A stretch of DNA of 63,993 nt, the filler included, from Porpidia crustulata (taxonomy: Eukaryota): the NCBI GenBank assembly GCA_964255105.1. It is 10 parts of 10 records of this genome, joined end to end, with 100 filler letters (N's around TTAATTAATTAA, not from the genome) between each part and the next. Parts side by side here need not be neighbours in the genome. Positions count along the whole stretch, not along the records: positions 19,330 to 25,665 come from CAXUWE010001567.1; 9 more parts are not named here. One strand, written 5' to 3'. Made by a program: the position numbers and the translations under genes. The first letter of the stretch is position 1. Each line of letters opens with the position of its first letter. Shown piece after piece: positions 1 through 63,993 of the stretch. Below the pieces are notes generated by a model. It worked only from the letters and a program-made list of their open reading frames with translations. It searched no databases and had not been told where the DNA came from.

Positions 1-513
1 GGTCTGCCGATGGGGTTGCGGTGCCAGAGGGTGAGGGAGACGCGGAGGGAGGGGCGCTAGGAGAGGAGATGGACGATAGTATTCCATTAAGGATGCTTGT
101 GCCAAGCGTACCTTGTAATATTCAGCTTCAAGCTTCTCAGAGGAAAGGGATCAATGGGTGCTTTTTTAGGACTCACCGCATCCCAGGACTGTCAAGGTCA
201 GGCCATTGTCTTCGCTTTTGACACCATTACAGCTTGTGTCACCCAGTGATTGATGATTCAACTGTATCCAAAGGGTTTCAACTGATCTATCATGCGATGA
301 CATGACTATTTATTTGGATCAAGGTGCTTGTCGTAGGTGGAAAGCTATCCTTTTGGGGGGAGGGGGGTTTGGGATAAAACTCAAAATCCGCTGCCAGAAG
401 TGCGGAACCTGGCCGTCATTTTCTTAACTTCGAACCTCTAACCATGTGTAAGATGAACGTCCGAGTAAAAGTCATGTGGATATAGCATTTTCATCATCAA
501 ATCTCCAGTGAAC

Positions 514-1344
514 ATGGCTGATCCTTTTGAAGTTCGAATGCGTTTCACCTCGCAGCTCCAGCATCTCAACGCTTCTGTCAATTCCTCACAAAAAGCTGCC
601 CATTATGCCCTGAAATACCGAGATATGGATGAGGATTTGCATTCGTGTATTCTCGAGCAGCTTGAACGAGTACGTGCGTTATTCGTATATTCCAGAATCT
701 AGTTCTAGAGCTAAAATCCTACGCCAGAATTCTATGAATAACAGAGCGAATATCATGTATTTTATTGAACATCTCTGTGACATGGCTCAGCGGGAGAATC
801 ATCTGAGGTTTATCGATATGATCCAAAGGGATATTCTGAGTGTTGTCGATGCTGTGGCGCCCAATGATGGATCGGGAGTTGCGAATGTGAAAGTAGTAAG
901 GAGGGTGAGCCACTGTGGGAACCTACCTAGACACCCTCCCTTTCTCACATCGCTCTCTAGGTTCTCAACGGTCTGCAACAGAAATCAGTGCTACCTTCGG
1001 AGACAGTTCTGGAGATAGAAGCATGTCTCAAAGAACGAGATACCCTACCTGCCCATCCTGCCCTCTCCCCTACAGAAGCGAATGGCCAGCAAGAACAGCA
1101 GCCTAGTCAAGCAGCACCAAAGGTAAATGGTGTATCAAGGTTAGATAAGCGACAGATAGAGCAGAGGATAGAAGAAGACCGGGAGAGGCACAAGCGGTTG
1201 AGAGAAAGTATATGGGCCGTTGGAGATGACGAGGACGACGAATTTGAACGCTTATGGGATGAAGCTAGTGATATTGAAGAAGATGATTACGTTGCGGCTG
1301 AAGAAGACTTCTACGAGAGGAGACAGGCCGTTGAGGTGGAATGA
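514..1344 (+). CDS. CTK3: CTD kinase subunit gamma (Ctk3), 3 exons
   Basis: MADPFEVRMRFTSQLQHLNAS...NNRANIMYFIEHL...RIEEDRERHKRLRESIW matches the Ctk3 family. GT-AG introns ~670-727 and ~905-960 join the three ORF pieces. Confidence 0.9.
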
Positions 1345-2665
1345 GTTTTTAAGCAGTATTATGACAGATGGACTATCCCCCGAATGATCCCAACCTTTGA
1401 CTGGAAAATCTTCTATACCGTTAGTCGCTGCTCTTTACTGCTGTCTGCTTCCGGCCGCAAGTGTTCAAATTCGAATTGTTTGATCGCGAAGCTGACTGCT
1501 AAATATCCTCTAGACTGACTGGTAGCGATATAAGAAGAGCCCTCTCTTATCCAACCAGAAAGATCCCAGCAAAAATTTCAGCTTTAAAATCTCTAGAGTC
1601 TCACATGTAGATGATCGACGGTCAATGATCACAATTGTGTCCAATCCACGACTAACCTTCCACTTCTGAGTGTCGAGATATCCTATCTTTCCATACTTGT
1701 GTACGACTATGATATAGCAACACATCAGCATGGGAAAATCCGCTCCTAGCCTTGATACATACTTCTTGCTGACACTGGTCCATTGTCCATATATGGCGCA
1801 AAAGCACCCGTTACTATGGGCATAGAGTTCCATATTCCATCCTAGCACCTTATTAGCAGTTTCACATGGCATGACTTACTTGAAGAGATGTCTATGCTCA
1901 GCTACCATAAGAAGCGCCGCAGCAAATCGCTGCCGGCGATATCGAAGTAATCCAGAAGCAACTCCTGAGCCGGCAACGCGAAGGTCTACAAAGACACCAG
2001 CGAATCAGCAAAACGATTGCTATAATTGAAGACCCGATGCGCAAGATGTCCATGCATCATCTTATCATAGTCACGGCCGCTGCAGCACCAACCTTAAGGA
2101 AATGGCAAGGATTATACTGGAGACTAGGGAGGCGGCGGGCAGAAGTGGGTGCTTGACTGAACATGCACATGTAGACACAAGAGTCGACACTGAGTAGTCC
2201 AAGAGGCCACGGGACAAGATCCGGACACGACTTTATATGCAGACGCCGTCGGAGCTGGCTGGCGACCTGGAGGAGTACTAGGACGGATCACCTGGTGAAG
2301 AGCCGTTCCACATGAAAGCGGCACGTGCGAAGTAAGAAGCTTTGACCATAGAGTCATCCGTTTCAAAGAATTCTACTGCGGTGGTCTCCTTTTCAGCAGA
2401 TTGCAATAGGGACATTTGGAGGAGATAGGGGGAGTTGGCGGTTTGGAAGCCTGTGCTCTTCTTCACAAGCAACCACATTTCCAGATTTATTGATAAGCGT
2501 TTTCACAAAAAGCAGGTCATTGGAAGTGGTTTAAGGAATACCCATTGAGTTTTGGCCAGCAATGCACTACGTATAGTACCATAATTGTACAAGACCCCAG
2601 ACCTCCCTAACAATGCTGCGATGAATCTATGCACACCTTTCATTTCATATACAGATTTCTCGCCC

Positions 2666-3306
2666 TCAATCCATCGTCACAACCGCCCCTAGCCCCTTCA
2701 AATTCTCGATTATCTTCTCCGATTCCTCCTTCGGGACTCCCTCCTTCATCATCTTCGGTGCGCTCTCCACAAACTTCTTGCTGTCGACCAAGCTTAGCCC
2801 AAGCATGCTCTTGATCTCCTTTATTATCTTTGGTTTTGCCCCTGCGTCAAAGGATTTGAGGGTGAGGGTGAACAAGGTCTTCTCTTGTGCTGCTGGGGCG
2901 GCTTCTTCTGGCTCGGCGGGAGCTGCCACGGCGGCGGGCGCAGCAGCAGCGAAGCCACCCATGGGCATATCGGGGATGTTGAGGCGAGTCTGTGAATAGT
3001 CAGCGCGTTGGCAAACGGTTCAGGGTAGCTTGAAGAGAGCAAAGACCACAAATTAGCAGGCAGCGCACTGACCTTAAGATTTGAGACCAGATCTGCCGTT
3101 TCCAGCAAAGTCAATTGACTTATCTGATCAACTATCCCCGATATCTTTGGATTACTGGCTGGTGCTGTGGCTGTAGAATCCCATCGCCTTGTCGGGGCTT
3201 GTTGTTGGCGTTGTGAGATTACTGAAGGGGCGCAACAGATAGGGCGTCGACTTGTGCGAAGAGCCCACGCACAGCATCGTGCCGTAGTACTACAAGAAAG
3301 TGACAT
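2666..3306 (-). CDS. MRPL12: Mitochondrial ribosomal protein bL12m (L7/L12), 2 exons
   Basis: Presequence, then IVDQISQLTLLETADLV, an Ala/Pro hinge and KPKIIKEIKSMLGLSLVDSKKFVESAP. Intron ~2992-3071. Confidence 0.95.
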
Positions 3307-3654
3307 GACGGCAGAGAAGGTGTGGGGATTGAACTGCAGACTGCTATCAGGGTTCTGTAAGAATAGTCTGAAGTCAAAGTGACATGGATTTCTCTAGCGC
3401 CATCTTGAAATTCGGAATGATCCGCATCTCTTCGCACCACGGCACACTGACGCTCAATCAACCAACTCACTATATCTATTAATTTTCGAAACTATGGAAC
3501 TTTATCTTTCGAAGCAGGAGTGGGTCGTCTTACGTTACGCAACTATTGTGTGGACTTGTTACCAAAGCTGGGACTTTGCCTGGGAAATGTACGATAGGTA
3601 CAACAAAAAGACTGCATCCTCAGGGAACCAAGATCAGCAGACCGCCAACGGGCA

Positions 3655-5773
3655 ATGATGGCGTCCGAACTCATAGAGCCAGGGGAGGCTAATACGGAAG
3701 AGGAAAATCAAGCTCAAGAAGCTCACAATGATATAAGCAAGAATGGATCGGTACAGAGAACGCTGGCCCTCCTCAGTGCCAGTGGCGATACGTCTCGTTT
3801 TGCCGGGTTGACCGTACTGAAAGCGCTTTTGGATAGCAACGAAGAGCTGCAAAAAGATGACAAAATCATGACAGACTTCTGGGCCGCTATACCATCGAGA
3901 TTTCTCGATCGGCTGTTGAAGGCTGGCGCCAGTGGAAAGAAGAGTAAACAAGAATCAGAGAGCATGGCAGAATTAGCTGTCGGCGTACTCCATGCTTTCC
4001 TTAGAATCATACCAGTAGCTATGCAAGAAGATGAGAAGTTTATTGGACGAGCGGGACGTCTTATGGCTGCACTAGTCTGGAGGTAGGGACGCTTGCACAT
4101 GTACAACACCAGTATTTGGAAACTGATTCAATGTTGATGCAGTCCTGAGCAGTCTATAACGCAAATTCTACAGATACTCGTAACGCTTGCCAGTACACCG
4201 AAAGGTTGTCTCGCGCTACTAAAAGCTGGGAGCTGGCATGAGCTTTTGCGGATCGTTCCCAAGAATCCTTTGGCAATGGATGTTGTGGGATACACCTTCC
4301 TCAAAGCAGTCTCACAAACTCTGGAGCAGCTTCTATTTTGGGAGAAGCTCGATAGTACGCTCTTTACTTTAGCTATCTCTTTCGCAGACACCAAGGATCC
4401 TATTCAATTGTTCGAATATCTTAATCAGATCTTAACTGTATCATCGACTAGAGTTAGATGGTTCTCCACATATCTTTATGGTCCGAGCACTGAAAGTAAA
4501 CTAGGATACTCTTGAACCTCCTGCGTGGCTAGTCCCCGTCATTAAACTTATTCAAGGGGCAGCACTCAGTCGCCAGGCAGCATCTATATCCAGAACTAGA
4601 CAAGCCATGGTACTTCTAACAGCAACATTATGCCATCTGTATCCTTCGCGAGTCTCTAGACTGATTTTTGGAGTACCGGAACTGGAACCGAGAACGAAAT
4701 CGGACATAGAACCCAGCCCGATTGGGCCCCCGGAGCCGAAGATATCATACCTTTTTGTGAAGCTATTGCTCATCGATATTCGCTCTACAACGCCTTCTCT
4801 CCTCACCTTACTAAACTCCCCTGAATATCCAAGTACTTCAGCTCGTATACGTGGCTCTTACGACATTGTTTCTTGCTTCATCGGATTCCTAGTCCAGAGT
4901 GTTGACAATGAAGAAATTTTCGGCGATCCAGTGGAATTCTCCATACCCTGTTCCATCTCGCCTTCTCTACTTCTTCAGCTCCGCGAGGATATTTCGGATG
5001 TAATGTCTTTGACAATCGGAAGCCTTCGTAAACGCTTCGATACATCGGTATTTGAAGAGGGGGGTCGTGATATGTCCCTTCGCCCCCACTCTGCGGGACC
5101 TTCTCATCTGCCTTTTGTTGCTGCGTGGGAATCCTCTGACGGCGGAATGAGCGACGACCCTTTAACACTCTCCCAAATCCGCACCCTCGCCCTCTGGCTT
5201 CGCGACGAGGACAATGATAGCCTATGCAGGGAAGCCACAGAGATCATGGACATCCTCTTCTACCTTTACCCTTCGACTCGTAGCTTCGACTTCCGCTCCC
5301 CCGTGCTCATAGCCCTCGAAGGTATCATCGCCGTGCCCGAAGGCGTGGAAGCATTCAACCGGTGTGACGGCTGGAACACCTTCTACGAAGCCCTCCGGAT
5401 CCTTCTGATCTCGCCAAACCGGGACCCACACATCGGCGTCGGGATCGTACGCGTGTTGCTCGGCATCCTGGAAGCGACGGAACCGGGGTCGGCCAACGAG
5501 GCGTGGTGGGAAGTTGTGCGGATGACGGCCGTGACCACGCCCACGACTCTGCATGTCTCGTATACGTTCGAAGTCGTCGTCGGGCAGCTGGCCGTTCAGA
5601 TCATTGAGCGATCGCCCCTGGACATACGCAGGCGGAATTGTTCGGCCATGATCGACTTGAAGAATTGGGCTGTGTTGGTGGGTCGGTGTAGGGTGCCCGT
5701 CACTCGTGAGGAAAAGTCGGGGCTGCAGGATATCATACAGGCTTTGGAGGGTCTGATTATGACTTGCTGGTAG
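3655..5773 (+). CDS. Neurochondrin-like (DUF1941) ARM-repeat protein, 3 exons
   Basis: DTSRFAGLTVLK, FLDRLLK, LLLIDIRSTTPSLL and LALWLRDEDN motifs. Introns ~4083-4142 and ~4453-4504 keep the frame. Confidence 0.8.
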
Positions 5774-6347
5774 AGCTTTGTGGACTCAACGGCTGTAGAG
5801 GCCTTTGGAGAGTTCATTTTTTTGGTGAATGGTATTGGGTTCTGTGTCGTCGTAGCTCAATCACGGTGTTGCAGCTGTCATGTGAGTTTTGGGTTCGTTG
5901 GTGGATAGTCACAACTTCGAGAACAAGCGGCGCTGAAAGGGGGGGAAGAGTACTGATGCAGTCGGTGATGACTTTATAAAACGCCATGAATCCTGAGAGA
6001 ACTCCTAATTCCACCAATGCAAAGTCCTTATATTCGGCGGTATAGTAGTGGAAGAGCGTAGAGTTTGTAAGGGGAGGAGGGATAGAGGGCAGAAGATAGG
6101 AAACAGGTTTCTAATCCGACCCGTTCGCTCCTATCGCAGTATATTCATCTGAACGCCGTAAAATTGCCAATGTGTGAATGTTTCGAAAAAAAAAAACTTC
6201 AAGAAGAGGCACCACTGGAATCTATACCTTTATTCATCTTTCTAATACAATCACCAACAACGGCGCGAATATTCCCCAGCCTGAATGCCCACGCGTTGAA
6301 CGCACCCCAAAACACCAGCGCCCCAACTCCAACCCAAACCCTCACAC

Positions 6348-6447
6348 NNNNNNNNNNNNNNNNNNNNNNNNNNNNNNNNNNNNNNNNNNNNTTAATTAAT
6401 TAANNNNNNNNNNNNNNNNNNNNNNNNNNNNNNNNNNNNNNNNNNNN
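6348..6447. other. Artificial contig linker N44-TTAATTAATTAA-N44; identical copies at 12792-12891, 19230-19329, 25666-25765, 32101-32200, 38531-38630, 44959-45058, 51386-51485, 57809-57908
   Basis: Identical 100-bp spacer with stops in all six frames; flanking contigs are sorted by decreasing length. Confidence 0.99.
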
Positions 6448-9400
6448 GAATTGGCGGACGTGGCGGGGTGGGGCGAGAGGACGGCGTCCTCGAAGCCGGG
6501 GGTCAGGCGCGCGTAGATCTTGTCGTTCCAGTGGCCGCCGATGCTCCATCGGGTTTTGCCGTCTGTGGTCGCGACCTTGCCGCTGACAATGTACGCGGAC
6601 GAGGCTTTCCAGCCGCGGGGCTTGAAGTCGAGCGTGCAGGTCTCGCCGGTGGTGTGGTTCTTGATGAGCATGGCGCCGTAGTTGTCGACGGTGGGACTGC
6701 CGGTGATGATGCCGATGACGGAAGAGGTGACTTTCTTCCAGGTGTAGAGTTCCTCGCTTCCGGACGAGGGCCGGAGCTTGAGGAACCAGGTACCAAGGGG
6801 GTTGATGTCGAAGGATTTACCATAGAATTTGGACTTGACTGCCGATTCCCCATAGTAGTCCCATTTGGCGGACTCGGCCCAGGCGGCGCCGATCGGAGGG
6901 TGGTGGCTTACTTGTTCGATAAAGAATCGATAGCCTTTGTCTGGTCGAACGTACTCGTATGTTTCTCCCAATAGAGGATTGAAAGGCTTGGCAACACGGC
7001 CTATAGTTGAGGCGTATTCGCTAGCTGCGAATGCAGCCACGTAGACCATTCGTTCGGTGGAGTCAGACCTATCAGCTGCTGTATCTAGCAAATCGGTATA
7101 TTCCATGTCCTCGGTGACACGTTGAAGTAACGACGTCGGCTCGTTGAACGAAACTGGCAAGGTCATCTTCGTCATGTCTTTTCCAATCATTGATTTCAGA
7201 ATGCCCTGTGGATAGTGTCAGAGTCCGTACGACATACAAGAAACCAAAACGTACCCAGAGGGAGATCTTCGGCCTGTTATCGGCCTCCAACTCAAGGCGA
7301 GTACGGACAGGATCTTCATATCCCTTGAAGGAAGGTACGATTTCCGCCCTCTTAATTTCGCGGATATCCTCTGATGGTTTCCGGTCCTCATCTTCGAGTG
7401 GGTTTGCAAGACTTGAGGTTGACAACGGCATTCCTGAGACAATCTCGACCTCCCCTGCACCCACAGCATCAAAAAACTCCTCGTCCTCATCGGAATCAGA
7501 ATCCGAAAGATTAGTTAAATCAGCTATTGTAGGCCTCCGCCCCCTCATCTCTCGAACACCTGTTGACTTGCGCCGAGTGAATGACCTCTGTAGATCTGGG
7601 CTATCGGGGCCATCCGGTGTCGGCACATCACCTTGTGAGGTAAGTTTGCTATGTGATAGACTTTGAGGCGCAGATGTTTCTTCAAGAACCTCGCGCAGCG
7701 CTCTCTTCGTACGCTTGCGTTTATCCTCTGATTCTCCAATACGACCCTCGAGCTCCTCTTGCTCTTTAGCAACCTTAGCCATACTATCTTCCCATAGCCG
7801 TCTCACGTCAGCTTCGTGATCCAGCCTGTTTTGCCAGTATGTATCACGGTCTTGAGAGATCTTAAGAAGATCCCCCACTAGCCCTTGTAGACTGTGAACT
7901 GCAGACTCATACGTCGATATCGCTTGCGCTACTGTGGGATCTGAGAGCAGTGTAGTTGGATGCTGGGAGCTTTCTGCTTGCAACGCCGCCGATACCTGCC
8001 CTAGTAGATTGAGCTGCAAATTGGCAGAGTGGGCGGTAATGTTGAAGGCGTCTTTCCCAGTCGACTTGAGCTCATGACTGCTGGCACCATCACCATACTC
8101 TTCATCATCATCCATGTCACCTACGATTGCGGTCGTTTCGGGAATGTCGGTAGGTTTTGAAGATACATCAGCGGTAGCACTAAGATCGTAAGATGCATAT
8201 AACGAGTCTTCTTTGTCCCCGAATTTACTCTCGGGCGCATGCGTCGAACCTTGAATCGAGGCTCGAGATGAGGTGCTCGTTAGGGGGACGCCAACTACAG
8301 TCGAAGGATGCAGACTGCTGCTGCTGTATTTAACGTTATCTGCCGTTCTAGGACCTCCAACGCTCAATCTCTTAGTCTCTTCCTTGGCCTGTCGTAAATT
8401 TTCGGCATTGCGCAATTTCTGGTTCTTTTCCTCCTTAGCTTCGTCCTTCGTCCATTGAATTGCGTTGGTCAAAGCCCAAAACCATCTCTTCGCTTCCACC
8501 ACATGGTTTGCCTTGAGATGGTACTTGACGGACGATTTCCCTTGTATCTCGAACTTACTCTTATCATGAGGGTCCATGTAGAGTTTTGCGATTCGCATAT
8601 TGATAGCGCCACGGCATGCTGATCCAGCATCATCTGGAGAGTCTAGGTTATCCTGTGTTCCCAACAGACTAGTGCATCACGTATACCTTGATGTTTATAA
8701 TAGCTCAGTACTCCATCTTCCAGGACAAACCACCGAAGCTTGTACCCGCTTGTATAATTCGTCCACTTCTTCAAGTAGCCTCTCATTTCCCGGCCCTCCT
8801 TACCACCAAGTGAGTTATCCGCTATTTGCAACGGATTTCCCAAAATCGCTCTTTCTTGAACGCCTCTCTGAGCCGCAGCTGCAGCAGGCGATCTCTTAAG
8901 GATAGCACGTGTTCTTTCATCTTTGGTGACGTCTTGCGGAAGCCTTCCTTTGCGGTCACGACGGAACGGATCAATTCCATGTAGCAGCAATATGTGGATG
9001 AGCTTGAGGTCTGTATTAAGCGCGGCTTCATGGAGTATGGTGCCACCGCTCTGTACTGTGCTAGCATCTCTGGGAAGTTCTTCACTATTTACGTCAAGCA
9101 CAGTCTCTACTTGAGCATTCTCCAAGAATTTTTCAATCTCGTCGTACTTTCCCCGAATCACCAGCTCTTGCAAATCCTTGATTTTAGCGTCTATGAAGAG
9201 TGATCTAGACAGTTGGAGACGCTGGAAAATCTCGGGGGTTCGAGCCAAGTCTAAAGGAGACTGGCCTTTGTAGTTCAATAAAGAGTCAATAGTCTCAGGC
9301 TGCTCTAGCAAAAGCTGGACAGTGTTTGGACGCCCAAGCATAGATGCCAGATGTAGAGGGGTATTACCCTCACGATCCTGGGCGTTGACATCAATCGTTG

Positions 9401-9961
9401 TCCCTGGCGTGGACTTCGCAACCGAGAGTATGTGTTCTACAACTGCCGGCTCTGCACACTGAATGGCTAAATGCAGTATCGTCGTTCCATCTATTCCACC
9501 GGAGATTTCAGTAGTGCCTTTGACGGATTTGGCTACAGCGGCACTATCCCCACTTCGGAGTATTTCAAACAACTTGAACATTCGCACCGATTCCTGTACA
9601 CTCAGTGGATCTTGCTGCTTTGGCGCATTCGGAGTTCCTTCCATCCAAATTGGGCTCGAATCAAGCCTCTGTTGCGGGACACTTCCTGAAGGAGTCTTTT
9701 TATGCTTTGTAAGTCGAGACCGGTTCGAGTGATGATGGGAGAGGGAGGCTCCATCAATGTTTGGAGGAAGTTCGCTTTCTGGGAGCTCTTGTGCTACGTC
9801 CTCTACAGAAGCATTGTCTTTCGGCTTGTCACGGTGCAATATCGAAAGCGCCAATGCCGATTTTGAGCGCTTATGGCTACAATTATTTGAGCAGTCAGTC
9901 ATACAAGGACTCAGAAGAGCAGCAAAATCAATCGATACCTCTCTGGTCTCAGTTCCGACAT
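6448..9961 (-). CDS. Oxysterol-binding protein, Osh1/Osh2 type (ankyrin-PH-FFAT-ORD), 3' end truncated by contig end
   Basis: Ankyrin repeats (GNTPLHLA), PH domain ([20 protein letters not shown]), FFAT motif EEFFDA, ORD signature EQVSHHPP. The short first exon MSELRPE(S) splices to HKRSKS. Confidence 0.93.
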
Positions 9962-11179
9962 TGTACCTGGGCCTCTACCGCGCTTCTCGGTCATCGATGA
10001 CGTCGAGTATCAATCCCATCAACAAAGCCATTGATTACTACGTAGTGGTTCGACATTGTAGCCGCGGGACGCGCGCCTATGGAGCCGATCTCCGGCCGTT
10101 GCCGACTCGACAGAGATTCTTCAAAGTGCACCGGTCCTATCTACTATTGTGCAAACTATATCCGATGAAAAAGACTGTTGTATCTAGCTAGCTCTTAGGT
10201 GATCTTTTTGCCGGTGTAATCCTGAAACACTAAGACCACAACGTCCACATCCCCGAGCGCAATTTCGCTTCAACGCTTGACTCCTACTCAACGGGCATAA
10301 TTGTCGACGGCGACCTGTAAATTGCTATCCTCAAGCATGATGTTTCTTCATCATCTGTGGTCATCGCAAGCAAGCAAGTAGCATTCGACCATGAAGAGGC
10401 TGAGGACCGATGGTAAATGTTTCAAGTGCATCTATATTAAACGTGATTCAAACATCATGATATTCCCTACATATGTTTCCTCCCATTATTGTTATATAAT
10501 GTCTCTGCATTTGTAGTGTAACTTTTATTTCTTGTGTTACATCATGCTTTTGGATTTGTAAGAAAGTTGTCCATTTCGATAACAATAGGATTCCGACAGT
10601 TTCAATTGAAGTATTTTGCTGCATCGATGTACTTTCGCCTTCTTTTCTCATTCTCGTTTTCCTCGGGATCAAAACCGCGGTCGTTTTTCAAGCACTGCGG
10701 TCTCTTTTTCGGAACAATGAGGTATAAAGAAGGGTTGAAAGCCCATTCCGTGAGGTATTTCTGACCGGCCGTGTGAGATTGTTTAATCTGGAGGTGCTTT
10801 TGTGGCGAGGTTTCTTTGTTTCGCTTGATACTCAATGACTCTCTCTTTGGATATTTCAAATGTGTAAGAAGAGCTTTAGCTACTCAGGACCTCCAGAAAT
10901 GGCGATGACTGGACTGATTAGGTGCTCGAGAACATTCGGGCTGGGGTTGGCTGAAATATTTACAGAGAAGTGTACTTCATCCACAGATCGAGGCGCCGAT
11001 TACATGAGGGTTTTCTTTAATACTGAACATTTGTTCAGTAAGATATCTAATAATATTTCTTTCCGTGTAAATCTCAAGGAATTCCAGGTCCGGGGAGGAG
11101 CAAATCTAGATGAATGATATCTCCATGGGAAGCTCCTATCCTCGAAGAAAGCTATAAATTTCCAAAAAGGTGTGATAGG

Positions 11180-11992
11180 CTATAAAACAAGGACCGCTTG
11201 GATTAGAGATCCTGGGTTTGCAGCGTCACAGAGGCTTGCATTGCTGGGAAGAAGACAGACTCGTTTATTTGAGTTGTGGGTTAAGCTGGTTAGATACGAT
11301 CGACAAAGGTTTAAAAGATCAGTGACTATGGCTGCTCTGCGTGACTCTATTTGCTCTATCAACATTTTAGTATTATTTCTGAGGTGAGTTCTTGGTCACA
11401 GATGTATACCTAAGAGTACATCTGGGACACCTTCGGTGATTCGAGCAAACCCAGGAGCATCCAGATCTCCATCTTCAGATAAGTTTACACTTAAGATGAT
11501 CCGTTTAGAAACCAACAAGAAGACTGTGGGAATGCGGAACACCAGGGATATGAACAACCATCGACGAGAATCTGACTGTAGATGGATCTCGGACCATTTC
11601 TGAGGCCAGAAACCAAAACTTTTTCGAAGATCGTACTTGTCACACACCTCAGCAAGTCTACCAAGTAATCCAAATGAGACCTTTTCCGGGATTAAGTCAT
11701 GCTGCAGATGGATAACATTCGCCACGATCGTCATGGCTTCGCAATCGTCGTCTTCAAGATCAATGTGCTGGAACCCATCACTGGCAATGACTCGGTTCGA
11801 CGACTCTGCAAAAGCTGATCCGTCCCTTAGCATAGCCCGAAAGACTGAAGAGCTAAGGCAAAGGACTTTGCGGGATACCAGAAGCTCTTGTTCTCGGAGG
11901 ACCAACACCAAGTCGCCGTCTGGGTCAATCTTGGTTCTATTAGAGTAGGTGCTCGACTCTTCCTCCATATCGTCCGCCATTCGCTTTGGCAT
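11180..11992 (-). CDS. Fungal BTB/POZ-domain protein; second exon ends early, possibly degenerate
   Basis: IDPDGDLVL...LLVSRKVLCLSSSVFRAML...VCDKYDL. After an intron ~11357-11410 comes IESRRAAIV...CDAANPGSLI, then a stop. Confidence 0.7.
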
Positions 11993-12356
11993 TGTTTAAT
12001 CGACTAGACTGGTCGCACAGGATATATATTTTTCCAAAAGTACAACGTAGATGGTTCCGAAAGAATGTAAGCTCAAGGAAGGAACGTGTGCTTGAAGGCG
12101 GTCCAGCTCCCAGTCTCATAGCAACGAGATGACTAAATGCAGGTTCGCGATTCAGGCATTGCTGCGAAGAAGTAACGATTATATATTCAGAGTGATGAAA
12201 CAGACGAGGTGGTCGCGGCGATAAATCTACAGCTTCGAGTAGATTTACGAAATGTGATTTCCGTCTTCATTATCTCGACATGACTAATTACTAAAACAAC
12301 ATACCGAGATCATAAAGTAACCCTCCTGAAATATCAAATCTACACAACTCCCCACA

Positions 12357-12791
12357 ATGAAGCGCATCCAAATTCTCTCATCATCCACCCTCTTCTCCAC
12401 ATCGCACCGAACCCTCCCATCTCCAAATATTTGGCCAGCCTTCCAATGCCTCCACACCACACCCGTTCCCAACGCCGTCCCTCTCCCCGTCACAGCAGCG
12501 GGACCGCCCCCAAGTGCCCCTCTCCCAGCAGCATCGCAATATGGCCAGCGCGTGGACCGCCGACGGCGCCAAGCTGAGCTTCTCAAACGCGGTCAAGACT
12601 TACGCGCCAGTCACACGAAGCCAGGTACTGCTTTGAAAAAGCGGTTCTGGAAAGATGTTCATATAAAACCGAGCGATGGTACGCCTTTTCGCACCTCAAT
12701 ATCCTCCCTCTCGCCCGAGGGGGAATGAGTCACCACTAACTCTACAAAAATAGAAGGCCACCACACAATCCACCTCGACACCCGCCCCGTC
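12357..12791 (+). CDS. ATP12: ATP synthase F1 assembly factor Atp12, N-terminal part (truncated)
   Basis: Presequence followed by LKKRFWKDVHI, intron, then HTIHLDTRPV. Confidence 0.85.
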
Positions 12792-12891
12792 NNNNNNNNN
12801 NNNNNNNNNNNNNNNNNNNNNNNNNNNNNNNNNNNTTAATTAATTAANNNNNNNNNNNNNNNNNNNNNNNNNNNNNNNNNNNNNNNNNNNN

Positions 12892-13393
12892 AGGATGAAG
12901 CGGTTGCGAGAGTAGATTACGAGAGCGGCGGCGAGGTGGAGGCCTTCTGGGGTATCTGCGCAGATAGGACGATCAGCGCTGGTTTGCGGTAGCTCTCCTT
13001 GCGAGAGGTTGTGAATTCTGTTTGGAAGATTAGGAACATACCTTGCCCGCTAATCAGCGTTCCCTGGCTCATAAATAGCAGATTGATCGCTTTCTCTTTG
13101 CTTTTGATCCCTTTGCAGACATCATCCACGACACAGAGCAGACTGACGTCCGCCTTGATGAATGTATACTGCCCATCCGCGTTTAAGGCCTTGCATTCGG
13201 CTGCAATGCGGTCGCCGGCTTCTTGCGAGCGGCCAATAAAGTAGACGCGGGGTTGACGGGTGTGTTTTGCAAATTGCTTCAATGATGTTTCACCGATGCC
13301 GTTCGTAGCGCCGACGAAGACTGCAACGAGGCCGGGGGGAAGCGACGAGGTAATGCGGGCGTTCGAAGATTGGACAGCAGTGAGGGAAACCAT
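12892..13393 (-). CDS. Short-chain dehydrogenase/reductase, N-terminal part (truncated)
   Basis: VAVFVGATNGIGETSL Rossmann motif, VYFIGRS, FIKADVSLL, INLLFMSQG. Confidence 0.85.
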
Positions 13394-14240
13394 TGAGTAT
13401 TACTTGGGAGAGAAAAAGATGTTTGGGGTGCAAGAGATGCGAGGGATAAGGTGTGGTGTTCCTCCATCTTGGGTCGAGAGGGGGATGTCATGTTATATCG
13501 ACGAAGATGCAACTTGGAGACGTCTTTCTTGCTGTCAAGTATGTTCTGCATTAAGTCTAGCGCATATGTGGACGCTAGATCGGACGGTTCAAAACCCCGG
13601 TTCAAGCATCTGCTTTTTCCACCAACTTTAATCCGAATTAAAGGGCTGAATCAATACGGCCGTAGGAAAGGGACCTTCACTACAGACTCCTCGCTCTACT
13701 AAAGTATGCTCTCCATACACTTTATCAACGGTAGCAATATCATGCATAGCACCGGATCTAGGACTCATATGCCACCCGTATCTGAATTGTAGTTTGCATG
13801 TGGACTAGACACCTCTTCACTTCTAGCATAATCAATCCAATCATCGAGTTTTCTTAACCGCCGATAAGTCATGGTGAAAAATGATATGCATCTACAGGCA
13901 TGCCGGTCGTAGGACCTGAGGACACTCAGGTTAACGACGGGGGCTGTAAAAGGATTCTAGAGTCGGGAGAAGATTTGGTTCAAAAAGCGATGGGATTGAA
14001 GTTACAGATGTGATACACCTTTGAGCTTCCGCCTTCGAAGCATCTTGATCTTCAAAGCCTGACTCAGGATTTACGCAATCGATACTAAAGCCTACCAATT
14101 GAAACACTGATCCTGTCATACACAGGTTCCTTGAAGATGAAAGAGAGAGCCGAGTTGACAGCATGCACAAAATCGACATTAAATAATTCTCCTTTCCTCT
14201 TCTGACGCTCCGACACCTTCCGGATTTCCCCCAATGCCTC

Positions 14241-15226
14241 TCACTTCTTTGGGTACTTGTTCCGAAACAAATACTGACTGAGGTAATAATCTCCAACTGC
14301 GAATACCCCCACAGCCCCAGCCCATAGTCCCGCAATTTTCCAGCTCAAGTCTCCCGCGCTGTACTTCTTCCAAACGCCCACGCCTAACCCCGCGCAAATT
14401 GCCGTAATTACCACTGCATTACCGATAATCACGGGGTTATCACGGTTGGCACTGATGTCATCTCGGGTGTGGATAGCGCTGTCTTTCGCCTGCTCGGATT
14501 TCTTTGCTGCAGCACGCTTGGCTTTGTCGTAGTTCTCTGAAGGATGGTTGTAAATATCCGACGCCTTGTCAGCGGCTTCGTGTCCCAGCTCTGAGACGCG
14601 CTGGGGAGCGTTCGAGGCGGCCTCGCGGCCTTCTTTGGAAAGCTTGGAGGCTTTCTTCTGCCCTTCCTCGGACATTTCGGAAGCTTTTTGCTGGGCTTCT
14701 CGTGAGTATTCCAAGACCTTGTCGGAAGCTTGGTTTGCCGTAGCGCGGGCGCGGTCCGCAGCTTCGCGGGCTTCACGGTCGGCTTGGGTGCGGGTTTTTG
14801 TGGCTTGATCGGAATAGTCGGAGGAGACAGAGGAGATGTGAGGGGAGTCGACGTCGATCAGGGAGGCGGCGGAAGATTCGGTTTCCTCAAGCTTGGGTTG
14901 TGGTGGGGCACGACTAGGAGTCAGGGTTAGTTGATGTTTCTTGTAGTGAAACCTACGGAATGTGAGGATTGGGCAATGAGGATACAAGGTTGGTAGAACA
15001 CTAGGTTTGATCGAGCTTCGCGGTATATTGGGACTATGAAATAAAACCGCGTAGAATCAACCCCGGGAGTACTTTGCACCTTCAAAGAACGAGATTCTAC
15101 TTACGCCTATGAAGATTTCATTAGCATGGGATTTGCTTGTTTACTCCGAGTAGCATAGGAGTATGAGGGACTGACTTCTTCAGGGGACTGTTTCGGCCCC
15201 TTCGAGGCAGCTTGAGCGTAAGACAT
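14241..15226 (-). CDS. OM14-like mitochondrial outer-membrane protein; 3 exons including a 2-nt micro-exon
   Basis: Spliced product MSYAQAASKGPKQSPEE-A-RAPPQPKLEE...SLIDVDSPHISSV, a LEA-like helical middle, and C-terminal NPVIIGNAVV plus two hydrophobic helices. Confidence 0.75.
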
Positions 15227-15817
15227 CCTCAAGGCACCCTTGCTGCGGAAAGAAACTGCGCTCGACGGTTTCCAAGATTGTTTTCGGGGCTCAAAGCTGC
15301 CAGTATAGCTGGAGTCTACCTCTGTGGAGAGGAAATCAATTGGATTTCCCAAAGGAGTGGGTCGCGCGGTAGAGAACGAGGAGGATGGAAAATTATGAGG
15401 GGAGTAGATTTGGTCTTATGAGGTTATCCAAGGTTCGAGGCGTTTGAGTCCTAGCTCCGGCTTTCTACGTCATCTTGCCGGATCTTCCCGACATTTTCAT
15501 CTGGAGCTCTAAACTCCCACGATGATTGCCAGCTTGAGCCACAGATCACCAGATGGTTAAATGACAAGTAATTTTGGCGCAAACCCTCAGGCATCAGTAC
15601 AAAGACTATTCTATTACTAATCTCCGTATTTGGCTCATTGACAAAAATCTCGCAAAATTGTTATCAGTTGTGTACGATGCAACTGTTGTATGAAGTACAA
15701 AATACTGCTATTTTATGAGCCCTAACTCCGCGCTTTATTATCAAGTTCACAGCTCGTTGTACATGTAACCCTTCATTTTCCCCAGAACCCCACGCAGCAT
15801 CTCTCCGAACATAGGTC

Positions 15818-16717
15818 CTACCTCAAAAGATATATCACCAGCCAGCAGAATGCAAAGAATAATAATGCTCCAACATAGAAGATCCACTTGTCCTGCTTCG
15901 CTCTTCTCTCTACCATTCGAATTGTATCTCCACTCACCCCCAAAGTGTTAGCAACACTATACAGCTTCTTCTGTGTGCCCTTCAATATCTCTCTTTGATG
16001 CCCTAGATCGCCGAGCACAGCGCGCCCCCGCTCAAGATACTCGTCTAATTGAGCGTTTGTCGATGACATGAAGGTCTGCTCACGGAGCGCATGTGTTTCG
16101 CGAGTGTAGTCGGCCGGAGATGTACCGAATGAAAGAGAATTGGGTTTCGAAGAAGATGGCGCAAAGGGGGAGTTGGCGGATAGAGCAGATTGAGCGTAAG
16201 GGTTTTCGGGCGTAGACGTGTGATGTGGACGGCGCCCTAAAAGCTCCGTACGATTTTGCGACGTTTGCTGTTACATGGAATTTTCAGCAAGGAAGGTGAT
16301 CAAGGGAGTAGAAAGCTACTTACGGCATCTTCTCGATCTTTCTTCAGACGATCGAAGGATTGGCGGTAGTCCAGCAGCTCTGCACGAAACGTCTTTAGAC
16401 GTTCACGAGCCTTTTCCTGCTTTGCTGGAATGAGCTCTTTCTTAGCTACTTCGGTATAGTCTTCTATTGTTCGAGACAAGGAGGTGAGAGAGGCGGAGAT
16501 TTGGCCTGTCAACATCTATCAGAACTAATGAAAAAAACGTAAAAGGCAGCATGGTCGGTGACCTTGCAGCGCAGAAGATGAGGTCGCGGGCGCTTCTGCG
16601 AATGCATCAAGATCACGTCGTACAGAGGAGGATTGCTTGAGAGCAGAGTTGAAGAGTGAATTCTACGGCTGTTAGTTCTTTAATTACCATAGGTAGGGTA
16701 CAGGACCAACCGACCAT
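15818..16717 (-). CDS. BOS1: ER-Golgi Qb-SNARE Bos1/membrin, 4 exons (first coding exon is ATG only)
   Basis: M|NSLFNSALKQS...GQISASLTSLSRTIEDY...ANTLGVSGDTIRMVERRAKQDKWIF followed by a TM helix. Confidence 0.92.
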
Positions 16718-17411
16718 TGCGTACAAGGCAGAGGTATTGCTGAATGTGAAATTTCGCGGTCGCCTTGCCAGCCCTATCAAAGTGCGATTGCCATACGTGG
16801 CTAGATCATCGTTGGGTTCCAACAGTCGGTAAACCCTGGTCACCGAGTCGGTGCCTGGAGATCACTGCATACGGAGAGCATGAACTTCTAGGGGTCGAAT
16901 TCAGATTTCTGCATACATGGACATTCGGCGGATTTCTGTCGGTCATGCTCACGGATCAATTACACACATTGCTGCCGTTGCCAATGCGAATTGAGCACTT
17001 GACGAAATGGCATGTGAAACGTAATGCGCATCGTCATCGCCGATTACTCTCCCTCGTGTTTTGTAGGCAAATCGAAAGCCGATTGTTCGGATCTCCGTTC
17101 TCACTGCTTACATCTAGGCACCGACTATGTGTATCCAATCTTCCTACTACACTCTCAATCCTTCGTTTCAAAGTGTGGGGAAGAACCTTGGCAGCTGCTG
17201 AACTTGTGAGCCGGATCGTAACCACAATCTTGGTTTTTCAACTTTTCAATTCACTGTTTGTTGCTGTTCCTATGACGTGTCACACAAAGCTTTCATGAAT
17301 TCCATTGTTCATTTCCTATGATCTTTGTTTCATACCGCCAGCACCTCTTAAATTCTTCCACTCTCAGATCGCACCAGCCAAGCGTCTTCACTACCTCGGC
17401 ATTTTTCCAAG

Positions 17412-17942
17412 ATGCATCCTTCGCTCTCAGCATCCTACCTTCTCCCCGCCATCCTACTCAACCCCGTTCTTTTCCTCCACAGTCTCAACGCCATTTTATC
17501 CAGATTACTTCCACCGATAGCGGTCGCCTCTACTACGCAACCACTTCCATACTCAAGATTCGGCCCTTCTGCAAGCCATCCACATCTCGATATCCACGCT
17601 TCAGAAACACTATGTTGGAGCTATACTATTCTCATCATGATTGTCAATATGATCGCTTTTGGGAGGATCAGTGATGTGAGGGAAAAGCGGAGAGAGGGCA
17701 GAAGGACCAAGGAGAAGTGTGTGCTCTCTGTTCGACACGATCTCAGCCCCGAAGTGAAGCAGACCAACGGACACGCAAAACACCTGAATGGTCTACCGCT
17801 CTCATCTGATGGCCGAGGAGGCGACGCCAACAATGACACAGCGCTGAAAAATTACGATCTAGAGTGTCCATTTACCGAGAGTGATGTCGATTTCGATTCT
17901 CCCGGAAGCAACATTACCACCGATTCAGAGATCATACTATGA
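17412..17942 (+). CDS. Hypothetical membrane protein
   Basis: 176-aa ORF with a hydrophobic N-terminus, a second TM (LCWSYTILIMIVNMIAFG) and an acidic tail; family not recognised. Confidence 0.6.
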   Translation: MHPSLSASYLLPAILLNPVLFLHSLNAILSRLLPPIAVASTTQPLPYSRFGPSASHPHLDIHASETLCWSYTILIMIVNMIAFGRISDVREKRREGRRTKEKCVLSVRHDLSPEVKQTNGHAKHLNGLPLSSDGRGGDANNDTALKNYDLECPFTESDVDFDSPGSNITTDSEIIL

Positions 17943-18581
17943 TTTGCATTCGATACTCCCACAACAGATCGGTTTTTCTGTCTTTCAGTGCAGTCACTTC
18001 TCCAACGGCACTCCTAGGGTCGTACGGCGTTCTCCGGTATAGAGAGTTAAAAGCATAGGGGCAGTGAACTACCCAGGCGTCACGGACACATCACGGCAAT
18101 TCCAACCACGGTATGAACTATTCAGTGTACATATTACATCTAGCACCTTAGCAAAGCAGCGCTGGCTCTCGCTACAAAGCGATTGACGCTCGCAGAAAAA
18201 TTTGTTTCGAGCTCAGTAGTGTGATGACATGCGTGAGATTTGCAGTAGCTCAAGCGAAATATTTTGATAACCCTATATTGAAGCCAAGGCAACAGAGAAG
18301 AGATGCGTTGATGCGTCTATCTAAGATCGTACACGTACATCCTGGGACTCGGCCCCCTTCTAATGAACCCCATGTTCCCCAATTGTAAATGCCGCTGAAC
18401 TCCTATTGCACATTCGTGTTGTACATCCTTTGGTCTTGCCTAGATTTCCAATGCTCATAAAAAGCATTATCTTAGTTCACCTTCCCGTTCATACCAGGTA
18501 TGGTCGTGACGTCGGCCATCCTTTTGTAATCTAACACCCATCACCACCGTTGGATCCCATGGCCCAAATACCATGGTTTTC

Positions 18582-19229
18582 CTACTTTTCAGTCCTGTCC
18601 CCAGTCGCATCATGCGTTGCCTTGGGCACTATTGCATCGCTCTCGCTCTGCACACCATGATCCTGCACCACCTGCTGCGTTGTCGCTTTCGCTCTTTCCG
18701 TTATCCCCATTTCCTCATGCGGGTTCCCTGCCTCCACCATCGATGCCCTCGACGACGATTTCGTCGGCCCTACCGCCGATGTCGCCGCTGTACCCGCTCC
18801 CTCGGCCGCAATCGGGACTTCGCCCTCCGCTCCCCCAATCTCCCCTAACTCTCCTTCCCCACCATCGTCACCGTTTTCCCCAAGCTCCTCACCGTAGATA
18901 TCAGGATGTTCGGCAAAGCACCCTTGCATCGTCTTGAAATGCTCAATGCAATCCATGCCCTTCGGTTCATCTTTCGAAAACACGAAACAGCTGAACGCGG
19001 CCCGGAACTGCTCGCCGCAGGGACCGTGGGCCATACCGCCGAGGCACGGACATTCCCAGTTGATCTCCCCGGTTTCCTCGTTGAAAGCGCCTTCCTGGGA
19101 GGCTTCTTCCTCGGTTTCTTCCAGTTGGCCGGGGGAGGTGATGGCGGTGATGTTTTCGGAGGACGAGGGAGCAGGAGGTGGGGGTTTAGGAGCGCGGGAC
19201 GCGGAGATGGATTTGAGGGTTGGCAATGG
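18582..19229 (-). CDS. MIA40: Mitochondrial IMS import oxidoreductase Mia40, C-terminal part (5' truncated)
   Basis: [29 protein letters not shown]...[12 protein letters not shown] gives CPC plus twin CX9C. Confidence 0.95.
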
Positions 19230-19329
19230 NNNNNNNNNNNNNNNNNNNNNNNNNNNNNNNNNNNNNNNNNNNNTTAATTAATTAANNNNNNNNNNNNNNN
19301 NNNNNNNNNNNNNNNNNNNNNNNNNNNNN

Positions 19330-19622
19330 TGTGGGAGGCGTGGATGTGGGGGAAGGGGGGGTTTACAGCAAAGGCCCGCAACTGAGGTGTCGCGTTTGCG
19401 CACCAAATCTTTGAAGTACTCAGGGAATCGTTTGTGCTTGGAGACTCCGCTGATGGAATGGAGTAGGTCGATGTACAGTGGCGAGAGATCGGCGCCGATG
19501 GTCGGAGTCGTTGTAGCTGTCGCGCCTTGAGGGTTGCACGACGTATAACCGCTGCCACAAGCCTGCGCGTTTCCACCAACTACCAGGGCCGCAGTAGCGA
19601 GCAGAACGAAGAGTAATTGCAT
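19330..19622 (-). CDS. Secreted Cys-containing protein, N-terminal part (truncated)
   Basis: Signal peptide MQLLFVLLATAALVVGGNA, CGSGYTSC, dibasic KR sites, LCC then an intron donor. Confidence 0.65.
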
Positions 19623-20050
19623 CGTTGCAGATATTTGAAAAGAGTGTATTCGGAGCTTCGTGATGCTCTACAATGCCGCTGTGAATTGATCTGAAGGAGT
19701 GACGACGTTAAAGACCGAAGGCCGCGATGAAGATTGCGGAGGATTTTTTATGGCGCGTGCCCCTCTACTATTATTATTGTAAAGGATGCATCAGCGCGCT
19801 TTGACTGCGCAGTGAGGTGCAGGGGAGGTGGGTACGGAGTACTTCCATCGATCACAACACTCCAGTGAGTCGGGAGGGTTTCGGATGACGAGGTCTCTTG
19901 TATGTCTTGGTGTTGTAGACATCGTGTCTGTAGTTATTTTTTGCCTTCATCATTCGTCAGGTCCTTGGGCTGCTTGTGCTGTGTCGATATCTTCTTTTCT
20001 GCTGGATGTGTCGGCGTACAGCCGCTAAATAGGTAAAATTATTCGGTGTA

Positions 20051-20124
20051 ACCCCTCAACGGGCCATGCATCATAGGGTTAGGGTTATATCTACTAGTTT
20101 GATTCGGGTGGCCCGTTGAGGGGT
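20051..20124. mobile_element. Small inverted-repeat element / MITE relic with internal telomeric repeats
   Basis: Perfect 16-bp IR (ACCCCTCAACGGGCCA 20051-20066 / TGGCCCGTTGAGGGGT 20109-20124) enclosing TAGGGTTAGGGTTA. Confidence 0.6.
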
Positions 20125-22171
20125 GAGAGCGAGAAATCTAGGACATGAGATCTCAGTCTTTGAGATACTTAGAATGCCTCAGACACTCAAATTCCCTGAA
20201 TACTTTCAGACTTTTTTTTACTTTACATCTGGAAATGAAATGCTACTGTTGTTGAAAGACATATCTTGTTGCAAAGCTGGTATCTGCCTTGTGTCTAGGA
20301 GTCCACTAACAGCCCAAGAGCTTCTAGGTTGAAAGGCGCCCAATACCTGAGATATAGCTTGACGCTCTACTGCTCTTGCTTTTACGACTTTGCAATGGGA
20401 AATATCTACAAGCTCAGTGGCTGTCATTCTCGCAATTTCCACATCACAACCATCCTACAATGTGAGAGGTAAAAGCTATTCTCCACAATAACTGTCTACC
20501 AAAAGTAACGCTATCGCTTCCACTGCAATCAACAATTCTGGCGCCTGCAAGATCAATCCCCAACGATGCACACTCGGGCACAAGCTTGGAAGTGTCTTGC
20601 ATATTACAGCATGGCAATTCCACAATCTGATCAGGCGGGACAGAGAGAAAGAGATTTAGTTTTGGGGCCCGATCTGACGCCTTTTCCTGGGAATGAAATG
20701 CCCGATGGCAATCGGTACACGTTTGATACGCAAGCTACTCTTGCCTACAATGGCAATAGCCAGTTGACACTATGATCCTGGGCCCATGGGAATTGAAACG
20801 CCACTTCAGCTGCACTGGGAAAGCCAGCCTTCGACTTTGAGGTATAGTGATCTACAGTGGGAATTCCCCGCACTGCAAACCCAAGGCCCGTGCTCCCGCT
20901 GAGGATGCATCAATCACCTGGGAGCTGCATATCTTGACGTTTTGTATCTGGATGAAATCCGCTTTCTTTTCATCGACCTTACAACAAGCTCTCTTATCAT
21001 GTCTTATCTTGACACCGTCCACAAGAATTACATCATAAAGCATGAGATGGCAGATGTCAGATCACACTCGAGGATCCCAATGGGGATCACAGGATCCCGT
21101 ACCCAACGATTGCCTTCACTAGCTGGCCGATCTAGTCAAAGCCGAGCCGCGTGTGGAGCCGTTCATTTAGCCTCGCATCGATGTTTGACGATGTATCGTT
21201 CCCTTCTTTCTCCTCATCGTCGCAAATATCTTTGGAACGTCCGTCTTTGATCGTTCCTTTCGATCGCCCTCATATCCAATCAAGAATGATTGTCGCTTGA
21301 TAGTATTGGAAGTGGCTTAGGGTCATAGCGTACCCTACGACCTGGGCTTGCCCATCACCTCCCTTCGGACATTAGTATACTTCTTGATCTTTGTTCGGTC
21401 CATCCTTGCATGACTGGTCAAGAAAATCTCCGCTCGAACCGGCCTCATCTCGACAACGGAGGCTCTTCCACCCAACAGGTGATCTCAGGTTTGCAGAAAC
21501 TGATTGGCTCGGCAATCTTGTACACTCGTTGATCTAGCTATGAGGAGTATGCCATGTGTGGTGCATTGGTCTAGCCATATGTGGTTCGTTTTGTACTGCA
21601 CAACCAAGGGATTTCCATGAACACTCTGACGTCTTTCTTTATAAGGTGCCCCAACAATATCCATGTCAAACGACAGGTAGCGTCTCATAGTAGTTCGAGT
21701 ACTATAATTACGCTCATCTGCTGCTCGAGGGAAAGCCATTACTCGTCACCATGGATGAGAGAGACCTTATCAGGTACGCGGTAGCTAGAGCTAAGAAATG
21801 CACGAAATCCACCCTTCAACTTGACGCGGTGTTATTTATCCAAGGCCAACGATTATATGTTTGTGCTGCTCCCATGGTCTCTATCTTGAAAGTATACCCA
21901 ATCCTTCCCTATATGGCCATTTGAGTAATCAATTATTCGTGATTACGTGGGATTTCTTACATAGACATGGCATTTTGCTGTGTCCTTCCTCACCGCCGTG
22001 CATTATAATCAAAGCTTAAGGGCTATTTATATTCAATATCTACCTCGTCACCTTCCGTCGCTTTCGAGAGCATTCCCCTTGTCATTTCTCATATCATACT
22101 AAGCATCTGACACCTCAATTAGTTATGAGGCCAGTGGCCGTTATTCTGCGTTGTCCTTTGAAGTTCTAGCC

Positions 22172-24667
22172 ATGTCGAAGCTGTCTCTTTTACTTACGAA
22201 TGTGACCCCATGGCTCGTTCTTGGGGTCCTGATGGTCGCTTTACTGCGTGCTGTATATGACTACTTTCTGTCTCCACTCGCAAAGCTTCCCTCCATCCAC
22301 TGGTCTGCAAGGTTGACCCGCGGGAATATTCTTTACACAAAATACTTTTCCAGCGTTCGGCATGCTCACTACAACGCCCACCTCAATCGTCAAGGTGACT
22401 GCGGCTTTCGGCCGATTCTCAGAACGGGCCCAGCCGAAGTATCGATCATGACTACAGATGGTGTTCAGACCGTGTTTGGTGGTGGTTTCGACAGACCACC
22501 TTGGTATGACGTTTTTTCAAACTTTGGGTCAGTTGCAACCATTTGTTTCTCGCTGCATTGCTTAACGTAAAACAGGAGCCAAAACATGTTCTCTATGGGA
22601 CCAAGACAGAGTCATGCTAAGCGGCGGCGAATTTTTGCTTCTGCTTATTCGAAAACATCGATCTCGCATTTCCATGTGCAAAACATAATAAAGACTCGAA
22701 CCGCAACGTTGCTTCGTTTCATCGATCAACAAATTAGTACCGAAGATTTCTCATTTGGCAAAAGTGGTCCACTCGTTATCCGCAATATGTTTCGAGCCCT
22801 GCAGGCCGACATATTCACTGCATTCGCATTTTCTGAAAAGGATGGCACATCTTTCCTGGAAAGACTGAAGAGTGGTGCAAACACAATAGAGGACCTCGGG
22901 ATGGAATCGATGGATCTTTGTCACGATGAGAAACGTGACCCGTTCTTCTTTTGGGAGAGCGAAACCCCATTTAAGCATATTGGTCGTTTTATCGTTGCGG
23001 AAGGGCCTGCTATTCACGCAAAGGCTCAACGATGGCTATCCGGGCTGATGGCGAAGTATGAATCAAAATTACAAGCTGAAGAAAAAAACAATCCCGATGA
23101 GGCATTGTCCGGCTTCAACTATAGTCCATATAGGAAGATGTTGACTTGGCGAAATCCAGACACGGGACGGCCATTGAGTTGGGTTGAAAGGGCTAGCGAG
23201 ATAATGGATCACTGTGGTTTGACACTCCAAATTTGCGTATATGATATACAACCCTCTAAAATTCCTTTTAGTAGCGGGACAAGACGCCGTACCGGCGGCT
23301 TTGGAATTCATGACCAGATCCCTAAGCGCCCATCCAGAAGTTCAGTCTAAGCTACGCCTTGAACTACTTACCTCGGTTCCACTTGACGCTCAGTATCGGA
23401 CCTTTGCTATGATCGACAATTTACCGTATCTCAACGCCGTAATCATGGAAAGTCTTCGATTAGTAGACACGATTTCTTCGTATCAGACTCGAGTGGTGCC
23501 TCCAGGAGGTTGCGTGATCTTGGGCTACTTCCTCCCCGCTGGCGTATGCTCCCTTCCCATTACTCCTTTAAATCAGCTACAAGTGGATTGATTGTTCCTG
23601 CATACTGAACCTCGGTGTACCTCTAGACCATCGTTTCTTCCCAACCACACCTCATCAATCGTCAATCTGATATCTTTCCTTCTCCGGAAACCTTTGATCC
23701 TTCCCGCTGGCTCGTCCCACGGGAGAGCTACCGTACCCTTGCGAAGAGCATGTGGACCTATTCTAGCGGCCCTCGAGGTTGTATCGGAAGAGAGCTGTCT
23801 CTAGCTAGTAAGTTTTCACGTACTGTAACCATCGTTATTATCGTGTCTAATGCAATATTTATTGTGGCAGTCATGAAGACTGTACTTGTGGACGTGTACA
23901 CTAGGTACACTACAAGACTCTTGAATGAAGACCGTGTAGAAAGAAGGCCGTGGGAGGGTGCAGATCGAATGACGGAATTACAATTTGAGTGCTTACTCGC
24001 TTGTGCAGAGGGCGAACACATTGAGAAACGGGGGTCAAGGACTCAAATGGTGCAAGACATGCCGTACGATGGCGCCAACGAAATGATGATTGAAACGTCC
24101 AGAAGACCTTCAATGTTCCAGACCAACGATATCGCTCCTGATATGACTGATAACGTGGGACGACGACCTTCTGTCTTTGCCCCGAATATTACTCACAACG
24201 AGATTTCCCACTTGTGTGGAAACAGCGACCGCCAGCCGTCATTGTTCTCTCCGGACTTCTCTTTGCTACAACCCCCAAAGAATGACGAGATGGGGAGGAG
24301 GACCTCATACTTCCCTCCAGACTGCGTCTACACGGAGCAAGACTCGCCGAAGCCTTCACCTCCGCCAACAATGCTACCAATCTGGGAAAATTACGGGAAT
24401 GCCAGTGCTCCAGCGCAGAGGAAGCCGTCACTCCTACCTTCCTTGATCGCAATGGGCCCGGCTTCGAAGAGGGTTGAACGTGTGGAGCGAGCAGTGCTAG
24501 CAGAAAAGGCGGATAACCTCCAAAAAGACGGACAAGCAGAAGAGCCGCAGCAACGACCAACGAAGGGGCCATTGGCGCGAGCCAAAAGACCTGCGTTGAT
24601 GCATCGGTCCACGGCTCCTGATCGTGTTGCGGGTGTGCTGGAGTTAGTCGGGCAGAGCGCCTTGTGA
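22172..24667 (+). CDS. Cytochrome P450, 5 exons, with a long disordered C-terminal extension
   Basis: N-terminal TM, K-helix ESLR, PERF-like FDPSRW, heme motif YSSGPRGCIG. Four GT-AG introns keep the frame; ~225 aa follow the P450 fold. Confidence 0.88.
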
Positions 24668-25363
24668 ACTATCTTCTTTGGGCAGGCCTAGCATAATGGG
24701 ATCGGCGGAGAAAAGTAACAATGTCTGTCTTTATTTGTTTGAATTGAAATCAATCATGCTATTTCCGAGGCTCTCAAAAGTCTTTCAAAGTATACATACA
24801 AGAAGAGTTGATGGCCAAATTTTTGCTGGAAGGTAGGGAGTTGGAGGCGGTTTTGTCATCTTATCTTGCAGCTATGAATAATACGGAAACTCGTACATGA
24901 AGAAACATATTAATTCTCGAAGAACCTTCAAGGAAACTGAATCCTTGAACAGGTGCGTTGAACCCTCCATCAAGTCGACACTTCCTTTCTTTCTTGCTGC
25001 ACATCCTCAAGTCTGTAACCAAGCGAGAAGCATCGAAAATAATCCTAACGGTCCTACCCTAAACATCATACCAATGTACATGAATTAACTACGGACAGGA
25101 CGCTCTATATTCTGTAATCGCGGGCTCTAACCCAATTCCGTTGCAACAAAACGTGTTTCGAGATTCGACAGACCGTCCGCTGCGCCTCTCCAGTCTGACA
25201 CTCGTCCGGGAACCCAGCTGAAGAGGCCTTAATATCCCAAAGTGTTTCCGCTAAACACCGTGCCCGCAACATACGACACTTACTCCCTCCCTCCCCATCG
25301 CTCTGTTTCGTCTTCCAAAGTCCCATCATCGTCCCCAATCCACCACCTCAACCCTCGCCCACC

Positions 25364-25665
25364 ATGCCAATCTCCAGCTCGCCTCCCACCATCTCGCTCC
25401 TCCTCGCCTCCCTCATCCTCCTTCTCTTCTCCACCGGCGTGACCGCGACTGCGTCCTGCTACTTCCCCAACGGAAAAGACCAAAACGCCGGCCAGCAGGC
25501 CGCAGAAGGCATCGCCTACATACCGTGCAACCCGCGCGCGAACAACAGCATGTGCTGCGCGCCCTGGGACACCTGCCGGCCCGACGGCCTCTGCCAAAGC
25601 TCCAACGACGGTAATACCTGGCGCGATAGCTGCACCGACCGCACCTGGCAAAGTCCCAGCTGCGT
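25364..25665 (+). CDS. Secreted or membrane Cys-rich protein (Mid2-like architecture), N-terminal part (truncated)
   Basis: Signal peptide, then CYFPNG...PC...SMCC...C..DGLC...RDSCTDRTWQSPSC. Confidence 0.75.
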
Positions 25666-25765
25666 NNNNNNNNNNNNNNNNNNNNNNNNNNNNNNNNNNN
25701 NNNNNNNNNTTAATTAATTAANNNNNNNNNNNNNNNNNNNNNNNNNNNNNNNNNNNNNNNNNNNN

Positions 25766-28654
25766 TCTCCAACCTCGCCTGCGCCGTCTCAATGAGTGCG
25801 GACCTACCATCACCACAACATCAGCATCTCAATCCCTCCTAAAACCAGCACGCCCCGCTCCTTACCGGGAACAAAAGATGGGAGAAAAAACAAAAGAGGG
25901 AGGAGGGGGAAGGACAACATACTCGCGTTCCAACAACCCCATGACCTGCGCGATCTTGGCCTTGCGCACGCCAACAGGGACACGCGGGTCGCCGTCGGCG
26001 TTCGGGTCGGTGCGTGCCTCTTTGACGCGGGCGAGGATGTCGGCGAGGAGGGATTTGGCGAGGCGGTAGCGGTGGTAGTGGTGTGGGGCGTCGATGTGGG
26101 TGTCTTGGTTTGCGTTCTCGGCATCGGGTTCCTCGACGTCGTCGTCGTTGTCGGTCTCAGTGTCGGGCGCCGAAAGGGAGGAGTTGAGACTCCGGACCTC
26201 CGCGGCCCAGGCTTGTTCTTTTTCGCTGAGGGCTCGGCGGGCGACTTTGGCGGATTTCCGGCGGGCTTCGTCGTATCTGGCGTGCAGGCGCGATTGCCGT
26301 TGGCGGGCTTGCTCGAGGCGTTCGGTCAACGCTTCGTTGCCCTTTTTGGGTGTGAGGGCCTCGTGGTCGTCGGTGTCTTGGTCGAGGACGTGATCGATTT
26401 TTGTGGCGGTGTCTTTGACTCGCTTGATCTGTTCGCGGAACTCGACTTGTAGACGTTCGCAGCGGCGAAAGAGATCCGCGGCTGCCAGGCCCAGTTGATG
26501 GGTTTCTTGACTGAGGATGCGGTGGGCTTCGGTCATCAGGTCCAGGGTGGCGTGCGAGAGGCGGACTTTATCTTCCATGATTTTTTTATAGCGGCTCGGA
26601 ACGTGTTTGTCCAGGAATGTGCTAAGAGCTGATTCTTCCCAAAATGAAGAAGGGGGTTGGTATGCGGATCTGGTGGGACCAATGGCTAAAAGATCTGTCT
26701 CTTCATCGTACAAGGGCTCTGCATCGTTCAGAGAGGCTGTGAAGAGTTGGTGCATGTCTGGTCTGTCCATGGTCACTGCTTGAGGGTGATCATTCGATGC
26801 GGTTAGGAGGAAGTAGCCTATATCTGGTTCATGTATTACTACACAGGATGTTGTTGCAACGTCCGTATCTGGTAAATGGTCTCCCTTGAATAGAAGTAGT
26901 CGTTCTCGAAGCGTTCCTGGTCCATTCTTGAAGACGTCGATCCGAAATGAGGCGCCAACGCCACTACCTTGAAGCTCTTTCTCCATGGTCTGCAGCCACG
27001 GCTCGAGCGAGAAATAATAAACAGCTCTACTGCTATTGACGAAAAAAGAGTGACGTGAAATTACGTCTAGGCTAAACGTAGGCCGTTCGGTGAAGTGATC
27101 GTCGCCAGCATCTAAGGTCTCCAATGCTTCAAGTATGACCAAATATGGGGTTTCCGAGAGGGACATTACGTGGGAAGGCTAGTACAACAATTCAAGATGA
27201 GCTTATGATGCGTAACAGAGTTCAATTGTGTAGAGCAGGATGAAAATGTAAAGTCTTACCTTTTTGTCCGGTAGCCATTGCCCTTCTACCCCTTCCAGAT
27301 CTAGACATACGTAAACCCTACCACTGCCCGTCATGAGACACACGACAGCTGCCGAAAGACCGGCTTCGTCATCCAGATCAGAGTTGGAGTCTGAGTCTTC
27401 ACCAGCCATAAGCTCCTGAGTATTGAGCTTCGCTGAAATGACATGGATATCGGATAATTCCAATTCTTCCTCTAGATTTCCAGGAAGTAGCTGGAAAGGC
27501 CCCTGTAATGTAGGACTTGGTCCTGGATATTTCGGACGGCCGTAAACTTCTCTTTCGATAGAGAAATCTCCCGGCCCTGGTTGAAGGACCGGAACTTGGC
27601 TGTCTGTATCGGAAATCCACTGGTACTGTCCATCATTCTCTTTGGTATCTTCTGTTATTGGCGAAATATCATCTGCTAAAAGGGCGGTCTTGGATACAAT
27701 GGCTGTCGAGAGCGATGGTAATAAAGTCGGGGAAGGCTGCCATTTAGAGGGTAGGAGAGGGCACAATGCATATACATCGCCTTCCTTCATGGCTATCCAT
27801 AACGTCATCGCGGACCATGCCGATTCTTCATCAGACCCGGTCCCTCCAAAGCAAGCTGATGCCACATCCATGCCAATATCATCGGTGCAGTATCCTCTAT
27901 TCCTTCCAATTCTGTAAGGTGTTATATCAGCTTCTTGTGAAGCCGCCACAGAAAGTTTCTTCAGATCTATAGCAAGCGAAGGGCTATCGAAAGACCATCG
28001 ATTGCTTCTATCAAGCTCCCACAATCGTACAACCGCATCTGCGGTGATTGTTACCAAACAATTTCCAGCCACACCGCAAGGGTGCCAGAGGATACTCGTC
28101 ACTGATGATTGTGACAAAACATGGGTAGTTGGACCAACGGTATAAGTCTTGAGTCGGATGGGCTCCATATTTGCCTGATCAAGGTGACAAGAATCGGGAA
28201 GAACTGCGATATGAACTGTATGAGATGTTGCTATAGCGAGAAGGTGCCCATTTGGTGAGATTTTAAGCTGTCTTATCTGCTCATATACTGGAACTTTGAG
28301 GATCCTATAGCTGCCTTGAATCAAGGAATCTTGCTCCACACTGGGTGCCTCATTGTTTGTTCCATTTTCCGCTGGATGTGCCTCGCTCTGCTCCTCCCAG
28401 GCCTCTTTCAGCATGCACAGGTCAGACCACCGGATCTCATTGTCTACAATCACAAAGATCTCCGTACATCTAGTCGCTATGCTCTTTCTCAATCCATCGT
28501 ATCTCGCTCCATTGACGCTCCCACCATCCTGTAGTTTTGGGCCATGCCCATTTACATCTGCTGACCTTCGTTTCCCACTCGATTTACCGAATAGCTGGAA
28601 ACCTGGTGAAGGTCGGGATAACCAAGGAGGGGTATGGCTTATGATTTTTGGCAT
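25766..28654 (-). CDS. NUP82: Nucleoporin Nup82 (beta-propeller plus coiled coil), 3' end truncated
   Basis: MPKIISHTPPWLSRPSPG, WHPCGVAGNCLVTITADAVVRLWE, GDVYALCPLLP, AADLFRRCERLQ. Introns ~27179-27259 and ~25804-25923. Confidence 0.88.
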
Positions 28655-28882
28655 TGTAGAGCTCTTAGTCCATGATGCCTTGGAAATGACGGTCTGGTTG
28701 TTAGTATTAAAAAATGTAAGTAAATGGGCAATAAGTTAAATGTAGCAAACACGCGTAGAAAGTGTGAGAGGCGCGCCGAGGTGACCCTACCGGCAACTCT
28801 AAGCGAGGGGTAGCTCGCAGCTTAAGAAGGTACGTCTCTCTCCGCAACAATCTCCACGCCTCACAAAGCTATATCTTCGATT

Positions 28883-29684
28883 ATGCCAGTAGCCATACGG
28901 AACACGGTTGATAGACTGGACACACCCAGTGCTTATTATCTAGGTAGAGTAGGTTTTTACATACCAATTCTCGTATTCAACGCTTCTACGCACACTGATC
29001 AGGAACGGAATCAACAGAATAAGAATCGAAAATATGGTAACAATCGAGATGACGAAGATGAGCGCGAGAGAACCCCAGAAGAACCAGAGGATCCTCTGAA
29101 AGATGCTACAACACTTTACGTTGGCAATCTGTCAGTCAAGTCAAGTTCAGTTAGCTGGCCTCTGAACCCCTTGGCTAATGTACAACAGGTCGTTTTACAC
29201 AACAGAGGAACAGATACACGAGCTTTTTGCAAAGTATGCTTTCACTTCTTTGGCTACAGAAATATGCTCACGGACCAATCTAGATGTGGTGAGATTAAAA
29301 GGCTTGTCATGGGCCTGAACCGAAACGACAAGACCCCTTGCGGCTTTTGCTTTGTGGAATACTACACCCATCAGGATGCCTTGGATTGTATGAAATATAT
29401 CGGCGGGACAAAACTAGACGAGCGAATTATACGGACGGACCTGGATCCTGGCTTTCAAGAGGGCCGACAGTATGGGTACGTTTGTCCCCCTATGGCTTCA
29501 TGCCTAAAAGTTGTGGAGCATTTTGACTGATCTTTCTCTCTGCAGGCGTGGGAAATCTGGTGGCCAAGTTCGTGATGAATATCGAGAAGAATATGACATT
29601 GGACGTGGCGGCGCTGGTGCTGCGCAACGTCGGATGGAGAAAGAAAGGAAAAAGGAGGAGGACGAATATGGCCAGGGAAGATAG
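28883..29684 (+). CDS. CBC2: Nuclear cap-binding protein subunit 2 (CBP20), 5 exons
   Basis: [20 protein letters not shown]...[12 protein letters not shown]...[31 protein letters not shown]. Confidence 0.96.
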
Positions 29685-29841
29685 GAGACTAGATATCTCC
29701 AGTATCCTTTCAGTCATCAGCAAGCGTTTGGAGAAACGATGCGTGCACGGCAACATAGATGTTATGCTGTAGCCCTCGCGCCAGATTGTTCAGCTTTTTA
29801 AAACCAAGAAGCTCGCCGACACTGGAGGACAGAGATGGCTG

Positions 29842-30719
29842 TCAAGGCGTTTTCTTCTGATCTCTATATCTGGCAGCCTGTTTCACCTGATCCAACCACC
29901 AAATGTGGATTCTTGCATCTTCAGTCAACTCAGGATGGAAGCTCGTGCCGAAGACATTGCCCTGTCGGACGGCGATGATGTCTCCTACCTCATCCTCGAG
30001 ATCGGCCAAAGCCACTTTGTTCACTAACATCTGACTCCTTCCTGGCAATCTTGCCATTATCTCGATTGACCGATCGGTGTGTGAGCCGTCCTGTGCCGGT
30101 GCAATTACTGCGTCATCACGTGTACTCTCCTCTACTTGTTCTCCTTGCACTGGTGGCAGAAGTCCTTCCACGACAGGCGCTCTAATGAAGACTCCGTTGA
30201 AAGGCTTCGCTCGAACAGCCTCATCATCCGCGGCTAAAAACGGAAGGTCCAGCTCCGCCTCGAAGCTTTCAGTCTGCCGTCCGAAATGGTTCCTATGAAC
30301 CCTCACGTCCAAACCGCCGATAAGATCTTGCCCTCCTTTTTTGGTTCGGTTGGCGGACTCGGCGAGTAATATGAGCCCTGCACAGGTGCCCCAAGTCGGC
30401 TTCCGATCCAATCTAGAGCCATTGGATTAGTTCTACAGGACAAATAGCGATCCGAGACATTCGACACTTACTTCACAAAACGTCGCAGAGGGTCTAGGAG
30501 ATTGGAGCGGGCTGCAACTAGGGAGACCGCAGTACTCTCGCCTCCTGGAATTATTAGGGCATCGCATTGTTTTAGCTCGTCTGGCGTGCGGACTTCGGCG
30601 AAATTCCATGAGCAGTTTTCTTGTAGTCGTACATGTCCAGAGGCTTGTCGCAGTGAATTGATATGCTCAATAAATGCACCTTGTAGAGCGAGCACTCCTA
30701 CCGTGATGTGGGTGGTCAT
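29842..30719 (-). CDS. PDX2: Pyridoxal 5'-phosphate synthase glutaminase subunit, 2 exons
   Basis: VGVLALQGAFIEH, IIPGGEST, WGTCAGLILLA, FIRAP, TSFHPELT (Cys-His-Glu triad). Confidence 0.96.
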
Positions 30720-30922
30720 TTGTTGTCTTTCACGTCCCACCGGGATGAGACAGCAAATAAATCTTTGTCCGCAACAGCGTCATGCCGCACGAAGGATTGC
30801 CGAGCACCCTTTCCGCTCTCACTCCGCACTCTCACGACTCTATCCGTAAAGCTGTGACTGTCCGCAAATGATAGCCCTCTCAATGTCGTTTCGAGCTCGA
30901 AGGAGCATCAATGCTATAGAGT

Positions 30923-32100
30923 ATGACTTCAAAGAGAGGATTGAAAAACATTCTTCGGAAGGATCCCAATGATGTCGTTTTCCTCTCCGCCCTTCGAACT
31001 CCAGTAACACGAGCTTACAAAGGTGGCCTACGGAATGCCTACCCAGAGCAGATGCTCGCAGCTGTGCGCCAAAAAGCTTGATCTTTAGTTCCGCGTGCTA
31101 AAGCCTTCACCCAGGTCCTAAAAGCAACGCTTTCCAGGAATCCCAAACTCGACCCGGCAAGTGTCCAAGATGTTGCTGTTGGCACCGTCCTCTCGGAGCT
31201 TGGGGGCTCAAAAGCTGCACGCATGGCACTGAACCATGTGGGCTACCCCAGCAGTACGTCGCTATACACTGTCAACCGCGCTTGCTCGTCGAGCCTACAA
31301 GCCATCACGACCATTGCAGATGCCATTGCCATGGGAAGAATAGATGTGGGCATTGGCGCAGGTATGGAAAGCATGACGCGAAATTACGAGTCCAAAGCCG
31401 TGCCCACGGTACTCTGGCCTCAGCTGAAGAATTCGCCCTTCAAAGATGCGAGGGATTGTATTCTGGCGATGGGCTTGACGAGCGAGAACGTAGCCGAGCG
31501 TTATAGAGTCTCACGCGAAGACCAAGATGCTTTCGCAGCAGCAAGCCATCTCAAGGCGTCAAGGGCGCAAAGCGAGGGGCTCTTCGACAGCGAAATCGTT
31601 CCCATACGCGTAGAAACCCCGGTCAAGGAACCAGCCGTTGACGACTCAAAGTCGCAAACCGAGACCGTCGAGATCTCCAAAGACGACGGAATACGCCACA
31701 ACGCTTCCGTAGAAAAGATGGCCACTCTAAAACCCGTCTTCAAACCCTCCGGCGCCTCCACCGCCGGCAACTCCTCCCAAGTCTCCGACGGCGCCGCAGC
31801 CGCTCTAATGATGCGCCGCAGCACCGCCCAAACCCTCGGTCTCCGCGATAGCATCCTCGGTAAATGGATCTCCTCCCAAACCCCCCGCGTCGCGCCCGAC
31901 GAAATGGGCATTGGCCCCACCGTCGCGATCCCCAAACTCCTCAACTCCCTCGGGCTCCAAACAAGCGACGTCGGGATCTGGGAAATCAACGAGGCGTTCG
32001 CCAGCCAGGCGCTTTATTGCGTGCGGAAACTGGGGTTGGATATCGAGAGGGTGAACCCGAAGGGCGGGGCGATTGCGCTGGGGCATCCGTTGGGGGCGAC
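30923..32100 (+). CDS. 3-ketoacyl-CoA thiolase (peroxisomal type), 3' truncated
   Basis: TVNRACSSSLQA, TAGNSSQVSDGAAA, WEINEAFASQ, GGAIALGHPLGAT. Intron ~31064-31114. Confidence 0.93.
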
Positions 32101-32648
32101 NNNNNNNNNNNNNNNNNNNNNNNNNNNNNNNNNNNNNNNNNNNNTTAATTAATTAANNNNNNNNNNNNNNNNNNNNNNNNNNNNNNNNNNNNNNNNNNNN
32201 TATCAAACCTTTTCTGGTTTGAAAAATTTCGAAGAGAGGAGAAAAGAATCAGAGCGGATAGAAATGAAAACCGATAGAATGAGAACAAGATGGGAAAAAA
32301 TTGGAAAAAAAAGATGAGAGGGAAACCCGGAATAAAAGGAATGTAAAGAAAAGAAAAAGAATTGCGCATGCATTGTTGAAGTTCCGTTGCGTGTGTGGAT
32401 TGAATTTGGATGTGAAAGGGAAAAACGCAATGAGGGTTATTTTTCCCTAGGAAGACTATGAAGACGACGGAGAAACTGCTCGGGGGAAGGGCTAGGGTAG
32501 TGGGATATGTGCTGTTCACAATATACGGTAGTTTTACGAATAGACGCCATACTCCGCATCAAATGCTCTTGAGGACCATTCGCAAACGCCCCGGTCCCCT
32601 CTAGTCTTGATCCCGAGCTCCGAGACTCGACCGTTCTATTCTGCCGTC

Positions 32649-35097
32649 TCAGGTCAAGAACCCGCGTCCGGCGTTCCTCCCTCTCTGCCCACTGACCGCA
32701 TCTAGCTTCACCGCCACCATCACAACCTCCATCCTGCCTTCCTCCAGCGCCCCCGTGCCAATCCTCCCGGGGCCCACTTTTTCCTGTATCCTCAAACGCC
32801 ACTGCCCCTTGTTGACGATCCACTCCCCGAATTCATCGAGGGTTCCTAGGCGCTTGCGTTTGCGGGGAGGGGGTTGGGAGGCGCTTGATTGTGTTCGCAG
32901 ATTCTGTACGGGCCGAGCGGATGGGGGGACGGAGAGGCGGTCGTTGGATGGGGCGGAGGCGGAAGTTGGGGTATCTGTGGCGTCGTCGAGGAGGTCCGTG
33001 GTGTAATCGTCGCCGTCGAGGATGAGGTGGGAGTCGCGGTCGATGCGAATTTTGACCCTTTCTTCGCTTAGTGGGGTGTTACCCGGACTAACGGGCTGCG
33101 CTGCAACACCGCCAGATGACATCATGAGGCCTAGGGGTTGATTCGTAGGAAGGTTCATTTTGTTCGCGACGACCTGGAAGAGACTTGCGATGCGCGCTTT
33201 GACGTCGCCGAAGAATTCTGCACGCATGCTGCGCAGATTAATTTTCGTGCACTCGCCGCCGACTTCGACTATAAGTTCGTAGCTTGTCTCGTCGACAAAA
33301 GGCCTAGAGTAGTTGACCCAACCACCGAGGGGAGAACGATCGGAAGGGGAGGCGTCACCGACAAAGGAGATGCCGGATTGTTTGAGGTCTTCGATGCGGA
33401 TAATGATCTCGGATACTTGTCGTTCCGCGTTGTAAGTAATGTTGTGGAAGATGAGCTTTTGCTCGAGGCCGCGGAAATGATAATAGCGGGTGTCCCGGAT
33501 GAGTTCTGCTCGGTGCTGCTTGTCTCGGATGCGCAAGGGGTAGCCGCGCAATACGTGTAACAAGTCTGCAAAGACCTCGGCGGAGTGGTCGGGAACGTTT
33601 GCCGGCTTGATCGAAGGAGGCCGTATCAGGCCATTGGTATCCAGGCCAGGGAATATCTCGTCAGTGCTGGTGAAGAGAGTGGCAAAGTCCAAAGAGAAGT
33701 AATTAGGCTTATCACCTGGACCCGTGAACAGATCTCGTGAAATTTGAAAATCTCGACCACCGATATTGATGAATATTTCCGACTCAAAAAGTTGGGAGAT
33801 TAGACGTGGCACTGAGATCATTAGCATGAGTATCATCCATGCACAGCGATACTTGCATGAATAGAATTGGGCGTCTGCGAATAATCTGACGTAGTGGAAG
33901 CCGTCTAGCGGTTTTACGTAGTAGCCTGGCTCGAATTAGAGACTTGTGCCACAACATCAATTTCTGGTACTACCTTGAAGATGTCTGCAAATATCATGAA
34001 AGGTTGCCGGATCACGGTCTATGTACAATGTCCTCACGCCCCCCGTGCCATCTTCATTCTGTCGAAGCTGTTCCTCAAAGAATCGGGAAAAATATGAGGG
34101 TGCTCTAGGACTCTCAGCATAAGTTATTTCTCCATCATTTTGCGAATATGTACTGACCATCTGACATGATGGATGCCCCAGATAATCTGAACAATTCCGA
34201 GCCAATTTGTATTGGGAACCCTTTCCCGGGTGGAAGCGCGAATTGACTGGCGTCGTCGCCTTGCCCATTTCTCAGAACACCCGGTGTTCTACCAGCGCCT
34301 CTATTCTCTTGTGTCCGTGTATTATCATTATCTCTCGTCTCAGGCTTTCGAAAGTCAATCTCCACACGGGAGAGTCCCGAGGTACTCGACACCAAAGATC
34401 CTCCTCGCGTGTACTGTCCCCTCCGAGCCTCGTCATCAAGGTCGAGCGTACGGCCTCCACTGTGCGTCTTTTTCATGCTGTTCGATATAGCTACGCTATG
34501 AGGTTTCTTTGGATTTGGTGTCATCCGACCATTTGTAGATGGATAGGTAGATCTAGAGCTCATTACGGCCGCCCTTGAGTGCGTTTTTCCAAGTTTATTT
34601 GCATTGTGACTGCTAGAAACAGAGGTAGTGGCAGATATATGCGTAGACGATTGGCTCGATTTCGACGCGGCGGAATCCGCAGGGGAGAGCTGAGAAGTCA
34701 AGACCGTGCGCTCCGGCCTGGCTATTTCTTGGCCTGCCGGCAGGCTGGTCGCATCACCTCCAGCATTAGCAAGGGAGATATTTGGTTCAGTAAAGTTGAA
34801 GAAGCTCCTCCAGTCCCCGCCTACGTTCGGTGGCAGGGCGGTGGGAGAAGACTGCGTCTGTTCTGAGTATAGTGGCCACGGTGACGGTGGTACTCTGTGA
34901 AAGTCGAAGTTGACCTCTTGGTTGGCGCCGGTGACCCTGCGGGCCGTGCCGTTGTGATTGGCGTCAGTCACGTTTGCCTTCTGGATCTGATCTTCAACAT
35001 TCGAGTCAAATGTGAAGTCGAAGTGATCGGGTCGTAGGAGGTTACTTTCAACGTCCCACGACGTTATTCCGCTGTCATTCTGAATATTTGGCGGCAT
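32649..35097 (-). CDS. Double BTB/KCTD-type protein (YLR108C-like)
   Basis: FPIQIGSELFRLSGASIMSD|APSYFS, TLYIDRDPATF, AQFYSLPRLISQLF, INIGGRDFQI. Contains one GC-AG intron. Confidence 0.85.
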
Positions 35098-36790
35098 CTG
35101 CCGTGCCCCCTTTGTGCAATGACAAGCCTTTTGTTTTCATACCAACTTTCCGTTGGAGATGCCACTTCACAGCTACACAAGCCTACCAATTGATGGAGTG
35201 TTGTTGCCAATTTTGCCTCCTCTGACGTTAGCTTACCTTCTGGAGGTAGTGCTGACTGTGTTGGTCAGCGAGTTGGACTGGGTGACCTATTAGAGAATTG
35301 AACTGGCAAACTACCTACAACATCCGGCTCGAGACACTCCGTTAGTCACGCCTCAAGATTCTTTCAAGGTTTGTTGGAAACAACTTGAAGGAGTGCTTTA
35401 CAGAAAGTTGATATAATGTGGATGGTATTAATCCTTAGCATCTTGAATGAGGTGTCATGGGGAGGTAGCAGCCGCCAGACACCCGATACTCTCCGGCCTT
35501 ATTGTTGACAAAATGCCCGAACACTGTACCAGAAGTTGGAAACCCGAGCCTGGGCTTAAATAATAAGATATACCACGTCAGACCGGGAGGATCTATAGCA
35601 TATTGAATCCATCGCTCTCCATCTCGCCCTTGCTGAATTTCGAAGCTTCAAGGACATTTACTGGATGGTAGCATTGCTTCAAACAGTAAGTAATTGCTAT
35701 AAACAATGGTGCGCGGATACTGAGAATGCTACTACGATTTACGACCAACGAACCTTTCCTGCATTTAATGTCGTTATCTAGACTTCATCTTACGTAGAGT
35801 TTGTGCTCCCAAACGATGCCATTTCCATGTTTCGGCCATAGCTTACCACAACACCAGCTTACAGGTTCATGGATGTTGATCTTGGAGCGTTACTACAATC
35901 GCTTCTTCTCCAGTTGAGCCTGCAAGCGCAGTGGAATAACACTCTCATTTTCCTTGCTGCATATTGTGAGTTGCAAGATAGGAATCGGAGAGATGTCTAT
36001 TTTCTAGTGTCACTCTACTAAAGCGAGCGGATGAAGCGGAGACGAAAACTTATGACTCGCAGCTTTATCATCACGTTTCTGGAAACAAGCACCAAGGACG
36101 GATGCCTGCAACAAGGTAACATCGGCTCCTTAGGCAGGAAACAATGGTCCGTAGAGAATGAGCAATGAATTCTGAGGCGCACAAGCTTGAAGGAAGTCCA
36201 GAGAAAGACAAAAATGCCAGCTAATATTAACAGCTATTAGGTGGAATCCGAAGGAGCTCCAGATAGATAAAGCTATCGGTCCGATAGCGAAAATAAGGAG
36301 CACTTCTAGGCTGATCGTGATAATAAGTATGAGTGAGTGGGGTAAAAGAGCCAAGGCACAAATCTCACAAGATTGAAAACGGATACTGGGCATGACTCGA
36401 ACGATCGAGCCGCAAGTCATGCGAGGCGGAAGCCGCATCTTGTACTCGCCAAGGTAGACAAGGAAGCCCGTTTTCGTGGCTCAGCTACTTCGTTACCCTT
36501 TCTCTGTCGCCCTATCTAGACATCGACTACTTCTTCCAAGACGTGTTGAACTCCGACAGTGTACTTGAGATCAAGATTGCACAAGGAACTTCCGCTGACT
36601 GAGAAGCAAACCACTGCACGATGTGGACAATATCAGTACCAATAGTAAGCGAGTTGATTTGTACTGCTTGAGTGGCAAAAAAAGTCAGGGGAACAATTTG
36701 GATAATGCCTGCGAGGGAAAGGAATTGGCAGCTGGGCTTTTTAAGGGCCATTTTTGTAAGGATTCGACTGAGGTCTCCAGAAGAGCTGCC

Positions 36791-37900
36791 CTACAGATTT
36801 GGGTCATAAGATCCTTCGACCTCGATGATCTTTTGAACTGCCTTTTTGTACGCTTCTCTCGATTCGATTCTTTCCACATAAGCCCAAAGCTTCGGATGTT
36901 TTTCTTTGGAGAATCCAGCTCGCCCCTTGGCAGCCCCGAGTGGGAAGCTCATCATGATGTCGGCTCCTGTCAGCTCGCTGCCACAGAGGTACTGTCCACT
37001 ATTCGGCGAGCTTGCGATCTGGCTCTCGAGAAATTCAAAATGAGCCTTGAAATTCGGTTCGAGGAACATGGAGGTGACATTATTGGCGATGGCATTGGTG
37101 ATTGGTTTTACGAAAAAAGGCGAGTTGGTCTTGATGCCTGGGAGAAAGATTCAGCGCTAGCCATGAATATCGGTGCTCTAGGGCTTACTGGTCATGAGTA
37201 GTGCGACCACAAGATATGGCATTATGCTCCCTTCACTATAGTGCATGTAGTACCGATATCGAATCCACTCCTCGGTCTCTCCACCAACCTGTCCTTCCTT
37301 TCCCTCCTGATACTTCTTGGGAAGTAGCTGGGGCCCGAAGTGATCTACAAGATACTCAACGATCAAGCCCGATTCCGCCAGGACTAAAGGTTTGGACATT
37401 CCCTCGGACTCGACGGAGATTACTGGCGACTTCCCAAGTGGGTGGATCTTCTTTAGCTCTGCAGGCGCTAGCATGTTCTTTCTCTTATACGTTTTCAGCT
37501 CATATTCCACTTTGAGCTCTTCCAAAAGCCATAAAATACGCTGTGAGCGAGATTTATCCAGCCTGTGGTATTTTAGAATCTTCTATCGTACAACTCATAT
37601 TCGAGGCAAACTGAGAAATTCGCCTTCGACAACCAAATAAGAGAAAAAGTTACAATCAAGAATACAGCCTGATGAGAAAAGACTGCATTCAAAACCGAGA
37701 GTCATAGATGAGGCCCTGGAAATCAGCTGCCATTTCGGCATAGCCTTTCTTTCAGGCGAGAAATAATAGCATCTCAATTTCGGCAACGTCACGTACAGCA
37801 TGAGATAGCATTGAAAGCCTTGAATGTGTACTTACCAGTATAGTATGACCTTTGTCTTTTGTTCCGCCGTCTTGGGAGCTTGCTGGGATGTTTGAGCCAT
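36791..37900 (-). CDS. Glutathione S-transferase (Gtt1-like), 3 exons
   Basis: ILYW|LDKSRSQRILWLLEEL, IHPLGKSPVI, LAESGLIVEYL, LTGADIMMSFPL. First intron ~273 nt. Confidence 0.93.
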
Positions 37901-38184
37901 GGTAAAAGCAAGAAACAGTAGATTCTGAGCACCACGATGTGCCGTCCAAAATTCTTCCCAAACCCGTTCCCTGGGCTCTATATTTGTATCTTCTCTTTCT
38001 TCGGGCTGACAACCTCGGCATCCCCTTAGCGTCTGCCGCTCCGATCTGACCAATCGGATGATGCTTATATAAGCGGAATAGTTTCCATATGTGAACGCCA
38101 AGCATCATCAACATTATATCCTCAATCTCACCTCTCCAATTGCGCCCGTATTACTCAATCGCCATGCGCACCACCGCCGTCAGG

Positions 38185-38496
38185 ATGACGTCCGATCACC
38201 CATGTACGCAACCTCTTCCCAATCAATTGCCTCTCCAAAGATATCCGCTGACCCCCAAGCAGCCGCTGCGACTATGGACCCGGCGTACACCGCGTACACC
38301 AGTAGGTCCACCCTTTCATTACGAATCTCTCTCCTTATTCGTCCCCTCGCTCTATAGTAAGGTTCGCTGACATGCCGCAGACATGATGAAAAATCGTCAC
38401 AAATACTTCCGCTGGACCCCGCGAACCGCAGGGCTGACGTTCGCGTACGTGGTGGCTGTGCCGGCTGTGTTTGGGTATATAGGATTCATGACTGAT
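38185..38496 (+). CDS. NDUFB4: Complex I subunit NDUFB4 (B15), 3' truncated
   Basis: Spliced MTSDHPSAATMDPAYTAYTNMMKNRHKYFRWTPRTA plus a TM helix, then a GTGAGT donor. Confidence 0.85.
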
Positions 38497-38630
38497 GTGA
38501 GTTCTTCCGGTTTCTGTAATATTTGGGGGGNNNNNNNNNNNNNNNNNNNNNNNNNNNNNNNNNNNNNNNNNNNNTTAATTAATTAANNNNNNNNNNNNNN
38601 NNNNNNNNNNNNNNNNNNNNNNNNNNNNNN

Positions 38631-39130
38631 CCCTCACCCTCTCCGACGTCCGCCCCGCCCTCTTCTTCCTCTACCTCCTCCAATCCGCCTTCTTCTCCAC
38701 CGGCAACATCGCCTCCGTCTCCTCCTTCTCCCTCGACAGCGTCTACCGCCTCATCCCCATCTTCAACCCCTTCTCCCAAGGCGCCCTCCTCCTCCTCAAG
38801 CTCCTCGTCCCCTTCGCCGTCATCAGCGCCAACCTCGGCGTCCTGAACCGCCGCCTCGGCGTCGCCCCCAGCAGCCTCTTCATGGTCGTCATGGCCATCA
38901 GCGACGTGCTGACCATGAATTTCTTCTGGATGGTCAGGGATGAGGGCAGCTGGTTGGATATCGGCACCAGCATCAGTCATTTTGTGATTGCGAGTTTGCT
39001 GTGCGTGTTCGTGGCTGGATTGGAGTTTTTAAGCGAGGTTTTTGTGAGCGGGGTCGAGGTCGGGGATGGGGAGGTGAGGGTGGATGGAGGGGCGAAAATG
39101 GCTCAGGGGAACGGAAGGGTTGATGCATGA
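38631..39130 (+). CDS. MCD4: GPI ethanolamine-phosphate transferase 1, C-terminal part (5' truncated)
   Basis: AFFSTGNIASVSSFSLDSVYRLIPIFNPF...VRDEGSWLDIGTSISHF. Confidence 0.93.
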
Positions 39131-39484
39131 GGAAAAAGGGTGATTTAAGTATGGTAAGATTGGATGGTGGGATTGTACTGCGGTGTTTATACAAATTCAA
39201 AGTCGACATCAACGATCCAAGCCAACCAATATCGGATCATGTAAAATCTTCCATAGTATAGCGGCACTTCTGGTATCCTAGAAACATGGATATAGCAAGA
39301 GAGCTCAAAGATGACTGCACAATAACGCTACCAAGAGAACAACGCCATCGGGTATCAACGAATACGTGAACCTGCACAGTGACGCTCAAATAATCCTCCC
39401 AGCCTGTTATCGACGATATGGAGCAGTCGTTATCCTCATAGCATCATGTTGTCCCTCCCTTGACTGCAGTCGTACAGCATAGTG

Positions 39485-41391
39485 TCACGCCGCAATCTTG
39501 AGAGCTTGGACCGCCTTTGCGACCTCGTCACTGGCTAGACGTTGCCAGCTCTCCCTCGCTTCGCCGTTGACGTTTGCGTAGTCGCCGACTTTATCATACA
39601 GCATACGTGATACGCTCCGGTTGATGTCCGTGTATTGGTCTTTACTGACGGCGTTGCTCTCGTAATGGGGTTTTAGTGCCTTAGAAACCATGCTCTGAAG
39701 TTCCGATTTAGCTAACAGTGACATGTTGACCCGCGATGGCGAATTGTCTACGGACCTGGGGGGACTAGAACCTGGTGGCTGCTGTTTTCGTGAACGTGAT
39801 TGTCGAGCGTCATTGATTGGGTGTCGTGACTCGAGCATACTTCGATAAGATGTGAAAGGCTCAGACATTACCCTGTTAGGAGAAAACTCGGGTGGAGGGA
39901 AGATAGGTTCGACCTTCGATGTCAAGGAAAGTGGTGATAGAGGGCGAATGGCGGCGTGTGGAGGAGGAGTTATTGAGAGAGCCCGGGGGCTTGCGTGGTC
40001 GGAGGCAGGTGGTGATGCTCCAGGCGACGAGACACGAGGAGAGGTGTTTCCCGTAGTGGATGGAAACGCCGAACGCGTTTGTCCTTTCGACTCGTCAGGT
40101 GCCGCGCTTGCCTCCACTTCTTTTAACAACGATTGAAGGAAGCTCGGCCCCCCTCTGACTCTGACAGCAGCAGGTGTATGCGACGTCAATGGACCCGCAG
40201 CAGAGCTGCGCCTGGTATGACTTGACTCGGCTGGGACATCTGACGATGATCCAACGAGCTCCTCATTCCTCCTTGTTCTGGGTCTTTTCAGTGGTCGCTC
40301 AGGTTGAGGCGCAGATTCTGCATCAGACGGCGATGTAGTGGCGGACTTTCGCTTCCTTCTGTTTGAATTGGAACTTGTCTGTATTTGCTTCGCCTTTTCT
40401 AAGGCGTCCCACGCGTGAATTTCTGCTTGAGATTCGGGCTCTGAAGGTTCAGGGTATTCGCGGGGAGTGCGGATGTCGACGATTGTTGATGTTGCGTCTC
40501 GGAAACGATTCGCTGCTCCCTGCCTTTCGGCCACTTGGAACCGTCGTTCCCACTGTCTGAAGTCGCGACGTTGGGAACGTTCTCTTTGTTCTCTGCTAGC
40601 TCGCTCGGAGCTGAAAACTTCATCGTAAGGGTTGTCGAGGTCAATACCGGCTTGAACCCAAATTGACCTCCAGACTCGGTCGCGAACAGATGAGCCTGCC
40701 TGGACTCGATTCCTGACTCGTCGTTGATGGGTACGAGTACGTCTATCGGCGGTGTTGAGTGAGCGTTGTATAGGAGGGTTCGGAACCGCATTCTCAGAAG
40801 CTCGCTCAATTGCACATTGATCACAAAACCAGTGTCCATGTGGTACCGATGTGAGATCTACGCAATAAGTATGATATTCTGTACCGCATCCATCGCATCC
40901 CAGAAAGTCATCTTCGTTTTCATCGCTACCGCATACCGGACATGGTTGTGATTCAAAAAAATCATCGTCGTCGTCAATGAACATAGTTGGATCAATTTCA
41001 GCAATTTGGGTTCGGTCGCTGACAGTATACGAGGAAAAAGCGGGACCTACATGGAAACATTAGCTACTTCGTCTCAATCCTGAATTTTGTATTACTTACT
41101 TCCAACCCGATCACTCAGTTCCACTTGGTTGAAGGTCTGACGACAAATAGGACAGCTGTTCGCTCGCTCCACCCACGGCTTTAGACATTCGTTGTGAAGG
41201 TCGTGGCCACAGGGCAAAAGATGTGCAATCATAGCATCTTCGCTTTTGTTACCTTGTTCTAAAGCTTTCGAGGTTGCTGGTAGGCCCTCATGGGCATCAT
41301 CTTCTACCTTAAAAGAACGGGCATCAGAGTGGGGCAGGTCATTGGCGCTTTCGCCAAGGTCGCCTAAACAGACAATACATGTGTCCGACAT
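39485..41391 (-). CDS. RING + PHD finger protein (Asr1/PHRF1-like), 2 exons
   Basis: CIVC...LPCGHDLHNECLKPWVERANSCPICR; PHD CPVC...CDGC...HTYC...WFCDQC. Intron ~41048-41098. Confidence 0.88.
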
Positions 41392-42111
41392 GTTGATGAT
41401 TGTTTGAAATGGCTGTATAAGTGGAGTGTTCAAAAGTCATAGAGTTGGGAAGTTGTTTCAGGGATGTGATATTGAGATGGAAAGGAAGGAAGGTGGAGAG
41501 CTGCAGAGGGAGAGGTCTTGTAATCATACAAGCGAAGCGCTAGTGTGATAACATGGTGGTACAAGACTAATTGTTGTGAAAGTGAAGGATAGCGCGGTAT
41601 TATTACAGCAAGCGATCATCAGACTCGAAAGAATGACAAAAAAGACATTTAACGATGAAACAGACTCTGGCAATCGAAAACAACTTGCCTAATGATGCAA
41701 AAATCGTAAGAAATGCGCCTCCTTAAATTTAATGGATTGTGTGGTGGTACATCATCGAGGCAGCAGCTTCAGACCTCTGACCACAATTGGCGAGGTCATG
41801 AACAACGAAAGGTCGTTCCAGATATTTATTACTCTTCAAACCTCAAACAATACCATGAACCTGCTTTGGTTCGAGATAGATTTATGACAGCCAAATCTTT
41901 AACCTCATGTTCACTTCACGTTGTGCATTGATATCGGTCTTTCTGGTGTGCAACGTGCGATCCAGTGTAGTGGTCCCACTGCGCCAGAATTGCATTTGAA
42001 TTTTGTTCGAATAGCGTATAACTATTGGCTACCGACTCGATACTCGTCCATAAGGGAGCGTATCGAAGAGACCAGAAGATGTGCGAGCGAAATCCCTTCC
42101 ATATTATTAGA

Positions 42112-42603
42112 TCAGACCTCCGCAATTTCCCTAAGACGCCGTATTGTAGATCTCGTAGTAGCAGCCGCAGGTGTCCTATATGTATCGGAACGGTCAGAAA
42201 CTGTTGTTCTTGAAGTCCGTTTGAGGCTCTTTGTCTTACGAAACAGTCCAGGCACCACCAGCCACGGTCTTTTTGCATGATCGGCAATTCCATATTCCGA
42301 CTGAATGTCGCTTTACAGTATTCTTGCCGCAGAAAGTACAAGTGTATCGTGCGTGTTGTGTGATTTCCATCTTTTTCACTTGTTTCCGCAGGGAAGCACC
42401 GTATCTAAACAAAACTCTCTCAGCAATCTGTAGTACAAAGCATCTAGTCTCTAGTGTTGTAAAGGACAGATATGCCTGAGGTCGCTCCTGCATACCTGGT
42501 ACCATATTTACCAGTGACACCAACCTCTGCAGAATCTATCAGCACTCATCCTGTAATTCTAATGGGATGTTAGATGAGGCATACTCTTTGTCCGCTTCGT
42601 CAT
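42112..42603 (-). CDS. RPL43: 60S ribosomal protein eL43, 4 exons
   Basis: [44 protein letters not shown]...[27 protein letters not shown]. Confidence 0.98.
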
Positions 42604-42702
42604 CTTGCCGACGATGTAGAGGGTGTAATGATGAGGTTGGTTCGATAATGTTGTGTGGAAGGAACACTCGCTTAGGTCGGACTCACGAAAGACTAGTATG
42701 AG

Positions 42703-42712
42703 TCACGTGACT
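42703..42712. promoter_or_regulatory. Palindromic E-box GTCACGTGAC(T) in the divergent RPL43 promoter
   Basis: AGTCACGTGACT palindrome ~100 bp upstream of the RPL43 ATG; function inferred only. Confidence 0.35.
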
Positions 42713-42929
42713 AACATAGGAAAATCATCTGTCTGGAACGGCTCTCGTCGCATTTAGGTGCGTTTGAAAACATTTGTCTTACTAGTAACTCTCGATTAGG
42801 GTCCGACTTGCCTTCCCTTTTTCTTAGATTGCGGGACTGAGACAGCTATTGGCGTACAAGAATGCCTTTGCCCGCTCTTTCTCTTGCGTTTGCTGTTCTT
42901 TCCATTTGTATGTCAGAGGGACTTCAAAT

Positions 42930-44380
42930 ATGGACGTCTCAGCACCTAGGGAATATGATCTCCTTCTCCTTGGGGCCACAGGCTACACTGGGAAGCTTTG
43001 TGCTGAATATATCACCATAAGTCTTCCAACAGATCTGAAGTGGGCTGTTGCTGGTAGATCTCGTTCTAAACTGTCTGCGCTGGTCGATGAACTCAAGGTT
43101 CTCAATCCTGATCGTCAACAACCAAGTCTGCTTCCATATCGTCAATAAAATTGATCAGGCTAATGTGAATATAGGAATCGAGGTTGTTACTTTATCTACT
43201 AAAGACTTGAATGCTCTTACCGGAAAGACTCGGGTACTGCTCAATACTGTTGGTCCTTATTATCTCTACAGTACTCCAGTCGTCGAGGCTTGTGTCGAGC
43301 ACGGGACACATTACCTTGACGTGTCAGTACAGTTCACGCTTTGATGGCAAACTCTGACTAAACCGACCTAGAACCGGTGAAACACCATGGGTGTTTGAGA
43401 TCATCAACAAATTCCACGACAAGGCGAAAGCAATGAACGCCATCGTGTGTGCAATGGGATGATCGAGGTTCATGGCACAGTGCTAAGTTTTGGTAGGTTA
43501 TCCCAGAAGCCGGTATTGAATCCACACCGTCAGACTTGCTTGCTTGGTCCCTTGTCCACCTGATCAGAGAACAGCTCGCGGTAGGGACTAAAGAAGTCGT
43601 CGTTTCAGTCTATGAGCTAAAGTTCGTACGCCTTACTTCGTCCTCTAACAGCCATGACTGACATTAATCAGCGCCACCCCGTCGGGTGGTACGTTAGCTA
43701 CGATACTCAATCTGTTCAGTCACTACAGCTTGAAAGAGCTTTCGGCTGCCTCAGCACCATGGGCGTTTTCTCCTGTGCCCAAACCAGTATCGAGTGCACG
43801 GCCTTCTCTCGCGACTAGGATGCTTGGTGTTCGTTCTCATCCGGACCTTGGTACACTGACAAGCTTCTTTGCAGCTCCGAGCAATATCGCCGTTGTTCAA
43901 CGTACCTGGGGCTTGCTGGATAGTGGCAAGTACTATGGGCCCAACTTTCAGTACAGCGAGTACCTACGGGTACGAAATACGTTCTATGGCGTTATAGTAC
44001 ACTTTTCCTTCGTTTTTGGCGCGCTAGCACTTTTGCTGCCTCCACTACGGTGGCTGTTAGGTAAGTTTGTCTATCAGCCAGGGGACGGTGCTTCAAAAGA
44101 GACCACAAAGGATGAGTCAATCGAGTATCGAGCTATCGCGACCGCGGACCAAAATACTGCAACCCCACGCCGTGCTATCGCCAAATTCAGATACGATGGT
44201 GGAATGTATTATCTCACGGGAATCCTTCTTGCGGAAGCTGCAATGGTCATCTTGCGAGATGAAGACATGGTCAGAAAACTGGGTGGTGGAGTATTGACAC
44301 CAGCGATGCTGGGGCAGCCTTTCATTGAGCGACTCCAGAAAGCCGGGGTTGTGTTTGAAGTGAGGATGCTCCCTGAATGA
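42930..44380 (+). CDS. Saccharopine dehydrogenase-like oxidoreductase, 5 exons
   Basis: YDLLLLGATGYTGKL, WAVAGRS, LNTVGPY, HYLDV|TGE, GGVLTPA. Confidence 0.9.
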
Positions 44381-45058
44381 TAAGTCCAGCAAGACTAGCC
44401 TCAGGTTTAGAGTCTATAGGTATCGCCCCAATGTCAATGGCTTCCACAAGCGGCAAGTCAGGAAAAGTCCTGGTTTTCGAGTCTGCTTTTTTGACCGTCT
44501 TACTAAAGTATCTATCAAAAGTGGCCAAGTTGTGGTTGTTAATGTGTTTCCTTATATTTCAATTTATGTAAGCCCTCGACAAATTTCGCTTACATCAGGG
44601 CCTCTCATAATAGAAAGTCATTTCAAATGCTAATGTTGATAGATCCTTTTTTGCCTTTGTACGTCACGTTTTGATACTCCTATCAACAACAAATTCCCAT
44701 TCGATATCCCTACCATGTTTCCTCCTCCCACATTATATCTCCAAATACAAGAAGCCCTTATCAAGCCGCACTTTTCTCTCATTCTTTCCAATTCGCGATC
44801 CATGCACGCCCAACCATCTCGTGACAACGCCGTCATTCGGCCCAGCAAACACACCAAAAAGTTTGCTCCAGCAGCAGTTTCCACCGAACAGTAAATACAT
44901 CCGCCGCCAACAACAAAAAAACCAACAACCAACCTCGCAACCAAACAAACCCACCCACNNNNNNNNNNNNNNNNNNNNNNNNNNNNNNNNNNNNNNNNNN
45001 NNTTAATTAATTAANNNNNNNNNNNNNNNNNNNNNNNNNNNNNNNNNNNNNNNNNNNN

Positions 45059-46216
45059 GCCCGAACGAACCCCATTAGGCCCCATAAACGGTAACAAGAC
45101 TCCTCGAAAAGAGCTTGATTTACTGACCAAAGGAAAGATTGCTGAGCAAGCCGAATTAGGTGCTACACCCACCCAAATTGGTCGGAATTTGAACATCCCC
45201 AAAAGCACAATTCAGGGAATATTGAGAAGACTTGAAACAACGCCCACAGTGCTTAATAAACCTCGCTCGGGCAGGTCATCAGTTATCACTTCTCGGGCAA
45301 CAAGATCACTCCTTCGGCATGTAAGAAATTATCCTAAAATCAAGTGGCAGGAGCTGAAAAGTGCTACTGGACTAAATTTCGACCGAACCACCCCCCGGCG
45401 AGCACTCACTACCCACGGAATTTCTCACTGACTAGCCCTGAAACGACCGAAGTTGACATCTGAAATTGCAAGGCTTCGTTTACTTTGGGCTCAGAAACAT
45501 GACAATTGGACCATGGATCAATGGCGAAAAGTGATCTGGTCAGATGAGGCCTCGGTGGCCCGTGGATCGGGTAAGGGTAAGGAATGGGTATTCGGAACTC
45601 CGGATCAAAAATGGGATAGGGATAAGCTTCAGGAAAACTCCAAAGGAAAGGCCTTCAGGATCATGATTTGGGGGGCATTTTGGGGTCCGGAAGATCAGAT
45701 ATTTACATGCTGGAGCGCGATTGGGAATCCAAAAAAAAAGGCTACTCCGCCACCTCATATCTGAAGGTATTGAACGATAATTTGGTTGGAATATGGATGC
45801 CTGGCTTGATCTTCATGCAAGATAATGCCCTCATACATTCAGCTAAGAAGACGAAGGCCTGGTTTCAAAATATGGGTATTGAGGTGATGGAATGGCCCCC
45901 CTATAGCCCGGATCTAAATCTCATTGAAAATCTCTGGGCATTGTTGAAGAAGGAATGCTTCAAAATTTATCCGGATACGAATTCATTGAAAGGCAAAGAC
46001 GATGAGGCCGAATCCAAATTATTTAGCATTTTACAGGAGGCTTGGGCAAATATTAGGGAGGAGATAACAGAGGGGTTGATTTCCAGTATGGCCCGCAGGG
46101 TAAATGCCCTCATAGCTGCGAAGGGATGGCATACCAAATATTGAAACGGGAGATTTTCAACGATTTTTGATATTCTATTAACAAATTACACCAAAAGTTC
46201 TCGCTATACGCTACTG
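45059..46216 (+). mobile_element. Tc1-family (DD34E) DNA transposon with inactivated transposase; right TIR at 46192-46216
   Basis: HTH, PRSGR, WSDEAS, FMQDNA...(34 aa)...SPDLNLIENLW, AKGWHTKY. In-frame TGA at 45429-45431 and a frameshift near 45670. The end reads as the reverse complement of CAGTAGCGTATAGCGAGAACTTTTG. Confidence 0.93.
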
Positions 46217-46585
46217 CGTCCCCAATGCAATTTGTATGTAATTAATCAACTAGAGCTCAGGAATATTACACCTCTTTCAATCCCTCCCCAGTCCTCTTCC
46301 CCTCAGCCCTCCTTCAGCCCCTTCCTCAAGCTATACTAAATTTATCAGTCTTCCTCGTCAATGTCCTTCACCTCATCGACGTTCGCCTCACTACTGTCAG
46401 GCCTTTTATCTGTCATACGACGTTGACATCGTTCCTTTCGATCCAGGAAGCTGATGAAAATACGGAGTAAGGAGAGCCGAATCCATGTCAATTTTTTTTC
46501 GAAAGGTGTAATATTCCCGAGCGCTAGTTAATTAATTACATACAAATTGTATTGAGGGTGCAGTAGCGTATAGCGAGAACTTTTG
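46192..46585. repeat. 82-bp inverted repeat pair (46192-46273 / 46504-46585) around a ~230-bp spacer
   Basis: Manual alignment: outer 25 bp identical, ~7 mismatches in the inner 57 bp. Confidence 0.9.
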
Positions 46586-47071
46586 ATGTCAACCTCCGTA
46601 CGTATACGGCAATCGATACCTTTCTAAGGGACACACCTGACTCAGCGAGGACCGACGAAAGGCACTGCAATTCTTAGAAGTACCGGGAGGTCTGGTTCGT
46701 CCTACCCAGTAATTACCGCAGAGTCTCTCAACCCTTCAATAATAGAGTAGGAAGGCATATTTCTAGAGGAACAGGCGGAAATAGGGGAAGCAATAAAAAC
46801 CGTGTGCGGTGAGAACCAAAACTGTATGTACTTGTAGGACTTAAGTGCTGGTGACTACTATGGTCTCTTGTCAGCATACAGTCAATGCCAGAATGGTTTC
46901 GCACAGGCTTGCCAAGTGGCGTCACCGCTCTGAGATCAGTGCGAATGATATTGAAGTAGCGTAATAATGATGATAATGACATTCAAATATAAAACAGTCC
47001 AATTTCTTGCGCTGATTGTTACGAGAACTCGCTAAGTAAGCCCTTTACATACCTTTGCACAGTGCAAGTAA

Positions 47072-47620
47072 TCAGCGCCGGAGAACGATCCCGTGAACCC
47101 TGGCAATATGGTTTTTGAAAGCCTCTAACGTGTCTAGCACCAAACGATCCGCTCTGCATCTTGGATGGTGACAGTAGATTGGGGTATAAGGGGGCTGACG
47201 ACTTAGATGGGTGGCAACGTAGTCCATCATCTTGCTGCGTCTCGAAAGTTCCCGGATACGCTCGTTATAGGATTTTCGCTTATCCCCTATGCATATCGGG
47301 CATTGCGTTGGCTGGCAAAGTAAAGGAAAGAGATCTGTACAATTTTGATAGGCTCGGTCAGGGGACTTTGCAAGCGATTCTGCAGCTTCAAAGCGTGGCA
47401 TTTTGCGTCCTGGAGGAATTCTTCATAGATTTTCCATCGCTTTTGTCTTGTTCACGGGATTGTCAGAGGCCTCACTTCAAGCTATGAGCTTTGGCCTCCG
47501 CATGCTGCGGCTCTGTGACGGCTCGTCGGCCATTGAATGACACAGCCATTCGGGGCACTGAGCTTCTAAGGTGGTAGGGCAGCTAAATAGCTGACTAGCA
47601 GATTCCGCTTCGGGATTCTT
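47072..47620 (-). pseudogene. C-terminal relic of a DUF3435 tyrosine recombinase (Starship captain-like)
   Basis: FPLLCQPTQCPICIGD...MMDYVATHL...CHHPRC...LEAFKNHIARVHGIVLR resembles the Zn-finger-like C-terminus of DUF3435 proteins. The upstream frame is broken and the 5' boundary is approximate. Confidence 0.65.
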
Positions 47621-49309
47621 GATTGTTGACATGTATGGGAAATGGGGAGAGCCGCCAGTAGCAAGAAGACCAACAGGCTTCAAAGGATCGAATTGGGCGC
47701 AGCACAGGTGCAGCAGACGTGTGTTATTGAAGTTAGCCATTTTTTGGTTGTCATTCTGCAGAAGCGCGGTATATATGGGCAACAGGAAGCAAACGATTGA
47801 AGGCACCCAAAGGGGGACTATCCCACACCAGAGGATCAACGCTGTCGGTCTAATTGCGACTATCGTTATCTTCAAGTGGGACAGTACACGTGCACGCCAG
47901 CGGCCCAGTCTGGCATTGATGGAGGTAAAGTAGATATTAGAAACGATGAGCGAATGGGACAAAGGAGTTACAGTGAAAAAAGCCGCTAGCTCTAATTCGG
48001 GTAAATTTCAGCAGTCGGTGAAATTGGTCAACAGGGTTCCAATATATTTACGCCAGGGTTGCCGGCCTTTTAGAACTGGCCAGAAATTTGGCAAAGAAGG
48101 TTTTTTCAAGAAGCCTAGTCCCTTCTGACATGCCAATAACCTGGCGTTTTGGTCGAACCTCAAAACCCTACTGACTAAATTCACCGACTGGTGCCTTACC
48201 TTTGATTCATCCATCGAAAATCATAGTAGTAAGTCAAGATTTCTCCGTTCCCCTATGACATTATTCAAGATACTTAGGCTTCCATTCTAAAAAGTTTGTT
48301 CATTATAAAGAAGACGAGAGTCATCTAGTAATACTCAGTGTATACAGTGGTACATACACCCTTGCATAAAGAATTAGTCGTACTATAAAGAAATTACTTA
48401 CATACCTAAGATGTGCATATACCGACAATCGACCTAGCAATATGATATCTACTGGACATTGATGTCTCGCTCGGTTGCGATCAACTTTTAATTGTTATAA
48501 ACTACAATCGATGATAGCGGAGCACAAAGGGTATGTAGTTCCTTTTGCCTCAAGCATCACTGAATCCTCCTATACTCTTTATAAGTTTACAACCTAGAGA
48601 TACCATAATAGATCAAACTATGTCGAACTTTAATCATCACCGAGAAATACAACAACAGTACAATAACAACGAAGCGTACTATCGATATGTAAATCTTCAT
48701 TACCTATCCTATTTCGAGGGAGGAAGGACATGCTCAGTCGATCTATGAGTACATGCGAGCTCGACTCAAATAAAACCACCTCTAAAATGTTTAAAAATCT
48801 TTGATAAAGGAGGGAAGAGAACTAGATTTTCAGGATATTATTCCCGTACAAAATATTGCATGATCACTTGCTCCTAGATGTTATAGCCCACGTGAATAGT
48901 GACTTGCATTGGAAAATTGGATGATATCGTAGAAAGATGTTCAAACTGGCAGGAGTATTTGGAAGGCCTCGTAATTAGGTTAAGACTTTGGTAAATGATG
49001 AGTCCAAAAGATACAAATCTTTTACTTCACTTGTCTTGTAGAACATTAGTATAATCTGGCTTTGTTGAGATAGCCCGTATATATATTTATGGCTGCTCTT
49101 ACAGCGTCTGGAGCACTATGTTCATCCATTTCTATTGACTTGACCCATTAACATTATGCTAACGATAGATGTATCTATTCTGATTTGAGACGATGCGCGT
49201 CATTCCCGGGCGTGGCGAAGCGTCATAGTTACAAGAACGTGAAGCGCACCCAATTTTGACTATTTCCTGTGAATGTATACGGGCAACAGAATGTTGTCTG
49301 GCGTCACCA

Positions 49310-51141
49310 TCACCTCTTCGTCCACTGCAAGACTGCCTTCTCGGGGTGCAGCATCTGCAGGAGCAGCCTCATGCCCGTGTCGTAGGCGATCTGGTCAGCC
49401 AGCCTCGCTCTCGCCATCTCCTCACTTTCTCCGTCCAAGGCTACCGGATGGACTTTGTGGTGCCGGAACAGCGCAACCAGCACGCCCACAAACTCAACCT
49501 GCGTAAACTTGCGCCCCGGGCAGTTGCGGGCGCCCCCGGACCAGCCGACAAAGGGGCTGTTGCGCGTGGCCGGCTCGTTGAAGGTCTCAGTTCCGTGGAT
49601 GGAATCCAATGTGATCCAGCGAGAAGGATCAAAGTCCAATGAGTTCGGGCCCCAGTACCGAGGATGGGTGTGCAGAGCCGAATAGTTGGGCAGGATGGCC
49701 GTATTTGGTGGAAGCTCTACGGTGGTAGATCCCAATGTCAAAGACTGCGGACTAGATCCAGTCGTCTTCATGATCGCCACGGCAGTGTACAGGCGTACGA
49801 TTTCATACTATTATCAGGATTTAACGGTTTTCTTACTATGATAGAGTCAGGAACTTACGACAACGGCCAAGCAGCGGTGCAGACGCGGAAATGTCGAGCC
49901 GTATACGGATTCTGCAGGTTCGGTGCTGCCGAGGACGGCATTGATCTCTTCAGCGATCCAGTCTTGGACACGCGGTCGAGTAGCCAACAAGCAGACCCCT
50001 ATGGCGAGGGAGTTGGCTGTCGCGTCGTGACCGGCAAAGTTATAGACAAAGATGTTGCCGTACACCTCCTCTTCCGTTAGGCCTTCCTCCTGCTTACCGT
50101 GTACACTGCCCTGAGAGGCGCGTACTAGAGCGGTCATCAGACTGCCCTCCGACTGATTTTTCTGTCCGAGATTCTGTTTCTCGGCCTCGAAGGCTTCTGT
50201 CATGTGGTTTTGAAACACGAGTGTGGCTTGATGGAGCTCCCGGAGACTGCGAGGCAGCCAGGGATTCTGGAGATTGCTGCGTCCGAGGACGAAAAGTGGT
50301 ATACAGCGGTCGAGGATCAGTTTAAGAGCCTTTCCATAGCTCGAAGAATCTTCCTTCGAAGAGTCTACTGGCTCCTCGTTCGCCCCACGGAAGGGGTACG
50401 ATTTCCCGAAGATCGCACCAGACATAACGTGCAGAGAGACCGTCCGGGTGTCTAACGCTACGCTCGTAATAGCATCCTGGCGTGACCAAAACTCGATCAT
50501 GCCGGTGGCCTGTGAGATGCTTTCTTTCCAAACACTCTGCATCACCTGTTCGTTGAAACATGAGGCAGTGATCTTACGATGCCTCTGCCACTGAGCTCCG
50601 TCGGTCTACCGATGGCCTGTCAGGAATACCTTCCCACACAGCAGCGGTCACTTACCGTTCCCAGATTCGGTCCGAATATGCTCAACATACCTGTTTTCGT
50701 CAACTATCACACCTGTGGGCAAAAAACCAAGTTTGAGGGCTTACTGGTGGCTTCAGGGGGCCGTGGGAAATCGACGCGTCGATGGAAGATGTCTGCGACA
50801 GCTTCCGCATCGCACAGTTGGAGATAGTTTTTCCCAGGGGTCACGAACAGGATTGCATCGCCGAGCTCCTCATGGGCTTTGTAACGATCCAGTATTTCCC
50901 ATCCCCGGCAGTTGAATCGTGTGAACGTACCTGATCCGAAAGGTAGACGACGACATAGCCGCACGACCTTTCTATCGACGATCATCCATAGTGGGTATCC
51001 GGTATCGAAAGGCAGAACAATGAGAGGAAGGCCGGTCTTGCGAGCAGCTCGATAATTGACAAGCAGATTGCGTCCAATGTACAGCACGATAAAAGAGAAG
51101 AGCGCCAATATCATCTGGATCAAAGATAGAAAGGCCATCAT
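49310..51141 (-). CDS. Cytochrome P450, 4 exons, apparently intact
   Basis: TM anchor, I-helix FAGHDATAN, K-helix YEIVR, FDPSRW, heme motif WSGGARNCPG. Confidence 0.92.
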
Positions 51142-54100
51142 GAATGATGTTGACTACGTAGAGGAGAGAGATGTTGGCAATTTCCAATGTTCCTTAGTAA
51201 AAAAAACCAGGTTTTAAAACATGGTGTGCACACAGTACTGATACGGTTGCTCGTAAACTATGCGATTCAAATACTTATCGCGCGGAATAGTTCTACTTGT
51301 AAGAGTATGGGTCATAAGTCATGCATAGAGGGAGTTATTATTTGTTTACGTTTTGCTAGTAATTTTAAACCCGAAAGCCTATGTTNNNNNNNNNNNNNNN
51401 NNNNNNNNNNNNNNNNNNNNNNNNNNNNNTTAATTAATTAANNNNNNNNNNNNNNNNNNNNNNNNNNNNNNNNNNNNNNNNNNNNTGTTGGCACAGAAGT
51501 CACGATATGACCGACAGGAGGAGAAGTGCTTGACGGTTGCCGAACAATTCATGGTTTCGTGCAATTCGAACCCTCGAGATCTGCACGTGAGCACGGGGCG
51601 TGGCTGAATGCGGCTAGTCTACCCCGCCTCGCACCAATTGCGGCCCAGAGCGCTCCAGCGAATCTAATGCAAGAGAACGGTCGGACGTGTGATTGGTTAG
51701 ACTCGGATATGGCCGAGGTGATGACTGTGTGAAGATCTGTTAAAACGCTGTAAATCTGGGGTTGGGCGAGAAGGCAGTCCCGCGGGTCCCTCACGGAGTT
51801 TTCCAACTAAGTTCTAGCCTAGCTGGATCCCTCGTGCCTGGACAGATGTGCAATGTCAGTGTTCTCTCTCTATACCGTTCCATTGTCACGACAATGCCAA
51901 GAGTGTTGTGGATAATCTTATCACCTTGGTCGCCATCAGGGATCATCGATGCAGGATGTTCATGAACTGTTATTCCTGTCCAAGCGTCTGTCTCCTCAAT
52001 GTCCCCGGCGGAATGAGGTTACATTTTCGTATTGATCTCGAATTCGTGTTGCATTATTGGTCAGCCGGGCGGGCGCAAATTGACCACTCAAATTGCTCTC
52101 TCTACCTGGCCACGCTGCAAGGTCACCCACACCTGCGCACCGGCCTCAACTAAGGTAGACCCTCACGACCCTCTAATCATCGCCTTCCAGAAGTACCTAG
52201 CGAGAAGTGGCGCCTTAGTTCGGAACGTAGCCTGTATCAGCTTGATGCTCGAACCTAACGCTCTACAGCTCAATCCAGTATCGGGCTAAAGATTAATATC
52301 GGCAAGATCGGTACAGACACAGAGGGCTTTGACCTTGCTTCCTGGCTCAACAGAAACACATGGTCGACGGAGGTCGGGTTGACGGACGGCCCTGACCCAG
52401 TACCCACGACGGTGGGATTTCAACCCCGGCTATTATGAGATGATTACTGGCTGGTCGAATTGTCAAGATGTCGTCTAACACTTGATAGTTCGCCTGAGGA
52501 AGGAAAGTCACGCGACATCACAATTCGCCGCACACGGCGCTACAGTGACTAGATTACGAAAATCCACCAACATCACGTTTGCACAAATTAAAACTCTGGT
52601 CACGGCACTCTCTCAGGATTTCACCCTCGACTGGGCAACTTCGTCAGGATGAGCGAGTCGCATCTGATCATTCGAGTAAGCTTTATTGAGACCGATATCG
52701 AGACTTGAGCCTGGGCAATGGGGGGCAATTCGTATTTCGCAGTCTGGATTGGTTCTTACCAGGCGCCGGGTACCACGTCGAAGGCGTGAGCTCGTGATGA
52801 TCGTGCCTTTATTATTCGTACCCGCAATTATTCCATAAACGTCTATTCCAGCCTCCGCTACGCTGTCGAGGGATCACGATCCTATCCCCTGATAATCCCA
52901 GCCGTTCGGAATGAGATCCGTGGAGTCTTTCCCTTTCCCCTTCCTCTCCCAATATCAAGCAAGTGACTACCTTACTTGTGCGCCCGTACGCGGGGTGCAG
53001 CAGCTTTTGTCAACCATGTTCACAAATCAAACTACTTCCATTACCCGGCTCTGTTGAATGGACTCCGTGACATGGTCGCTTGATTGGTTGACGGTTGGCG
53101 GCAAATCGGCGAATTGAGTCGGCTGATTAGATTAGTCTCGACTCTCGAGGTCTGATCAGCCGAAATCAGCGAAATAAACGCCTCGAGGCCTCTAGTGGGG
53201 GAGTTAAATGAGCTATCGTGGACGACAGGGAATTATATCGGTCGAACTTGATGCTATATTGCCGAATCCTGTACCTTTTTTGATTACAGTTTTCCAAACC
53301 GCGTGGTTTTCATTCTAGATTATTTCCGGTAAACTAGCAGGACTTTTAACCTCAATGTAGTTGTCAAAATAGGTACGATCCAAATTTCGAGGATTCCGCA
53401 AAGAACACCCGTCGAATTCTTACAGACGAATCTAGACCTCTTCCATCTGACACAATATGATGAGATTCCACACTGGCTTCTTAGATATTGAGAGCTTCTT
53501 TTCTTCTTTGTCATACCATAAGCTCGTCTAGGCTCTCACGTCAGCCTCGGCATGGCAATGCCGCTGATAACCGGACGCATCGCTTGACCAGGCAGAATCT
53601 TCCATCAGGAAGTATGGGATTGCCTTGTTGGTTCAAGCATGAATGCCGAAGTAAGCCTGCTCACTACTAAAGGAGCAATGTGAGGTAATCGGAATAAAGA
53701 TCTCGGACTCTATTGCCCTTGTTTACGCTTTACCACTCTGACACATTATGCAGGCACATGAACACAATAAGCGGCAGCATGATTCTCAACTCATTGGATT
53801 CTCGATAGTTCCTGCGTAGGGCTTGGCTACAGCTGGACCGTGCCATCGCCGTGGTAGGGAGAAGTTACGTCCAGGTCTTGATATAGGGACCTCTCTTCCA
53901 CCTTCAGCTCATTGATCTGATAATGACATCATCCTCGTAACCTCCTTTGGTGCTTGTGGTCCACCAGTCTGGATTTATCACTTGTCATTCCCACTTTTTG
54001 TTATGGTAGGAGCAATAATGGGATATACGGCGTTGCCTTGTTTCATCCGCCGTACTCAAATTCTCGCTCTGTTCACTTCTCTCGTATTCCAGATCCTGAT

Positions 54101-54771
54101 GACCTCGATCCGGAAATAACCACCCATATTGAATAGCTTTGCAGCTTTCTGCAAGGGAAAGCCGATATGGTGATTAAACTTCATTTCCGTCTCAACCTTT
54201 CCTATCTTGGTCTTACTCTTATTGTCCATATTCGATGAAAGGATAATGTAACATCAAGGTACTGACATACCAAAACAAATGGTGTTGTCGAGATTGAATA
54301 TGACCGAGTATAGTAGCAAGTACCAATGGACATTTTACCCTTTCTTGGCTTCCTATATCTGGATGGTTTCATTGTGATTTTACTGAGAGATAGTGCATTT
54401 GGTGACACTGGCAATGAATGGAAAGACGAGTTTGAATACCCCAGAAATGTCACTCATGCTTGATGATATCCGACCTGTCCATAAGTAATCGACATTGAGA
54501 GCGACTTCTCCCACTTCTCTACAAACCACTGAAGAGGTCGTACGGCGTACCTCTTGCCACTTTGTTTCATCGGATTATTTGAGCGTCAACATCCTCTCCA
54601 TTATAATGTATGGCCTCAAGATCAAAACCGATTCCTCCGCAAAAAAAAGGTATCAACCGTGAGTATTTCGCCAGGTTATAGCGCCCCTCAAGAAGCCAAC
54701 AGGTTAGATTGTCAGATCCACACCCCGTGTGCCTACCAACTGGTCCAAGAATTGTCGTCTCAAACAGCGAA

Positions 54772-55769
54772 TCAAGAATTGCCCACCACCGGAGCATCCT
54801 TTTCATGTTCCAGCGGCTTTTCAACCCCTTGACCAGGTAACTCAGCTATCAATGCTCCACCCTGCTCCGTACCCCCCATTTCCGATATGCTACCCTCAGC
54901 TATCTCGCTCGGCGCGTCCAACGGCGACGAATAGAGCGGCAGTGGCTGGTCTGGCAGCTCGAACTTGGGTTCGACAGTCGCATAATCTTGTGTCTGGTGC
55001 TCGAGTTCCTTCAGGCGGCGTTTATTCATGTGATGACGTCGTAGGAGGAAGATGATGAAGGTCACAGCGCCCGCGAGAGCGAGGTCGGCAGGAACGCCAA
55101 CTCCAGCGCCAACCTGGGCCCCGAGGTTGCCAGAGGAGGCAGGTAGTGGTGTACTACTGGTGCCGGGGCTACTCGCTGAAGTCGAGTGTTCGGATTCGTT
55201 GTGCATGGTGGTAAGACTAGGTATTTTTGAAGCAAAAGACACCGCAGTCGTTGACGGCTGTGCCGATGTACTGGATGTCTGGCTTTGGATAGGTTTCAGA
55301 CCTTTCGTTGATGTAACCGAGGACTGGGAATTTGACATAGTATATCCTGCACTGAGGTTGAGAAAGTTCGCCGTATCAGAGCAGCAGTCTCCAAACGAGC
55401 CTGCGTCGCAGCACCAATTGGACGCATTTGTGCAATATAGAACACTTATAAAGCTAGAGCGACTATCTACGATAATGTCAACATGCTCGAAAGGCAAATC
55501 AAACATTTCATTGGAGATAGTCACCCGTGCAAAATTGTGGACATTGGCTTAAGCTCCATAATTTGTCGGTACAAGACTGCCTTGCATACCCATATGAGCC
55601 TGTTCCATCTTCCCCATAACAGAGCCCATTTGTGACAGTACCAACCAGCTACACAGCAGGCACTGGCGGCCACAGAGGAATTACACGGAATGCCGAAAGA
55701 GCTTGTCCCGTCAATATCATAGCAGCTCTGAGCCAAGGCGCAGGAAATCAATGAGACTAGACGGACCAT
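54772..55769 (-). pseudogene. Cys-rich Mid2-like single-pass membrane protein gene with a frameshift
   Basis: Signal peptide, CYDIDG...PC...ACC, a frameshift at ~55632 before NGLC...RQSCTDKLWS..CPQFC, then a Ser/Thr stalk, GAQVGAGVGVP TM and a ELP-repeat tail. Confidence 0.7.
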
Positions 55770-57034
55770 GGACAGAAGTTTGAGGGCCTTCAGAGCCTTC
55801 ATCCTCGTCAATCCCATTTTAAACGTTCTGAAAGTTCAGCTCAAACGTGAGAAAAATAAGTGCAAGAGGAAATCTATCAGAAAAACAGGACCAGCAAAGG
55901 AAAAGTAGACACCTTCGTTCTAACAGAGATCGACAGGATTACTCTGATAAATGGCTTCAGCGAGTAGCAGAAAAGCCATTTAAAAAGGTTTCCGAGCCTC
56001 AACGATTGGCTCTTCCTCACAGGGTACAATGCCATTCGTTTCATACTCGTACCTTGATGCAGCTATCCGTACTGCCATTTCCTCTTTCTGGTCCGGAGTG
56101 TTATTTCAGGCCACGCTCTCTACATCCACTCTTAATATCAATGACAGGGGAAGACCGTACACTAGGCAGGAGCGCAAACGTTTTTATCAGATTCGTAGTA
56201 AGAATTCTCTATCCAGAATCATTACGTCCTTATCTTTTGCATCACAGTCCCTATCAACTTATTATTCCCCCTCCTCCGGCGGAATCCAGCATTTCCAATC
56301 CCGAAAGCAGTCACGGCGACCGGCATGTATTAATTGGCCGCTTTCTCGGATGCATTCGTGACGTTCGGTGCTTCGAGCTACAACGTATCGATAGCGGTTA
56401 TGTACATATCCGCTGTCGTGCGTGCGATCACCCATGTTGAGCTGTGTGGATTTCAGTAACCTTGCTGGCGTTCCTGACCTCTCATGAGCTGCTGTCAGGG
56501 CAGACGATAGCGGGTGATCCTCCGTTTGAGCAGATCAACCATTGAAGACCTTGGGAAGACTCTTTTACTCCTCCTCGGACGTGAAATCCAGGCATAAGAC
56601 GTTCAAGAATAGCGCGAAACCTGAATTCTCTGTGGACTTTTGCAGATTTTGCCATGAAACACTCTTCTTGCACTGGATTCGACTTCTGATTATAGATTAA
56701 GAGAATCTCAACCCCTTTCGCTTACATCTGGTGATGTTTACAGCATCGAAACTTCGAATATTTATTCTTTTTCATATTTTCCCGCTTCTACATTTCTTGT
56801 CATTGTTCTAGAACACTAGGGTTTCAAGTTTTATCCCCACTTTAAGGGATTACTAAGTCTTTCAGATCATTGGCCTAATATAAGAATGGGAACAACCCTC
56901 TTGAGTTCTCTAGGAACGACATACTCCAATGCCCCTTATCAATATCCGAATATTCCAGATAACCTCAATACCCTTTCTTCCGCTAAACAACAATCTAAAC
57001 CCCAGAGCAACACTATTTCCAGGCACGACATATA

Positions 57035-57208
57035 TGTTTGTTAATATACTCGTTCCCACCCCCAAACGGTCCGCACCCCCAAACAGTCCGCCCTACCTAG
57101 GGTTAGGGCTGCAGCGTAGGGTTAGGGTTATATTGACTAATCTTAATTAGCGCGGACCGTTTGGGGGTGCGGACCGTTTGGGGGTGGGAACGAGTATATT
57201 AACAAACA
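57035..57208. mobile_element. MITE (pogo/Fot1-like) with long TIRs and internal telomeric repeats
   Basis: 57-bp inverted arms (57035-57091 / 57152-57208, one mismatch), each with two 17-bp direct repeats CACCCCCAAACGGTCCG; core contains two TAGGGTTAGGG blocks. Confidence 0.88.
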
Positions 57209-57908
57209 AAAGTCAACCGAAAGAGATAAAAATTTCAAGGATTTCACTTAACACGTGTCAACACACACATGAAAAACATCGCCAGCACAAAAAGATAGCT
57301 TCTAGACGAGATGTAGCCCTTCTCCAGAAACATTCAGTCACAATCAACCCATTTTCAAAGGTTGGACATCGAAGATATGTCATGGTACTCTGCACATTAT
57401 ATCGCATCTCTTCGCTCCGCCCGACATTTTGTATAATACAATACCACAAGAGAGGGGATGCGATGGCGCTGTTGAAACGATCATCAAAGCCATTAGAGGA
57501 CTTCTCGATAGTTATAGCCAGATCATGCGCGCAGTAAGAAAGCATCCAAAGAGCAAGAAATACATCTCGTTATTCTTCACGATACATCGGATCACACCCC
57601 TCGCTCCATCCCCTTTCTTGCTTTCTTTCTTTCTTTCTTATGAGTAGCACTCATACCAGGCTCAACACTCAATCCCAATCCCAATCCTAGTCCTTCCTCC
57701 CAACAACCACACCCTCCGCCTCCACCTCTTTTCATTTCCTCTCTAAAAAAAATAAAAACCAAAATCTTCATCATCCACCGAGATGGAATTCCAATACCTG
57801 GCTATACCNNNNNNNNNNNNNNNNNNNNNNNNNNNNNNNNNNNNNNNNNNNNTTAATTAATTAANNNNNNNNNNNNNNNNNNNNNNNNNNNNNNNNNNNN
57901 NNNNNNNN

Positions 57909-57967
57909 GAGAGGGTGTGGATTGCGGTGTTGAGGCGGCGGCGTTTGAGGGGTGGAGGGGGAGACAT
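57909..57967 (-). CDS. N-terminus of a possible Sfr1/Mei5-like recombination protein (truncated)
   Basis: MSPPPLKRRRLNTAIHTL resembles the start of fungal Sfr1-type proteins; only 19 codons are visible. Confidence 0.35.
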
Positions 57968-58239
57968 GGTGGCGTAATCAGTGCCCGTGGAGTCGGGATT
58001 CTGGAAGGGCACTGGGGCATGGAAAGATTGGCATTTCTGGAACCTTGGGTTCCCGGGTTGGGTGACTGGCACACTGGAGTGACTGGCACACTGGGTGGCA
58101 TTCATTTCTGAGGGTTTGACAGCTTCGGCTTATCTTATCTTAGCGGCTGATGACAGCAGTCTAGCTCTCAAGACAGCCCCCCACATTCCAGCGAATTCGT
58201 GTCATTAAATCTCGAAAATAATCCAATTGAGTTCTCACC

Positions 58240-58801
58240 ATGTCCACACGTATTCCTACGTCCACTTCAATCACCGAGTCCGCGGTCATCGCCGCACCAC
58301 TCTCCCACGTCTGGCACCTCATCAAGCTTCAAGATTTTCATATTTTCTGGAGTAAACTTGAAAATTCAGAGCATGTGAAGGGGGCAAGCCCGGAGACGGA
58401 TGTGATCAAGTGGACGTTCAAGGATGGGACAGTACAGGATGTCAAGCAGGAGGAACATTCGGTATGTTGAGCTTTTCTGGTGGACTTGTCTCTAGGCTTC
58501 CTTTTCAGGCCTTTTGACATGCAGAGCTCCCCTTGGTATTCTAAAAGCTAACACTTGCTCTGAACAGACGATCGACCACTATATAACCTACTCAGTCATT
58601 GCCTCCACTCCCGCACTGACCTACTCGAGCGTCATCTCTACCATCAGACTCTACCCCGTCACATCTGGCCCGCACGAATCTTCGACCTTCGTGCAATGGT
58701 CTGCGCACTTCTCGTCGGATGCTGATGCTGGTGTCATCGAAGACGCGAGGTTCAAGAGGAAAGAAGCCTTGGCAGATTTGGCGAACGCTTTGAAGAAATG
58801 A
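58240..58801 (+). CDS. Bet v1/SRPBCC (polyketide cyclase-like) protein, 2 exons
   Basis: ESAVIAAPLSHVWHLIK, ITYSVI, TFVQWSAHFSSDADAGVIEDARFKR. Intron ~58462-58567. Confidence 0.85.
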
Positions 58802-59339
58802 GGGATTGGTGGTCTAGGAAAGGGGTTTAGCTAGGGTCAAAAAGTTGCGGCGAAGTGCCTCCTGCTGTGTTTGCTAGCCACAGGCATGTCAATTGTATCT
58901 TTCGGTCTCTCTATCAGTCACAGCCTTTGGTAGGCCTGATATTAGGGACACTGCATACGACAGTCTTTGATATATGACATGTGGGTCGTGACTACTCGGA
59001 TTATGGGCATGCTAGAAAAGATGGGATATTGCGTGGCTAACTGGCGCACTGCCTAAGAAAGCCTTGGTAAATGTGGGTAGTTGAAAGCCGACTGCAATAG
59101 TGGAAAATTCCTAGAATAGATGCGTCGTCCCAACATTCTCGTGAAGCTACAATTATGTGAGGTGATTCGGCACAATGGACGAATTGAACTTTCTACCTCC
59201 CGGCAATTCGGGTCAATAACAACCGAGAGGATAACCCCCACATGACACTACGTCTTCAAATGGCAATAAAAACCCAGGATAATATAAATAACACTATGTA
59301 TTTCAATTACCTGTTGCCAATGACTGGCCAGCCATCACA

Positions 59340-61016
59340 ATGCTCAGGACTCTCAAGTATCAGAATGCGCAATTCTATGGGAAAGCTTTGTATAAACAGT
59401 GCGCGCGCAGCGTGACCACTCAATCAAGTACAGTCTCCTCCCCCAAAGCTTCTGGAGATATTTCTTCCGTCTTTCCGTCTCTCTCCGGTGCCATCAGCGA
59501 GCCCCTTCCAGCCCGGTTTGCTGACCTCAAATCTCGCTTGATTAACGGTCATGAGGATCGTGTGCGTGCCAGCTGGGAGCGGCTGCTCGCTGAATTAAGA
59601 CAAGAGACGGAGATCATCCGAGCCTTGGGATCCAGTGTTGTACCAGAGATAGAGTTCGGGGACATCAATGATGTGGGAAAGAGGACGGCGTTTCGGGACG
59701 CATTACGAAAACGGGGTGTTGCTGTTGTGCGTGGAGTCGTTAGAGAGGAAGAGGCTCTGGATTGGAAGGAGTTGGTGAAGAGATATGTCAAGACTAATCC
59801 ATCGACCAAGGGCTTCCCAGCCAACAACCCTGCCGTCTACGAATTATATTGGTCGCCATCACAGATTCTTGCACGAGCTCATCCCAATCTTCTGAGAACC
59901 CAAGCTTTCCTGATGTCGCACTGGCATTCAGAGGATAAATCTGCACTGATCTCCACATCCCATCCCGTTTCGTATGCCGATAGGCTACGGATACGGCAGC
60001 CGGGTTATGCTGGGTTGGCGTTAGGACCGCAGTGTGATGCCGGAAGCGTTGAGAGATGGGAAGAAAACGGGTATGGACGGGGCGGGGTCTACGACAGAGT
60101 CTTTCAAGGCAACTGGGAGGCTTATGATCCATGGGAGAGCAGCTGTCGTCTTCCTGTAGTATCTGATATGTACAACGGATCTGGTGGGTGCTCGATGTTT
60201 CGGATGTTCCAAGGATGGCTTTCTATGAGCGAGACGGGTCCGGGAGAGGGCACCTTGATGGTCAATCCACTTCTGTCCAAGGCCACTGCTTATTCACTAT
60301 TGCGCCCATTCTTCGCCGCAATGAATACTGATAACAATGGCCCCGCTTGGCTTCAGAGTAACAATTGGAAGATGGAAAGTCCAACTTCGTCTCATCTTCA
60401 TGGTGCCATCCCTGGTGCTTGCCAGGAACTCAATCCGGTAATGCATCCGCACCTCAAGTTAGAAAGCTCCATGGTCCATGTTCCAAGAGTGAGACCAGGA
60501 GACTATGTGGCGTGGCATTGTGATAGTCAGTTGGCGTATGCTCACTTTCACAGAGACTGATTGGCTAATAATCGCCAGCTATCCACGCAGTCGATAAAAT
60601 ACATGCCGGCAGTTCGGACGCAAGTGTCATGTACATACCCGCTTGTCCATTGACAAAGGCTAATGCAGAATATCTGGTCCGGCAGAGGGAAACCTTTTTA
60701 GAAGGTAAGGAATCTCAAGAGCTTTGGGATACAGACCCTTTCCGCCCCTGCCTATCTTTTTGATGCATTCTTGAATCAGCTTCTCGGTATCTCCATGCTG
60801 ATACGACGGATAGGAACTCCTGGGCCAGACTTTCCTTCCGGCGATGGTGAAAGTCACCATATGGGCCGCCTGACTCCAAACTACTTGATGCAGAACATTA
60901 CGCCAGAAGCGCGGCAAGCAATGGGACTTGCAAAATTCCCCGCCGAAAAAAAAGGGGCTCGGGAAGGCGAGACCAAGATACTACGGATGGCAAATGAAAT
61001 CCTCGGGTTTACCTAA
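59340..61016 (+). CDS. DUF1479 (Gig2/YbiU-like) 2OG-Fe(II)-type oxidoreductase, 3 exons
   Basis: GDISSVFPSL, YELYWSPSQ, YADRLRIRQPG, CSMFRMFQGWL, PGDYVAWHCD|TIHAVD. Confidence 0.88.
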
Positions 61017-61739
61017 GGCATTTAAATTAGGGTAACTACTAGCTGTCTACATGTAGGCCAGTGCCACAACAAAGTACTTTCCCAAGGTGGGATCGAGTGG
61101 AAAATACTCACGACTGATTTGATATAATCCTCAGGAAATTTAAAGTTGCTCTGACAGTATGCTACGAAATTCTCTTCATACGTTGTTTAATGGTCGCGCT
61201 ATCCTAGAACGTTGAATGTTTGAGAACGCGATTCTTTCAAAGCTGCCAATGCATGCTTGTCTTGATGCGCAAACATTTTCATCAATTTTTCGCTTTTTGT
61301 GTCATGCTCACCTCATCTCAAAAGCCATACTTGTGTATGAGTGCATCTGATCGAACATTCAGTGACCATGATACAAGTATTATAGAGCAGATATCTTGAA
61401 AGCTGCCGGCTGTCATACGCGTAGACAATGAGGATAGATAGCTAAAGACGTAGACGTGACTTTGCTATGCTTATGACAGATAGTTAGGATCTGCTTCATT
61501 GATATAATACGCAACGGCCAACTCCATATCTAAATATGAAATATTTGGCTCCTTGATTCAAGTTCCAGACTTCTCTAATTCCACTGCACAATTTCATATT
61601 TATCAGCTATGACACCGTGAGATTGACTTACAGAACCTGAGGAACTTACTGTTCATCGTATGAATCAACTAATTCTTAAGCTCATCAGTCATTTCTGTAG
61701 CACCAGAAATTAAACACTACGCATCAGCATTAAATTGCA

Positions 61740-62813
61740 ATGCTTCCCAAACTCAGCGCAGCAGCCTGTCATGTCTCCCTCATGTTTCTCTCCGCTCGCT
61801 CGATCACTGAAAAATGTATTTCTCCCATCCACCGAGCATCCCGCGCCTCCGCCGCCCTTGTCGTATTTCCAGAGTCTTACATACCTGCTTTCCCCATATG
61901 GAGCTCCCTCTTTGCTCCCACGGAAAACCACCACTTCTTCCAACGCATGGTCACAGAGTCCGTATATGCCGACGGTGAAGAGGTCCACACGATCAGGGAA
62001 GCAGCGAAGAAGACGGGCTCGATTGTCAGCCTCGGAATCTCCGAGAGAGTGAGATGTAGCACAGCTACCCTATTTAATTCGAACTTGATTATTAGATCCG
62101 ATAATGGAATGCTCGTGCATCATCGCAAGTTGATGCCGCCCTTTTCTAAAAAATTAACGTAGAGTCCTAATGACAGCTTTGGCCTACGTGTGGCAGATAC
62201 CAAGCTCGGGAGGATTGGGACGTTGCTATGCGGCGAAAACACCAACCCGTTGGCGCGGTATGCTTTGATGGCGATGGGAGAGCAGGTACACATATCGTCC
62301 TGGCCCGCCATCTGGCCTACCAGAAAGACAAACCCCTTGAAGACATTGACCGACACGGGGACTATGCATAGTGCAAATTACAATAACGTGACCGCAAACA
62401 GGATCAGAGCTGCAGCACACTGCTTCGAGGCAAAGTGTTTTGGCATTTTATGTGCAGGACACTTAGATTCTACTACTATCGACACGATCAAGCAAATTTC
62501 AGGAGATTCCAGCTGTGTCGACACTCTAGAAAGCTCCAGTCGAGCAGGTACCATGTTTTTAGGTCCAACTGGGGCAGCGCACTCGTCCTTTACCGTTCAT
62601 CCAGAGACTGGCGTCGAGGAAGCCAAAGATCTGCTTCAAAAGGAAGAAGGGATTCTATATGCAGACTTAGATCTTGCGGACTGCATCGAAGGAAAGCAGT
62701 ATCATGACGTGGCCGGTGGATACCAGCGGCTCGACGTATTTGATCTCAAGGTCGATCGACGACGTAGAGAACCTGCTAGATTCATGGACGACGAGAATGC
62801 ACACCATCATTAG
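61740..62813 (+). pseudogene. Intronless nitrilase gene with an in-frame stop
   Basis: Glu-Lys-Cys triad motifs VFPES, HRKL and LCGENTNPLARY. TAG at 62160-62162 sits where the family has Trp (EKLTW). Confidence 0.85.
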
Positions 62814-62815
62814 CC

Positions 62816-63800
62816 TTACTCTTCGTTAACCCTCTCAACTACCTCTCGAGGCTGTGGCGGTCTAATTAACTGGACGTCCGAGTGTACTGTGCCAGACTCA
62901 TCCCCATACGGCCCCAAATCTATCCTCGTCGCATTCACCTTCTTCCAGCCCAATTTCTCGTACAGCCCTAGACCCGCCGGAGTGGCATCGATCCAGCATT
63001 CCACGCCAAGTTCATCTGCTTGCTTCAGAACCCACTCCAGCAACCTGCGGTCAATCCCTTTTCTTTGGTGTTCCGGCAACACGGTGAGGATATGCATGTA
63101 GATGTACGATTTGCCGCGCATATACGAGTGTCGAGGCTTGTACAATTCGTCCAGATGGCGCTCTCCTAGAGCAAGGTTCGCGCCCGGCGGCCATTCTACA
63201 TGTTCTCTTTTGGGTGGATTGGCAGGTTCTAAGTAAAAGTTCCACTGCGCTCCTCCGACCATGTGATGGGTCCCTGGCGTAAAAGCTTTAACAAACCTTG
63301 CGCTCGAATCAGTGATGCTTGTTTCAACCAGATTAGCTGCGCGGATCTCCGCCCGCTTTTTCTTGACATTATCCGTTGAGTCGATTGGATCGGCAGACTG
63401 AGGGAACAGGACCTTCGAGATTGCGAGTTCCTGGAATGCCTCTGCTTCGATACTGGCAAAGTCAAGGAAGTCTGCGTTCGTCAGAAAAGGGGAAATAGAA
63501 ATCGAAGAGACTTGTGGTGCTGCCGCTGCAGGACGGATCAGTATGGTATGCTCCTGAAAAATTGGTTTTCCCCACGGACTCAGGTCGACGGTCATCGTAT
63601 CAACCTTTTCGAAGCCGTGCTTCAGATAGACACTCAACCCGCCTGGTGTGGCTTCGACGTACGTGGGTAGGTGATGCGCGTCGGCGAGTGCAAGCCCAGC
63701 AGAGATGAGGTGGGAGGCAGCGCCTTTGCAACGATGATTCGGAGACGTAACGAGAGATGCTAGGACTTTGCAGAGAATAAGTATGAGGCTGCTTTGCGAA
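62816..63800 (-). CDS. Tandem double-GNAT acetyltransferase; 5' part unresolved or degenerate
   Basis: First domain end VTSPNHRCKGAAS...YVEATPGGLSVYLKHGF is in frame with a second domain LTVLPEHQRKGID...WIDATPAGLGLYEKLGW. Confidence 0.7.
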
Positions 63801-63993
63801 GGAGACTAATATAATCGCGATGAAGTGATAAAGGTTTGTCGGAAAGGCAGACGGCAAACACAAGACCAATGAGGCCCACTCCCTCCTCACCATCACGATC
63901 AACTCGAAATCCGCGGACCCAACGATACAAAGCAAGTAAACAACTTAACAACAATAAAACCACATACAAGCATAATCCCTCCCCCCCATCCAC

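Follow-up and report, generated by a model that had tools for sequence, protein, structure and literature searches.

An atypical cytochrome P450 of Porpidia crustulata and other Lecanoromycetes with an optional, putatively regulatory C-terminal tail

Control of P450 enzymes is mostly transcriptional, and fungal P450s are known that are joined to folded catalytic domains, as in the CYP505 reductase fusion and the Ppo dioxygenase-P450 proteins. Control by phosphorylation has a reported precedent in CYP2B1, where, as Anandatheerthavarada et al. are said to have described in 1999, cAMP-dependent phosphorylation at Ser128 directs the location of the P450. In lichens, P450 families are reported to be expanded and largely uncharacterised (PMC9232553). 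Here a P450 gene of Porpidia crustulata is compared with its relatives in lichen genomes and metagenomes. The best reading of the sequence analysis is an atypical P450 with an optional, putatively regulatory tail, an architecture that is real, lineage-wide and apparently undescribed. The original prediction had not recognised it either, and no description of the family, or of any P450 tailed in this way, was found in the literature searched, which was largely open-access.

Gene model and P450 architecture

The window, that is the whole stretch of 63,993 nucleotides analysed, consists of separate contigs joined by linkers about every 6.4 kb (e.g. 19230-19329 and 25666-25765), so that genes across linkers are not neighbours; the contig that carries the gene spans only about 19330-25665. 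The predicted gene (22172-24667, plus strand) has five exons, four GT-AG introns and a single open frame closed by a TGA stop at 24667, 273 residues downstream of the heme Cys. Intron 2 ends in a tandem TAGTAG acceptor (window 23269-23274), so that a product of 747 or 748 aa is possible; the upstream AG agrees with the orthologues. Both exon 2 and the last exon have a single match in the genome, as expected of a single-copy gene. A contig from X1, a run of unrecorded type, covers 22103-25277 with zero differences, a match that may stem from the source sample and is not counted as independent support. The predicted features are as follows.

22172-22527, plus strand: exon 1, with the start codon and the N-terminal membrane anchor, aa 13-29 (22208-22258)
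22576-23216, plus strand: exon 2, helices C to H of the P450, including two family-specific stretches, FRALQADIFTAF and RDxFFFWESE
23272-23543, plus strand: exon 3 (acceptor 23271 or 23274, the first being orthologue-like), Pfam p450 with E 2.5e-16
within exon 3, plus strand: AGQDAV I-helix motif (ends 23291) without the conserved Thr; ExxR at 23448-23459
23627-23807, plus strand: exon 4, with the PSRW meander and, at 23759-23788, the heme-binding loop YSSGPRGCIG, Pfam p450
23871-23989, plus strand: first part of exon 5, completing helix L and the P450 fold with its last strands
23990-24667, plus strand: exon 5 continued, disordered C-terminal tail of 225 aa, ending at the TGA

The protein carries the hallmarks of the P450 superfamily, namely the heme-ligating Cys motif, ExxR, the meander and the P450 fold (Pfam PF00067 and predicted structure), and the predicted N-terminal anchor that marks class II microsomal enzymes (hydropathy peak 2.07). 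An AlphaFold model of the Puttea orthologue (P0270) shows a helix at residues 12-37 and a confident P450 fold with strands up to about residue 530, followed by pLDDT values <50 over residues 542-694. We read the predicted protein as a cytochrome P450 of ER type with an N-terminal anchor, from a family present in single copy.

The end of the fold can be placed from the orthologues without a tail, which stop just past the first part of exon 5, 5-14 residues beyond the matching strand; the fold boundary given in the original prediction is thus right. The in-frame tail of ~225 aa proposed there measures 225 aa. For the window's own last exon, no secondary structure was predicted past residue 43 from a shallow tail alignment. 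The tail has no Pfam family and no hydrophobic segment in the hydropathy profile and, given the standard microsomal topology, it would probably lie in the cytosol beside the catalytic domain. The ESM Atlas gave no usable match to the tail, and NCBIfam returned bacterial P450 models only, all below cutoff.

Motifs, conservation and selection in the C-terminal tail

Seven blocks stand out in the tail, five of them the motifs to which the original prediction had drawn attention.

23999-24031, plus strand: junction block AC-x-E-G-E-x-I-E-K-R with a conserved Cys, present in 11 of 14 distinct tails
24101-24118, plus strand: motif 1, RRPSMF; R-x-x-S-hydrophobic-F/Y is found here in several orthologues, and the Ser is lost in P0005
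24161-24178, plus strand: motif 2, RRPSVF; L014, P0006 and P0034 retain the Ser, which P0005 and most L007-group members have lost
24230-24247, plus strand: motif 3, RQPSLF, with a single basic residue
24296-24313, plus strand: motif 4, RRTSYF, poorly conserved
24419-24445, plus strand: motif 5, RKPSLLPSL, better conserved than the other four and present in 9 of 14 distinct tails
24563-24640, plus strand: terminal block, with the 14-3-3 mode-I-like core RPxLx[HRQ]xx[ST]xP at 24587-24619, followed by RVxGVL

All five motifs lie at the positions predicted (the fifth as RKPSLL from 24419), and the spacing of 20-23 aa claimed for the first four was measured as 20, 23 and 22 aa, with a further 41 aa to motif 5. 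Two parts of the description needed adjustment: the PKA consensus [RK][RK]x[ST]-hydrophobic fits four of the five motifs, since RQPSLF has one basic residue, and a tail called Pro/Ser-rich has a modest Pro plus Ser content of 19.6%. The terminal 14-3-3-like motif, fixed in position, and the I-helix without Thr had not been noted in the original prediction.

The density of these motifs was compared with chance and with other sequences of the same genome. None of 20,000 shuffles of the tail reached the observed motif counts. In a control set of 147 long ORFs (706 windows of 225 aa), no ORF held four consensus sites in one 225-aa window, 64 windows of similar composition held at most one site each, and the terminal motif was absent from all 706 windows; with the looser pattern [RK][RK]x[ST], five occurrences were reached by one of the 147 ORFs. 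The control ORFs richest in basophilic Ser motifs were L110:427-1377 (plus strand), L115:8975-9772 (minus strand) and L076:328-1464 (minus strand). Forty other P450 stretches were fetched from the genome, 30 of them with a heme motif, and none showed more than 100 in-frame residues after the Cys, although introns were left unspliced, so that some of these lengths are underestimated. Tandem duplication was considered as the origin of the motifs and rejected, as no convincing DNA repeat family emerged.

An exhaustive search recovered proteins that match the whole last exon, the best being P0005 (56% identical, E 8e-80), along with P0006, P0016 and others; a word-indexed search with the tail among longer proteins had found none in 2286 candidates. 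One of these proteins falls in a cluster that includes an NCBI model from Puttea exsequens, full-length at 694 aa with its tail, and tails are also present in the Protoblastenia and Letrouitia models. Among 22 metagenome loci, 12 are tailed (last exon 225-256 aa) and 10 are tail-less (42-48 aa), and the position of the last intron is identical in all 22; many of these loci are near-copies, and the set stands for roughly three lineages with the tail and three without.

Selection on the tail was estimated against four loci of the L007 group, at a dS of about 1.3, giving a dN/dS of 0.24-0.31 (upper bootstrap bound at most 0.46) for the tail vs 0.07-0.08 for the core; comparisons with L002 and L018 were saturated. 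In a neutral simulation over the same distance, 0 of 3000 tails remained free of stops. Together, a tail dN/dS below 0.5 and this simulation reject recent read-through after a lost stop. The existence of tail-less orthologues could be taken to favour an artefact, whether through the recent loss of a stop codon, an intron that escaped notice or an assembly error; this has become a very remote explanation, largely refuted by the frame that stays open under constraint over a saturating distance, by a conserved block just ahead of the stop in nine distinct tails and by a last exon that contains no GT(A/G)(A/C)G(T/C) or GT(A/G)xG donor. The analysis thus supports the tail as real coding sequence, conserved in orthologues and under purifying selection between lineages. 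The original prediction would have been undone by an unconserved read-through tail behind a fold at which orthologues stop; the tail is instead shared and selected, yet 10 of the 22 loci do stop after the fold.

Within six sequences of the L007 group the tail shows another regime, with 39 replacement and 11 silent changes and a pN/pS of 1.2 vs 0.28 for the core. To compare motifs more widely, 53 sequences with a recognisable fold end were gathered, of which 35 have tails of at least 100 aa that reduce to 14 distinct tails; the fold-end pattern missed P0001, P0002 and P0003, for which relatives stand in, and P0001 and P0002 are included in the tail alignment. At least one RRxS-hydrophobic site occurs in nine of the 14 distinct tails and none in five. 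The terminal motif is likewise present in nine and absent from five, and always lies 9-15 aa before the stop. Compared with L007, motif residues are kept above linkers (21/30 vs 61/159, p=0.0013), and across four pairwise comparisons the p value for motifs vs linkers ranged from 0.001 to 0.04. The closest homologue, P0005, has no canonical site, since motifs 1 and 2 are without their Ser there and motif 5 is short of one Arg; the L018 tail likewise has zero, most L007-group tails have one or two, and the window's protein, with four, has the most among distinct tails (others at most three). The pattern is one of short conserved islands among freely drifting linkers, with turnover of the candidate sites. 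The multisite PKA switch originally proposed therefore survives as a recurrence of basophilic Ser motifs and not as a conserved five-site set, and the conserved repeats with dN/dS below 1 that had been expected of orthologues hold for the ratio; the RRxS sites recur in nine of the 14 distinct tails but turn over.

These data also bear on another explanation, in which a disordered, quickly drifting tail would simply be tolerated, only the terminal block and motif 5, or one of them, would matter, for phosphorylation-independent docking or localisation, and the five-site cluster would be a lineage-specific accident. The absence of canonical sites in P0005 and L018, the within-group pN/pS and the tolerance of H, Q or R at -3 of the terminal block are all in keeping with such drift. 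On the other hand, RRxS-hydrophobic sites recur at matching positions in the distant tails P0270, P0236, P0080 and L002, and the site density of the window's tail was not seen in any control ORF. We regard drift as a possible but rather unlikely account.

Family distribution, gene neighbourhood and the I-helix

The named members of the family all come from lichen-forming Lecanoromycetes (Protoblastenia, Letrouitia, Lepraria, Lambiella, Physcia, Pleopsidium and Puttea) and span three subclasses of that class, which suggests a lichen-forming host for the gene as well. One member, P0163 from Physcia stellaris, bears the source name 'cell division control protein 45', an evident misannotation. Phylogenetic trees group the family as a single clade (100/100), in which tail-less members occupy two or more positions; the backbone is compatible with gain or loss of the tail in either order. 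No tail remnants were found behind the tail-less genes (best E 0.04, outside the 3' region). In two of five tail-less loci of one group (L003 and L017, near 5140) the heme Cys codon has become TGA, and the gene appears broken in that lineage, so it can evidently decay. Gene callers usually split or truncate the gene, which may be why the tail has gone unnoticed.

On the contig of the window, the gene has a divergent neighbour upstream:

19332-19622, minus strand: small protein, truncated at the contig end, that begins like a signal peptide and belongs to no Pfam family

This neighbour, with a Cys-rich N-terminus, is kept in 11 of the 22 loci, tailed and tail-less alike (e.g. L013:7-1067 and L006:689-1801), which points to orthology. 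Downstream, an ORF at 25365-25665 (plus strand) has a signal-peptide-like start and a Cys-rich segment, is cut by the contig end and has no Pfam family; no counterpart was found in the related loci. The tail-less second-group loci L019:7184-8666 and L020:6283-7661 are followed directly by an alpha/beta hydrolase gene. A scan of 27 neighbour ORFs, 25 of which were chosen out of 64 listed in flanks of at most 4 kb, detected no PKS, NRPS or terpene domains. Genes that we take to be Mia40- and Nup82-like were rejected as context because they lie on other contigs, beyond linkers.

The AGQDAV motif aligns with the I-helix AGYETT of CYP3A7, the acid being kept and the Thr replaced. Thr is missing from all 33 genuine I-helix matches in the family (23 QDA, 8 QDP, 1 QDS and 1 QEN; a 34th match was spurious), so that its members depart from canonical monooxygenases at this residue. 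In the loci and named models compared, QDA goes with a tail, except for two tailed members with QDS, whereas QDP, QDS or QEN goes with the absence of one; kinship may explain this pairing. Within a set of near-identical loci, L014 and L015 (near 4689) have QDS for QDA, which puts a hydroxyl back at the alcohol position.

QDA is the only part shared with the SRS4 consensus F(L/M)F(A/S)QDA(S/T)(S/T)S of the sterol C-22 desaturases; V-P-A follows in the lichen family. Elsewhere in the genome, a P450 at L033 (G000:C747:9200-10636) has FLFAAQDATSS, a near-complete SRS4 signature, and is probably the sterol C-22 desaturase, presumably Erg5 from this motif. A CYP61/CYP710 (Erg5) identity for the tailed P450 was rejected, given the incomplete SRS4 and an identity of 25% over 166 aa to this QDAT-type gene. 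The acid-alcohol pair is described as a mediator of oxygen activation in many P450s (PMC11842817); a Thr-to-Ala change in CYP101A1 is reported to turn hydroxylation into epoxidation, so that the chemistry is shifted and not abolished (PMC9112060), and QDA is given as the core of the SRS4 signature of the CYP710A C-22 desaturases, enzymes that are active (PMC9368853). The shared QDA is a hint at desaturation or substrate-assisted chemistry, and it is on this weaker ground that the enzyme might carry out desaturation or substrate-assisted oxidation in place of ordinary hydroxylation, a tentative suggestion to which we give somewhat less than an even chance.

Loss of the Thr could also be read as loss of function, the P450 domain being a poorly catalytic heme or ligand sensor with the tail as its signalling output. 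The family-wide absence of the residue, the single gene copy and the lack of cluster-type genes among the neighbours scanned would fit such a sensor; the activity of QDA-bearing desaturases and of the CYP101A1 mutant speaks against it, as do the tail-less orthologues, which share the same Thr-less helix. We consider a sensor decidedly improbable.

Putative regulation by the tail and comparison with known P450s

Leaning slightly in its favour, we read the tail as a cytosolic linear-motif module that would be phosphorylated by basophilic kinases, would recruit 14-3-3 at its terminal site and would tune an enzyme able to act without it. PKA would phosphorylate the RRxS sites and a CaMK/AMPK/MARK-type kinase the terminal Lx[RH]xxT site, which would then recruit a 14-3-3 dimer, probably paired with an RRxS site. 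The phosphorylated tail would tune enzyme stability, location or reductase access according to nutrient or hydration state; RRxS site number would turn over among species, with Porpidia crustulata as the extreme, and catalysis would need no tail. A Leu at -5 combined with a basic residue at -3 is a pattern suited to CaMK/AMPK/MARK-type kinases. The PKA consensus is given as RRXS/T (PMC9313097), and 14-3-3 mode I sites are described as a phosphorylated Ser or Thr preceded by a basic residue at -3 to -5, without Pro at +1 and frequently with Pro at +2, 14-3-3 docking on pairs of sites (PMC4495292). In the nine terminal blocks, Ser/Thr and Pro at +2 are invariant (9/9) and position -3 is Arg in one (P0236, the canonical residue), His in six and Gln in two, so that the match to 14-3-3 sites is imperfect. 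Two 14-3-3 loci are present in the genome. Weighing against regulation are the siteless tail of P0005, the pN/pS of 1.2 in the L007 group and the ten loci that do without a tail.

Alternatively, the terminal block could act as a latch that docks onto the P450 domain of its own protein, for autoinhibition or dimerisation, until phosphorylation releases it. Its fixed place at the far end of a long flexible linker and a conservation at least equal to that of the kinase motifs would fit such a latch, but no conserved structure was predicted in the (shallowly aligned) tail. When the Puttea P450 domain was modelled in complex with the last 50 residues of the same protein, the score was 0.01, which speaks neither for nor against docking. 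A latch is, in our view, unlikely. Also unlikely, and the most speculative reading, is that a lichen-specific P450, having lost the oxygen-activating Thr, is wired through its tail to kinase and 14-3-3 signalling, either as a heme-based sensor or scaffold or as an enzyme whose output of a signalling lipid or sterol is gated by phosphorylation, and would link the carbon or hydration state of the fungus to a function in symbiosis.

If the regulatory-module reading is true, a disordered tail dedicated to regulation and maintained by selection would add a new control mode for P450 enzymes, and the natural tailed and tail-less orthologues offer a ready comparison. The single copy, the spread over three subclasses and the atypical I-helix make the gene a candidate for a lichen-specific core function.

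The best solved match to the predicted fold of the Puttea protein is human CYP3A4 (Foldseek E 2e-16, TM 0.71 over the target), with which the lichen P450 is ~18% identical. It shares with microsomal class II P450s the N-terminal anchor and the ExxR, meander and heme-Cys motifs, and differs from CYP3A4 in lacking the I-helix Thr and in its 225 extra disordered residues. The nearest non-lichen P450s, from Apiospora (P0234/P0235) and Annulohypoxylon (P0244), are 28-36% identical, below the 40% identity at which the line for a CYP family is drawn; they are similar in the C-helix and K-helix regions, and their Atlas clusters are automatically named benzoate 4-monooxygenase-like. This outgroup has a canonical AGIDTT helix and no tail. 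With CYP710A/CYP61 (Erg5), the lichen family shares QDA at the acid-alcohol position, followed by V-P-A and not by S/T-S/T-S, and because a different outgroup is nearer, this likeness looks convergent. The phosphorylation site of CYP2B1 is a single one inside the fold, whereas the candidate sites of the lichen P450 are multiple and lie in an appended tail. In contrast to the CYP505 and Ppo fusions, what is appended here is a segment without a Pfam family, Atlas match or predicted fold.
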